Part shown: piece after piece, positions 1-40,930 of the stretch | Numbering within the stretch: the stretch's first letter is position 1 | Layout of the letters: each line of letters starts with the position of its first letter | The notes under the pieces: generated by a model | What the model was told of the DNA's origin: nothing | Databases searched by the model: none | What the model saw: the letters and a program-made list of their open reading frames with translations, nothing else | Origin: a virus | Lineage: Duplodnaviria; Caudoviricetes | Reading direction: 5' to 3' (one strand) | Length of the DNA: 40,930 bases | Virus record (IMG/VR): IMGVR_UViG_3300020045_006991 | Coordinates: 1-40,930 of that record | Made by a program: the position numbers and the translations under genes

Positions 1-121
1 ACGGATTTAAAATGGCTATAAATGCCGATAAAATTTATCGTTTTTATCAACCATCAGGCGTTAAAGATAAAACTAAAATTCTATTTGACGCAGAAGGTGA
101 CTTAGAGCTTGTTATTGATGG
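1..121. repeat. Terminal direct repeat, left copy (circular assembly overlap)
   Basis: 1-121 identical to 40810-40930; an ORF starting at 40785 reads through the junction and stops at 180-182. Confidence 0.95.
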
Positions 122-178
122 TACTTACGAACAACTTGTTAAAAAGATAAAGGCACTTAACAAACAGGATAAGCAACA

Positions 179-337
179 ATGAAACCACACCACAAAAACC
201 AAAAATCACTAAAACAGACTATAGAAGAAAACCGCGCCCAGATGACAGGAATGGCTAGATTGTTTGGAAACCCAGTACCGGTATTTAGCCAGATGTCAAC
301 CGATAAAAAGAAGGTAAAAAATGAACCTACCCCATGA
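179..337 (+). CDS. Hypothetical 52-aa protein (MKPHHKNQKSL...)
   Basis: Translated by hand; ATGA overlap with the junction-spanning ORF and overlap with the HNH gene start. Confidence 0.55.
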   Translation: MKPHHKNQKSLKQTIEENRAQMTGMARLFGNPVPVFSQMSTDKKKVKNEPTP

Positions 338-746
338 AATCATAAAAAAGAAAAGTCAGGTGTTTAGGACTAATTGTATTGCCCGCGCCAAGAAACTAAA
401 TATTCCAGTTTCCCTAGTCCCCATGCCCACGCAATTTGCCGAATGGCTAACTAGTCAGCCAATAACGATAAAGCGTAAGCGGCTGTATTTGACCTGCTAC
501 CTTACTGGCGCGTTGGTTCCGCTCGCTAAAATCGAACTGGATCACCGATTGCCAATTTCACGCGGTGGTAGCTTTCAAGTTTATAACCTAGGTATTACAG
601 ACGGCAGGATTAACGGCTGCAAAGGAAATCGAAGTGAACAGGAGTTTCGACAGTTGCTTGACGTGATAGCAGAATGGGATGAGGAAAGCAGAAAATCTTT
701 GCTGGCAGACTTACGCGCCGGAAGCTCGCGATTTAGAAAGTTTTAG
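321..746 (+). CDS. HNH-family nuclease
   Basis: CYLTG...ELDHRLPISRGG...NL...INGCKG matches the HNH motif; zinc-binding Cys partly lost. Confidence 0.8.
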   Translation: MNLPHEIIKKKSQVFRTNCIARAKKLNIPVSLVPMPTQFAEWLTSQPITIKRKRLYLTCYLTGALVPLAKIELDHRLPISRGGSFQVYNLGITDGRINGCKGNRSEQEFRQLLDVIAEWDEESRKSLLADLRAGSSRFRKF

Positions 747-751
747 CCAAT

Positions 752-785
752 AAAAAACCCGCTACCGTTGCCAGTTGCGGGTTTA
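752..785. terminator. Probable bidirectional intrinsic terminator
   Basis: AAAAAACCCGC...GCGGGTTT stem between convergent transcription units. Confidence 0.7.
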
Positions 786-857
786 ATTTTCAATTTCTAA
801 TAACGCCATTACTGACGGTATCGTAACTTTTTCTACGCATGGCAGATAAGCTGTAAA

Positions 858-907
858 ACACATCGGCGACCGAGTATCCCCAATCCTTAACCGATGTGTG
901 TATTATA
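858..907 (-). ncRNA. Candidate small structured RNA with its own -10 element
   Basis: Minus-strand TATAAT (902-907) followed by a perfect 9-bp stem, 858-866 with 891-899; no convincing ORF before the terminator. Confidence 0.4.
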
Positions 908-913
908 TCTTAG

Positions 914-1186
914 TTATCCAAATCTAACTAATACCGAAAATAATATCGTAAAAGAAATAAACCCAACCCAGAACCATAATCGCCATCCGTCCCTGTCACG
1001 CTCCATGTCATTCAACTGATACCCTAAGATTCTAATATCACTAAGCTTTCTATCTCTATCATCGCGCACCGATTCAAGCTCTTTGGTTAGTCTTGCAATC
1101 TGCTTATCTAGCGTGTCGAGAACATCAATGTCATAGACTATTTTATTACCACACAGCTTATCGAAAATCCAGTTTGTAATACTCAT
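914..1186 (-). CDS. Coiled-coil protein with C-terminal TM helix
   Basis: Heptad-like segment followed by WFWVGFISFTILFSVLV. Confidence 0.7.
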   Translation of the reverse strand: MSITNWIFDKLCGNKIVYDIDVLDTLDKQIARLTKELESVRDDRDRKLSDIRILGYQLNDMERDRDGWRLWFWVGFISFTILFSVLVRFG

Positions 1187-1318
1187 GTCAAACCCTCGTT
1201 TAGTAAATCAGTCACCGCATGATCTAAACAATCCCACGCCAACATCACAGGAACAATAATAAAAAAAACTGACTAGGGCGATTGTCCAGCATAATGCTTT
1301 TAGTGCTAAAATTTTCAT
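1183..1318 (-). pseudogene. Small membrane-peptide gene with apparent 1-nt insertion in a T8 run
   Basis: Removing one base of the A-run at 1261-1268 gives 44-aa MKILALKALCWTIALVSFFIIVPVMLAW...EGLT* with ATGA overlaps at both ends. Confidence 0.5.
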
Positions 1319-1827
1319 GATTGCACCTTTTTTGGAAATTTCATTCTTAGTTTGTTGCAGTTTATGAAGCAATCGTCATGATAAAAAATATCATTTTCTA
1401 TATATCCGTCTAATATCCTCAGTCGAGCAACAGGGTATTTTCTCCATATATCATCAACCCATAGTGACTCAACCACATCACCCGCCTTAGCCCGCTCTAA
1501 ATCAAAGGGTAGGGCTGCTGAGGTTTTGCGTCTAATTTTATCGCCATTGATTACGATCGACACTTCATCATTATCAATTAAATCCCCCCACCAAACATTT
1601 AAAAAATCATGCCCCCACATCTGATAAGCATTATCGCCATAAATCTTGACATCGTGGGCGAATAACTCAGAAAGCGGCTTTAATTTAATATCACACCACC
1701 CAACAATTTCACGATTTAATTCGTCATTAGACTCAAATAAAAACCCTTTATCATCAGTAAACCGCTCATACGCCAATTCGCCAAACTCCTCAATCGCCGC
1801 TTTTACTAATTCTTCGATATTACTCAT
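1315..1827 (-). CDS. Hypothetical phage protein (PFDLERAKAG motif)
   Basis: 170-aa ORF, GGTGA RBS, coupled to neighbours. Confidence 0.75.
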   Translation of the reverse strand: MSNIEELVKAAIEEFGELAYERFTDDKGFLFESNDELNREIVGWCDIKLKPLSELFAHDVKIYGDNAYQMWGHDFLNVWWGDLIDNDEVSIVINGDKIRRKTSAALPFDLERAKAGDVVESLWVDDIWRKYPVARLRILDGYIENDIFYHDDCFINCNKLRMKFPKKVQS

Positions 1828-1973
1828 AAATCACCAAAAATATCAGTTGTTTTATTATCCCGCACACAATGACCTCGCCACACTGGCATATCAACTGCGC
1901 ATCTTCGCCACCCTCTGTGAGTGACGCTAAAAATATCACTCATTCGTTGCTTATTGCGTTTTGTTAGCTTCAT
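1824..1973 (-). CDS. Hypothetical 49-aa protein
   Basis: Hand translation MKLTKRNKQRM...FGDL*; ATGA overlaps at both ends. Confidence 0.55.
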   Translation of the reverse strand: MKLTKRNKQRMSDIFSVTHRGWRRCAVDMPVWRGHCVRDNKTTDIFGDL

Positions 1974-2299
1974 AAATCACCCGGTAGTAACGTCCATTTC
2001 AAGCAATCTTTTATTAAAATCTCACTTCCAGAATGCTCACGGCGAATCGCGCCATGCTTTGATAGATAAACAGTAACAATCTCTCTATGTCTAGTCATGA
2101 CTAAAAAGTTATTGTTTGCTGGGACTGGATTATCCATACTTTCCCAAGGCATAAACTGCCACATGTCGGTGGCAGTTAGTGGAGCTAAGTCTTCATACCC
2201 ATAATCACAAATAGCTTCTAGTCTATCTTGCTCGTTGTGGATGATATGTATAATGCTATCATCACCAATATCAGCAAGCGGCTTAAATAATCTTTTCAT
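1970..2299 (-). CDS. Phage protein with DUF551-like C-terminus
   Basis: PWESMDNPVP...KWTLLP resembles the W-x-P-I-E-T-A-P...W-M-P-L-P phage motif; paralogous to 6399-6740. Confidence 0.65.
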   Translation of the reverse strand: MKRLFKPLADIGDDSIIHIIHNEQDRLEAICDYGYEDLAPLTATDMWQFMPWESMDNPVPANNNFLVMTRHREIVTVYLSKHGAIRREHSGSEILIKDCLKWTLLPGDL

Positions 2300-2367
2300 A
2301 AATCACCCCACAACATCCAAACAACCATCAAAACCATCATTATTCCAAACTCCCAAACGTGTACCAT
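2296..2367 (-). CDS. 23-aa hydrophobic micropeptide
   Basis: MVHVWEFGIMMVLMVVWMLWGDL*; fills the gap between coupled genes. Confidence 0.45.
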   Translation of the reverse strand: MVHVWEFGIMMVLMVVWMLWGDL

Positions 2368-2368
2368 A

Positions 2369-2578
2369 CTATCCATTTTTCACCACCTTGATAATGCTTG
2401 TATTAAGCGGACACTCTGGGTGTCTTTCTCCGTTTTCCCAGTATTTTTCAATATTAATCGGAAGCTTACCTTCTGTTTTTAGCGTACAAAACCTATCGCT
2501 ATGATAGTGTATCGGTACAAAAGGGCAATCATGACACCCGTTCGATATAAGCACTTTTTCTGGTAATTCAGTCATCAC
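2369..2578 (-). CDS. Small Cys-rich protein
   Basis: GCHDCPF...FC...RHPECPL pattern common in phage accessory proteins. Confidence 0.65.
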   Translation of the reverse strand: MMTELPEKVLISNGCHDCPFVPIHYHSDRFCTLKTEGKLPINIEKYWENGERHPECPLNTSIIKVVKNG

Positions 2579-2799
2579 AGCCCACCATCTTTAGTTAGTT
2601 TGATTAGATACTCCTCATCAATGCCTTTTTCTCCATAAAGCTCAACTAAGACAGGGATATATTTTGCCGGAAGATAAGCTCGCCCACTCTTTATCTGACT
2701 AACAAAACTAGGCTTTAACCCAAGCTTGCCAGCCATTTTAATTCCCGTATCCAGCACAAAAAGCTTCCGCCCGTGCCGCTCAAGTTTTTTGTGATTCAT
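2575..2799 (-). CDS. Cro-like helix-turn-helix regulator
   Basis: KMAGKLGLKPSFVSQIKSG HTH signature; first gene of a divergent operon. Confidence 0.7.
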   Translation of the reverse strand: MNHKKLERHGRKLFVLDTGIKMAGKLGLKPSFVSQIKSGRAYLPAKYIPVLVELYGEKGIDEEYLIKLTKDGGL

Positions 2800-2823
2800 T
2801 TTTTTTACTCATGTTATTAAGGA

Positions 2824-2840
2824 TGTGCTATATTAGCACA
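2824..2840. promoter_or_regulatory. Palindromic operator / face-to-face extended -10 elements
   Basis: TGTGCTA-TAT-TAGCACA inverted repeat just upstream of the HTH gene. Confidence 0.55.
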
Positions 2841-2880
2841 ACGTAAAAACATTTACCAAATTATTTAGTAAATAAATATG

Positions 2881-2909
2881 TTGACTCAATGAAAAAACAA
2901 GTTTACTAT
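2881..2909 (+). promoter_or_regulatory. Sigma70-type promoter for the rightward early operon
   Basis: TTGACT-17 bp-TACTAT. Confidence 0.7.
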
Positions 2910-2951
2910 TAGCCATACTTTTTAAAAACCAACAACAAAACAGGTGCAATC

Positions 2952-3170
2952 ATGACAACATTAAAAACTGGCTATTATCAAGCTGACACTGCAAACGGAG
3001 TTTCGTACATCGGCGATATTTTAGAAAATTCTGAACAGGATGTTTTGCCAGCGGGATTATTTGCAGAGTCGCTAGAAGATTTAGAAGATGGCGAAATTAT
3101 CGTCGCTTTTTTCGATATGGAAACATTCGGTATTTTAGAAAACATCGAAAAACATTATTCAATCAATTAA
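2952..3170 (+). CDS. Acidic hypothetical protein
   Basis: 72-aa D/E-rich ORF with AGGTG RBS; first gene after the promoter. Confidence 0.7.
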   Translation: MTTLKTGYYQADTANGVSYIGDILENSEQDVLPAGLFAESLEDLEDGEIIVAFFDMETFGILENIEKHYSIN

Positions 3171-3215
3171 AACGCTAAGCGGTCGGCGACTAGACTGTAA
3201 CATTAGGAGAAGGTC

Positions 3216-3554
3216 ATGAGTTTAGATATTTGGTTTACATTACCGATGAACACGGGTAATGAGATAATTCAGCATGGCGTGTTCGACGCAAACATTACCC
3301 ATAACTTAAATACTATGGCTGAAAAAGCTGGTATTTATGAGGCATTGTGGCATAAGCAAGGTATTACAAAAGCGGAGGATTACATTGAGTTATTATCTAA
3401 TGCTTTGGTAATGATGAATAATAATCCTGAGTATTTCAAGAAGTTCGATGCTTCTAATGGCTGGGGAACCTATGAGAACTTTATTCCTTGGTTAGAGCGA
3501 TTGCTAGAAGCCTGTAAGAAGTATCCAATTTCAGAAGTTCATGTAAGTATTTAG
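3216..3554 (+). CDS. Conserved phage hypothetical protein
   Basis: MSLDI...ANITHNL..MA..AG...NGWGTY motif seen in phage accessory genes; AGGAG RBS. Confidence 0.8.
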   Translation: MSLDIWFTLPMNTGNEIIQHGVFDANITHNLNTMAEKAGIYEALWHKQGITKAEDYIELLSNALVMMNNNPEYFKKFDASNGWGTYENFIPWLERLLEACKKYPISEVHVSI

Positions 3555-3563
3555 GAGAAGGTC

Positions 3564-3677
3564 ATGAAAAACGCAAGAAAACAAAATCGCCTAAGCTGCC
3601 ATGAGGCGATTAAATCAGGTCTTAGCTTTTGGCTAAGTCATTTGATGAATGTCGGTGAATGGGGTCGGATGTCATGA
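3564..3677 (+). CDS. Hypothetical 37-aa protein
   Basis: AGGAG RBS; ATGA overlap with the next gene. Confidence 0.5.
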   Translation: MKNARKQNRLSCHEAIKSGLSFWLSHLMNVGEWGRMS

Positions 3678-3892
3678 GCGTTGTAGTCAAAGTAAAGACA
3701 AAAATAACCCATGAGTGGGTGATTTCTTTAACATCAGAAGAAGCAAAAGACCTGCTAAGAATGGCTCAGATAATCATCGAGCAAAACAGGTTATCAGAAT
3801 CCGATAAGTATCTTATTAGGGTATCGGAAAATATAGTAAAAAAGTTTGTTGGATTAGATCCAGCGAGAGCGCAATTATCAGAGAAATATTAG
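3674..3892 (+). CDS. Hypothetical protein
   Basis: ORF track; start moved to the coupled ATG at 3674. Confidence 0.65.
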   Translation: MSVVVKVKTKITHEWVISLTSEEAKDLLRMAQIIIEQNRLSESDKYLIRVSENIVKKFVGLDPARAQLSEKY

Positions 3893-3900
3893 GAGGAGCA

Positions 3901-4005
3901 ATGAAAGCACTAATCAAAGCAATCAAAGAAATGCTTGAATTCGATTTGCACTTATGCGCAATTGAAAGCGTTCAGCCGTTTTATCATCGTGGTGCGCACA
4001 AATGA
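3901..4005 (+). CDS. Hypothetical 34-aa protein
   Basis: Strong AGGAGG RBS; ATGA-coupled to the next ORF. Confidence 0.55.
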   Translation: MKALIKAIKEMLEFDLHLCAIESVQPFYHRGAHK

Positions 4006-4145
4006 AAGATATTTTATATATTTGCAGACTAATAAGTGTAATTTCAGCAGTTTGTTTTATGATTGTTGGCGCGACTATGGATATAGTGCAGTTGTGTTTT
4101 TTAGTTGCAATTTTAAGCGGGCAAGTAGCAGGACAGTTTAAATGA
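4002..4145 (+). CDS. 47-aa hydrophobic (one or two TM) protein
   Basis: MKDILYICRLISVISAVCFMIVGATMDIVQLCFLVAILSGQVAGQFK*; ATGA overlaps at both ends. Confidence 0.55.
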   Translation: MKDILYICRLISVISAVCFMIVGATMDIVQLCFLVAILSGQVAGQFK

Positions 4146-4294
4146 AAACACCCGCCCAAATCGCCGCAGATAAACGCCATATAGCGTTATCACTGCCAAC
4201 AACCCGCGCTAAGCCATACACCACTCAACAAATGGTGATTTCTCAGCGTAGAAGCCAATTATTGCCACATTGGAGTTGCAACGATGGACGATAA
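4142..4294 (+). CDS. Hypothetical 50-aa protein
   Basis: Hand translation; coupled to neighbours. Confidence 0.45.
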   Translation: MKTPAQIAADKRHIALSLPTTRAKPYTTQQMVISQRRSQLLPHWSCNDGR

Positions 4295-4472
4295 ATTACC
4301 CAAAGGCGTATTGCTAGAAATGGCTAAGCCTCTTGAATCATGCTTAGGATGTTATTTTTTCCCATCTAAAGGAAAGTGTCCTAGAGAGCCAGACAAACAT
4401 AATTTTAATCGGCTGTCGTGCGTCAATGGTAGAAACGTAATTTTTAAAGGGATTGAAAATGAAAGCGAATAA
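4284..4472 (+). CDS. Small Cys-rich protein
   Basis: SCLGCYF...C...C...VIF pattern. Confidence 0.65.
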   Translation: MDDKLPKGVLLEMAKPLESCLGCYFFPSKGKCPREPDKHNFNRLSCVNGRNVIFKGIENESE

Positions 4473-4617
4473 AGCAATGCAGGATTTTAACCACATCGGA
4501 ACTAAATACCCGATGGCAATCAATACACGCCCTTATCCAAGATGGATTGGATTGGCATTTTGGTTCGGTGTCGCGGCTGTTTTTGTGGCGGTTATTTTTG
4601 GGTTTATTAATTTTTAA
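4459..4617 (+). CDS. 52-aa protein with C-terminal TM helix
   Basis: Hand translation ending WIGLAFWFGVAAVFVAVIFGFINF*. Confidence 0.5.
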   Translation: MKANKAMQDFNHIGTKYPMAINTRPYPRWIGLAFWFGVAAVFVAVIFGFINF

Positions 4618-4627
4618 GGGGAACGTG

Positions 4628-5662
4628 ATGAACGATAAAACAAAAGCAATATTAGAAATAACCGCGCCAACTGGTCAAGAGTTTTCCACCAAGGGCGCGA
4701 TAGTTAATCAAACAAAAGGACTGAATGGCGTTTGCGTTGAGGTTTATATTCCGACAAAAGCCGTTGAAGAACAACAAAAAACACGCCCAGATACATTAAC
4801 TATGACGTTAATTCCTCCAAACGGCTATGTTTTTGACGATGGAATTGAGTTTAACGCAGACTTAAACAGCGCATATATCACAGAAGATTATTATGCTAAA
4901 GCATGGATTGAGATTAAATTGAAGCCCATTAAGAAAAATCCAGTGCAAGACCAAATTGCACAAGCCGAAGCCGATAAAAACGCCTATCCTTTGACGTGGA
5001 CTTACGGATGGGAAATGACTACTTTGCTTGATAACTCTAATAGATGGATTAAAGTTGGTGAGGTAAACAACGATGGTCGGCGATACCGCCGACTCCCAAA
5101 CGCAAGCTTAATAATGCAATGCGCGCAGGATAAAATAGATTATCCTGAGTTTTGGCATGAGCTTACCCAGTGGTCAAACTTAGATGAAGATAATTGGCAT
5201 GGCGTTCCATTTGATTCCGACACCCTTTATGAATTTAACAAGTACCGCCAGCACCCGCACCGCGAAAACATCATAAAATTTCATGCGTGTAGCGAGGCGG
5301 ATAAAAAGTGTTGGAAGAGTTGCAATATTGATGAATACGGAATGGAAATAACGAAATGGTATTCAGTAGAAAAACCATCTTGGGATGACGATTGTAAATA
5401 CCGCCTACGCCCACGAGTTTGCTTTATCACCCTGCAAGACGGCACAAAAATGGAGTTTCCTGAGCCAGTGCGGGATGCTTTGAAATATGAGCAGGAATAT
5501 TTTTTAGTTAATCCATTGAGCGGCACTGTAGATAAGTTTAACTGGTCGAAGGAATCTATTGAGAAAGGATGGTTGGTAAGAAATTTTATTCATCTATCCG
5601 AAGAAGCGGCAAAACAACACCTAGCCGCCCTGCAAGCCATAAATGCGCAGGTGGTGTTGTGA
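4628..5662 (+). CDS. Modular hypothetical protein with internal repeats
   Basis: Start revised to ATG 4628 (AAGGGG RBS); three repeats ending YRxxP. Confidence 0.75.
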   Translation: MNDKTKAILEITAPTGQEFSTKGAIVNQTKGLNGVCVEVYIPTKAVEEQQKTRPDTLTMTLIPPNGYVFDDGIEFNADLNSAYITEDYYAKAWIEIKLKPIKKNPVQDQIAQAEADKNAYPLTWTYGWEMTTLLDNSNRWIKVGEVNNDGRRYRRLPNASLIMQCAQDKIDYPEFWHELTQWSNLDEDNWHGVPFDSDTLYEFNKYRQHPHRENIIKFHACSEADKKCWKSCNIDEYGMEITKWYSVEKPSWDDDCKYRLRPRVCFITLQDGTKMEFPEPVRDALKYEQEYFLVNPLSGTVDKFNWSKESIEKGWLVRNFIHLSEEAAKQHLAALQAINAQVVL

Positions 5663-5982
5663 AAACCAAAATCGAAGAATTAACAGACGAACAACTCGAC
5701 CATTTTTGTGCGATTGCACAGGGGTGGACATTTGCGGAATGTTTCAACGCATGGTTTGTGATAGGCAAATTTGTTGCTGTAGACTATCACCCAACAACCA
5801 ACGCCGCGCAGTGCATGGAGATTCAGGAGTATGAGAAAATAAACGTTAGATTTAGCGATAAATTCCAGTGCTGGCAAGCGTTTTGCGGAAAAGTTAATGC
5901 CGTTAGTGGCACAACCGCGAAAACAGCAATAATACGCTGTTTTGTTAAAAGCAAGTTAGGTGAGGATGTGGATTGTGAATAG
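5659..5982 (+). CDS. NinX/DUF2591-like protein
   Basis: EELTDEQLD..A.AQGW...YHPTTN...AIIRCFVKSKLG pattern; GTG start overlapping the upstream stop. Confidence 0.7.
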   Translation: MKTKIEELTDEQLDHFCAIAQGWTFAECFNAWFVIGKFVAVDYHPTTNAAQCMEIQEYEKINVRFSDKFQCWQAFCGKVNAVSGTTAKTAIIRCFVKSKLGEDVDCE

Positions 5983-6406
5983 ACCGTTTGAAGTCGGTTG
6001 TATGGTGGTTAGCAATAAATATGGCATAGGAGTTGTCACTGAATTAAATACTACTTTTTATAAATATGTTGAGTGTAAATTTGAAAGTAAACGCATCGAT
6101 TTTAGCTTACGCGGATATGAAACCTTTGAAGACGAAAGATGCACTATAGAGGAACATAAAACCGAAATGCTTAATTCTGTAATTACAGCTATCCGCAAGC
6201 CACGCAAAGGCAGTAAAGAGGCGCGGGATATTGTGCTTGATTTAGCATTAGATTTAGCTAAAGCGAGGCGAGAACATCACAGATATTACAAGGCAAATGG
6301 ATGGAATCATAAGTTTAAAGTAATGGAAAAACAACACGAGCCGACTATTGAGCTTAGAAATAGATTTGAAAGAGCAAAGGCAAAACTAGGAGTATTAAAT
6401 GGGTAA
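5960..6406 (+). CDS. Hypothetical protein
   Basis: ORF in operon; true start may be GTG 5975. Confidence 0.7.
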   Translation: MRMWIVNRPFEVGCMVVSNKYGIGVVTELNTTFYKYVECKFESKRIDFSLRGYETFEDERCTIEEHKTEMLNSVITAIRKPRKGSKEARDIVLDLALDLAKARREHHRYYKANGWNHKFKVMEKQHEPTIELRNRFERAKAKLGVLNG

Positions 6407-6740
6407 AGAATGGCATGAAAATATCCCTGAAAATGGGGTATTGTGTAAAGAAAAATCAAGTGGCTCGATTATTAGAATCATGGGCAAATCGAATTTACTT
6501 GACAGCATGTTGATGGATGACTGCAGAAGCAGGAATCATTTCGGAACCGACGAGCTAACACCGCTAACAGCCGAAGAAATATGGAAGCTTATGCCTTGGC
6601 AGGATATTGATAGTGCGCCAATAAATACAGTAATTATCACAATGGATAACGATGGTGTTGTAAATCCGATAACCTTGCGCGGAATTGCACAGTGCTCTTT
6701 TTTTAAAAAATGGCTACCACTACCAACGGATCATAACTGA
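6399..6740 (+). CDS. Phage protein with DUF551-like C-terminus
   Basis: PWQDIDSAP...KKWLPLP; AGGAG RBS. Confidence 0.75.
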   Translation: MGKEWHENIPENGVLCKEKSSGSIIRIMGKSNLLDSMLMDDCRSRNHFGTDELTPLTAEEIWKLMPWQDIDSAPINTVIITMDNDGVVNPITLRGIAQCSFFKKWLPLPTDHN

Positions 6741-6748
6741 TATTAAAC

Positions 6749-6775
6749 AAAAGCCACTAGTGATAGTGGCTTTTT
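6749..6775. terminator. Bidirectional intrinsic terminator
   Basis: AAAAGCCACTA-GTGA-TAGTGGCTTTTT between convergent early and late operons. Confidence 0.85.
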
Positions 6776-6841
6776 ATTGCCAAAATCTAACCAATCCTAG
6801 CCCAATCCACCATGCATCATTTTTAGTAATGCGTGGCGGCT

Positions 6842-7261
6842 TTACTGCAAAAAAAGACCATCAATATCCTCGTCAGTCATACCCATTTTTTCTTTGCAAA
6901 ACTTAACTAATGCTGAGTCTAGCCGATGAAATTCAGGTGATTCGTCCCACAGAATGCGAATATCTGAATCGCGCGGCTCAGCGTCCATTGCATCAAGTAC
7001 AAAATTAAGTTTACCAGCAAGCTTTAGATTTTGCTTAGCTTTGAGCTTTGTCACTATCATGACGGCGCGTAGCTCGTCCTGCGTGGGATTAATGCTAACA
7101 AATGTAAACTTACCGTTATCCAATGCCATACCCAACTCAACGCCATCGTCAACTGTAATCAATTGGCTGACAAAATCAGGATGAAAACATAAATCTATAT
7201 TTTCAGATTCAATAATTTCAACCACTACAGTACCTACTAATCTTACATATTTTTGCATCAC
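6842..7261 (-). CDS. Putative tail fibre assembly/chaperone protein
   Basis: Directly after the fibre gene; N-terminal YVRL...VVEII and C-terminal IDGLF patterns. Confidence 0.65.
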   Translation of the reverse strand: MMQKYVRLVGTVVVEIIESENIDLCFHPDFVSQLITVDDGVELGMALDNGKFTFVSINPTQDELRAVMIVTKLKAKQNLKLAGKLNFVLDAMDAEPRDSDIRILWDESPEFHRLDSALVKFCKEKMGMTDEDIDGLFLQ

Positions 7262-8589
7262 ATAAACTCCCGAATAATAACTATGCCAGCAGTACCAGCC
7301 CCGCCGGCACTTGCGGCTGCTACATTAGTGGATACGCCTCCGCCACCACCCGCTCCTTGTCCGGTTGCCGGGTTCCCCGCCGATGAAACTGGGGACGAGG
7401 TTGTTGCAGCTATAGTTCTTCCGCCCATACCCATTTTAGACGCTCCTCCCTCCCCTCCCATTGCCGACGATGTAAAAATAAGTCCATGTTTTCCGTCTGC
7501 CCCTTGGATATTATAAATATTACCTCCAGTGCCCGCGCCGCCAACACCTACACCGGTGCCTGACGATATTTGAGGTACCGTGTAACTTACGCCAACCTTG
7601 CCTGCTGTACCCCCCGTCGCACTGATAAAAGCCCCAAATGAGCTTGTGCCCCCCGCCGTTCCATTCGCTCCTGATACGCCTGCACCTGCCGCGCCAACGG
7701 TGACAGTCACACCGGAAAATCCAGATGTTATTCTGCTTATGCCGTACCCTCCCGCGCCAGCTCCTGTCCCCGCGCACATTTGCGTAGTCGTAGTTGTTGC
7801 TAATGACCCGCCGCCGCCGCCGCCACCACCCTGCACCTCCACCTCGACCTGTTTAGTCCCTGCCGTTGGCGTATAGGTAAAAGTACCGGCTGTCGAAAAA
7901 ACCTGAATAGATGCCATGCCTCCGTTTATGGCAGGGTTTAAAAGAGTCCACGTCGTTGATGTTGCGTCGTAAATTAATTGCGCAAATTTTGGCATATCGC
8001 CAACTGCCAAAGCTACGCCGTTTTGCTTTGTAATAGTACGCGCGGTTAGCCCATTGGGACTAAAAGTAGCCCCGATAATCGCATTAGTGCCAACTGCCCC
8101 AGTATCAATGACAACGGTTAGACCTTCAGTTAATGCGCCCACAGTAGGGACAAAAGTGGCAGTATAAGCACTCGTTGTGCCACCTGCGTCCGCATACCAG
8201 TCTGGGCTAATTTGCGCCCATCCTGCGCCACCAGTATCTGGATTAGTCATGTTAGCATCGGCTGTGCATATCCATAACCCCGATAAATTCGCTTTGCGTA
8301 AAACCGCACCTATCGGATACCCACTAATAGCGGTCTGGAACGTGGCATCATAAAGAAACGTGCCGCCGCTGTTCAAAAACTTAATGACGTTCGATTGCTC
8401 AAACAGCAATCCGTTCATGTCCGCGCCCCACGGCGGAATGCCTCCGCTGGTTTTTGGGGTAAAATTTAACAGCCCAAAACCTTTGTCATAGCAGGCTTTG
8501 CCGTCCCCCAATGCTGGGTCGAGAATTGGGATTGCGTTTTTAGTGCCGTTAAGTGCAATTGCTCTTTGTATTTTTGTAGGTTCTGTCAT
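7258..8589 (-). CDS. Tail fibre protein with Gly-rich C-terminal domain
   Basis: N-terminal GF...P...GGIPP.G.DMNG.L baseplate-anchor motif; GGGGGGG/GAGAGG repeats. Confidence 0.85.
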   Translation of the reverse strand: MTEPTKIQRAIALNGTKNAIPILDPALGDGKACYDKGFGLLNFTPKTSGGIPPWGADMNGLLFEQSNVIKFLNSGGTFLYDATFQTAISGYPIGAVLRKANLSGLWICTADANMTNPDTGGAGWAQISPDWYADAGGTTSAYTATFVPTVGALTEGLTVVIDTGAVGTNAIIGATFSPNGLTARTITKQNGVALAVGDMPKFAQLIYDATSTTWTLLNPAINGGMASIQVFSTAGTFTYTPTAGTKQVEVEVQGGGGGGGGSLATTTTTQMCAGTGAGAGGYGISRITSGFSGVTVTVGAAGAGVSGANGTAGGTSSFGAFISATGGTAGKVGVSYTVPQISSGTGVGVGGAGTGGNIYNIQGADGKHGLIFTSSAMGGEGGASKMGMGGRTIAATTSSPVSSAGNPATGQGAGGGGGVSTNVAAASAGGAGTAGIVIIREFM

Positions 8590-8776
8590 TGTCTTTATCC
8601 TGTGTAAGCATTTTTCGTTTTTTAGCCTTAAGGTTTTTTTCTCTCGCCCTAAGCATAAGTTTTTTTAAACTATCGTCTGCATTGTTGAATTTTTCTTCCC
8701 ATAATAAACGCCTTGCCGATAATGATGCTTGTATCGTTTCCTCTGGTACTTTTTTACCTTTAGATATTAATTTCAT
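8549..8776 (-). CDS. C-terminal part of the GIY-YIG endonuclease (+1 frame)
   Basis: Frame extends upstream as KHTEESKAKMK, a NUMOD3-like motif, to the upstream stop. Confidence 0.65.
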   Translation of the reverse strand: MKLISKGKKVPEETIQASLSARRLLWEEKFNNADDSLKKLMLRAREKNLKAKKRKMLTQDKDNDRTYKNTKSNCT

Positions 8777-8801
8777 TTTAGCTTTGGATTCTTCTGTATG
8801 C

Positions 8802-9392
8802 TTAAAAGCAACTCATGAATAATCTATGCTTTTCTTTTTGTTGTTCTGATTGTTTTCTTCCAATAAGAGACAAAGAAATATTTATTTTTTGCAATTCAGT
8901 TCTTTTTGTTCCTGTTCTTGTTAATGATGATTTTCTTATTGCATCATCTGATTGCTTTCTTCCTTTTAGAGAATTACTCATCTTATTCCTATATTCAATC
9001 GACGTAACAGCGATTAAATGCGCCTCCCTATGCTCATTAGTCCATATTGATTTTTTCCCTAACCGATTTAAACTTATTTTTTTACGGGTTTCTTCTGAAA
9101 CTTTTTTATTTAATCCGCCATTAACTAAGTTATAACCATTTGGCGATAAAGTATTATGTTCTTTTATTAAAAGCTCTTCCCAATAATTGGATTCATCAAT
9201 CGTTAAATTATCTTTTAAAACCTCGTGTTTAAAATTATTCCATCCATGTTTTTTTATTGCGGATGTAAAAGCGGTATTCACTTTACATGATTTATGGGAA
9301 TTACATCTTCTTTTATAATTGTTCGTTTGCCCAATGTAACTTTTACCATTCGGGCTTGTATGCTTATAAACACAATAATTTAATTCTGACAT
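8802..9392 (-). CDS. Free-standing GIY-YIG homing endonuclease with NUMOD3-like repeats
   Basis: CVYKHTSPNGKSYIGQT...R...H...E...GYNL; SEETRKKIS repeats; ATG at 9392. Confidence 0.88.
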   Translation of the reverse strand: MSELNYCVYKHTSPNGKSYIGQTNNYKRRCNSHKSCKVNTAFTSAIKKHGWNNFKHEVLKDNLTIDESNYWEELLIKEHNTLSPNGYNLVNGGLNKKVSEETRKKISLNRLGKKSIWTNEHREAHLIAVTSIEYRNKMSNSLKGRKQSDDAIRKSSLTRTGTKRTELQKINISLSLIGRKQSEQQKEKHRLFMSCF

Positions 9393-9486
9393 TATCAATT
9401 CCTTAAATTGACACCTTAGAAAAATAACGGAAGCCAGTAAGGTGCTGGTTTTCGGGTTCGATGCCCTATCCGTTATGCGTATTATA
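9393..9486 (-). ncRNA. Structured leader RNA 1 (C4-like three-way junction) with -10 element
   Basis: TATAAT 9481-9486; stem 9469-9476 with 9424-9431; loop CACCUUA complementary to UAAGGUG (9412-9418) and UAAGG (9401-9405). Confidence 0.7.
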
Positions 9487-9488
9487 AC

Positions 9489-10136
9489 TTATCCAGAGTA
9501 AAAAATACCGCCATCAATCCCGTTTTCACCGAAGCCTTCGTACCCAAAGGCTTCGTTAAAGCCCCATAGTTCAGATGGTAGTTCAATCGCATTAACAAGC
9601 ACCCCAGCTGGACGCGGGAAAACTTTATGCTGTGTAAAAAGTGCTTTTTCCCACGCTGTTAAGTAAAACTCAAAAATATAATTCATGGTCATGTTCGCAG
9701 GTTGCGTAACATAGCACTTGCCGCGATCTTGGAAAAAATAAGTAAGAATGGTATTAAGGCTAAAAGCATCACAAGCAGCAATGTTCGCCATTGCCTTGGC
9801 TATCAGAACGCGCCTAAAAACATCATCGCTTAGTGCAAAAGTATCAGTCGTAGTCGTGCCGCTGTAAAAGATGCCATCATTAAAAGGTAATGCGTCGCCT
9901 TCTTGAAACCCAAAAAACACATTATCACTGGGAACTTGAAGATAGCGATCAACCCCGACTATCACACCCCAAATATCAAGCCAAACGCCTGTAGCTGTGT
10001 TGATATTGTAAAAGTTATCGTAAAATCCCTGTAAGTCGCTATCGATTGATAACCCTAAGGCAATTCGGTCAATAATGTCCGCAAGGTTTGAATTATCGCG
10101 CTGATATTGAGTATAAATAGTTTTATGACGACTCAT
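9489..10136 (-). CDS. Baseplate wedge protein (DUF2612-like)
   Basis: TATGVWLDIWGVIVGVDR, LSDDVFR, PRPAGV; follows baseplate J. Confidence 0.85.
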   Translation of the reverse strand: MSRHKTIYTQYQRDNSNLADIIDRIALGLSIDSDLQGFYDNFYNINTATGVWLDIWGVIVGVDRYLQVPSDNVFFGFQEGDALPFNDGIFYSGTTTTDTFALSDDVFRRVLIAKAMANIAACDAFSLNTILTYFFQDRGKCYVTQPANMTMNYIFEFYLTAWEKALFTQHKVFPRPAGVLVNAIELPSELWGFNEAFGYEGFGENGIDGGIFYSG

Positions 10137-10138
10137 AA

Positions 10139-11365
10139 CTATACCAGTGTTATTGTGATGTCAGTTGTTGCAAGCGTAGGCGTTTTATCAATCCCTGCGT
10201 AAACCGTGTTAGTCCATGCTATGCCGTCTAAGCTTACATCGATGTCAAGCACTTGGATATTTGCCACGTTTTTTATGATGTTAGCTAGATAGCGGTTAGC
10301 TAATACAGTCGCCCCGATACGCGCCCTTGGCAATCCGTCCTGCCCGTTAAAGCTTTGCACAATTGCGGCTTTTATTAAGTCCGAATAATTGGCAGGTAGC
10401 AAAACATCATTGATAGCTTGCACTCTAAAATAAATCGGTAGACTTGTTGGGCGATTGAATTTAACTGTGTACGCGGGTTGCGGAAATGAATAACTCATGT
10501 CTTTAATAATCACACTTGTATTGCCGTTATAATCTGCCCCAACGTCTTTTTTAGTCGCTATCGCCGTGGCTATATCGGTATCATTGCCGCCAACTACCGC
10601 AACATAAATACTGTGCGCTGCTACGCTAAATCCATCAATAACCTGGGTTGCGTTCGTGTAATTTTCATACGCGTAAACGTCAATAACGTCGGTTACACCA
10701 AACACAGCCGCGTAGATGCTGGCAAGCGTTCCATGCGCGTTATTCGCCACACTATTAAAGCGTCTAAACTCAAAATCCTGTTGACTCTCAACATCCGCTC
10801 CAACCGTTCCAGCACTTGGGTTGTTGCAACTATCCCATCCGACAACCGTTTGAAATATCCGTGTGACTGTATTTGCACCACAAGCCAGCGCACCATTAAC
10901 CACGTTTTCAAAAGCAATTGTGACCGTTCCCGCGCTAATTGCGCCTGTTCCAACGGCTTGATAAATATTGCCTGCCAAGTCCTCAACTTTCGCACCGACA
11001 GGAATAACCGTGCCATCTAAACCACTACACACGACTAAAACACTGGTTGGTAGCGCGGGTTTTCGAGTTAAAAAATATAACCACGCGATAGCGTCTTGGT
11101 ATATGCCGCTTGCGTATTTTGGATTTACTTGATTAGATAAAAAGCGAATATTGTCGTTAATCTCGCCTTTTATCTGTGTGATTGATTCGGCGAGCTGCCC
11201 TTGTGGCGTGGACATTGACGATGGGACATTAACATCTAAATTAAGATTGCCGCCGAATGCTGTCTGTAAATCAGTAACGACACCCGCTAAAATATCGGGT
11301 TCATCGGCTGTGATTAAGCCATTGCCGTTCCATGTGTTCGGTGGTATTGCGGTTGTGAGTGTCAT
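10139..11365 (-). CDS. Baseplate J/gp47-like protein
   Basis: TPQGQLA, GTVIPVG, G.D.ES...F..RR motifs; position. Confidence 0.88.
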   Translation of the reverse strand: MTLTTAIPPNTWNGNGLITADEPDILAGVVTDLQTAFGGNLNLDVNVPSSMSTPQGQLAESITQIKGEINDNIRFLSNQVNPKYASGIYQDAIAWLYFLTRKPALPTSVLVVCSGLDGTVIPVGAKVEDLAGNIYQAVGTGAISAGTVTIAFENVVNGALACGANTVTRIFQTVVGWDSCNNPSAGTVGADVESQQDFEFRRFNSVANNAHGTLASIYAAVFGVTDVIDVYAYENYTNATQVIDGFSVAAHSIYVAVVGGNDTDIATAIATKKDVGADYNGNTSVIIKDMSYSFPQPAYTVKFNRPTSLPIYFRVQAINDVLLPANYSDLIKAAIVQSFNGQDGLPRARIGATVLANRYLANIIKNVANIQVLDIDVSLDGIAWTNTVYAGIDKTPTLATTDITITLV

Positions 11366-11404
11366 GTTTTAAACCTTGTTGGTTTCACTTGTCTTTTTTA
11401 AAGG

Positions 11405-11758
11405 CTAAAAATTAACCCCGTTCGTTACCCCTGCCGCGTCCGTGATTATCACCTGCCCTGTAATTTCCCTGTCTACAAAAGTAGCAATAACGGCTTTTGC
11501 CTTAACTACGCCAGTAACTGATAATGCCGCTTTTTCCAGATAGTCTCTAACGATTGTCAAGTTCGGTTTTTCGCCAAAAATCACGCCATAGTAAGGGATT
11601 CCAATTTGCTGATAATACCATAAATCGGCGGTAAATGTGCGGATAGCACAGCACACATCTTGAGCCAGTCGGTACGGATCATCGGCTAACGCCCAATTGC
11701 CGTTTGCGTCTAATAAAATGTTTCCCCAATTGTCTGGGTCTTGCAATAAAGTTTGCAT
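11405..11758 (-). CDS. Baseplate wedge / sheath initiator (gp25/gp46-like)
   Basis: AQDV..AIRTF..DLWY....GIPY; precedes baseplate J. Confidence 0.75.
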   Translation of the reverse strand: MQTLLQDPDNWGNILLDANGNWALADDPYRLAQDVCCAIRTFTADLWYYQQIGIPYYGVIFGEKPNLTIVRDYLEKAALSVTGVVKAKAVIATFVDREITGQVIITDAAGVTNGVNF

Positions 11759-12303
11759 TATGATACTTCCTTGCCGCCGATACTAAAAATATGACTAATA
11801 ATGCCTGTAAAATTATCGTTTAGTCTGATAATAAGCCTATCACCCGCTTTTAACGACAACGGGCACCCATACTGCTCAATCGCATGAATATGAACAAGCG
11901 CGGTTTGTGCAGAACCAGCCCACGCCGTAATATCGTATCGATTGCTCATCGCTTGAAAATCAGAATTAGTCTTTATGGTCAATGCATTGAATAATGGCAC
12001 TTCTGGCAATCCAGTGGGTTTAAAGAAAAATTTAATTCCATTTGTCAGTGCTGCATTGTTGGCATAATCTGAATATGCAAATAACCCGGCATCAACAATG
12101 CTGATCTGCATTGAGTACAGTAAAAAATCCCCAACAGCCTGATAATAAATATCTTGCGATACGGTCGCATAATTGCCATTAAAATTATTTAAACCACTTC
12201 CATCGCCTGCCGCAGTCAAAAAAATATGACGTGGTCGTTCAATACTTCCCGATTGACCAGTTATTGATACCGGTATTGCTTCTGTGTTTGCTGTTTTTGT
12301 CAT
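11758..12303 (-). CDS. Hypothetical, probably virion-associated beta-rich protein
   Basis: 181-aa ORF coupled between the spike and wedge genes. Confidence 0.7.
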   Translation of the reverse strand: MTKTANTEAIPVSITGQSGSIERPRHIFLTAAGDGSGLNNFNGNYATVSQDIYYQAVGDFLLYSMQISIVDAGLFAYSDYANNAALTNGIKFFFKPTGLPEVPLFNALTIKTNSDFQAMSNRYDITAWAGSAQTALVHIHAIEQYGCPLSLKAGDRLIIRLNDNFTGIISHIFSIGGKEVS

Positions 12304-12896
12304 GATACTGCCCCTGTAGTTCCGCCGCCTGTTTGTACGCCGCCGTGCGTGTGAGAATCAGCTATATTTTTGCCATTACTCGTGACTGTACCAGTCATAA
12401 CCACCGCGCCGTTCAATTTAATGGTCATCGCCACAATATCAATTTCACCGTCCACCATTTTTATGTAGGTCGTTGGCGCGGGTGATATTGCACTAATACA
12501 GCCAATATAACAACCGTCCGCATAATCAAATTTACGGTATGAGGTTGGTGGTGCTTCTTTGCCACTTGCTTGCACACCGCTTACATCGTTTTGAGCATAA
12601 ACACATAGCCCCTTGTCACCGACAACAGGATCAATAATAATAGCCGCGCCGCCTGCTTGATAGCGAAAATAAGGCAGTCCGTGAATTATGCTGTGATCTA
12701 TCGGCTTATCATCAGCTGATAATTGAGTGACTAACGGCTTAACATCCACCGTTTTTAGTAAAATATCGACTGCCATCACTTGCACCCAATCACAAGTATT
12801 TATTGCTCGTTCAAGCGTGTGATTAATAATATGTTCAAGCTGTGCCGATTCGCTGTTTTGGGCGTAAGGTGTGCGGGTTATATTTTTGTCTGACAT
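12300..12896 (-). CDS. Baseplate central spike (gp138/gpV-like)
   Basis: VDVKPLV, DPVVGDKG, C-terminal HTHGGV metal-binding HxH. Confidence 0.85.
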   Translation of the reverse strand: MSDKNITRTPYAQNSESAQLEHIINHTLERAINTCDWVQVMAVDILLKTVDVKPLVTQLSADDKPIDHSIIHGLPYFRYQAGGAAIIIDPVVGDKGLCVYAQNDVSGVQASGKEAPPTSYRKFDYADGCYIGCISAISPAPTTYIKMVDGEIDIVAMTIKLNGAVVMTGTVTSNGKNIADSHTHGGVQTGGGTTGAVS

Positions 12897-13769
12897 TTAG
12901 CCGCCTGCTGCATTTTTAAATTCAACACCTGTAAACCATGAGCCGCTAGGGGTCATGCACTCTAGGTCGTGCATAACAGATACTGGAACCCACTTGCCAT
13001 TTGCTAAAGGAAAATCATTGCTTTTAACCTCGTAGCTTTTGGTTAGGTCAAAGTCTGGATAAAAAAGAGTTCTGATAGATAGCCCACTACCGCCCGCTTT
13101 TGGTGTGCCAATCATTTGCGGGACGTTGTTTGGCTCACTGCTAATTATCACATCGGCAGTTTCTTCTTTTCCTTCTTGCCAAATTTGCAATTTATTATCA
13201 TTCACACCATGCCCACATCCTGCCGCCCGTGCGCATTTGGCTATTTTATCCCAAGTTGTGCCAACAAAATAAGGATTATTTAGCGTAGCAGTCACGCCTT
13301 TATTTTCAAAAGCATAACCTGCTGTCTTTGCAAAATCAGCCATTAAATCAGCGACTTTAACGCTACCCTTGTACGACGATGCACCGACTGGCGTTATGTC
13401 CGCGCCCATTGCACTTGATGCTAAAATCTGAAACTCGCTAATCGGTTGCTGAACATTGCAAAACGCACTGTAAATAGTCCCTTCGTAAACAGTCTGTAAA
13501 GTCTCGCCAACATTACCCGCCGCCACTAAAATACGGTGGTTATTGTTAGATTGCCGAATAAAACCTGTAGTCGTTAGCCGTGCCATCATATCAGGGGTTA
13601 ATCCGTGAATGGAGCATTGTAACTGCCCTTGCGTTGCCATCGTACCGCCAACTACCGCCACTTTGATACGCAAGCCGCTAAACGTGACCTTCTCATAAAC
13701 AGGCTTTTCTGGTTCGCCGGTGTTTAAGCTAACCGTTATTTCAACAATTCGTTCTGATAATTCAGCCAT
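12897..13769 (-). CDS. Baseplate hub protein
   Basis: Size, position, IHGL...M and W.T C-terminal patterns. Confidence 0.75.
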   Translation of the reverse strand: MAELSERIVEITVSLNTGEPEKPVYEKVTFSGLRIKVAVVGGTMATQGQLQCSIHGLTPDMMARLTTTGFIRQSNNNHRILVAAGNVGETLQTVYEGTIYSAFCNVQQPISEFQILASSAMGADITPVGASSYKGSVKVADLMADFAKTAGYAFENKGVTATLNNPYFVGTTWDKIAKCARAAGCGHGVNDNKLQIWQEGKEETADVIISSEPNNVPQMIGTPKAGGSGLSIRTLFYPDFDLTKSYEVKSNDFPLANGKWVPVSVMHDLECMTPSGSWFTGVEFKNAAGG

Positions 13770-14046
13770 AGTAATTCAATATCCACCGTGTGCCAAAGCC
13801 AGTATAAACTGGGTCGCTCACTCCTTGCGTATCTTCAAATTGTAGCGTACCGACAAAGCCGCGATAATCAGCAAATAGCACCGGCACACGGTCAAGGCAC
13901 AACTGCCCTTGAATCATCAAGACCGTATTGACCGTTACATCAATAAAAACACCTGTGCTTTTTTGCTTAATCACTATCAAGCACTTTTGACCACCAAGCA
14001 TGACCGTCAAGTCTTGGTTTGCATATTGATTTATTGGGATTATCAT
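13762..14046 (-). CDS. Small baseplate (plug-like) protein
   Basis: IPI...NQ.L.V.LGGQ.C...F.DTQG..DP.YTG.G.RW.L.Y. Confidence 0.75.
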   Translation of the reverse strand: MIIPINQYANQDLTVMLGGQKCLIVIKQKSTGVFIDVTVNTVLMIQGQLCLDRVPVLFADYRGFVGTLQFEDTQGVSDPVYTGFGTRWILNYYG

Positions 14047-14162
14047 TTTCTAACACGCCTTTTCTTGTTGCACTCATAACTAGACTCTAGTTTTTGTAAA
14101 GCCCACCATGCGACACCACACGCCACAACAAAAACAGTTGCAAAAAAATACAATAATTTCAT
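14043..14162 (-). CDS. 39-aa membrane / possible lipoprotein peptide
   Basis: MKLLYFFATVFVVACGVAWWALQ...*; ATGA overlaps at both ends. Confidence 0.55.
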   Translation of the reverse strand: MKLLYFFATVFVVACGVAWWALQKLESSYECNKKRRVRK

Positions 14163-14710
14163 TTTGCTTGTACCTGTCCCGTGCTTTTCTTTGCTTCACC
14201 TGATGGCGTTGCTGGTTTTTGGTAACGAGAATTTTTATTAATCCGCACCTCTTTTAAAACAAAGTCTACCGCTAATAAGCTGTACCCTTGTTCCGCACCG
14301 CGCTGATAATCGATTGATGTTAAGTTTACGTCATTATACACACGGTCGGGCGTGACAAATTTATAGAGCGTTAGACTATCAAGCATCTTTTCACAATCTT
14401 CTAAAAATTGCACCCTGTCTGCTGCATTTGATTTTGTGCCGCGTGTGTGAATAACAAAGGGGGCTGCTACCTTGTTGTAACTCACAAACGCCCCCTGCTC
14501 CTGTGGTGCGTCCGATATACTCGACTCGTTATGATAGTCAAAGTTTATGCAACTATCCCACTGTAAAATTACCGCGTCCGTCTCGCTGTCACAGATAGCA
14601 TACACGCGCTGTTGTCCGCCGAATAATCCAGTAAGAGCAGAAATAGGCGATAGTACCCGCGCTATGGTGATTGTCGCACCTTGCCACAATGGAGGGATTC
14701 CAAATGCCAT
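14159..14710 (-). CDS. Dit-like baseplate / tube initiator protein
   Basis: ISDAPQEQGAFVSYNKV..P, VTPDRVY; follows tape measure. Confidence 0.8.
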   Translation of the reverse strand: MAFGIPPLWQGATITIARVLSPISALTGLFGGQQRVYAICDSETDAVILQWDSCINFDYHNESSISDAPQEQGAFVSYNKVAAPFVIHTRGTKSNAADRVQFLEDCEKMLDSLTLYKFVTPDRVYNDVNLTSIDYQRGAEQGYSLLAVDFVLKEVRINKNSRYQKPATPSGEAKKSTGQVQAK

Positions 14711-14711
14711 A

Positions 14712-17246
14712 TTAAGACCTCATTCCGCTAACAAAATTACTGGTTAATCGTTCGTTCAATGTCGTTTTTATCTCGTTTGCCGCGCCCTTTGGGTCGGTGG
14801 ATTTTACATTGATTGTAATGACGTTGCTCTGTGTGTTTGTCGAGCCGACCATTCCCTGCGATACCATCGCACTTTTGGGCATTTCAGGCGTAAACCCCGT
14901 GCGTTCAGCTAGATTAAATTTAGGATTATTTTCCTTAACTTTTGGGTTGTTAGGAAACATTGGATCTTCGACTTCAATATACTCGTTTTCGCCTTGCTTG
15001 TCTTTTTTGCCAAGTGCTGATAATGCGGTAATTACTGGCACTGGTAAAGGCGATTCAATCGGTTGACTGTCTTTTTTTATAGGTAAAGGTGGTTCAGTGT
15101 TTTTATTTTCTTTTATTGGTTCTGGCGGCTGAACACGCGCTGCTTGCTGTGCTTGCATCAAGGGGGATAATTCAACTGGCTTTCCATTAATATCCTTATC
15201 GCCTTTTGGTATGATAATCGCCGCGGGAGCTAATGCCTTTTGTTCTTGAGTTGCTTGACTGCCAACAACCTCACCTAGTTTATTGTAATACCCTGCTTCC
15301 CGCGCGTGATGTGCTTGCCAATCGAACGGCACCCGACTACCATCGGATTTCCGTATAGTGTCTTGATCATAAGCCCATCCAACATAATTTTTTCCAGTCT
15401 CCTTCGACATTTCTTGCCATGAAGCGTCCTTTTTATCAAAAAAAGTTCCTAGCTTGCCCCTGTACTTACCTTTCATTTCAGCAACAGCAAATGCGGTCTG
15501 AGCATCGATAGTCGCCTGAGACTGTTCGATTTTACCGCCTTTCATCAATCCCTTAGCTTTCAATTCTTCTTCTAAAGCCGCGCCTCTATCGCCTTGCCAG
15601 CTCATCATTCCCACATTTACACCACGCGCGGGGTCGTTGTGATAGCCAAAAATAGTTTTAGCTTGGAAGTCGTTTTCGCGCCCCACTTGTGCAGTCATGA
15701 CCTTGGCTTGCTTATCATCTAATCCAGCTTTTTTAAAGCCTTCGTAGACGTTGCTCATCATTTGCCGCTGCGTTGCGTTTGTTTTTACGTCGCCATTCGG
15801 TTCATTTTCTGGCTTATCATCACCAAGACCTAGCGCATCTTTTGCTTTATCAACTAAACCAGCGGCGGGTTCAATGACGTTTCTACTCGCAAAATCGGTT
15901 AGTTCTTGCGTCAACTCCTTGACCTTGTTAATCATTGCGCTAAGCTTGTCTGTCCAGCCAGTTAGATTTAACTCAAATAGCGAACTAAAGCCATTCTTCC
16001 AGTTTTTAGAAATAATATCTCCAAACTGTTGACTAGAATTAATGGCAGGGTCTACGGTGTCTACCATAAAAGTATGTAGCGACTTATCCCACCGTTTTAC
16101 CGTGCTTTCGACTTCTTCTGGGCTTGGTAGTTTTACCTTTTGAAAAAGATTGATAATAGCGTCCGTGTTTGGCATTATAAATTTCATTGCCTTTTCATTC
16201 GCTTTACTCAACAACTCCCAAGCTGTTGAGCCGCCGCTAACCGCCTTTGCATACTTATCGGCGTTCTTAATGCCATTTTCAGCGGTTATTGTCCAGCTTT
16301 TTAAAGTGCTGTCGATTTGCTCTGCGTTCGGTAGATTTATTTCACCTAGCTTTTTAGTTAATGTCTCAAAAGCAGGCGTAAGCGAATTAACTACCCGCGT
16401 ACCGACTTTTGTCATTTGCTGGTCAAGGTCAAACCAGGCATGGTTTGCTTTGATAGCCGCCTCGGTATCGGCTTGCGTCATCGCCACTTTTTGCTTTTGG
16501 GCTTCAATCTGCCCTTGCATAGTGGTCTGGTCTTGCATGATAAATGGTAAAATCCCTTCTTGCGCACCCGCCTCTTTGACAGTCATTGCCGCGCTTGCGG
16601 TTGCCTGCTTTTCATCCATACCCTTATCCGTAAGGGATTTTTTTATGTTCTGGTAAATCTTGGCATATTCTTTTATCTGGTTTTCGGGGTCGGTCATTTT
16701 TCTAAAATCACCGCCAAACCTCGTAAAAGTCTCGCCGTAAACCTCGCGAATATTAGAGCCTTGTACGTTTATCTTTGCCCGTTTATCCGCTTCGGCTTTA
16801 AGCTGTGCGGTCATTGCGCCCTCTGCACCGCCTGCCCGTTGAGCCGCTGCTTCCATTGCATTAAGCTGGTTTACATTTACGCCGATTTGTTGCGATAAAA
16901 TCCCAGTGCTTGCCGCTGCGTTCACGGTATTTTTTGCAAACGATGCTAAACCCTGCCCGGCGGTAAAGACACCGAGCATCATTATCGCCTCATTGCGGAT
17001 TTTGCTGAAAAACTGAGACGCACCCGCGCCGTGTTCTTGCATCGATCGTGCGGTTCTGTGGCTGTTATCGTTTAACTGATTTTGACTATTTTGTACGGAT
17101 TGACTGAGGTTGTTAGCACTATCGGCAGTCTGTGCGGATTCATTGCGTAAATCGGCTAAAGATTTTGAAGCGTCCGCCGTGCCTTGCTCAAAGCCTTTGC
17201 TCTCTAAATTTAGCTCAACTATGAGACTGTCGATAATGGTTGGCAC
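14712..17246 (-). CDS. Tape measure protein with phage tail lysozyme-like domain
   Basis: MPTIIDSLIVEL start, helical body, AQVGREN...NVGMMSWQGDR lysozyme-like segment. Confidence 0.88.
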   Translation of the reverse strand: MPTIIDSLIVELNLESKGFEQGTADASKSLADLRNESAQTADSANNLSQSVQNSQNQLNDNSHRTARSMQEHGAGASQFFSKIRNEAIMMLGVFTAGQGLASFAKNTVNAAASTGILSQQIGVNVNQLNAMEAAAQRAGGAEGAMTAQLKAEADKRAKINVQGSNIREVYGETFTRFGGDFRKMTDPENQIKEYAKIYQNIKKSLTDKGMDEKQATASAAMTVKEAGAQEGILPFIMQDQTTMQGQIEAQKQKVAMTQADTEAAIKANHAWFDLDQQMTKVGTRVVNSLTPAFETLTKKLGEINLPNAEQIDSTLKSWTITAENGIKNADKYAKAVSGGSTAWELLSKANEKAMKFIMPNTDAIINLFQKVKLPSPEEVESTVKRWDKSLHTFMVDTVDPAINSSQQFGDIISKNWKNGFSSLFELNLTGWTDKLSAMINKVKELTQELTDFASRNVIEPAAGLVDKAKDALGLGDDKPENEPNGDVKTNATQRQMMSNVYEGFKKAGLDDKQAKVMTAQVGRENDFQAKTIFGYHNDPARGVNVGMMSWQGDRGAALEEELKAKGLMKGGKIEQSQATIDAQTAFAVAEMKGKYRGKLGTFFDKKDASWQEMSKETGKNYVGWAYDQDTIRKSDGSRVPFDWQAHHAREAGYYNKLGEVVGSQATQEQKALAPAAIIIPKGDKDINGKPVELSPLMQAQQAARVQPPEPIKENKNTEPPLPIKKDSQPIESPLPVPVITALSALGKKDKQGENEYIEVEDPMFPNNPKVKENNPKFNLAERTGFTPEMPKSAMVSQGMVGSTNTQSNVITINVKSTDPKGAANEIKTTLNERLTSNFVSGMRS

Positions 17247-17249
17247 TGG

Positions 17250-17483
17250 CTATTCCTCACTTAAAATTCGTTGATTGTAATTGTCTACCGCTACCACTTC
17301 GTACATATTCAAAACATCTTCCATACTAAACCATTCTTGCAAGTCTTTGATTGTAGTCATATTTTTAACCATTATCACCCCAAACATTGCAGGAACATTC
17401 GCGTATTCGATTAAAAGATGTTCTTTTGGGTGCTTCTTAAACCGCCAAGGTTCGTATTTATCAAGCCGCTGACGGTCTATTAA
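17250..17483 (-). CDS. Tail assembly chaperone C-terminal extension (-1 frameshift product)
   Basis: Open -1 frame from slippery T TTT TTT to TAG at 17250: LIDRQRL...EYANVP...EDVLNMYEVVAVDNYN. Confidence 0.75.
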   Translation of the reverse strand, partial: LIDRQRLDKYEPWRFKKHPKEHLLIEYANVPAMFGVIMVKNMTTIKDLQEWFSMEDVLNMYEVVAVDNYNQRILSEE

Positions 17484-17923
17484 AAAAAACTGTGTAGCTG
17501 AAAAACCTCGCTGTATAGCGTGTTAAATGTGCTTGATTCTTCGATGTGATGTTCGGGCAATAACTCCATAACATTGCCATCGGCTGTTTGTAATTTTACG
17601 CAAGCGATTAACTCAGCCAACAATTTTAAAAGCTGTTGCTCGTCAACATTCGCCATCAAGTATAAAAAGGCTTTTAACAGTGAGTTGGTAAAAAAATCAC
17701 CATTCTCTGTCGGATTGCTAATGGATTGACGGATACCGTTAATAATGCCGCCGATACCCATATCGACCAACTCTTGAGGCAATTCAACGCCTGATTTAGC
17801 AAGCTGTCTAGCGCACGATAAACCCCATTTGTTAGTGTTCCACGCGCTCATTTCAGTAATAACGAACATCTTGCCTTTATCGCGCCCTTCACGTTCGATA
17901 ATAATCGTTTTTGAATTTCTCAC
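17480..17923 (-). CDS. Tail assembly chaperone
   Basis: GRDKGKMFVITEMSA motif; ends in T8 slippery run; upstream of tape measure. Confidence 0.82.
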   Translation of the reverse strand: MRNSKTIIIEREGRDKGKMFVITEMSAWNTNKWGLSCARQLAKSGVELPQELVDMGIGGIINGIRQSISNPTENGDFFTNSLLKAFLYLMANVDEQQLLKLLAELIACVKLQTADGNVMELLPEHHIEESSTFNTLYSEVFQLHSFF

Positions 17924-18204
17924 TATCTCACCTTCGGCAATGGTTCAGCGGTAAGACATTGCAAAGGCATACTTTTTTGCTTGATTTCAACGCCATCGGG
18001 CTTAATGTGACAATGGACAATAAAGCTCACTGTGTCGTTTGTTTCTGAGCTTTTTGTAATAGACGGTTGCCCGATAAATTTAACGCCGTCAGGTTGTGCA
18101 ATAAATAATTCTAAGCCAGCGGGTTTTTGTTCCGTGCAAACAGGCGTTTCTTCGTTTGACAAAATAGCCAAAAGTTCTTTTAATTCGTGTGGCGTTACGT
18201 TCAT
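17923..18204 (-). CDS. Hypothetical protein (inserted in tail operon)
   Basis: 93-aa ORF with its own structured leader. Confidence 0.65.
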   Translation of the reverse strand: MNVTPHELKELLAILSNEETPVCTEQKPAGLELFIAQPDGVKFIGQPSITKSSETNDTVSFIVHCHIKPDGVEIKQKSMPLQCLTAEPLPKVR

Positions 18205-18261
18205 TTTATTCTCTTAGTCAAGTTAAAAGGGGCGGCGCGTGACTTGACCACGCGCCTAGCC
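18205..18261 (-). ncRNA. Hairpin leader with loop complementary to a pre-RBS site
   Basis: 8-bp stem 18234-18241 with 18249-18256; loop GUCAAGU pairs with ACUUGAC (18217-18223). Confidence 0.55.
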
Positions 18262-18277
18262 GTAAAGTGGCTTAGGC

Positions 18278-18985
18278 TTATTCAATTAATTTAGTTCTGT
18301 GTTTCATAGCAAAAGCAATTAATTTCTTCTTACGTTCTTCATACCCAATACCAGCCATTAAATACGATTCATTTCTTCTGCGCACAATTGCCAACAAAAT
18401 AACTTGTTCATTAGATAATTTACTTCCCCATTCCATTTGAGCTGCAATATCATCGTCATTGCTGTTTAATATGCATTGATAAAGCATATTGGTTTCTTCA
18501 TACTCTTTGTCGCATTCAGCATGATCGACGCATAGATTACAACAGCCCTTACAGTTGTTTTTATTGTACTCAATATCCTTATTTCTCGTAATAAAACCAG
18601 TCATGCCTTGTGCCATTTGACAAGCAAACGCCTCAGATTTATTAGCACCATCGCGCTGTTTTTTCTCTAACCTATGATAATCATTAGTGGTTAGTTTTTG
18701 CGGCAATACAGAATTAATGGTTGTTATTGCATCATTAAAAGACACATCAAAATATTCGCCAATTTTTCTTTTTGCTTTTAATAATTCATGAACCATTGAT
18801 TCTATTAAATACCAATTTTCTAGCTCATAAGAAACCCAATAATTAATAGATGCCTTCCCTGATTGAGTCTCTATTGTTCTTATGCGTTGTAAAGGATTTA
18901 TTGAGCATCCTATTTTTACATGGTTGCTATCAGTTTCTATGGCATAAACATAGCCAACGCATTTACTTACTAATTCAGTTTTCAT
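18278..18985 (-). CDS. T5orf172-like (GIY-YIG superfamily) protein with antirepressor-like C-terminus
   Basis: GYVYAI...VKIGCSINPLQRI...E...H...GEYF; C-terminal N...L..GI.YEERKKKL. Confidence 0.8.
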   Translation of the reverse strand: MKTELVSKCVGYVYAIETDSNHVKIGCSINPLQRIRTIETQSGKASINYWVSYELENWYLIESMVHELLKAKRKIGEYFDVSFNDAITTINSVLPQKLTTNDYHRLEKKQRDGANKSEAFACQMAQGMTGFITRNKDIEYNKNNCKGCCNLCVDHAECDKEYEETNMLYQCILNSNDDDIAAQMEWGSKLSNEQVILLAIVRRRNESYLMAGIGYEERKKKLIAFAMKHRTKLIE

Positions 18986-19087
18986 TTTACTTGCCTTAAA
19001 TAGCTCGCCATTAAAGTTGATACCATCGGGAACGCTGGCAAGTTGCTACGGCTAATTAGACCGCCCGATGGTGTTTACATTATAGCA
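18986..19087 (-). ncRNA. Structured leader RNA 3 with extended -10 promoter
   Basis: TGcTATAAT 19079-19087; 9-bp stem 19022-19030 with 19064-19072; loop ACUUGCCA complementary to 19003-19010 and 18989-18995. Confidence 0.65.
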
Positions 19088-19537
19088 TTAAATCTTAGTG
19101 ATTTTCGACCAATCGATAGTAAAAGCAACGGGCTGAACTACTTTTTTGACGTTTGGAATAGGTGTCCATTCAGACAGCACACCGTTAGTCAATGCAAAAC
19201 TAGCGCGGATAGATGGTATCTCGATGATACTTGAGTTGATCCATACCGTTTCTTCTTGGCGTTCCATTTCATAAAAAAGCAAGTTAAAAATTTCCAAGCT
19301 CGCAGACGTTGGAGCTAATGTGCCGCGTAACTGCTTGAGCTGTGGAATATAACCGGCGTTTAACTGACCATCAATACCAATGTAAGACTCGATAAGCTTT
19401 ACTGCTTGGACGCTAAAAGCATCATCGGCACTGAAACCCTCTACCTTGTGACCGACAATGCCAATTGATGGAATATTGATAATCCACGATGCACTAATCG
19501 CTGTGGTGCTTTTTGGGCTTTGTGATGTTAAAGACAT
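19088..19537 (-). CDS. Tail tube protein
   Basis: GFSADDAF...GIDGQLNAGY; follows sheath. Confidence 0.8.
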   Translation of the reverse strand: MSLTSQSPKSTTAISASWIINIPSIGIVGHKVEGFSADDAFSVQAVKLIESYIGIDGQLNAGYIPQLKQLRGTLAPTSASLEIFNLLFYEMERQEETVWINSSIIEIPSIRASFALTNGVLSEWTPIPNVKKVVQPVAFTIDWSKITKI

Positions 19538-19550
19538 TTTTCAGCCCTCC

Positions 19551-21047
19551 TTATTGTGCATTAAATACAGGTATGTGCAATCTGTGGATTGACTGACCTG
19601 ACGTGTAAACAAAAATAATCACCGGTGTACCGCGTCCAGCTCTTACCGCCGCGCTTGGATCTTCGACAGACATAAAAAAGCCGTTAGTCGCTACCGTATC
19701 ACCGCTGCCGCTTGTGCCAGTCAGGTTATCAATCAAAACCCGCTGCGTACTATCAAGTGCAACACCCGCTGTGATAACGCCGATTTCAATCGCGGGCGCA
19801 ATTACATCACCATTCCACACAGTTTTTAATTTTGCATAGTTGGCTTTGTTGTACGGTAAACGACTGATTTGAGTTAGCAAAGATAACGCAGACTCTTGAA
19901 ATTTTGAACGCAAGTAAATTTGACCCGCAAAATCATCAATCCACCGCCAATCACCGGTAATCATGCCGTGCATTAAGAAATTCTTATCTTGCGTACGACT
20001 TGCCCAGTCACCATAAAAGTTAATGCCTTTGGCTTCGAGTGTTGCTGCGTCAATGTTGGTGGTAATGGTTGCCGCTAAACCCGCTTGTGATTTATACGCC
20101 ATGTCTTTCCAGCCGTTTGGACGGGTAACGTCTACGCCTGCCAAGCCGCCAGAAATTAGAGCCGCGTAATTTACGCCACCGTAAACCACCGCCGTACCAT
20201 CACTGTTTAATGCTTTTAACACACTGCCTAAATCGGTAGCGGTTGCCGCGTTTAACTGCGTGGTGTCGGTGTCCCAAGCTACATAAATGTAGTCGCTGTT
20301 TTTGTTGTTAGTCCAAGATGCGAATAACTCTTTATTGGCTAGGTCTGGCTCGAAAACAGTAAAAAATGTTACCCAGTTGCGGTGGTTTAATACAACCGCA
20401 TCCATCGTTTCAGACGGCGTTTGGATTGCAATACCTTGAGACAATACCGCGCCTGTAGCAACCGTTAACTTTAAATCAGTTGATAGTGTGCCGGTCGCTG
20501 CCGTGATAGTGCTTAACGCGCCTGTGGTAATGCTTGATATTTCAAAGCCACCGCTGATACTGTCATAAGTACAGACGGGTAACTCAGTAGGGAACGCCGT
20601 AGCAAGTGCTGTCGTGATTAGGGTCGCTGCATTGCTGAAAGACGTTGCCGCTGTCAATACAATAGATGCTGTGGTCGCTGTAGTGCCATCAACCGACAGG
20701 GTTAATGTGCCAGACATTGCTTTTAATGCTACCAGCGTGACCGCTGACATATCGCCGCCGCGTAAGAACGCAGAACGCGCCGCATTGGCATGATGGTAAA
20801 AATTTAAAGCGTTTGGAATTTTAGTGCTGTTATCGAAACTATTGAAATAAATAGCTGCGATAGATGCCTCTGCACTTGAACTGCCAAAGTAGTCTTGTAC
20901 CTGCAAAAGTGTATTGAGTGTTAAAAATTGAGCTACTGGTAACTGAGTGTTCTCAGTAATCAGTAGACCGTTAAACTGCAAGCCATCGCCTGAGGGTTTT
21001 ACTACTCCTGCGCTGGTTGAGATCAGAGAATCGACATTTATTGTCAT
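19551..21047 (-). CDS. Tail sheath protein (DUF3383-like)
   Basis: V.DYFG.SS.E...A..YF, ATSFSNAA, NW.TF, GINFYG, R..R.TP motifs. Confidence 0.88.
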   Translation of the reverse strand: MTINVDSLISTSAGVVKPSGDGLQFNGLLITENTQLPVAQFLTLNTLLQVQDYFGSSSAEASIAAIYFNSFDNSTKIPNALNFYHHANAARSAFLRGGDMSAVTLVALKAMSGTLTLSVDGTTATTASIVLTAATSFSNAATLITTALATAFPTELPVCTYDSISGGFEISSITTGALSTITAATGTLSTDLKLTVATGAVLSQGIAIQTPSETMDAVVLNHRNWVTFFTVFEPDLANKELFASWTNNKNSDYIYVAWDTDTTQLNAATATDLGSVLKALNSDGTAVVYGGVNYAALISGGLAGVDVTRPNGWKDMAYKSQAGLAATITTNIDAATLEAKGINFYGDWASRTQDKNFLMHGMITGDWRWIDDFAGQIYLRSKFQESALSLLTQISRLPYNKANYAKLKTVWNGDVIAPAIEIGVITAGVALDSTQRVLIDNLTGTSGSGDTVATNGFFMSVEDPSAAVRAGRGTPVIIFVYTSGQSIHRLHIPVFNAQ

Positions 21048-21077
21048 TGCGTGTCACCTTGTCTTAGGCGGTTAAAA

Positions 21078-21608
21078 TTATAGAGCGGTTGGTGTTTTAT
21101 CAGCTTCGTGGAAAATAGTAAACTCGATAACGGTCGCGCTATCCTGCGATTGTGTCCATGAAGTATTAAATTGCAAACTTGCGTCCAGCGTCCAGCGTTG
21201 CGCTTGCTGGTTTTCAGCGTCATTATAAGGCATATTCGTCGGGTCGGTGCTAAATAATGGCGTAACGCCGTATCGTTCCATCAAGTCACTTCTGCACAGC
21301 ATTAATAATCCGTTAGCTGTTGCGTGGGCGTTTGTGCCGTAGCTGTCTAATTGCACGACTAGCGTACTAAATAATAAATCTGCACGGTTGCATTCATTTA
21401 CGGCTGGTGCGGATCGGTTCGGGTAATAGGTTTCGTTTGTTTGTTGCCGTTCTTCGCGGATGACTGTTAGTGTAACAAAGTCGCCAAGTGGTACGGGTGT
21501 GCGGTTTTCGACACCTAAAGCAACGCCAACGCCCAATAATCCCACGATGGCATTGCCCAATAGCTTAAGTTCTTCACGAACGGTATTGGATGGCATGATA
21601 GCGGTCAT
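21078..21608 (-). CDS. Neck / tail terminator-like protein
   Basis: VQLDSYG, PLF..DP, RWTL motifs; start revised to coupled ATG 21608. Confidence 0.72.
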   Translation of the reverse strand: MTAIMPSNTVREELKLLGNAIVGLLGVGVALGVENRTPVPLGDFVTLTVIREERQQTNETYYPNRSAPAVNECNRADLLFSTLVVQLDSYGTNAHATANGLLMLCRSDLMERYGVTPLFSTDPTNMPYNDAENQQAQRWTLDASLQFNTSWTQSQDSATVIEFTIFHEADKTPTAL

Positions 21609-21967
21609 AATTGTTTTTGCACAATAGCTATAGTGTGATCGGGAAACGTTTCTTGAATATGCACGACTAGCCAATCATGGCTATCAAAATTAAGCATATC
21701 GCCGCCCTTTTGGTCTGGCTTAGAAACGCCGCGTAGTTCATCGGCACATATCACACTACGCATTTCACCTTGAAAATTTAGGTTAAACATGGCGTGCAAC
21801 TGGTCACTGCTTAACGCCTGAACTTGTGCAAGTATCGTTGTACTTGTATAGCTTGGCACGCGTTCAAAATGGTCGTTCTGGGTTATGCCAGTGTAGCGTT
21901 TAAGTGTAATTGAGCGGTTAGCATTTACAATGCCAACGAACCCAACTGCTAATCCATGCAGATTCAT
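21605..21967 (-). CDS. Head closure / neck protein
   Basis: MNLHG...AQVQAL...GGD...WLV...E. Confidence 0.72.
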   Translation of the reverse strand: MNLHGLAVGFVGIVNANRSITLKRYTGITQNDHFERVPSYTSTTILAQVQALSSDQLHAMFNLNFQGEMRSVICADELRGVSKPDQKGGDMLNFDSHDWLVVHIQETFPDHTIAIVQKQL

Positions 21968-22428
21968 TCTTTAGCCTCTACCGTGCCGATGCACGTTGCC
22001 AGCATATAACCAGTATCAACCAAGGGCTTGCTAATATTACTGCTTTTAGCTTTGCCGCTTGCTGTTCTACGCACACGGGCGCGTACAGTCGATGCTTTTA
22101 ATGCTGGCGTAGTTACTGCGATAATACCCGCTTGAATATCCGCCGCCATTGTTACCGCCGTTAATTCCAACGCATCACGTCCACTCATGCCACTCTTTAT
22201 CATGCCGCCTAGATTGTCCACCCACTTTTGCTTATTACTGGCAATCGCAGGACGCATAAAAGGGCGTGGTGGAATGTTGTGTGCAGGGTCGCCTTTTTCT
22301 TGAATCAATGCTACATGAGCCACTGGCGTTCCATTTGGATAAACAGCCGTTGGGAACCATCCAGCCTTAGCGGTATTATCTTTTAAATCAGCTACAAGGT
22401 TTTGCAAATGGCGGGTTAAATCATCCAT
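21964..22428 (-). CDS. Neck / tail completion protein
   Basis: YPNGTPVA.VA..QE.G...IPPRPFMRP...KPLVDTG. Confidence 0.8.
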   Translation of the reverse strand: MDDLTRHLQNLVADLKDNTAKAGWFPTAVYPNGTPVAHVALIQEKGDPAHNIPPRPFMRPAIASNKQKWVDNLGGMIKSGMSGRDALELTAVTMAADIQAGIIAVTTPALKASTVRARVRRTASGKAKSSNISKPLVDTGYMLATCIGTVEAKE

Positions 22429-22867
22429 TTGTAAACGTCCCGTTAGGATTTCTAAAGTTACCCGTTACACCATTGCCGCCCACATAAACACCCACCGCGC
22501 CTTTGACTCTCAATAGTGCCAATAACTGCGTACCATAGGGCGATTGATTGAGCCAATATTGAAACTGGTTTTTAGTAGGCGGAGGCATTAAGCCAATCGA
22601 TACCGCGCCTTCGCTGGCACTGGTCACGACACCGATAGGGCTACCCTTGGCTATCATGTCAGACAAATAGAGTAAGTGCGCACACATTAAATTGAGCGCG
22701 TATTGCCGCTGTCCGTCTTTTAAATTACCGTAATTGCTAGTGCTAACATACGCGCTACCCATGCCCCAAGTGTTAGTTATTAACAGGTCTGGGTATGTGG
22801 TCGCGTTCGAGTATGCCGCGCATTGAACGCGGAATAACGGAATATCAACTACTAGCAAAGTGGTCAT
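22421..22867 (-). CDS. Head-tail adaptor (DUF4054-like)
   Basis: FR, L.LM.AHLL.L, SASEG.VS, W.NQSPYG. Confidence 0.8.
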   Translation of the reverse strand: MTTLLVVDIPLFRVQCAAYSNATTYPDLLITNTWGMGSAYVSTSNYGNLKDGQRQYALNLMCAHLLYLSDMIAKGSPIGVVTSASEGAVSIGLMPPPTKNQFQYWLNQSPYGTQLLALLRVKGAVGVYVGGNGVTGNFRNPNGTFTNG

Positions 22868-22873
22868 AATAGA

Positions 22874-23269
22874 TTAATCCCGTCTTTTCTTTTTGCTTGC
22901 CGCCGTTGGGTCATCAAAATCAAGCGTGACACCTAAATTAATATCTTCCATCAGGTTATCCACATCGTTTTGATTCATCGGTGCGCTTGCATCGCGTGAC
23001 TCTAAATCACCCGCTACACGTTCGGCGTTATCGTCACTGGTTACAGTAATAAAGCCGTTATCGACGTGACGCTGAAACAATGGGTTTGATTTTAATAGAC
23101 CTAAGTCTTCGTCATTAACTTCGGTAATTGCGCCGTTTAATGTCACTAAGTGACGATTATTTAACCCATGACCGCCATTAACACGGATTGATTTAATGGG
23201 ATTAATTCCATCATAAACCGTATATTCTTGCGCGTTAGTCAGTGTTGATGCTATGTAATTTTTACTCAT
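22874..23269 (-). CDS. Conserved hypothetical protein after capsid gene
   Basis: TEV..EDL..L..NP.F.RH..NGFI pattern. Confidence 0.72.
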   Translation of the reverse strand: MSKNYIASTLTNAQEYTVYDGINPIKSIRVNGGHGLNNRHLVTLNGAITEVNDEDLGLLKSNPLFQRHVDNGFITVTSDDNAERVAGDLESRDASAPMNQNDVDNLMEDINLGVTLDFDDPTAASKKKRRD

Positions 23270-23324
23270 GTTGCCCTCGATTATTTAAATTACCCGCCGA
23301 ATTACCAGCGGGAATTATATCAGC

Positions 23325-24461
23325 TTACGCCATGCCTGAGTATCTGACTACCAAAATAGGACGCTTAACAATAACACCCGCAACTCTTTGGGCAAACGCT
23401 TCATTAACGCCACCGTTTAAGTTTGGCAATGAGGCAACTAAGAACATTTTTGACTGGATCAAGTTAACAATGGTATTGCCGTCGTCAGTAGATCGGTCAA
23501 CATTTAGAGCAGTGTCCTTGTACATATACCACGCATCAGCACCGCCGTTTAACCCTGTTAATTCGGGTAAAACTTCAATTCTGATTTGCGGATAGTTGTC
23601 CTTTACCCATGTTAAAAGAGTCATATTGCCATACGCATTAGGCTCTGTCAGTGATGATTTTACGCTGGTAGGAATAACCCATGTAAACGCTTCTGTGTCT
23701 GGGTCAAAACCACCTTTAGAGTTAGTCAATAAACGATTAACTGACAAACGAATATCGTTAGTTTTTTCTAACCATGTTTTAGTTGACCATAAAGGACTCG
23801 CACCAACAGCACCATTAGGGAACGATTGATAGGCTTCCAAGTTCGGGTCGTTGAATAGTCCGAATGTACGATTTCCGCCGCCGTTATAGCCATTTAAAGC
23901 GATAGCATTAGCGTTAATTTCAAAAGCAATTTCAACGGCACTGCGTTTTTCTTCTGCATCATTGATACCGATAGCGGACATTCTGTTAGTTTCCAATAAG
24001 CGGGTTTGTAAGCCAGCTTGAAACGCTACAGTGTGTCTGTATGGGTATGTTTGAGTGTAAGACGATTGTTGTACATCGGCTAAATCGCCGTACAAACTTA
24101 CGCCCGCGTGTTGCTCCAAAGAGCGCACAACGATGGTTTCAGTTTCAAAGCCGCCCGCCTGAACAAAGCCTAAAACTCGTTCTGCGTTACGCGGTGCAGT
24201 ATGAGCGCGGACAGTGCCTGGCAACCAATGTTGATAAAACTGTGCTAACGCTGGAGTGTTGAATGGGAGTTGTGCCGCTGCCGCGCTATCCATAGTCGCT
24301 TTGATAGATTCACGCAATGCACCATCATAACCACCATAGCCCATCTTTTTAATAGATGCCGCGTCCATTGTGCCGATGTTTTTCTTTTCGGCGTTAAATT
24401 TAGTAATTTTAGTCGGGGGGACAAAATAGTCCTTCTGACTGTTTAACATGTGTTCGTTCAT
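23325..24461 (-). CDS. Major capsid protein (DUF2184-like)
   Basis: YGD, N...FGLFNDPNL, W.KDNYP, AGVIVKRP; start revised to ATG 24461 (GGGAG RBS). Confidence 0.88.
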   Translation of the reverse strand: MNEHMLNSQKDYFVPPTKITKFNAEKKNIGTMDAASIKKMGYGGYDGALRESIKATMDSAAAAQLPFNTPALAQFYQHWLPGTVRAHTAPRNAERVLGFVQAGGFETETIVVRSLEQHAGVSLYGDLADVQQSSYTQTYPYRHTVAFQAGLQTRLLETNRMSAIGINDAEEKRSAVEIAFEINANAIALNGYNGGGNRTFGLFNDPNLEAYQSFPNGAVGASPLWSTKTWLEKTNDIRLSVNRLLTNSKGGFDPDTEAFTWVIPTSVKSSLTEPNAYGNMTLLTWVKDNYPQIRIEVLPELTGLNGGADAWYMYKDTALNVDRSTDDGNTIVNLIQSKMFLVASLPNLNGGVNEAFAQRVAGVIVKRPILVVRYSGMA

Positions 24462-24462
24462 C

Positions 24463-24957
24463 TTATACTCCCACGATTTTGATTGTAGCCACGGCTGCAC
24501 CCGCTACGTTGTTGAAGTATTCAACCTTGGCATTGCGAATCAGCGTAGCACCTGCTGTCACGTTTGCGCCCCATGCGATTGTGTTAATTGCGCCTGTAGT
24601 TTGGTTAAATTCGACTGCATTACCGATTGAGCAATTGCCCGGCACCGATACTTTAATCGCGCCACTGGTTACAAAATTGCCTTGTGTTTGGTTGGTCAAA
24701 ACGAAATTAGTACCACCCTCGACCGTGCCAACTGCCACGCCGTGACTTAATGCCAAGATACCGGCAAATTCGCCGGTTCCACCCACACCACAAGCTGTTT
24801 CATTGCCAGCCGTGCGAGTAAAGGCATTACCAAAAGCATTGCCAGCGGTCGCACTCGTTACTGTCAATGCGTTAGCGGTAAAGGGGATAATGTGAGATAA
24901 CTCACCCGGCACGCCGTTTGGTTGCGTCAATTGGACGCTAGTTTGAAAATCACTCAT
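24463..24957 (-). CDS. Capsid decoration / cement protein
   Basis: FQT.V...G.PGE...FG.AFT...GG.G.FAGIL; between scaffold and capsid genes. Confidence 0.78.
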   Translation of the reverse strand: MSDFQTSVQLTQPNGVPGELSHIIPFTANALTVTSATAGNAFGNAFTRTAGNETACGVGGTGEFAGILALSHGVAVGTVEGGTNFVLTNQTQGNFVTSGAIKVSVPGNCSIGNAVEFNQTTGAINTIAWGANVTAGATLIRNAKVEYFNNVAGAAVATIKIVGV

Positions 24958-26020
24958 AAGTGTTACCTGCTAATTTTTGAGCTTGTGGAGCTGCGTCTTG
25001 CGTAGCCTGTACTTTAGCTTGTTTCTTGCCATGCGCAAACGCGCGTAAGGCGGTCTCGCTATCGCCCTTTAATCCAAGCTTACCAGCCGCGTAGTCTGCG
25101 ATTTCTTTCGCCGATTTGCCGCTATGGTCAAATGTACCAACTAAAGGCTGTGCTAGTTTGTACAGTTCGCCAGCCTTGGCAATATCGGTGCGGACACGTT
25201 TGGCAATAGAATCAGTTGTTTCCACTTTCTTTTCGTCTTCGTCGTCTTTATCGGGCGGGAATTCGTCGGTAGTGGCTTCAACTTCTGGGGCTTTGCCGTG
25301 CATTGCCTCAACCATTGCCGCCAGCTTATCAACTTTGTCGGACAGGCTTTGAATAGTCGCTGTTTGCATCATATCGGTTTTATCTTCAATCGCCTGTTCT
25401 TCTGGCGTTTCGTCTTCGATACTGTCATCAATATCTTCTGTTGGTAATGTTTCTTTGTCGTCGTCCATTGGGATCGCCTTATGGTCAAATGTAAAAGTGA
25501 GTTGTGAAAATTTAGGGGCGTGGTCTAACACAGCTACTGTGCTACCCATTCTCCCCTCATCGACTAAGGCAAGATGATTGCCCCCGACAATGTGTTGTAT
25601 TGCGTCGTAGGCTTTACCTTGCCATGTGCCGCTCTTGAACTCATATTGTGACCAATAGCCGAAAGACAGCTCTTTTTTGCCTTGGTCAATCAATTGTTTA
25701 ATCTTATTTGTGTACAGTCGAATATTGCCGTAAATAGTACCGTCTTTGTAGTAGACATTATCGCCGACCGCCCCTTGTATACCCTTCTTTGCCGCGTCCG
25801 TCTGTCCATCACCTAGCATAGTATGGTCATCGACAATAGGCTTGCCGGTAAACATAGACACCGCATTTTCTAGGCTTTCAGGACTACGAAACACGCGATA
25901 CAGCTTATCGGGTTCGGGTGCGTCAATCTCAGAACCGTAATACTCATAAATTCCAGCTACACTAAGCGGCTGGTTATTTACCTCAATAAATCCGTTCATG
26001 TCAGTGGTTTGTGCTGTCAC
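24950..26020 (-). CDS. Prohead protease / scaffold (DUF2213-like)
   Basis: D.NGF, V.RSPE.L, DDHTMLG, GKKELS.GY, GNHLALVDEGR.G; acidic C-terminus. Confidence 0.88.
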   Translation of the reverse strand: MTAQTTDMNGFIEVNNQPLSVAGIYEYYGSEIDAPEPDKLYRVFRSPESLENAVSMFTGKPIVDDHTMLGDGQTDAAKKGIQGAVGDNVYYKDGTIYGNIRLYTNKIKQLIDQGKKELSFGYWSQYEFKSGTWQGKAYDAIQHIVGGNHLALVDEGRMGSTVAVLDHAPKFSQLTFTFDHKAIPMDDDKETLPTEDIDDSIEDETPEEQAIEDKTDMMQTATIQSLSDKVDKLAAMVEAMHGKAPEVEATTDEFPPDKDDEDEKKVETTDSIAKRVRTDIAKAGELYKLAQPLVGTFDHSGKSAKEIADYAAGKLGLKGDSETALRAFAHGKKQAKVQATQDAAPQAQKLAGNTYE

Positions 26021-26880
26021 TTGTTAAACTCCAAAACTGGACGCACGGTGCAACGGCAATTAGGCAAAACGCCACCAAACCCATGTACACGTTCGCCGTA
26101 CATATCGCCAATATAAGGCGGCTTATCAATATCAAATATCTTACCGTCTAACTCTTGGTGTAACTTGCGCGGGTCATTAGAGCCGTGCGAGTGCATCCAC
26201 TCCACGCGCTTAACGCCTAATTTTTCAAGGCGTGACATATTGATAGACGTGTACGCTTTTCTGGTCTGATCCATAGCGCGATTGTGTGCATAATTCTTTT
26301 CACCATTGCTAAATGTAGCAAAAAACGGTTTAAGGTCTTTAATTCCCTGCCCGTTCGTGATGCTATCCATTACCTTAGCTTCTACCTTAGCAAAATGATT
26401 GCTAGTGATGGTTTTGAATAATGAAACGTTTTGCTGGGTTAATGCCTTAAATTGCTCATTCATTTCACCAGTTAAAAAGTCGGTCTTAACCATCAAGCCG
26501 CCACTAAGCTCTTTTAGACTTTGGTGCGTGTTTGATTTGCTTGCAGAATTAACGCCGTTAAGCATTGCATTAACAACCGAGGGAAAATCTCGGCTAAAAA
26601 TACGCGTGTACTTACGCGCCAAACGTGCCAATAAAATACGGCACTGGCTAGTAATACTTGCGTCAGTAGTGGCAATGATTGGGTTATCGGATGAATTGAA
26701 TAGAGCTAATACTTCGCGCTCTGTTTCGCGTTGCATAGATCCTAACAAGGATTGAATCTTAGCTGAATATTTCTGTGCGGTAATATCTGGGTATAACAAA
26801 GGCGTACCGCGCATTACTGGCGGCTTCTCTCTCTGGTCTAGCCAGATTTTACGCTTCTTTGTTAAAAGTGGTTTAGGCAT
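26017..26880 (-). CDS. Head morphogenesis protein (Mu gpF / SPP1 gp7-like)
   Basis: A.DQT.KA, W.HS.G...PR..H..LDGKIF, NCRC. Confidence 0.88.
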   Translation of the reverse strand: MPKPLLTKKRKIWLDQREKPPVMRGTPLLYPDITAQKYSAKIQSLLGSMQRETEREVLALFNSSDNPIIATTDASITSQCRILLARLARKYTRIFSRDFPSVVNAMLNGVNSASKSNTHQSLKELSGGLMVKTDFLTGEMNEQFKALTQQNVSLFKTITSNHFAKVEAKVMDSITNGQGIKDLKPFFATFSNGEKNYAHNRAMDQTRKAYTSINMSRLEKLGVKRVEWMHSHGSNDPRKLHQELDGKIFDIDKPPYIGDMYGERVHGFGGVLPNCRCTVRPVLEFNK

Positions 26881-26950
26881 GATTCCCGCGTGTGCGTGGT
26901 TTGAACCTTGGCTTAGGTCATCTTGTCCGCGTGTGCTGACTTCGTTGGCG

Positions 26951-26959
26951 ATTATAACA
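26951..26959 (-). promoter_or_regulatory. Extended -10 promoter upstream of the gpF-like gene
   Basis: TGtTATAAT just after the stop of the moron gene. Confidence 0.5.
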
Positions 26960-26964
26960 CTATT

Positions 26965-27279
26965 TTATTTTTGAACACCGATAATATTTAACGCGTTCTT
27001 TGATGTGCAAAAATCTTTTAGACGTTGCGTACCCAAGTCACGCATGAATTGGTCTTTGTGTGCGTCCATTTGCTGGTCAAACGATGTCTGAGTAATTAGA
27101 CAGCCGTTATAAACAATCATGTCTAGTGCTGGTTGTGTATTTGCGCTTTTTACATCACACATGTACTCATAGGTCAGTGTGCGCATATAGATACCTGTCC
27201 ACCCTACACATACTGAGTCTGTATCGGCTTGTGCTGTGCTAGCCATTGTTAGGGCTAGTGCTAGGATTAACCTTTTCAT
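26965..27279 (-). CDS. Secreted / periplasmic moron protein
   Basis: Signal peptide MKRLILALALTMASTAQA; four Cys. Confidence 0.75.
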   Translation of the reverse strand: MKRLILALALTMASTAQADTDSVCVGWTGIYMRTLTYEYMCDVKSANTQPALDMIVYNGCLITQTSFDQQMDAHKDQFMRDLGTQRLKDFCTSKNALNIIGVQK

Positions 27280-27479
27280 TTCCCAACCTCAATAGAATTT
27301 TTACCGTTTCCACCATTGTTTGGGTAATAAATATGTTGACCTATTGCCCCACCTGCTCCGACTTTCATACTATCGTCTTTTATTCCACCACCACCACCAC
27401 CTTGCAAGCCAGACACAGTTATTTTTTTGCCATCATTAACAACCGACACCCCGTTAGCATATATAGATACTTTATTCAT
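27276..27479 (-). CDS. Small Gly-rich protein
   Basis: 67 aa from ATG 27479 (GGGGG RBS); ATGA-coupled to the next gene. Confidence 0.55.
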   Translation of the reverse strand: MNKVSIYANGVSVVNDGKKITVSGLQGGGGGGIKDDSMKVGAGGAIGQHIYYPNNGGNGKNSIEVGK

Positions 27480-27492
27480 TTTATCCCCCAAT

Positions 27493-27625
27493 AAAAAGCC
27501 CTGCGTGTCAATCGCTGTAACAATTGACTAGAAGCAGGGCTTTATAAAATTTGTGTTAGCGGCTCAGTGTTACAGCACAATCCGATAACGTGCGTTCAGT
27601 ATATCGGTTATTCGTTTACTGTCAA
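27493..27625 (-). promoter_or_regulatory. Moron promoter plus attenuator-like leader
   Basis: TTGACA-16 bp-TATACT (27625-27598); terminator stem 27495-27504 with 27534-27543 followed by a U tract; loop complementary to 27568-27576. Confidence 0.65.
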
Positions 27626-27718
27626 GAGTTCATCACGTTGTTGTTCGGTTAGTTCGTTTTGAAGGTAGGCGTTAATCACCGATTCGATGTAGTCAGGGTG
27701 TTTCGTTAAGTCTGGCAT
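27608..27718 (-). CDS. Hypothetical 36-aa protein
   Basis: AAGGA RBS; MPDLTKHPDYIESVINAYL...*. Confidence 0.45.
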   Translation of the reverse strand: MPDLTKHPDYIESVINAYLQNELTEQQRDELLTVNE

Positions 27719-27729
27719 TGTTCCTTTTA

Positions 27730-29184
27730 TTATGTAATGTCTTCTGGCATAGGTTGCGCGTCTGCTAGATCGTTATCATCGTCATAGTCCGCAGGTTCTT
27801 CTATAATTTCAGTCAACCCAGCATAGCCGCTATCTGGGTCTGAAATAAGCCTTGCCCGTTCTTCTGCCGCATCAATAGCACCAACGGCAATTAATACCTG
27901 TGCTGTTGCTGCACGTTGTTGGTTTACAGTTGCTTGTTCTACTTCTGTTAAGCAATCCAGCGGATTAAACACAATATCATATTCAAATTCATCAACACCC
28001 ATTGATTTAATCGAGTAAAGAGTGTGCTTTTCAAGTAATGGAAGTATTTTTTCTTGCAACGTTTCGAGCGACTCATGATAAACGGATTCTTCGGCTTCGC
28101 CACTTGCCGCAAAACCACTCAGCTGTGTTTGCATTAGCTTATTGACAGGGATACGCGCCACTGCTGCAACAAGCTGGTATTGTTGGGCTATGGTGTTTGT
28201 CACCTCTGATAGCGCGGTTTCTAGCTGCTGGACGCTGTCCTCACTATCAATCAGCTGCACGCCAAAATTATTACGCTGTTGTGTGATGTATTGCAAATGC
28301 TGTTCGGCTTCCTGTTGGTTTGCAATCATCGCGCTAATGTCGGTATTTTGTACCCACAGCCGTTTTGTCATGAGTAGTTTATTACCTTCGCCAGCCGCTA
28401 GTCCGGCTTGATAAACTTGTTCATAAATTTGCTGTGGTAATGACGCACTGCCGTACATATAAACAGGGCGTAATAACTGCCCTATGGTGTCGCAATGCTT
28501 AAATACTACGCAATGGGTTTTATGGTACTTAATGCCGCCCACTTGGTAAAATTCAGGATCTAAATAGTCGATACTTGACGCGTCATAATCGGTAATGATT
28601 GGCACGACATAATACGGGTCGGGCTGACTGATACCCAAGTATGTGTTTGGCTTAATGCCATCGGGATTAAACGGTGCTGCGTAGTCATCGGCTGTGTAGC
28701 CATCCACTAAAAATATTGCTACTCGGTAGCCGTACACACGCCCAAATGTGCCAAAGTTACGAGCCACATCTTTTATTTTTACGCGCTTATCGATTTTCTT
28801 TAACCCCGCCAAAACATTAACAGGTATTTTTTGTCCGTCATTTCCTGACACATTCCAGCCTTTGCGTAGCGCGTCTGATACTGGCATTTCACACGCCGCA
28901 CTGATAAGCCAATGCTGCGCCATAATCATGCAGGATGTAAACCCGATAAACGACTGGCTAGAGTACCAGCTAAGCAAATCCGCTGGCACCGTCTGGCTTA
29001 TGCCTTGATTGCCAAACGCTGCGCTATCCATCGTTGCAGTTGTCTTAGGCTCATGACCCTGAAAAACCATAGCCAATGCATTGCGGATTGTATCGGCACG
29101 GTCTGGCTTCGTTAAAATAGTTGGGTCATGTTCTTCTTGTTCGGTTGCCGTTTGTTTTTTTCCGAATAGCTTTAGTATGTTCAT
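27730..29184 (-). CDS. Portal protein (DUF1073-like)
   Basis: SFIG...C..MAQHWLI..AC.MP, PFNPDG, QLVAAVARIPVNKL, GF.ASGE; follows TerL. Confidence 0.9.
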   Translation of the reverse strand: MNILKLFGKKQTATEQEEHDPTILTKPDRADTIRNALAMVFQGHEPKTTATMDSAAFGNQGISQTVPADLLSWYSSQSFIGFTSCMIMAQHWLISAACEMPVSDALRKGWNVSGNDGQKIPVNVLAGLKKIDKRVKIKDVARNFGTFGRVYGYRVAIFLVDGYTADDYAAPFNPDGIKPNTYLGISQPDPYYVVPIITDYDASSIDYLDPEFYQVGGIKYHKTHCVVFKHCDTIGQLLRPVYMYGSASLPQQIYEQVYQAGLAAGEGNKLLMTKRLWVQNTDISAMIANQQEAEQHLQYITQQRNNFGVQLIDSEDSVQQLETALSEVTNTIAQQYQLVAAVARIPVNKLMQTQLSGFAASGEAEESVYHESLETLQEKILPLLEKHTLYSIKSMGVDEFEYDIVFNPLDCLTEVEQATVNQQRAATAQVLIAVGAIDAAEERARLISDPDSGYAGLTEIIEEPADYDDDNDLADAQPMPEDIT

Positions 29185-30557
29185 CTTGTCATTAATCCGC
29201 GTGTGCGAGTCGTTAAGTTTTTATTCAAGTGAGCCATTATAAACGCATCGGCTATGTTTGGGGACGGTATGCCGCGCTTTTTTAAATCCTTTTTACTTTC
29301 TACCATCACGCGCCCTGCATTGTCATAAGATTTTTTTGGTGTACATAGCTCTGTTACCAGTTGCTCAAGATATGGCAAATCCGCATCAATAAAAATCATT
29401 TCATCTTGACTAAAGACCTGTCCATTTATCACCGCGTTGTAGGTGTTTTGTAACCGTTCTGCTACCGACCACCACGCCTGTGCTTTGATATTGCAGTAAT
29501 AGTCCTTGTTTACAATACGCTCTTTAATCGGACGTGACTCGTTAAATTTGTCAATAGCTTTATCGCCATTGACTACCGCGCCACCGGCTAAAAACTTTTT
29601 ATGCGCTTTGTAGCCAAGCTCGTTAAACTTTCCGCCACATGATGCACCGACACCGATAGCATCGTAGGTTATTTCTGCATTGCCATAATCTAACGCCTGT
29701 CTGTACACGCGGGTACATGACTTAAGTATCTCGTCCTCCTTGGCTTGCCACAAGTAAATATTGGTTGTTAAAGCCCCATAAGCCAATACGGCAGCACACG
29801 CGTCCTCGCCATCGTCCGCAACGTCAAATCCAATTCGCTTACTGCCTGACACGTCGATACCAAGCTTAATGTGCGCATCAATAGCCGCCATGACGTGTGA
29901 GCGCTTGATGATCGCCTCATCGTCGTTTTCAAGCGGCTCACCTAGATATATATGTTCGTACCTGTCATAATCCTCAATCTTTGCCGCTTCGATAATGCCT
30001 AGCATCGTCTTAGATAAAAATGGATTTTCATCATAATTTATGTGTCTTATTATGGTATTAGGTGGCGGGCTTACTACAAAGCGTTTCCAGATAAAGTCGG
30101 TTACAAAGCGTGCGTTAAAGAGTAGCCAGCACTCGCTTGATTCTTTGCGTATCGTTGGCTCTAAAATATCCCACTGTTCAGCGGTTAAAAGGTGCGATTC
30201 CTCGCTTAAAAGAATGTCGATACCCTCAAGGGATTTAATCTCAGTAATGTTTCTGGCGAGACCGTAAAACATAAATTCACTTTTTGTAGTTAAGCAAATT
30301 ATTGAATTATCGGTAATTTTGAATAGATGCTCATAGCCGAATTGCTCAATTTTAGCTTTTAAAAGCGTGTAAATCGAATCGGCTATTTTGTTTTGAAATT
30401 GTCGAACGCACAGAACACGAACACGGCAGTTTGCCGCTATATCAATTACTTTCCCCGCTGCTTCGTGACTTTTTGAACTGGCACGACCGCCATGCAATAT
30501 TCTGTTTCTGGCTCGTTGTTGCCAAAATGGACGTAATGCTGGATTAAGTAGTGCCAC
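29181..30557 (-). CDS. terL: Terminase large subunit (PBSX/Sf6-like)
   Basis: Walker A GGRASSKS, Walker B ILLSEE, NYDENPF, GFDVAD, SPNIADA. Confidence 0.93.
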   Translation of the reverse strand: MALLNPALRPFWQQRARNRILHGGRASSKSHEAAGKVIDIAANCRVRVLCVRQFQNKIADSIYTLLKAKIEQFGYEHLFKITDNSIICLTTKSEFMFYGLARNITEIKSLEGIDILLSEESHLLTAEQWDILEPTIRKESSECWLLFNARFVTDFIWKRFVVSPPPNTIIRHINYDENPFLSKTMLGIIEAAKIEDYDRYEHIYLGEPLENDDEAIIKRSHVMAAIDAHIKLGIDVSGSKRIGFDVADDGEDACAAVLAYGALTTNIYLWQAKEDEILKSCTRVYRQALDYGNAEITYDAIGVGASCGGKFNELGYKAHKKFLAGGAVVNGDKAIDKFNESRPIKERIVNKDYYCNIKAQAWWSVAERLQNTYNAVINGQVFSQDEMIFIDADLPYLEQLVTELCTPKKSYDNAGRVMVESKKDLKKRGIPSPNIADAFIMAHLNKNLTTRTRGLMTR

Positions 30558-30927
30558 TGTCTTTGTAATAGTCGTCTAGCGTTCGCTTGCTTGGGTCAAT
30601 TTGTCCGCTATGGTTGATATTCTTCGTTTCTTCTTTAGTCCAGCGGTCTTTGAATTTGCGCTCTAAATACCATGCGTGTGCTTGCCAGCTCCCACTGTTC
30701 CCCGCTTCGCGTATGCTTTTTATGCTTTCTGCTTCGGCTACCGCCTCGGCTTCTTTTATAGCCTCTAAAAATTCAGGCTTGCTTTCATCTTTTAACCATG
30801 CGTAATAACTAGCTTCCGATACCCCAGCAAGCGCACAGGCTACGCTTGCATAATTACCTTCTGCAACATAACCGGCTATCTTTTCAACGATTTCAGGGCA
30901 GTATTTTCCTTTTGCGCCTGCTGCCAT
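30544..30927 (-). CDS. terS: Terminase small subunit
   Basis: HTH ACALAGVSEASYYAW, F.EAIKEA.A, W.LER; precedes TerL. Confidence 0.85.
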   Translation of the reverse strand: MAAGAKGKYCPEIVEKIAGYVAEGNYASVACALAGVSEASYYAWLKDESKPEFLEAIKEAEAVAEAESIKSIREAGNSGSWQAHAWYLERKFKDRWTKEETKNINHSGQIDPSKRTLDDYYKDSGTT

Positions 30928-30928
30928 T

Positions 30929-31075
30929 TTATCTACTCCTCATAAATTCACGCGGCTGTTTACGCTCAACTGCTTTTATCGGCTGTCGATTCAGGGTCTC
31001 GCGGCTGTGTGGTCTTGCTTGCAATTTATCAAACCAATCTTGGCTCGGCAGGCAATAAAGGTTAATAGGGGGCAT
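30929..31075 (-). CDS. Hypothetical 48-aa protein
   Basis: Hand translation; TAATG coupling upstream and carries the RBS of terS. Confidence 0.4.
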   Translation of the reverse strand: MPPINLYCLPSQDWFDKLQARPHSRETLNRQPIKAVERKQPREFMRSR

Positions 31076-31494
31076 TACATTATCCCGCCTGTTTCGCCTA
31101 AAACTATGTCTACAATAATACTAATAGCTCTTGCTAAATGCTGTCTACGCTCCGGAAGCCCTGCTGTGTTCGCAAAAACTATGTGCCTCAGGGCTTCTGC
31201 TTTTTGTGCGTCAGGTTCGGCGGATAAAACCAGATTAAGGTTATCGATAATAAGAGACGGCTTTAAGTGAATTGGTTGCTCGATGGTCAGCTCAATATTG
31301 ATGCACTTAATCGCTTTTTCTAAATCTTGAGTACCGCCTTTGTCATCAAAACGCCAGACGTACTGAAATGCTTGCGATAAAAAACCGCTTAGATGCTTGC
31401 TTATGTCGCGACAAGGAACGCCGCTTGGGTGGTCTTCATAGTGATTGGGTTTTTCCACATCATCCCATTTTGTTGCCAAGGTGTCATTGGTCAT
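31075..31494 (-). CDS. DUF3310 (SaV-like) domain protein
   Basis: D.VEKPNHY..HPSG...YVWR...KG..QDLEKA. Confidence 0.8.
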   Translation of the reverse strand: MTNDTLATKWDDVEKPNHYEDHPSGVPCRDISKHLSGFLSQAFQYVWRFDDKGGTQDLEKAIKCINIELTIEQPIHLKPSLIIDNLNLVLSAEPDAQKAEALRHIVFANTAGLPERRQHLARAISIIVDIVLGETGGIM

Positions 31495-31496
31495 AA

Positions 31497-31667
31497 TTAA
31501 CCTTTAGTAACAATATTATGAAACCCTGCCGCACTAACTGCCGTGCAAAGCATTACTACTGCATCACTCACGCCATTATCAACTTCAAAACCAGCCAAAC
31601 CTCCGGCTAACATAATCAATCCTCTCCATGTACCTTGTTCTTTACCGCGCTCTAAAATCCAGCTCAT
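31497..31667 (-). CDS. Putative holin (56 aa, two hydrophobic segments)
   Basis: MSWILERGKEQGTWRGLIMLAGGLAG... resembles small phage holin-like proteins with a KE-x-S-TWRG motif. Confidence 0.6.
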   Translation of the reverse strand: MSWILERGKEQGTWRGLIMLAGGLAGFEVDNGVSDAVVMLCTAVSAAGFHNIVTKG

Positions 31668-31954
31668 TTTTTACTCCAAATATCGGCGATACTAACGCCA
31701 AAAACACCCATAAGATAATTAGCACCTGCTAATAACCCGCCTAAAATCATGACCGCTGTACCACTTACAATCTTATATCGTGTAAGCTCTTGTTTTAATT
31801 CAACTGCAATTGTTAAAACCTGCTCTAATTTTTCATCGTGCCGTGCGCTTGACTCTCTAGCAAGTCTCGCAATCTCATTAATATCGAGCTGGATATGCTC
31901 AATATCGTTTTCCGTAACTGCTACACGCTCGCTTAAAGTATGGCTTTCTGACAC
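31664..31954 (-). CDS. Coiled-coil plus C-terminal TM protein (lysis-associated candidate)
   Basis: L.ERVAV.E coiled coil followed by a TM helix; first gene of the late operon. Confidence 0.65.
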   Translation of the reverse strand: MSESHTLSERVAVTENDIEHIQLDINEIARLARESSARHDEKLEQVLTIAVELKQELTRYKIVSGTAVMILGGLLAGANYLMGVFGVSIADIWSKK

Positions 31955-32004
31955 AACAAAAATCCCGAAAATAAATTAATAGTATCACATCTTGAATTTT
32001 AGGC

Positions 32005-32033
32005 AAAAAAAACCACGCTTTTTATGGCGTGGT
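32005..32033 (-). terminator. Intrinsic terminator ending the early leftward operon
   Basis: ACCACGC stem followed by U8 on the minus strand; a TGaTACTAT -10 candidate follows at 31979-31987. Confidence 0.75.
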
Positions 32034-32110
32034 CAATTTAGGAGAAAGCATATTATAGAGAAAGAAAAACAACAGCAGGAGAACTGTTAGGTGTATTTAA
32101 GCATAGTTAA

Positions 32111-32890
32111 TTACAAAAAACAACCACCAACGCATAATCTGCTAAAAATAACTTCATTCCTATCGTCAAAGTCGCACTCCGCTATTGGTTTACACTCAAC
32201 GGTTAAAAACGCTTTTATTCCGCCTTGCATTTTATCCTTTAGCGAGTCGCGGATTTTTGCATCAATTGCTATCACTTTTTCTCTATCCGCGCTTTGCATA
32301 ACTTCTCGCCATTCGTGCTGCGTGTGGTTCTGGCAAAAATAGCACGATGAACGCGGTGGTGGTGCGTTAAATGTGCGTTCGACTAAAGCCACGCAATCAC
32401 CGCGATTCATGCGTAAATCTAGCAACGGGAATTTGTACTGATATTTTTTAGATGATTTCATGCGTCCTGATCGGTGCATTTCATCAGTACTAAATCCCAT
32501 CATCACTTCATAGCTTTTGTCTTTCAAGTGCTTAGCTAAAAACCGCTTAAAAGTATCCCCTTTCCATTTTGACGAGCAATAAGCAGGCAGCCTGCTTATT
32601 GAGCCTGTATTATTGCCATCACCATGAAAAAATGGTGGTAAAAGAAAATTAGCGAACGTGCTTTCGCCGTTCAGCATCCCGCTAAAATCATCCGCTTTTG
32701 CGATAAAAAACGGTATTTTTGCATCCTCAAGCAATTTAATCGTGTGCTGATTCAAAAAATCAAAAACAATTGATTGCTCGAATCCTGTGTCGCAAAACAC
32801 AATAGCGTCACATTCGATTTTACCTTGTGCAATTAGTATCGCTAACGCGGTTGATTGTACGCCGCCACCAAAACTTAGTATTTTAAGCAT
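32111..32890 (-). CDS. PP-loop / PAPS-reductase-like protein
   Basis: LSFGGGVQST, FCDTG.E, C...WK, FPL, PPRSSCYFC; start may be at 32890 or 32905. Confidence 0.8.
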   Translation of the reverse strand: MLKILSFGGGVQSTALAILIAQGKIECDAIVFCDTGFEQSIVFDFLNQHTIKLLEDAKIPFFIAKADDFSGMLNGESTFANFLLPPFFHGDGNNTGSISRLPAYCSSKWKGDTFKRFLAKHLKDKSYEVMMGFSTDEMHRSGRMKSSKKYQYKFPLLDLRMNRGDCVALVERTFNAPPPRSSCYFCQNHTQHEWREVMQSADREKVIAIDAKIRDSLKDKMQGGIKAFLTVECKPIAECDFDDRNEVIFSRLCVGGCFL

Positions 32891-33149
32891 TTCTAACGTC
32901 TCCATGTTTTTCCCACACACAAATATACTCTATGCCATCATTCTCATACTTCCCACACTTACGGCACTGCTTGCGTGTCTCGCCGTGAACGTGGTTAAAG
33001 TGGCAGTCTAGGCACTCAAAATCTTGGCATTGCAGAAAGCCGTTTTTGGGGTATAGAAATAAAGACCTCTGCCCGTCAATCATTGGTAGACCTTTTTTGC
33101 AATTTCCTCGGATTAAGCAGGATGTGTTTGTGCAGTGCGTGGATGTCAT
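32883..33149 (-). CDS. Cys-rich hypothetical protein
   Basis: Multiple Cys motifs; coupled in operon. Confidence 0.6.
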   Translation of the reverse strand: MTSTHCTNTSCLIRGNCKKGLPMIDGQRSLFLYPKNGFLQCQDFECLDCHFNHVHGETRKQCRKCGKYENDGIEYICVWEKHGDVRNA

Positions 33150-33373
33150 GCTAATACCTCTTTCTCCAGATTACTGATTAACTCTCTCAATTCCCCGTAC
33201 TTTGATACGATAAAATACGCGCCAGTTTTTGTATTATGCACCCGATAACTACCTGCTGCACCTAAGTTCTCGATTCGATGACCGACTGCACGGGCGCGTG
33301 AATTTAAAAGCTGTTGTTCATTAGGCTTTACCATCTTATCCCCTTGTGTGCTTAATTTGCACAGAGTCGTCAT
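33146..33373 (-). CDS. Hypothetical protein
   Basis: ORF track; probable start at the internal MVKPNE after AAGGGG. Confidence 0.55.
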   Translation of the reverse strand: MTTLCKLSTQGDKMVKPNEQQLLNSRARAVGHRIENLGAAGSYRVHNTKTGAYFIVSKYGELRELISNLEKEVLA

Positions 33374-33569
33374 TAAGCGGCTTAATCAAGCCACAATCGG
33401 TATTCACACACTGCCTTATGCGCTTTGATGCTATCACCATCCAAATGTGCAGGCATTGGTAACAATATGGCTTTACTCCAAGCTGTGTCGCTGGCGGGTA
33501 CATTTCCTTGCCTTTGCCGTACTTATTTCTGTTTGCACAGGTGTCAAAGTGATTGCAATTTGTGCATTT
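33336..33569 (-). CDS. Cys-rich hypothetical protein
   Basis: Start revised to MKCTNCNHFDTC after GGAG RBS. Confidence 0.55.
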   Translation of the reverse strand, partial: KCTNCNHFDTCANRNKYGKGKEMYPPATQLGVKPYCYQCLHIWMVIASKRIRQCVNTDCGLIKPLNDDSVQIKHTRG

Positions 33570-34005
33570 CATTATTTTCTCTCCGCTTGATATTTGATAG
33601 CTTAGCACTGCAGGACTTACTGCAACAGAGTTGTCCTCTGCTACGCTGCATAAACTCTTTTCCGCACGATGGATTCTTGCAAGCAACATAATTTAATATA
33701 GGCTTTTCTCGCTTTTTGCGATTTTGGTTAAAGCCATCCTTTGGCGTGTGTGCGTGATGAACCGCTAAGCATTTAATGGAACAAAAAACCGCTTGCTTTG
33801 GTAGTAATTCTTTGTAACATTGCTTGCACCATCTAGCACCTATTTCTTTCATTTTTTTAGTCTTTTCGGCTTCACAAGCTAATTGTATTCCTCGTGGGGC
33901 GCGTATTTTTTGGCGTGCTTGTGATAGTGCCGGTATTGTGCCAATGTGAATAAAATCCTTTACTAGCCCAGCCTTACCTTGTCTAGTTATTTCAAGTTTT
34001 AGCAT
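33544..34005 (-). CDS. Zinc-finger repeat protein
   Basis: Two CxxC...CSxxC modules; basic. Confidence 0.7.
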   Translation of the reverse strand: MLKLEITRQGKAGLVKDFIHIGTIPALSQARQKIRAPRGIQLACEAEKTKKMKEIGARWCKQCYKELLPKQAVFCSIKCLAVHHAHTPKDGFNQNRKKREKPILNYVACKNPSCGKEFMQRSRGQLCCSKSCSAKLSNIKRRENNEMHKLQSL

Positions 34006-34255
34006 GGTATGCCTCTATTAGTTCACTCTCTGGAATATCAAGATAAAATTCCTCGACAAAACCAACTGTATCATCGTCTGGAAATAGTTTTTTCATGTTT
34101 TTAGATACTAAGTCATGCCATGACAAAACCGTTACTATCTGTCCATTGAATGGTAAAACTCGTGGGTGGACAGTATCAAGTAAATCCTCACGGATTTTTA
34201 AAAGTCTTTTTTCAGTAGTCATTGTGGGAATCCAATTCAGTGATTTTTTGGACAT
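33992..34255 (-). CDS. Hypothetical protein
   Basis: ORF in operon. Confidence 0.6.
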   Translation of the reverse strand: MSKKSLNWIPTMTTEKRLLKIREDLLDTVHPRVLPFNGQIVTVLSWHDLVSKNMKKLFPDDDTVGFVEEFYLDIPESELIEAYHAKT

Positions 34256-34541
34256 AATTAAACCGCGTGGTTATGGCGGCTTTCCATCTTTTTTCAGTGC
34301 TATCTGTCATCCCGCCAAACCAGCTATCATCACCACCGATTGACAACATTCTGATTACTCTATTGTCATCATTCCAAATTTTAAGCCAGCACAAAATCTG
34401 TGCTTTTACTTCGCCAAGGTTATCAAGATGCCAGCATCTAAATGAGCAGTGTGTTACACCATCGCCTTCAATAGTGGCGTTGCAGTGTGGGCATTGTGGA
34501 CGAGTGTCTTCTGGTTCGACATGGTTTAAATTAACGTCCAT
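34212..34541 (-). CDS. Protein with YacG-like zinc finger
   Basis: CPHC...CSFRC..DNLGE. Confidence 0.55.
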   Translation of the reverse strand: MDVNLNHVEPEDTRPQCPHCNATIEGDGVTHCSFRCWHLDNLGEVKAQILCWLKIWNDDNRVIRMLSIGGDDSWFGGMTDSTEKRWKAAITTRFNYVQKITELDSHNDY

Positions 34542-34686
34542 AATTCACCGCCCTACGCATTAAGCGTTTATCTGCTTTTTTTATAGCATTAGCTAAACGG
34601 CTGTAATCACCATTTTCGACTATAGCCGTATTGATTGCCTCTATTAAAGCTTTATGGAGCTTTAATGCTTGGTTAAACAGGTTCAT
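34531..34686 (-). CDS. Hypothetical 51-aa protein
   Basis: GGAG RBS; hand translation MNLFNQALKLHK...*. Confidence 0.55.
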   Translation of the reverse strand: MNLFNQALKLHKALIEAINTAIVENGDYSRLANAIKKADKRLMRRAVNYGR

Positions 34687-34734
34687 TTTTGTTCTCCAGA
34701 TTGTTATGCGCGTCCTTGCGCTGGTTGTTACTGT

Positions 34735-35112
34735 TTAAAAGTAAATTGAGTCATCGAAAGGCGCGTCGTCAGGTGTTTGTGGTGATTTGGTTGTTGTAGA
34801 CGCGCTTGCTTCTGATTCGCCACGCTTGCCGACAAAATCAAATTGTGAAACATTCAATTCTAAGTATGTTTTGCCTTCGTATTCCCGTTGCGACAGCTCC
34901 CCCGTTACCCATATTTGGTTTCCTTTTAAAATGTACTGTGCTGACTTTGTGCCACGATCACCAAAAATAGTACAGTTAAACCATAGCGTCTGTTGCTTAT
35001 CACCCCACCCAACATTACACGCGCCACTAAAACCTGTTGCTGTTGTGCTTCCAGCTTGGCGTGTTACTGCGTCTTTCCCTACTCTTAAAACTCCCGAAAA
35101 ATTGTTGCTCAT
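34735..35112 (-). CDS. ssb: Single-stranded DNA-binding protein
   Basis: OB fold G..GKDA, T.WFNC..FG, KG.Q..V.GEL; acidic tail DDSIYF. Confidence 0.92.
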   Translation of the reverse strand: MSNNFSGVLRVGKDAVTRQAGSTTATGFSGACNVGWGDKQQTLWFNCTIFGDRGTKSAQYILKGNQIWVTGELSQREYEGKTYLELNVSQFDFVGKRGESEASASTTTKSPQTPDDAPFDDSIYF

Positions 35113-35861
35113 GCTTTTAACTCCTGAATTATTTTATGTTTTAGCTTAATCGCAAGACTAAGCCGATGTTTTAATGCGTTTGTATGTTGTTCATCATAAT
35201 CCACTTTAACAGAGTGGATTTTAATATCTTGCTGCTGTCTGTAGCTGTGCCAATAAGCAACCGTTGCGCCTGTGTCTAGCATTTGCCCATGTAGCTGATA
35301 AAAGTAAACTGGGTAATGTTTCAATAAATCTGCTGCTGTTTTGACATACAGCCGGTTAAAAATATGCGTCTCTGCAAGCGGACATTTAAAGTCGTGTACT
35401 TCGACAATCTCAAAATCATCGTTATAAACCACGCCGTCTGGCGTAGAGCCGTGTTCGCCGTTGTTAAAAAATACCTGCTCGTCTCCAGTGTGAGCTAGTT
35501 TAATGCCACGCTGTTGCTCGTAATGTTCAACAGCAAACGGTTCATTATCAATGCCGTCTTGCATGAATCTTGACGTGTAAAACTCGCGTTGTTCGCTGTC
35601 GATTAGTTCGGCGACTTTTTCGATAACGTAGGTTTTCGCGCCTTCTGGCAAAAAAGTATCGTCTTTTTTCCACGTCTTTTTTCCCTTGGGTGCTTCTTGC
35701 ACTGGCACATAGATAAAACCGTCTTCGCTTTTTACACGCTCGTAGCAGGTGTGTTCATCGGTAAAATCGCAGGTCAAATAACCCGCGCTACCTGCCATCA
35801 ATCGGTGATACTGTGAGCCAGTAAATAACCCGCGCCGTTGTTGTCTGATTTCATCAATCAT
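35109..35861 (-). CDS. Lambda-exonuclease / YqaJ-like protein
   Basis: RRG.FTGS, M..G...EP.A...YE, TPDG, D.KCP, Y.Q..GQM. Confidence 0.88.
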   Translation of the reverse strand: MIDEIRQQRRGLFTGSQYHRLMAGSAGYLTCDFTDEHTCYERVKSEDGFIYVPVQEAPKGKKTWKKDDTFLPEGAKTYVIEKVAELIDSEQREFYTSRFMQDGIDNEPFAVEHYEQQRGIKLAHTGDEQVFFNNGEHGSTPDGVVYNDDFEIVEVHDFKCPLAETHIFNRLYVKTAADLLKHYPVYFYQLHGQMLDTGATVAYWHSYRQQQDIKIHSVKVDYDEQHTNALKHRLSLAIKLKHKIIQELKA

Positions 35862-35872
35862 GGCACAAACTC

Positions 35873-36442
35873 CTAAACGACTGCCGTTAGCGTGTCGATT
35901 TGTGATTGCGACATCGTAAACTTTGACTGTATAGCGTTGATAGTAACTGCTGCCGTTTTTTCTCCTGATCGTATTTTTGCAGCCATTGCTTCAAAGTTTT
36001 CCTTAAACCGTTCATCTGGATAAGGTGGCAATGGCGGTTTATTGTCAACTTCGGTTTTCTCGTGGTTCTTTACTAGCTCAACGACTTCTTTTTGCGGTAT
36101 CTCTAACGCCAGCATCCACAAATAACGGCGTAGATATGTGATTGTTGCGCCCAAGTTTTTAACGCTTTTTTCTGGTTCTTTAGCGAGTGCCGCAAAATAG
36201 ACGGGGCATGAAAATTCAGCTTTGCTTCCGTCGTCTGTATCGACTATCGCTAATACCGCGTTTTCTGAGCTCATGTTGAATGTCGATGAAAGCCCAACAT
36301 CGTTAAAAATGCGCTGTGCATCAACCGTGAAGTCGATTAGCTCGTAGTAAGCCATACCGCTGTGCTTGTTTATTCCGCTCTGTTTTAAGCCCATTGCATA
36401 CAGTGCTATCCGCGCTGCTTGTAGTTTTTTATGCACACTCAT
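35873..36442 (-). CDS. ERF-family single-strand annealing protein
   Basis: SG.N......YYEL.DF, GATITYLRRY. Confidence 0.88.
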   Translation of the reverse strand: MSVHKKLQAARIALYAMGLKQSGINKHSGMAYYELIDFTVDAQRIFNDVGLSSTFNMSSENAVLAIVDTDDGSKAEFSCPVYFAALAKEPEKSVKNLGATITYLRRYLWMLALEIPQKEVVELVKNHEKTEVDNKPPLPPYPDERFKENFEAMAAKIRSGEKTAAVTINAIQSKFTMSQSQIDTLTAVV

Positions 36443-36630
36443 TTCGCCACCTCGTTTCTATCCAAAAACTCACTAACTGCCAATGCGACGACATACATTT
36501 TTACCAAGTCAAACTTTTTGCAGTGATTGTCTAGCCTGTCAAAATCCTCATGGGTCAATGCTCCCATAACGCGCTTTGTTGGGATAAACCGTGATTTTGG
36601 TCTACCTGCGCCTTTTTTGTGTTCTGCCAT
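36439..36630 (-). CDS. Putative ribbon-helix-helix regulator
   Basis: Start revised to MAEHKKGAGRPK; beta-helix-helix pattern ending ALAVSEFL. Confidence 0.6.
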   Translation of the reverse strand: MAEHKKGAGRPKSRFIPTKRVMGALTHEDFDRLDNHCKKFDLVKMYVVALAVSEFLDRNEVAK

Positions 36631-36674
36631 TTTATAAACTCCCATGTTATCCGCCAGAATTTGACGGCATGGAT

Positions 36675-36702
36675 AGTTTAACAGGATGGTTATAATTGTC
36701 AA
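36675..36702 (-). promoter_or_regulatory. Promoter for recombination operon
   Basis: TTGACA-16 bp-TAAACT with TG extension. Confidence 0.6.
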
Positions 36703-36721
36703 CAAATAAAATTAATTATAT

Positions 36722-36946
36722 TTAATTATCCGATTCAAACTTTTCACAGCCTTTCGATTCATCACAACAAGCCTTTTCAAATATGTAACCACCAGCGCAA
36801 AATTGCCCACCATTGAGCTTTTCTTGTACAACCCTAGTGACCATAGCGGGTGTTGCTCCACGCGCCTTGTAGGATTCAATCTGCATACATTTTCCCCACC
36901 CATCTAACTCCGTACTATGATCTTTTAAGAAGTGCTTACAAGGCAT
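36722..36946 (-). CDS. Cys-rich 74-aa protein (intact copy)
   Basis: MPCKHF.....DGWGKC...CEKFE; GGGAG RBS lies inside the GIY-YIG gene end. Confidence 0.7.
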   Translation of the reverse strand: MPCKHFLKDHSTELDGWGKCMQIESYKARGATPAMVTRVVQEKLNGGQFCAGGYIFEKACCDESKGCEKFESDN

Positions 36947-37713
36947 TTTTTAGTCTCCCATCTGGCTTTATTTTTTGCGGCTATAATTTCGCGATTAGCT
37001 TCACGATATGCTTTGTTCCTAGTGGCTATAATTTCGCGGTTTTCATCTTTGTAGGCTTTAGCTTTTGCCGAGATAGATTCAAAGTTAGCCTCATAGTAGG
37101 CTTTTCTCTGTTCGGCAATGGATTCTTTGTTTTTCTGTTTGTAGGCTTTTTTGTATGCCGATGCTAATCCCTTATTTTTTTCTCGGTATGCTTTTTTTTG
37201 TTCCGCTATTTTTTCTTTGTTAGCATCAAGATAATACTTCCTTTTTGGCTTTCTATTTTCATAAATCACTTCTTTATTCTTTTCACGATAGGCTTTGTTG
37301 TAATCCGCAGCCGCTACTTTATTGGCTTTATAATATGCCTTGGTTCGTATTGCGTGGGCTACTTTATTTGCTGAATAATATGATGCTGATTTCGCCTTAT
37401 CCCTAGCAATCCTTTCTTCGCCATAAATACCAACAGTTAAAACTCCTTCGCCGCCTAGTGTTAGGTTATACCCGCCTTTGCCAAGCGTATTAAACTTTTC
37501 AATCGCCTCCATTTCAGCTAAACACAGAAGTTCCCAATTATCACATTCAGCTAAAACTGTTAAAACTACGTTTTCTTTGCCGTATTTTTTAATGGCGCGT
37601 TGACAGGCAGTTTTCTTTTGCCTGCAATGTGCGTTAAAACGCTCGTTTGCGGTCTTTGAGGTAATTCCGATGTACTTTTTGCCATTAGGGAATGACAGTT
37701 GATAAAGTTGCAT
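36925..37713 (-). CDS. Free-standing GIY-YIG endonuclease with helical KAYREKNKE repeats
   Basis: LYQLSFPNGKKYIGIT...RF..H...E...GYNLT.GG; start revised to ATG 37713. Confidence 0.88.
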   Translation of the reverse strand: MQLYQLSFPNGKKYIGITSKTANERFNAHCRQKKTACQRAIKKYGKENVVLTVLAECDNWELLCLAEMEAIEKFNTLGKGGYNLTLGGEGVLTVGIYGEERIARDKAKSASYYSANKVAHAIRTKAYYKANKVAAADYNKAYREKNKEVIYENRKPKRKYYLDANKEKIAEQKKAYREKNKGLASAYKKAYKQKNKESIAEQRKAYYEANFESISAKAKAYKDENREIIATRNKAYREANREIIAAKNKARWETKKCLVSTS

Positions 37714-37816
37714 GATAAATCCTTGAACTTGGATTATTGAACAGAAAATTAATGTGGCTTGTCCTTGTTCAAGGGGTTTTCGGACTCGATTTCCTAGCCA
37801 CGTTGTTATTATAACA
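37714..37816 (-). ncRNA. Structured leader RNA 2 with extended -10 promoter
   Basis: TGtTATAAT 37808-37816; stem 37796-37804 with 37751-37759; CCUUGAACA complementary to 37737-37743 and 37721-37728. Confidence 0.7.
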
Positions 37817-37823
37817 TAAATCG

Positions 37824-37898
37824 CTAGGTTATTTTGGCGCACTTCCCCCAGCCGTCTAGGTCGGTGGAGTGGTCGGGGGTGAAATGCTTGCAGGTCAT
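37824..37898 (-). pseudogene. Truncated 5' copy of the 36722-36946 gene
   Basis: MTCKHFTPDHSTDLDGWGKCAKIT*; 16 of the first 20 aa identical; AGGA RBS. Confidence 0.8.
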
Positions 37899-37916
37899 AG
37901 TATTTTTCCTTTAAAG

Positions 37917-38199
37917 TTAATCTACCTAGCCTAGGTAACTACCTAGGTAGATTAAAAACGCTATAATTACTTTATAATCATGCGGTTATGTAAATCTAGG
38001 TAGATTAGGTAGATTAGGTAGGTGTTTTTGTGTGTGTGTAAAAATAGCTAAAAATAAGGTAAAAAAAGATAACAGTAACTACTACTACCTAACCTACCTA
38101 TATATACATTTTATACCTTACACCGCTCTATTTTACTGGATTTCAACCTAGGTAGATTGTCTACCTAGATTCTACCTAGTCTACCTAGTTTTTAGGTAG
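37917..38199. repeat. Iteron-like TAGGTAG/CTACCTA cluster, putative replication origin
   Basis: 13 perfect heptamers in both orientations around an AT-rich core, directly downstream of the primase-helicase gene. Confidence 0.75.
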
Positions 38200-38201
38200 C
38201 T

Positions 38202-40577
38202 CTATTTTACGCTAAGAACCTTTTTCTTTTTTTCAATCTCACAAACAAGTAACCCGCTTTCAATCATCGAGTCGATAGTTTTGTTCATGTATTCGTTTTT
38301 ATCACCACTGTGTGCCTTGAATGGTAAAACGCACTTTATTAGCTGCTTAATCTCAGTGTTGGTTAGTTTTTTCCCACTAAGAACTCGAATTACTGTTTCA
38401 TACGCCGCTTTATCACCTGTAACTCCTTTATTGGCTAATAAATGAGCGTGCGACACTACAAGGGCGTTATAGATTCTTATTGCCGAATCTATGTGTTTTG
38501 ATGCTATTTGATTTACATAATATCCACCATCTAAAACGTGCAAATTAGCCGCTATTTTGATAATATGTATATCGGATTTCCCGCAAAATCCACGCATTGC
38601 CGAAGCTGAAAATTTCTTACCATCATCAAAATGACTGTAAAGAGACTGGTAATAATCTGATATTTTTACATGGTCAGAATTTGAAATAGTTAGCATTGGT
38701 AGCATATAAAATTGATGCTGTTCCGCAAAGGAGTCACCAATCAAGAAGCCATCTATTAAGTCTTCACAAGCTGATGAATAGTCATCCATAATACTTTTAT
38801 TGGTAGCTCTAAGCTCGATAGATTCTGAAAAACGATGCCTTTCTATCAACTTTAAAAAGCGTTCGCCCATTCCGCTACTTCCACTTGACTTTAAGAGGGT
38901 ATCAACACTACCCTCTTGAGCAAAGCAAATAATCGATCCTATCGGCTTTCCTTCGTAACCATCGCGCCCAGCCCTAAGAACATTCATTTTTGAACCATCG
39001 AACGCACTTAGAACAAGGTCATTATTATTCTTTGAGTCGTCTTTTTTATACATTCCACCGATCAAAGAATCAAATATCCCCTGCTCGCTAGATATACAGC
39101 TAAAATACCCCTTTGAATCATTTAACTTTGATTCAATCCCTTCTGGCGTAGCGTTGGTTATTTCATTTGTTTTAGTAAACCCCTTAAAAGCCGATTCTAT
39201 TCTTGAAATGCGCGCAAACTCTTCTTTATCCTCTTTTGATATGAGTGATTTTTCATCACGAATTTGCTTAGATTTTTCGATGTATCGTTTTTCAAATGGC
39301 GCGTAAAATGTGGATAAAATCCTAGTTTTAGATGTCGCTGTAGACTGTTCAAAAACTGCATACATATTAGTCGGGATTGCCCTACCGTTACGCTCAACCG
39401 ACATTGCACGGCAAAGCAAAGCACTATGAACTGCTAAACCAGCAAGTAAAATAGAGCTAGGTTTTATAGCTGTTACCGCACTTAATTCTAACGCCATTCG
39501 CTTTATAATGTGGTCATCAGACACATACTGCAAAAGGTCAACATCGCAATATTTATTTTCATTATCTAAAACATCACATTTTATTTTATCAATTACGGGT
39601 TCTGGGTTGGTGTCGCTAAACCTATAATAATCATCGGGGAAGTGGGGTTCTACAGAATCGCGTTCTGCCTGATAGTACGATCTATTCCTATCGCCTTCGA
39701 CTGGTTGTGACCTTCCAGCATCAAGCCCATCCATTACCGCCTTTCTTTCTCGGCGTGTAATTTGTTCATTATCACCATTGGAGCTGCAAACAAAATCACT
39801 GGAACGAATAAGCGCAGAAATCATTGCATTTTCATCAACAAGATTTGCAGCAATATACCCGCCGCCCAATTTACCGGCTCTAATACGAGCCGCGTGAAAA
39901 TCCCCTTTAGTTGCGCTCATAATGATATTGCAAGCGCGTGATATGTACTTTTGTTCTGTCTCTTGTGAGTTGATAATAATATTATTGTTATTAGATGGCG
40001 CGTAAGATTTGCATGATTCTTTCTTTTCGGATAAATCTAGTATAAGAGCGGGGGCATTAGTGTTCACAATAATTTCAGAGTCATAACTAACAAAGCATAG
40101 CCTTCTTACATCTTTGCATTGCTCATCTATTTTTATGTTATGAGCTTTCAAGTAATCTCTTACTTGAAAAAAAGCCCTTTTAAAATCATCATCGCTGTTT
40201 ATTAAGTTGTCTGGTATGCGTATAAGTCCCTTCAATCCATGCCTTGAAGGGCTTAGCCACAATGCGACAATCTCTGGTATTTCATCAATAATTCTTTCTT
40301 TCTCTGCCTCTACATCATCAATCCCGTCAATATCTATGTGAAATAAACCGTTCGATGATGTGAAGTTTTTATTGATTATATTACCATTAAACGCGCCACT
40401 AAAAGACCATGCTGGAAGCCTAGTTTTAGCCTCCTTGTACTCTACAGAACCATAAGCGGGTAAACTATCTATCGACCTCTTAAATTTCCCGTATTGAATA
40501 TCGCGCAATATCTCCTCTACATCTAAATATTGATGCTTACTGGTGTCAAAAACACTACTTAGGTAGATTGCTTGCAT
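38202..40577 (-). CDS. Primase-helicase fusion (BT4734/VirE-N-like plus DUF3987-like)
   Basis: K..LPA..FSG.F, IDID, SPS.HGLK, D..CKDV.RLCFVSYD; degenerate Walker A TATSKT, ATPEG, SSE. Confidence 0.82.
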   Translation of the reverse strand: MQAIYLSSVFDTSKHQYLDVEEILRDIQYGKFKRSIDSLPAYGSVEYKEAKTRLPAWSFSGAFNGNIINKNFTSSNGLFHIDIDGIDDVEAEKERIIDEIPEIVALWLSPSRHGLKGLIRIPDNLINSDDDFKRAFFQVRDYLKAHNIKIDEQCKDVRRLCFVSYDSEIIVNTNAPALILDLSEKKESCKSYAPSNNNNIIINSQETEQKYISRACNIIMSATKGDFHAARIRAGKLGGGYIAANLVDENAMISALIRSSDFVCSSNGDNEQITRRERKAVMDGLDAGRSQPVEGDRNRSYYQAERDSVEPHFPDDYYRFSDTNPEPVIDKIKCDVLDNENKYCDVDLLQYVSDDHIIKRMALELSAVTAIKPSSILLAGLAVHSALLCRAMSVERNGRAIPTNMYAVFEQSTATSKTRILSTFYAPFEKRYIEKSKQIRDEKSLISKEDKEEFARISRIESAFKGFTKTNEITNATPEGIESKLNDSKGYFSCISSEQGIFDSLIGGMYKKDDSKNNNDLVLSAFDGSKMNVLRAGRDGYEGKPIGSIICFAQEGSVDTLLKSSGSSGMGERFLKLIERHRFSESIELRATNKSIMDDYSSACEDLIDGFLIGDSFAEQHQFYMLPMLTISNSDHVKISDYYQSLYSHFDDGKKFSASAMRGFCGKSDIHIIKIAANLHVLDGGYYVNQIASKHIDSAIRIYNALVVSHAHLLANKGVTGDKAAYETVIRVLSGKKLTNTEIKQLIKCVLPFKAHSGDKNEYMNKTIDSMIESGLLVCEIEKKKKVLSVK

Positions 40578-40722
40578 TTTCTGACTCCATTTTTGTTACT
40601 TTCTCAATAATAGCTAATCTTACAAACTCACTTGATGTTAAGCCTATTTTTTTAGATTCACGCACTATTCGCTCAGAAAAATCGCTCTGAACCCTAGTGT
40701 TTATCACCTTATCTTTTTTCAT
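40555..40722 (-). CDS. 55-aa ribbon-helix-helix protein
   Basis: MKKDKVINTRV...GLTSSEFVRLAI; overlaps the primase start. Confidence 0.7.
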   Translation of the reverse strand: MKKDKVINTRVQSDFSERIVRESKKIGLTSSEFVRLAIIEKVTKMESENASNLPK

Positions 40723-40731
40723 AAAATATTA

Positions 40732-40773
40732 CTTATTTGTGTTACAATGAGCATACATAATAACACAAATAAG
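40732..40773. promoter_or_regulatory. 13-bp inverted repeat with divergent extended -10 elements
   Basis: CTTATTTGTGTTA-16 bp-TAACACAAATAAG. Confidence 0.65.
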
Positions 40774-40784
40774 GCAATATTAAA

Positions 40785-40930
40785 ATGAAATTAATCGAGG
40801 TAACACGAAACGGATTTAAAATGGCTATAAATGCCGATAAAATTTATCGTTTTTATCAACCATCAGGCGTTAAAGATAAAACTAAAATTCTATTTGACGC
40901 AGAAGGTGACTTAGAGCTTGTTATTGATGG
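40785..40930 (+). CDS. 68-aa FlbD-like small protein (continues across the junction to 182)
   Basis: MKLIEVTRNGFKMAINADKI...TKILF...LVIDGTYEQLVKKI. Confidence 0.6.
   Translation, partial: MKLIEVTRNGFKMAINADKIYRFYQPSGVKDKTKILFDAEGDLELVID
40810..40930. repeat. Terminal direct repeat, right copy
   Basis: Identical to 1-121. Confidence 0.95.

Follow-up and report, generated by a model that had tools for sequence, protein, structure and literature searches.

The C4 RNA of phages P1 and P7 (RF01695) carries two different antisense loops, each with a target of its own, and we know of no description of a self-complementary second loop in either C4 or the CI RNA of phage P4. Both are small RNAs made from the leader of their own target transcript that use short-loop pairing to control antirepressor or replication genes (available parts of PMC12197685 and PMC4825925); the targets of CI are an upstream seqA and a downstream seqC (same parts of PMC4825925). 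In T-even phages, a hairpin holds the ribosome-binding site (RBS) of the homing-endonuclease genes I-TevI, I-TevII, I-TevIII, segB and mobE, and a late promoter inside the hairpin frees it (PMC2988022, in excerpt). A short leader isoform of the Gifsy-1 RNA IsrK acts in trans on its own long mRNA (PMC4825925, parts as above), and in the cobalamin riboswitch the L5-L13 contact is a loop kissing the loop of an RBS-bearing hairpin (PMC5028336, in part). The GACG loop of murine retroviruses forms a kissing homodimer of two base pairs (accessible sections of PMC7357161).

The leader RNA described here, a member of the Rfam family int-alpA, resembles C4 and CI in that it is the leader of its own target transcript, uses short loops and has antirepressor and replication genes downstream. 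Unlike C4, it has one guide loop with a doubled downstream target, and its P2 loop has no downstream target; unlike CI, it has no upstream target and both of its sites lie downstream. The int-alpA leader, as we read it, works like C4 and CI but does not belong with either. As in the T-even genes, the RBS lies inside a hairpin (P4), but here the promoter precedes the entire structure, standing ahead of P1, and the RBS hairpin is read by a distinct guide loop. The self-complementary P2 loop recalls the GACG loops of SL-C and SL-D in MoMuLV and MoMuSV, and palindromic dimer-initiation loops in general; however, the retroviral loops dimerise a viral genome for packaging, whereas the predicted role of the dimer in this leader is translational control of bacterial or phage mRNA. 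A short isoform acting in trans, as in IsrK, is also proposed here, and the predicted kiss onto the RBS-bearing hairpin is of the riboswitch kind, although IsrK activates by strand competition and the riboswitch is ligand-gated and works in cis. Neither matched copy 1 in sequence or fold in Rfam.

The analysed window, 40,930 bases, is a complete virus record with direct terminal repeats at its ends and with terminase, portal, capsid, baseplate and tail genes. The copy 1 cassette lies on the minus strand within the tail module, with a DUF2612 gene on one side and a GIY-YIG/NUMOD3 gene on the other. In the sole related phage locus that we found (L411), a tail-fibre gene directly follows DUF2612 and the cassette is absent, so the block of about 900 bases made up of promoter, RNA and nuclease is an insertion. 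The closest relative of the copy 1 nuclease (L383, 56% identity) occupies a different genomic site and is preceded by the same kind of leader, with P2 and P3 loops that differ from those of copy 1. A leader of this type was absent from the two Vibrio phage relatives examined, and when the leaders of copies 1 and 3 were searched by blastn in 50,697 records of cultured phages, only chance-level pieces came back. A run of T near 8806 precedes a frame-shifted NUMOD3-like continuation of the nuclease gene, which is likely to be its frameshifted tail; the frame break could mark either a decaying gene or a slippage site. Elsewhere in the window, long near-perfect intergenic hairpins stand ahead of small ORFs at 27495-27560 (minus strand) and 40730-40780 (plus strand) and are unrelated to the int-alpA fold.

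An earlier note on this DNA had proposed for copy 1 a TATAAT box, a three-way junction, a loop CACCUUA and two sites complementary to that loop, and every one of these is present on the minus strand with the coordinates and pairings given (Table 1). The promoter is a -10 match only, with neither a -35 element nor a TG extension. The final 2-3 nt of site 1 are shared with the 5' arm of P4, and the Shine-Dalgarno sequence UAAGG lies 8 nt ahead of the AUG at 9392. No intrinsic terminator was called after P1.

Table 1. Features of the three leaders and of the copy 1 nuclease gene, in window coordinates.
Feature	Position	Strand	Details
Copy 1, -10 box TATAAT	9481..9486	minus	2 bp past the DUF2612 stop codon
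Copy 1, three-way-junction core, int-alpA member	9424..9476	minus	P1 (8 bp), P2, GAAAA, P3; covariance model
Copy 1, P1 arms	9476-9469/9431-9424	minus	read on the minus strand
Copy 1, P2 hairpin	9454..9466	minus	palindrome UCGA in loop, 9461-9458; predicted loop-loop dimer interface
Copy 1, GAAAA linker	9453-9449	minus	between P2 and P3
Copy 1, P3 hairpin	9434..9448	minus	guide loop CACCUUA at 9444-9438
Copy 1, target site 1	9411..9418	minus	UAAGGUG at 9418-9412; UAAGGUGU, up to 8 bp with guide; after pyrimidine linker
Copy 1, P4 hairpin, 8 bp	9393..9413	minus	loop exactly UAAGG = site 2 = Shine-Dalgarno (9405-9401); pairing read
Free-standing GIY-YIG/NUMOD3 homing-endonuclease gene, 196 aa	8802..9392	minus	Pfam GIY-YIG E 1.4e-7; PHROG homing endonuclease
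NUMOD3-like stretch, other reading frame	8549..8812	minus	NUMOD3 E 0.0012, below curated cut-off
Copy 2, leader	37706..37813	minus	TGnTATAAT; core 37804-37751; P2 loop UCGA as in copy 1; guide CCUUGAAC
Copy 2, targets	37743-37737 and 37728-37721	minus	P4 37737-37715; AUG 37713; 262-aa homing endonuclease gene downstream
Copy 3, leader	18983..19084	minus	divergent, same layout; TGnTATAAT; P1 19072-19064/19030-19022
Copy 3, palindromic loop CUAAUUAG	19059-19052	minus	guide AACUUGCCA
Copy 3, targets	19009-19004 and 18995-18989	minus	AUG 18985; T5orf172/MUG113 gene downstream

The second core that the note had reported, at 37799-37775, was likewise borne out together with both of its compensatory changes: 20 of 25 positions are identical to copy 1, where shuffles would give 0.01 matches. 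The promoters of copies 2 and 3 carry a TGn extension. The suggestion that other cassettes repeat the layout holds for copies 2 and 3 as far as the arrangement goes, but covariance modelling recovers only copies 1 and 2: our model R1, run over the window, scored copy 2 at 34.9 bits and left copy 3 unmatched, and Rfam reported neither copy as int-alpA at E<=10. Each of the three guides of this genome scores highest against its own leader. The copy 3 type has a single relative among the loci found (L410, approximately 537-644), which is 94% identical to the copy 3 leader but stands ahead of a Rha gene rather than T5orf172; between the two, a G-U pair at site 1 becomes U-A and the palindrome of the loop is kept. 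A search of viral contigs for relatives of the copy 3 protein yielded no loci.

Copy 1 matches int-alpA (RF02996) over all 71 model positions (1-71) at 43.7 bits against a cut-off of 35.8 (E 6.3e-6) and has its three-way junction with UAG and CGAAAA linkers. The fold, which the note had set beside the C4 and CI RNAs, is thus already catalogued under another name. No C4-type family was among the 11 Rfam matches to copy 1 at E<=10, and none matched at E<=1 in 20 homologous loci; int-alpA matched 11 of these loci at E<=1, five of them above the cut-off. The RF02996 model stops at site 1 and is without P4 and site 2, and the genomic int-alpA matches carry the same two downstream sites. The element is confirmed as real, conserved and a member of a catalogued orphan family. 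Its fold is known through Rfam.

The family is typed 'Gene; sRNA' in Rfam and takes its name from a position between an integrase gene and an alpA-like gene; reportedly it was first described in the supplement of one published study. Copies in E. coli do have this placement, which plays no role in the Rfam cut-off, but copy 1 does not, being flanked by the DUF2612 and GIY-YIG genes. We found no function for int-alpA in print. The string 'alpA' is absent from the available main text of PMC5737381, and the parts available of PMC12370729 and PMC13612085 list int-alpA without investigating it and give gene order only, respectively.

Homologues were gathered in three sets. Set A was collected with patterns that fix the P2 loop (190 matches, 142 unique and usable, 75 passing a structure-only filter, 63 clusters), and set B with two patterns that leave this loop free, together with genomic Rfam matches (191 matches, 117 passing, 103 clusters). 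The held-out set C consists of matches to model R1, itself built from 98 sequences, in genomes of two phyla, those of loci with the titles Planctomycetaceae and Nitrospirales (62 places, less 6 without a locus and 2 that set A had included; the remaining 54 were processed and 44 parsed, giving 43 clusters). The clusters are related, so the z values given below overstate independence, though relatedness also makes the swap control stricter. Over 98 homologues, both-sided compensatory changes occur in 14 of the 15 core pairs. Core cells are paired in 89% of cases, compared with 61% in shuffles and 34-45% in slid controls, although the structure was derived from these same sequences.

Taken by itself, copy 1 has its more stable fold on the opposite strand (-20.9 kcal/mol, z -3.7) and not on the sense strand (-13.6 kcal/mol, z -2.2), and the orientation of the RNA therefore rests on the family, in which internal P1 mismatches favour G-U over A-C by 42:3 across 162 members; the corresponding ratio in P3, 17:11, is non-decisive. 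We also considered a tRNA T-arm mimic on the opposite strand, and rejected it because the P2 loop is far more variable than a T-loop and the P1 G-U excess favours the sense strand.

Within 45 nt of the core in set B, 36 of 72 TATAAT-like hexamers lie 9-14 nt before the UAG junction, a peak that would place the transcript start at P1. The E. coli copies, which are of a GACG type, lie closely behind an integrase gene and may be cut from a longer transcript. At a few loci (L020 and L036; also L018, L101 and L146), the place of TATAAT immediately before the core is taken by TATAAATA or TATGAATA. We take these elements to resemble a T4-type late promoter, which suggests that the RNA module adopts the promoter class of its host phage. 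Sampled genomes carry the family in 13 of 151, 11 of 151 and 19 of 135 cases in three bacterial groups, each count including the centre genome, and a copy of the GACG type has a match in 189 of 5426 complete E. coli genomes, three of which were inspected.

We scored every guide on its own 48 downstream bases and on the downstream bases of all other members. Own targets outscored swapped partners in set A (z 17.2, 63 clusters), set B (z 19.5, 103 clusters) and set C (z 12.4, 43 clusters), exceeding all 20,000 permutations, so the loop-target co-variation that the note had anticipated is present in three separately gathered sets. With GC-matched swaps, the own target outscored the swapped one in 89 of 100 cases. 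The second-best site is enriched as well (own against swapped, 12.0 vs 8.6, 13.1 vs 9.9 and 13.3 vs 9.7 in the three sets), and the 48 nt upstream show no enrichment (20.8 own vs 20.3 swapped, set B). By score thresholds, two clear sites are present in 137 of the 162 members of sets A and B, the remaining 25 being without. Among the 137, the guide-target helices average about 6 bp, the sites are mostly 10-17 nt apart and the distance from the junction to site 1 is held at mostly 13-17 nt. Site 2 overlaps the Shine-Dalgarno window in 119 of 121 members, a figure that is partly built in, as starts were sought just after site 2. Both sites pair with identical guide positions, and hence one P3 loop cannot hold both simultaneously.

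P4 forms between the spacer that separates the two sites and the bases right after site 2, so that site 2 and the Shine-Dalgarno sequence are presented in its loop. For members with a site spacing of 9-18 nt, a P4 stem of at least 4 bp can form in 106 of 120, compared with 51% of swaps (z 16.9).

The second distinctive element is the loop of P2. Its central dinucleotide is self-complementary in 91 of the 103 clusters of set B (0.34 expected from column frequencies; 25 at the mirror position) and in 64 of 75 distinct non-GACG hairpins; the outer pair is self-complementary in 41 of 49. The same holds for 42 of 43 held-out clusters in set C, a result that is not built in because model R1 treats loop columns independently. 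Of the 52 odd-sized loops in set B, 44 contain a 4-nt palindrome displaced by half a base to the 3' side of the hairpin axis, compared with 2 that have one at the mirror position; in set C the off-axis palindrome is present in 24 of 30, against none. Among the 51 even-sized loops of set B, a self-complementary dinucleotide is shifted 3' of the axis by one base in 42 and occupies the mirror position in 11. The 4-nt palindromes in set B comprise 12 different sequences of 16 possible, and 22 of its 103 clusters have a GACG tetraloop.

Over the 48 nt that follow, the P2 loop showed no target (9.68 own vs 9.52 swapped), and a cis partner was rejected within 300 nt (2.59 vs 2.52). A DNA operator or cruciform was likewise discarded as an account of the palindrome, which lies off the dyad axis. 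Adjacent bases are unable to pair with one another, no cis partner lies nearby and the palindrome is offset from the axis; the P2 loop is most simply explained by pairing with a second copy. A dimer step through P2 is strongly indicated by these patterns, although a kiss of 2-4 bp would be weak by itself. The loop presumably resembles the HIV-1 dimer-initiation loop. We suggest that P4 and the self-complementary P2, both missed in the first reading, would explain why one loop has two targets.

Comparison across the family establishes, at the level of sequence, the P1-P4 helices, the pairing of the guide to both sites through shared guide bases and the self-complementarity of P2. We propose, with belief and doubt in about equal measure, that P2-P2 kissing puts two identical guide loops on both sites and represses translation as the RNA accumulates. 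Two RNA copies would join through P2, and of the two identical P3 loops in the dimer one would land on site 1 and the other on the Shine-Dalgarno loop of P4. The count would point to a dimer, because one guide cannot fill two sites and a dimer brings exactly two guides. Judging by the fixed distance between junction and site 1, one partner would seem to be the junction of the mRNA itself. The other would be a second copy, probably a stable remnant of about 55 nt ending at the base of P1; such a partner, ending before the G-poor linker and so without target sites, would match the two-to-two count. This short form we only infer, from the G-poor, U-rich linker after P1.

A lone new transcript would be translated, its single 6-bp contact being weak or caught by site 1, and the downstream gene would be shut off once RNA accumulates. 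The expected outcome is a pulse of nuclease, antirepressor or replication protein on cell entry followed by shut-off, as with P1 C4 and P4 CI. By sequence the sign of regulation could be either, as the predicted strengths of the two sites are nearly equal (-8.3 vs -8.1 kcal/mol; of 116 members, 60 have the stronger site 1 and 37 the stronger site 2). We favour repression for two reasons: the RBS would be covered once both sites are filled, and the downstream genes belong to the classes kept down by C4 and CI. The leader would then be an RNA-only concentration sensor, a homodimeric repressor reading a tandem operator on its own mRNA with a code composed of kissing palindrome and guide loop, a description that we think stands an even chance of being correct. 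We found no description of this mechanism in the literature searched, whose coverage excludes most subscription papers.

The notion of a reprogrammable, orthogonal code fared well in part: different cassettes have different loops, each best on its own leader in this genome, but the orthogonality is not absolute. Some co-resident copies share both loops (L290/L307, L296/L305 and L437/L446). One genome (G160) has six copies with near-identical promoters (L414, L419, L421, L423, L424 and L425), four of them with a Bro-N, Rha or KilA-N gene downstream. No two of the six have the same P2-guide pair, and the three pairs of copies that share a guide each differ in P2; the probability of this arrangement by chance is about 0.4, and it is only suggestive of a two-part code. 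In the same genome, one downstream gene is truncated and one copy has decayed targets. A further locus (L436, G233:C35:164-337) carries a tandem pair of identical cores at a distance of 120 nt; no matching site goes with the first, and the second is followed by three matching sites with no obvious RBS or gene. These cores are possibly stand-alone, trans-acting copies for the same-guide cassettes of that genome.

The downstream genes are of several kinds. Among 116 downstream ORFs, many of them cut short by the end of the locus, 42 encode nucleases (HNH, GIY-YIG or endonuclease VII-like), 10 replication or partition proteins, 6 antirepressor, Rha or regulator proteins, 6 methyltransferase-like proteins, 3 integrases and 3 virion proteins; 5 belong to unknown families and 41 have no match, where the tally takes a lower-ranked named family if the best match is unnamed. 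Antirepressor, Rha, KilA-N and replication genes are all represented. The earlier description of the cassettes as nuclease morons thus fits 42 of the 116 ORFs, but with 28 of other named kinds the family is not nuclease-specific. In three E. coli satellites at yicC (L407-L409, approximately 3996-4085), a GACG-type copy lies right behind the integrase gene and ahead of a variable gene of 280-310 aa with no Pfam family above cut-off, which is followed by HTH, antA/B and icd/ash genes.

The main rival to repression retains the same dimer and reverses the sign. The lone transcript would be locked by a cis kiss of P3 on the Shine-Dalgarno sequence in P4, and a P2-docked partner would take site 1, or two mRNAs would swap loops onto each other's site 1, freeing the RBS; the leader would then be a threshold switch, activating the gene as genome copy number rises. 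Homing is most useful during replication, which counts in favour of such a switch. The P4 loop is within easy cis reach, site 1 is slightly more often the better match by score (81 members, against 36 for site 2) and it adjoins or overlaps the 5' arm of P4 in 55 of 119 members. In 14 of 137 members a P1 of at least 9 bp is combined with a linker of at most 5 nt, which suits a trans partner for site 1, and a precedent exists in IsrK, a prophage RNA that activates its own long transcript in trans (PMC4825925, available parts). However, a short partner would let both sites fill, which is the off state, and accumulation from a constitutive -10 promoter would be expected to switch on nucleases and antirepressors in lysogens. 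We regard activation as unlikely, although a serious contender.

An arrangement confined to one molecule could also account for the two sites. The P3 loop would alternate, during or after transcription, between site 1 as a decoy that leaves the RBS open and site 2, which closes it, and the P2 loop would serve something else, for example protein binding or RNA stability. Purely cis states are possible in a crude reach model, in which the own loop can contact site 1 in 101 of 116 members; both contacts are geometrically plausible in most members, the junction-to-site-1 distance is conserved, and a loop kissing an RBS-bearing hairpin is an established switch in the cobalamin riboswitch (PMC5028336, in part). 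Members with a longer P1 tend to have a shorter linker (rho -0.62), a trend not in favour of a simple cis decoy; the distance to site 1 correlates with neither P2 size nor P3 size, and linker geometry does not decide between cis and trans. A switch in cis leaves P2 unexplained, as a loop that is self-complementary through at least 12 sequences, lies off the hairpin axis and has no cis partner, and we find this reading rather doubtful.

It is improbable that the dimeric RNA acts mainly on transcription or decay, with loss of ribosome loading leading to Rho-dependent termination of the operon in the manner of P4 CI. CI does cause premature termination (PMC4825925, available parts), and in the E. 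coli satellites the RNA heads a long operon that includes the HTH regulator, antA/B and icd/ash genes. Site 2 is nevertheless tied to the RBS hairpin of the first gene, the leader lacks a CI-like upstream target, and termination may be a mere consequence of a translational block. That the nuclease uses the RNA as guide or cofactor, or that the repeats and palindromes act as DNA (operator or target site), seems very improbable: the share of nucleases downstream and the likeness of 4-bp palindromes to DNA sites speak for it, but the nucleases have unrelated folds, genes of other named kinds are common, only 3 of 24 relatives of the copy 1 nuclease have the leader, P1 prefers G-U to A-C and the palindrome is off the dyad axis.

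The GACG-type copies make repression by a P2-kissed dimer testable in a laboratory strain of E. coli, and a part of about 95 nt with two recodable loops may be of use in synthetic biology. If that reading is correct, the orphan Rfam family int-alpA would acquire a function, and gene control would gain an added form in which an mRNA senses its own kind through dimerising. Such control would account for the tolerance of free-standing nucleases, antirepressors and replication genes that have their own promoters, and int-alpA would be a module of about 95 nt that travels in phages and satellites, ahead of risky genes, across three or more bacterial phyla.

Follow-up and report, generated by a model that had tools for sequence, protein, structure and literature searches.

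The window analysed here is the whole of virus record IMGVR_UViG_3300020045_006991 (40,930 bp), a complete record with direct terminal repeats that encodes terminase, portal, capsid and tail-fibre genes. The locus under study has a primase-helicase gene and origin-like repeats on one side, and an Erf/exonuclease/ssb block on the other. It holds a gene for a small Cys-rich protein of 74 aa, the target gene, which gave no PHROG and no Pfam match, together with a nuclease gene and a second, truncated copy of the target gene start. The features are given below from upstream to downstream; loci used for comparison carry L numbers.

38202..40577, minus strand: primase-helicase-like replication gene, upstream context (phrog_2373 helicase, E 7e-57; phrog_18375 primase/helicase; DUF3987 and BT4734-like N-terminal part)
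37920..38200, no strand: origin-like CTAGGTAG/CTACCTAG repeat cluster, flanked by the replication gene and the stub, 7 matches in 37900-38200
37907..37911, minus strand: native RBS AAGGA of the original gene start, read from the sequence
37824..37898, minus strand: stub, original codons 1-24 plus TAG, 75-87% identical over codons 1-20 to five uninterrupted heads
37808..37816, minus strand: extended -10-like box TG-T-TATAAT, 6 nt ahead of the leader, with TATAAT invariant in 6/6 aligned leaders
37754..37801, minus strand: leader RNA core with a GTGG...CCAC closing stem, third hairpin loop TTGAAC at 37772-37767, predicted three-way fold
37720..37742, minus strand: two GTTCAA sites complementary to the leader loop (37742-37737 and 37728-37723), the second overlapping the nuclease RBS AAGGA (37724-37720)
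36925..37713, minus strand: GIY-YIG-type nuclease, 262 aa, catalytic domain 1-92 followed by 15-residue helical repeats (phrog_314, E 3e-20)
36947..36978, minus strand: nuclease 3' tail with the replacement RBS GGGAG (36959-36955), identical in L001, where it is the sole part of the nuclease retained
36875..36946, minus strand: replacement head, codons 1-24, element-borne; tail plus head differ from L001 at 2/104 nt
36722..36874, minus strand: 3' part of the target gene, background-type, codons 25-74 and stop, 96% identical to L084 vs 65% to L001 over 17 codons from YIF

The CTAGGTAG/CTACCTAG cluster is a putative replication origin, and relatives carry different repeat units at its site. The 74-aa gene is a constant linker between swappable modules (window 36722-38200, L001, L083-L087, L090), these being replication modules (DUF3987, DUF5906 or others), which each bring a repeat unit of their own, and recombination modules. 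Directly after it, at 36675-36702 on the minus strand, a strong sigma-70-like promoter, nearly identical in L090, drives the Erf block.

A preliminary description of this DNA had presented the stub (37898-37824) and the intact gene (36946-36722) as two copies of one gene start separated by a nuclease cassette, and its observations were reproduced. The translations agree, the first 20 residues match at 16 positions, and 12 of the 14 identical degenerate residues are spelled with other codons. The RBS of the intact gene, GGGAG at 36959-36955, and its first codons lie within the 3' end of the nuclease open reading frame, which ends at 36925 and overlaps the intact gene by 22 nt. The intact gene is a full 74-codon frame, of a length like that of uninterrupted alleles. 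At the DNA level stub and head share 37 of 60 nt, with a longest common exact word of 6 nt. We collected 148 GIY-YIG loci, 15 of which had flanks too short, leaving 133 testable ones (window included, some redundant). The stub/head protein alignment scored 106, far above the distribution for these 133 loci (median 39, 90th percentile 63), so that the likeness is not due to chance; nothing else in the six frames of the window scored above 34 against the head. The TAG of the stub follows codon 24, ACC, directly, and at codons 21-24, right at the junction, stub and head encode different residues.

Invasion of the coding sequence without splicing, as had been proposed, agrees with the stop at the end of the stub, the duplicated head, and an Rfam search of the window, in which none of 8 matches at E<=5 was an intron family. 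A group I intron or an intein was rejected on these grounds, namely the terminal TAG of the stub, the duplication of codons 1-24 and the lack of Rfam support.

The nuclease matches the homing endonuclease family phrog_314 (PHROGs, E 3e-20); no Pfam match was obtained, nor any PDB match by sequence. Family TIGR01453 hits it at E 1.7e-9 with 38 bits, below the cut-off of 56.05, and many of its homologues carry PF01541. The predicted N-terminal domain of 92 residues (pLDDT 91.6) has the I-TevI catalytic domain (1ln0) as its top three PDB matches, with TM 0.74, prob 1.00 and E values from 2.2e-3 to 5.1e-3, none reaching E<=0.001. Residues Y4, Y14-I15-G16, R25, E67 and N83 are invariant across 20 sequences, and we take them to be the counterparts of the I-TevI catalytic residues. 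As modelled, the N-terminal domain is of the GIY-YIG fold and I-TevI-like. Beyond it, a 15-residue repeat is apparent (46 matches at lag 15 vs at most 21 at other lags); relatives of the nuclease keep the catalytic domain and exchange the C-terminal part. A longer reading of 305 aa from GTG 37842, inside the stub, was discarded because homologues start with MQLY, which corresponds to ATG 37713 and 262 aa; the same leader-derived N-terminal extension is called in 1 of 120 listed homologues (P0048). A protein atlas returned only unnamed viral clusters, at 0.88, which is a lead at best.

Relatives of the target gene were found at nine loci (8 viral, 1 metagenome). The protein search gave 10 representatives at E<=0.001, of which the final 3 were weak or driven by repeats; there were none in genome contigs and one distant relative in phage records, and L002 was dismissed as a chance match. 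Within the sequence examined, the gene is single-copy at 8 of the 9 loci. Five single-copy loci, L083-L086 and L090, are close (62-73%) and place it directly after the replication region. They supply the uninterrupted alleles with which, according to the preliminary description, the cassette should be compared, and four of them have a stub-like 5' end. Over codons 1-20, identities to stub and head respectively were 87 and 67% for L083, 75 and 67% for L084, 82 and 63% for L085, 87 and 63% for L086, and 75 and 80% for L090. Because four of the five are closer to the stub than to the head, L090 being the exception, we regard the stub as the native start and the head as the newcomer. The RBS and stub stretch (37921-37831) is 82% identical to uninterrupted L086. 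The ACC at codon 24 is common to the window and L001 stubs and absent from all five uninterrupted alleles. One protein, P0005, is native-type at residues 2-8 and head-type at residues 21-25; it may represent either the donor lineage or the outcome of an excision.

At the ninth locus, L001, a stub of its own runs straight into the 32 nt that precede the head, and the head and the full gene follow; the nuclease is absent from the entire record, which is 62% complete. Over tail and codons 1-24, 2 of 104 nt distinguish the window from L001, as against 15 of 69 in the next 69 nt (Fisher p 2e-5), and their stubs are only 73% alike. The replication genes belong to different families, DUF3987 in the window and DUF5906 in L001. 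In its flanks L001 resembles L083 (85% over 2.8 kb upstream, 76% downstream), and the window resembles L086 (89% over 2.2 kb downstream). Between these backgrounds the right boundary of the head is at codon 24-25, where the stub ends. The proposal that the replacement head belongs to the mobile unit thus holds well: the head travels between backgrounds, with its boundary at the stub-end codon. A 151-nt lake contig (run X1, depth 2, weak) contains the tail and the head up to codon 31, then 24 letters of L085 type (20/24 nt to L085, at most 10/24 to five others). A second lake contig carries 150 nt of the nuclease end, and since it overlaps the first by only 14 nt their link is unproven; comparison of run X1 with L085 found nothing. 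Judging from these sequences, the head is present on two, perhaps three, backgrounds, with a boundary at or just after the insertion codon, which is the pattern expected from homing with short co-conversion.

We therefore favour, as the probable explanation, a unit composed of the nuclease with its promoter-like box, leader, new RBS and foreign codons 1-24, which would have inserted at codon 24 and would spread by homing without splicing. In a mixed infection, the enzyme would cut the uninterrupted allele near codon 24, and the unit would be copied in during repair, which would engage the recipient's head to the left and codons 29-35, which are well conserved, to the right. Each recipient would then keep its own stub and its own 3' end, and the head gained would be the same in all of them. 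Immunity of the occupied allele would follow from the splitting of its site and from the altered junction of the rebuilt gene, where codons 21-24 encode other residues. A filter, and not directed recoding, would maintain the divergence of the head, since a near-identical repeat of 72 nt would let recombination delete the element. Later deletion of the nuclease would leave stub, tail and head, as in L001. In favour of homing we count the recurrence of the same design with other GIY-YIG nucleases at other targets (L160 ssb, L109). Against it we count that only one fully occupied allele is known; that the sequence to either side of the gene is mosaic in these phages, which would allow ordinary recombination to move the block too; and that L001 has two heads without nuclease, L090 is nearer to the head, 0 of 9 close relatives have a spare head, and the family scores are under the curated cut-off. 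A tail pattern search for more occupied alleles returned only the L001 contig and one chance match, and an RBS-region pattern search returned none.

Relatives carrying both copies without the nuclease had been named in advance as refuting the mobile cassette, and L001 is literally such a relative; we nevertheless read it as a loss of the nuclease after homing, because its retained tail continues the nuclease repeat at the protein level. The opposite order of events, in which mosaic recombination produced an L001-like partial duplication and a free-standing nuclease later entered the dead stub, with no homing at the target gene, seems to us quite unlikely. The two heads of L001, the intergenic position of close nuclease relatives and the highly mosaic flanks would fit it, as would a weak match of the tail to target codons 24-33 (24/2000 shuffles, best of 7 offsets). 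At the DNA level the tail is indeed equally close to the preceding nuclease repeat and to native codons 24-33 of L084/L086 (16/30 in both cases). As protein, the tail scores +9.5 bits, in register, on a profile of 84 homologous repeat units of the nuclease (7/5000 shuffles), while native target codons score -9 to -24 on this profile and the tail only -0.7 bits on the target-family profile. In addition, a shared old duplication does not explain stubs that differ by 27% beside tail and head that differ by 2%, nor does this order of events account for the recurrence of the pattern with other GIY-YIGs at other genes. Two minor features of L001 may be mentioned. The reading frame of its stub stays open across the nuclease tail and terminates 22 nt into the head (L001:4001-4126), and its stub and own head have in common a 14-nt run, including K8, that is in no uninterrupted allele and hints at local gene conversion.

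The nuclease may also have its real target elsewhere, and have been transposed here a single time, by faulty repair, with a piece of a foreign allele, the block then moving passively or by co-conversion. The single fully occupied allele agrees with such an accident, and so does the presence of catalytic-domain relatives at unrelated sites with different C-terminal domains. We consider it very unlikely, given that two, perhaps three, backgrounds carry the head and that the exchange boundary in them falls at the insertion codon or just past it.

Among the other GIY-YIG loci, twelve had at least 60% identity to the nuclease, and nine of these were validly tested; L097-L099 were dropped, as a premature stop had made the test a self-comparison. 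In these three near-identical records the close relative of the nuclease has a stop at codon 7 (3001-3021). None of the nine had a spare head (scores 29-42), and close relatives are intergenic. The expectation that other copies of this nuclease would show the same stub and recoded pair thus failed; a spare head was discarded as a trait of the nuclease family, and belongs to the insertion site. High scores of L105, L063, L059, L148 and L019 were put down to low-complexity matches. Among distant GIY-YIG loci, gene starts are repeated at L160, L109 and, weakly, L149, and gene ends at L047 and L108/L112. The clearest layout is that of L160:2924-4271, on the chromosome of the cultured bacterium Methylobacter luteus (NZ_KE386569.1): topB, an 11-codon ssb stub, a GIY-YIG gene scoring above the TIGR01453 cut-off, then full ssb. 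Its stub and head agree in 10 of 11 residues, with 8 of 9 identical degenerate residues differing in codon. Uninterrupted ssb of three of the four other genomes of the genus (L174 was left out) matches the L160 stub at 29-30 of 33 nt and the head at 18-19. At L109:2814-3900, a methyltransferase-like gene-start stub precedes the GIY-YIG gene and a replacement head follows it, with 7/11 synonymous differences.

A promoter and a leader RNA had been counted as parts of the unit from the start, and they do recur across loci as a conserved nuclease-associated unit. The TATAAT box is a putative promoter; a two-hexamer promoter scan did not call it at 37808-37816. The leader layout was found in 9 distinct leaders (window plus 8) with at least 4 different loop sequences, and in 3 more; the loci are window 37720-37816, L163-L169, L004 and L183-L186. 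Stability of the leader alone is not significant (z -1.11), and no Rfam match near the gathering score was seen, either in the window or in 5 leader-bearing loci. The loop and twin 6-nt sites of the window were matched by 1 of 2000 shuffles, and loop and sites change together across loci. Applied to the 9 leaders, this twin-match test was significant for 5 (at most 7/2000 shuffles), borderline for 2 (33 and 60) and weak for 2 (364 and 395). We believe the leader to resemble c4-type antisense RNAs; its likely role would be to restrain nuclease translation, acting either in cis or as an antisense RNA. The genes behind the leaders are nucleases of several families (GIY-YIG, HNH, T5orf172-like) and once a 51-codon remnant without family match. 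Because several close nucleases lack it, the leader is a separate module. In L183, L185 and L186 it is preceded by TATAAATA, presumably a T4-late-type box.

Elements of comparable design have been published, and are compared here on the accessible parts of the sources. The preliminary description had set the cassette apart from intron and intein homing, which stands, but the principle itself is already in print for WHO elements and mORFs, and partly for MobA. WHO elements of Torulaspora home without intron or intein, replacing the 3' half of FBA1 and leaving fragments (bioRxiv 10.64898/2026.08.13.744650). In both cases an element-borne variant part restores the host gene and the old part stays as a fragment, with polarity reversed here (5', not 3'). 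WHO elements, as far as that source goes, combine LAGLIDADG and zinc finger, the 3' half of the essential yeast gene FBA1, tandem clusters and demonstrated self-resistance; here we find a GIY-YIG, a 5' head whose new RBS lies within the nuclease frame, a small phage gene and no cluster.

In the fungal mitochondrial mORFs of Allomyces atp6 and Glomus atp6/atp9/cox2/nad3 (PMC3630166, PMC7487136), an endonuclease brings along the end of a foreign gene; identity to relatives is 91-98% for the native end that was displaced, as against 64-81% for the inserted one. GIYs duplicated with the atp9 N-terminus are mentioned in one survey (PMC7487136). The displaced native part is likewise nearer to relatives here, for four of the five uninterrupted alleles, L090 being the exception. 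The mORFs, in the parts of these reports at hand, mostly replace C-termini in organelles, and the inserted end is read there as horizontally acquired; ours is found in a phage, supplies a 5' head and comes with a promoter-like box and a leader.

In T4-like phages, the new start made by MobA overlaps the nuclease frame, out of frame, by 8-32 nt; the replacement region is 67-81% identical to its parent, a GIY-YIG can replace MobA, and the nuclease is often lost and the cargo kept (bioRxiv 10.1101/2022.08.31.505936). The present element is similar in being a phage element inside a coding sequence, in its new start overlapping the nuclease frame (by 22 nt) and in its homologous replacement region. 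With MobA, as described in the accessible part of that work, the native stretch is lost and the protein ends up as two subunits, with CTE/NTE and a bypass cassette; the present element leaves the native head behind as a stub and restores a single full-length protein. With T4 seg/mob and I-TevI (PMC2988022) the nuclease has in common the GIY-YIG fold, modular C-terminal domains and RNA control of translation, and its close relatives sit between genes as T4 free-standing endonucleases do. The T4 enzymes are intergenic or intron-borne, with no duplicated gene head in the accessible part of that source; there were also none in the part of the Skunavirus paper available. No phage description of stub, nuclease and replacement head was found in the literature searched, which misses most subscription papers. 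By analogy, the element would work like a WHO element or mORF with reversed polarity, and is a member of neither family.

The large codon difference between stub and head had suggested synonymous recoding. Over codons 1-24, 13 of 15 identical degenerate residues differ in codon, exceeding all 21 native-native pairs, which are not independent (144/351 pooled, range 0.14-0.68). Set against 7 native heads, 72/105 such residues of the head differ in codon, again with non-independent pairs, and codons 25-47 of the same gene differ from uninterrupted alleles at 23/70; by these counts the head is foreign. Selection at synonymous sites, driving the head of this same mobile cassette apart so that it escapes self-cleavage or excision, would predict such counts, as well as the 8/9 of L160 with 10/11 residues identical. 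A precedent is WHO6, in which 33% of synonymous changes gave resistance (bioRxiv 10.64898/2026.08.13.744650, in the part available). We judge such selection unlikely. The observed 12/14 fits saturation under window codon usage (9.0 expected, P=0.059), and the count is inflated because GC3 of the stub is 0.90, as against 0.40 in the head and 0.33-0.44 in six other window genes. L109 gives only 7/11. Moreover, L090 has TGT3, GAT9 and AGT11 in common with the head, which sits on a long branch of the tree and groups with L090 at 100/99 support. Hence the difference in codons is confirmed, and a directed process is unsupported. Most likely the head is a captured or long-carried divergent allele; such an allele, retained because similar heads get deleted by recombination, would suffice as an account. 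The amino-acid changes at codons 21-24 could be as good a candidate for the putative self-protection as the synonymous ones.

A more general reading, which we hold possible but doubtful, would see head-replacing homing elements as the prokaryotic counterpart of WHO elements at large. Unrelated nucleases would invade the first codons of phage and bacterial genes (M. luteus ssb), with a start held by selection at maximal synonymous distance that blocks self-cleavage and excision, and would be kept in check by a leader RNA, portable and hitherto undescribed, with a loop that pairs to two sites in the RBS region. If true, selfish nucleases would have a splice-free entry into coding genes of phages and bacteria, a route that the WHO paper, in its accessible part, calls a rare third category of homing element (bioRxiv 10.64898/2026.08.13.744650). 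It would also explain some short 'pseudogene' duplicates beside nucleases, and make N-termini chimeric. The present locus offers uninterrupted alleles, an occupied allele and a nuclease-lost scar together, and cultured M. luteus has the same design in ssb.

Some of the distant loci show other arrangements. At L047:1290-2115, L108:870-1639 and L112, a second copy of the upstream gene's 3' end lies behind the GIY-YIG gene, or in its tail. At L149:2880-3790, part of a virus record of 368 kb, the GIY-YIG gene has on either side a weak repeat of a short gene start together with its upstream sequence.
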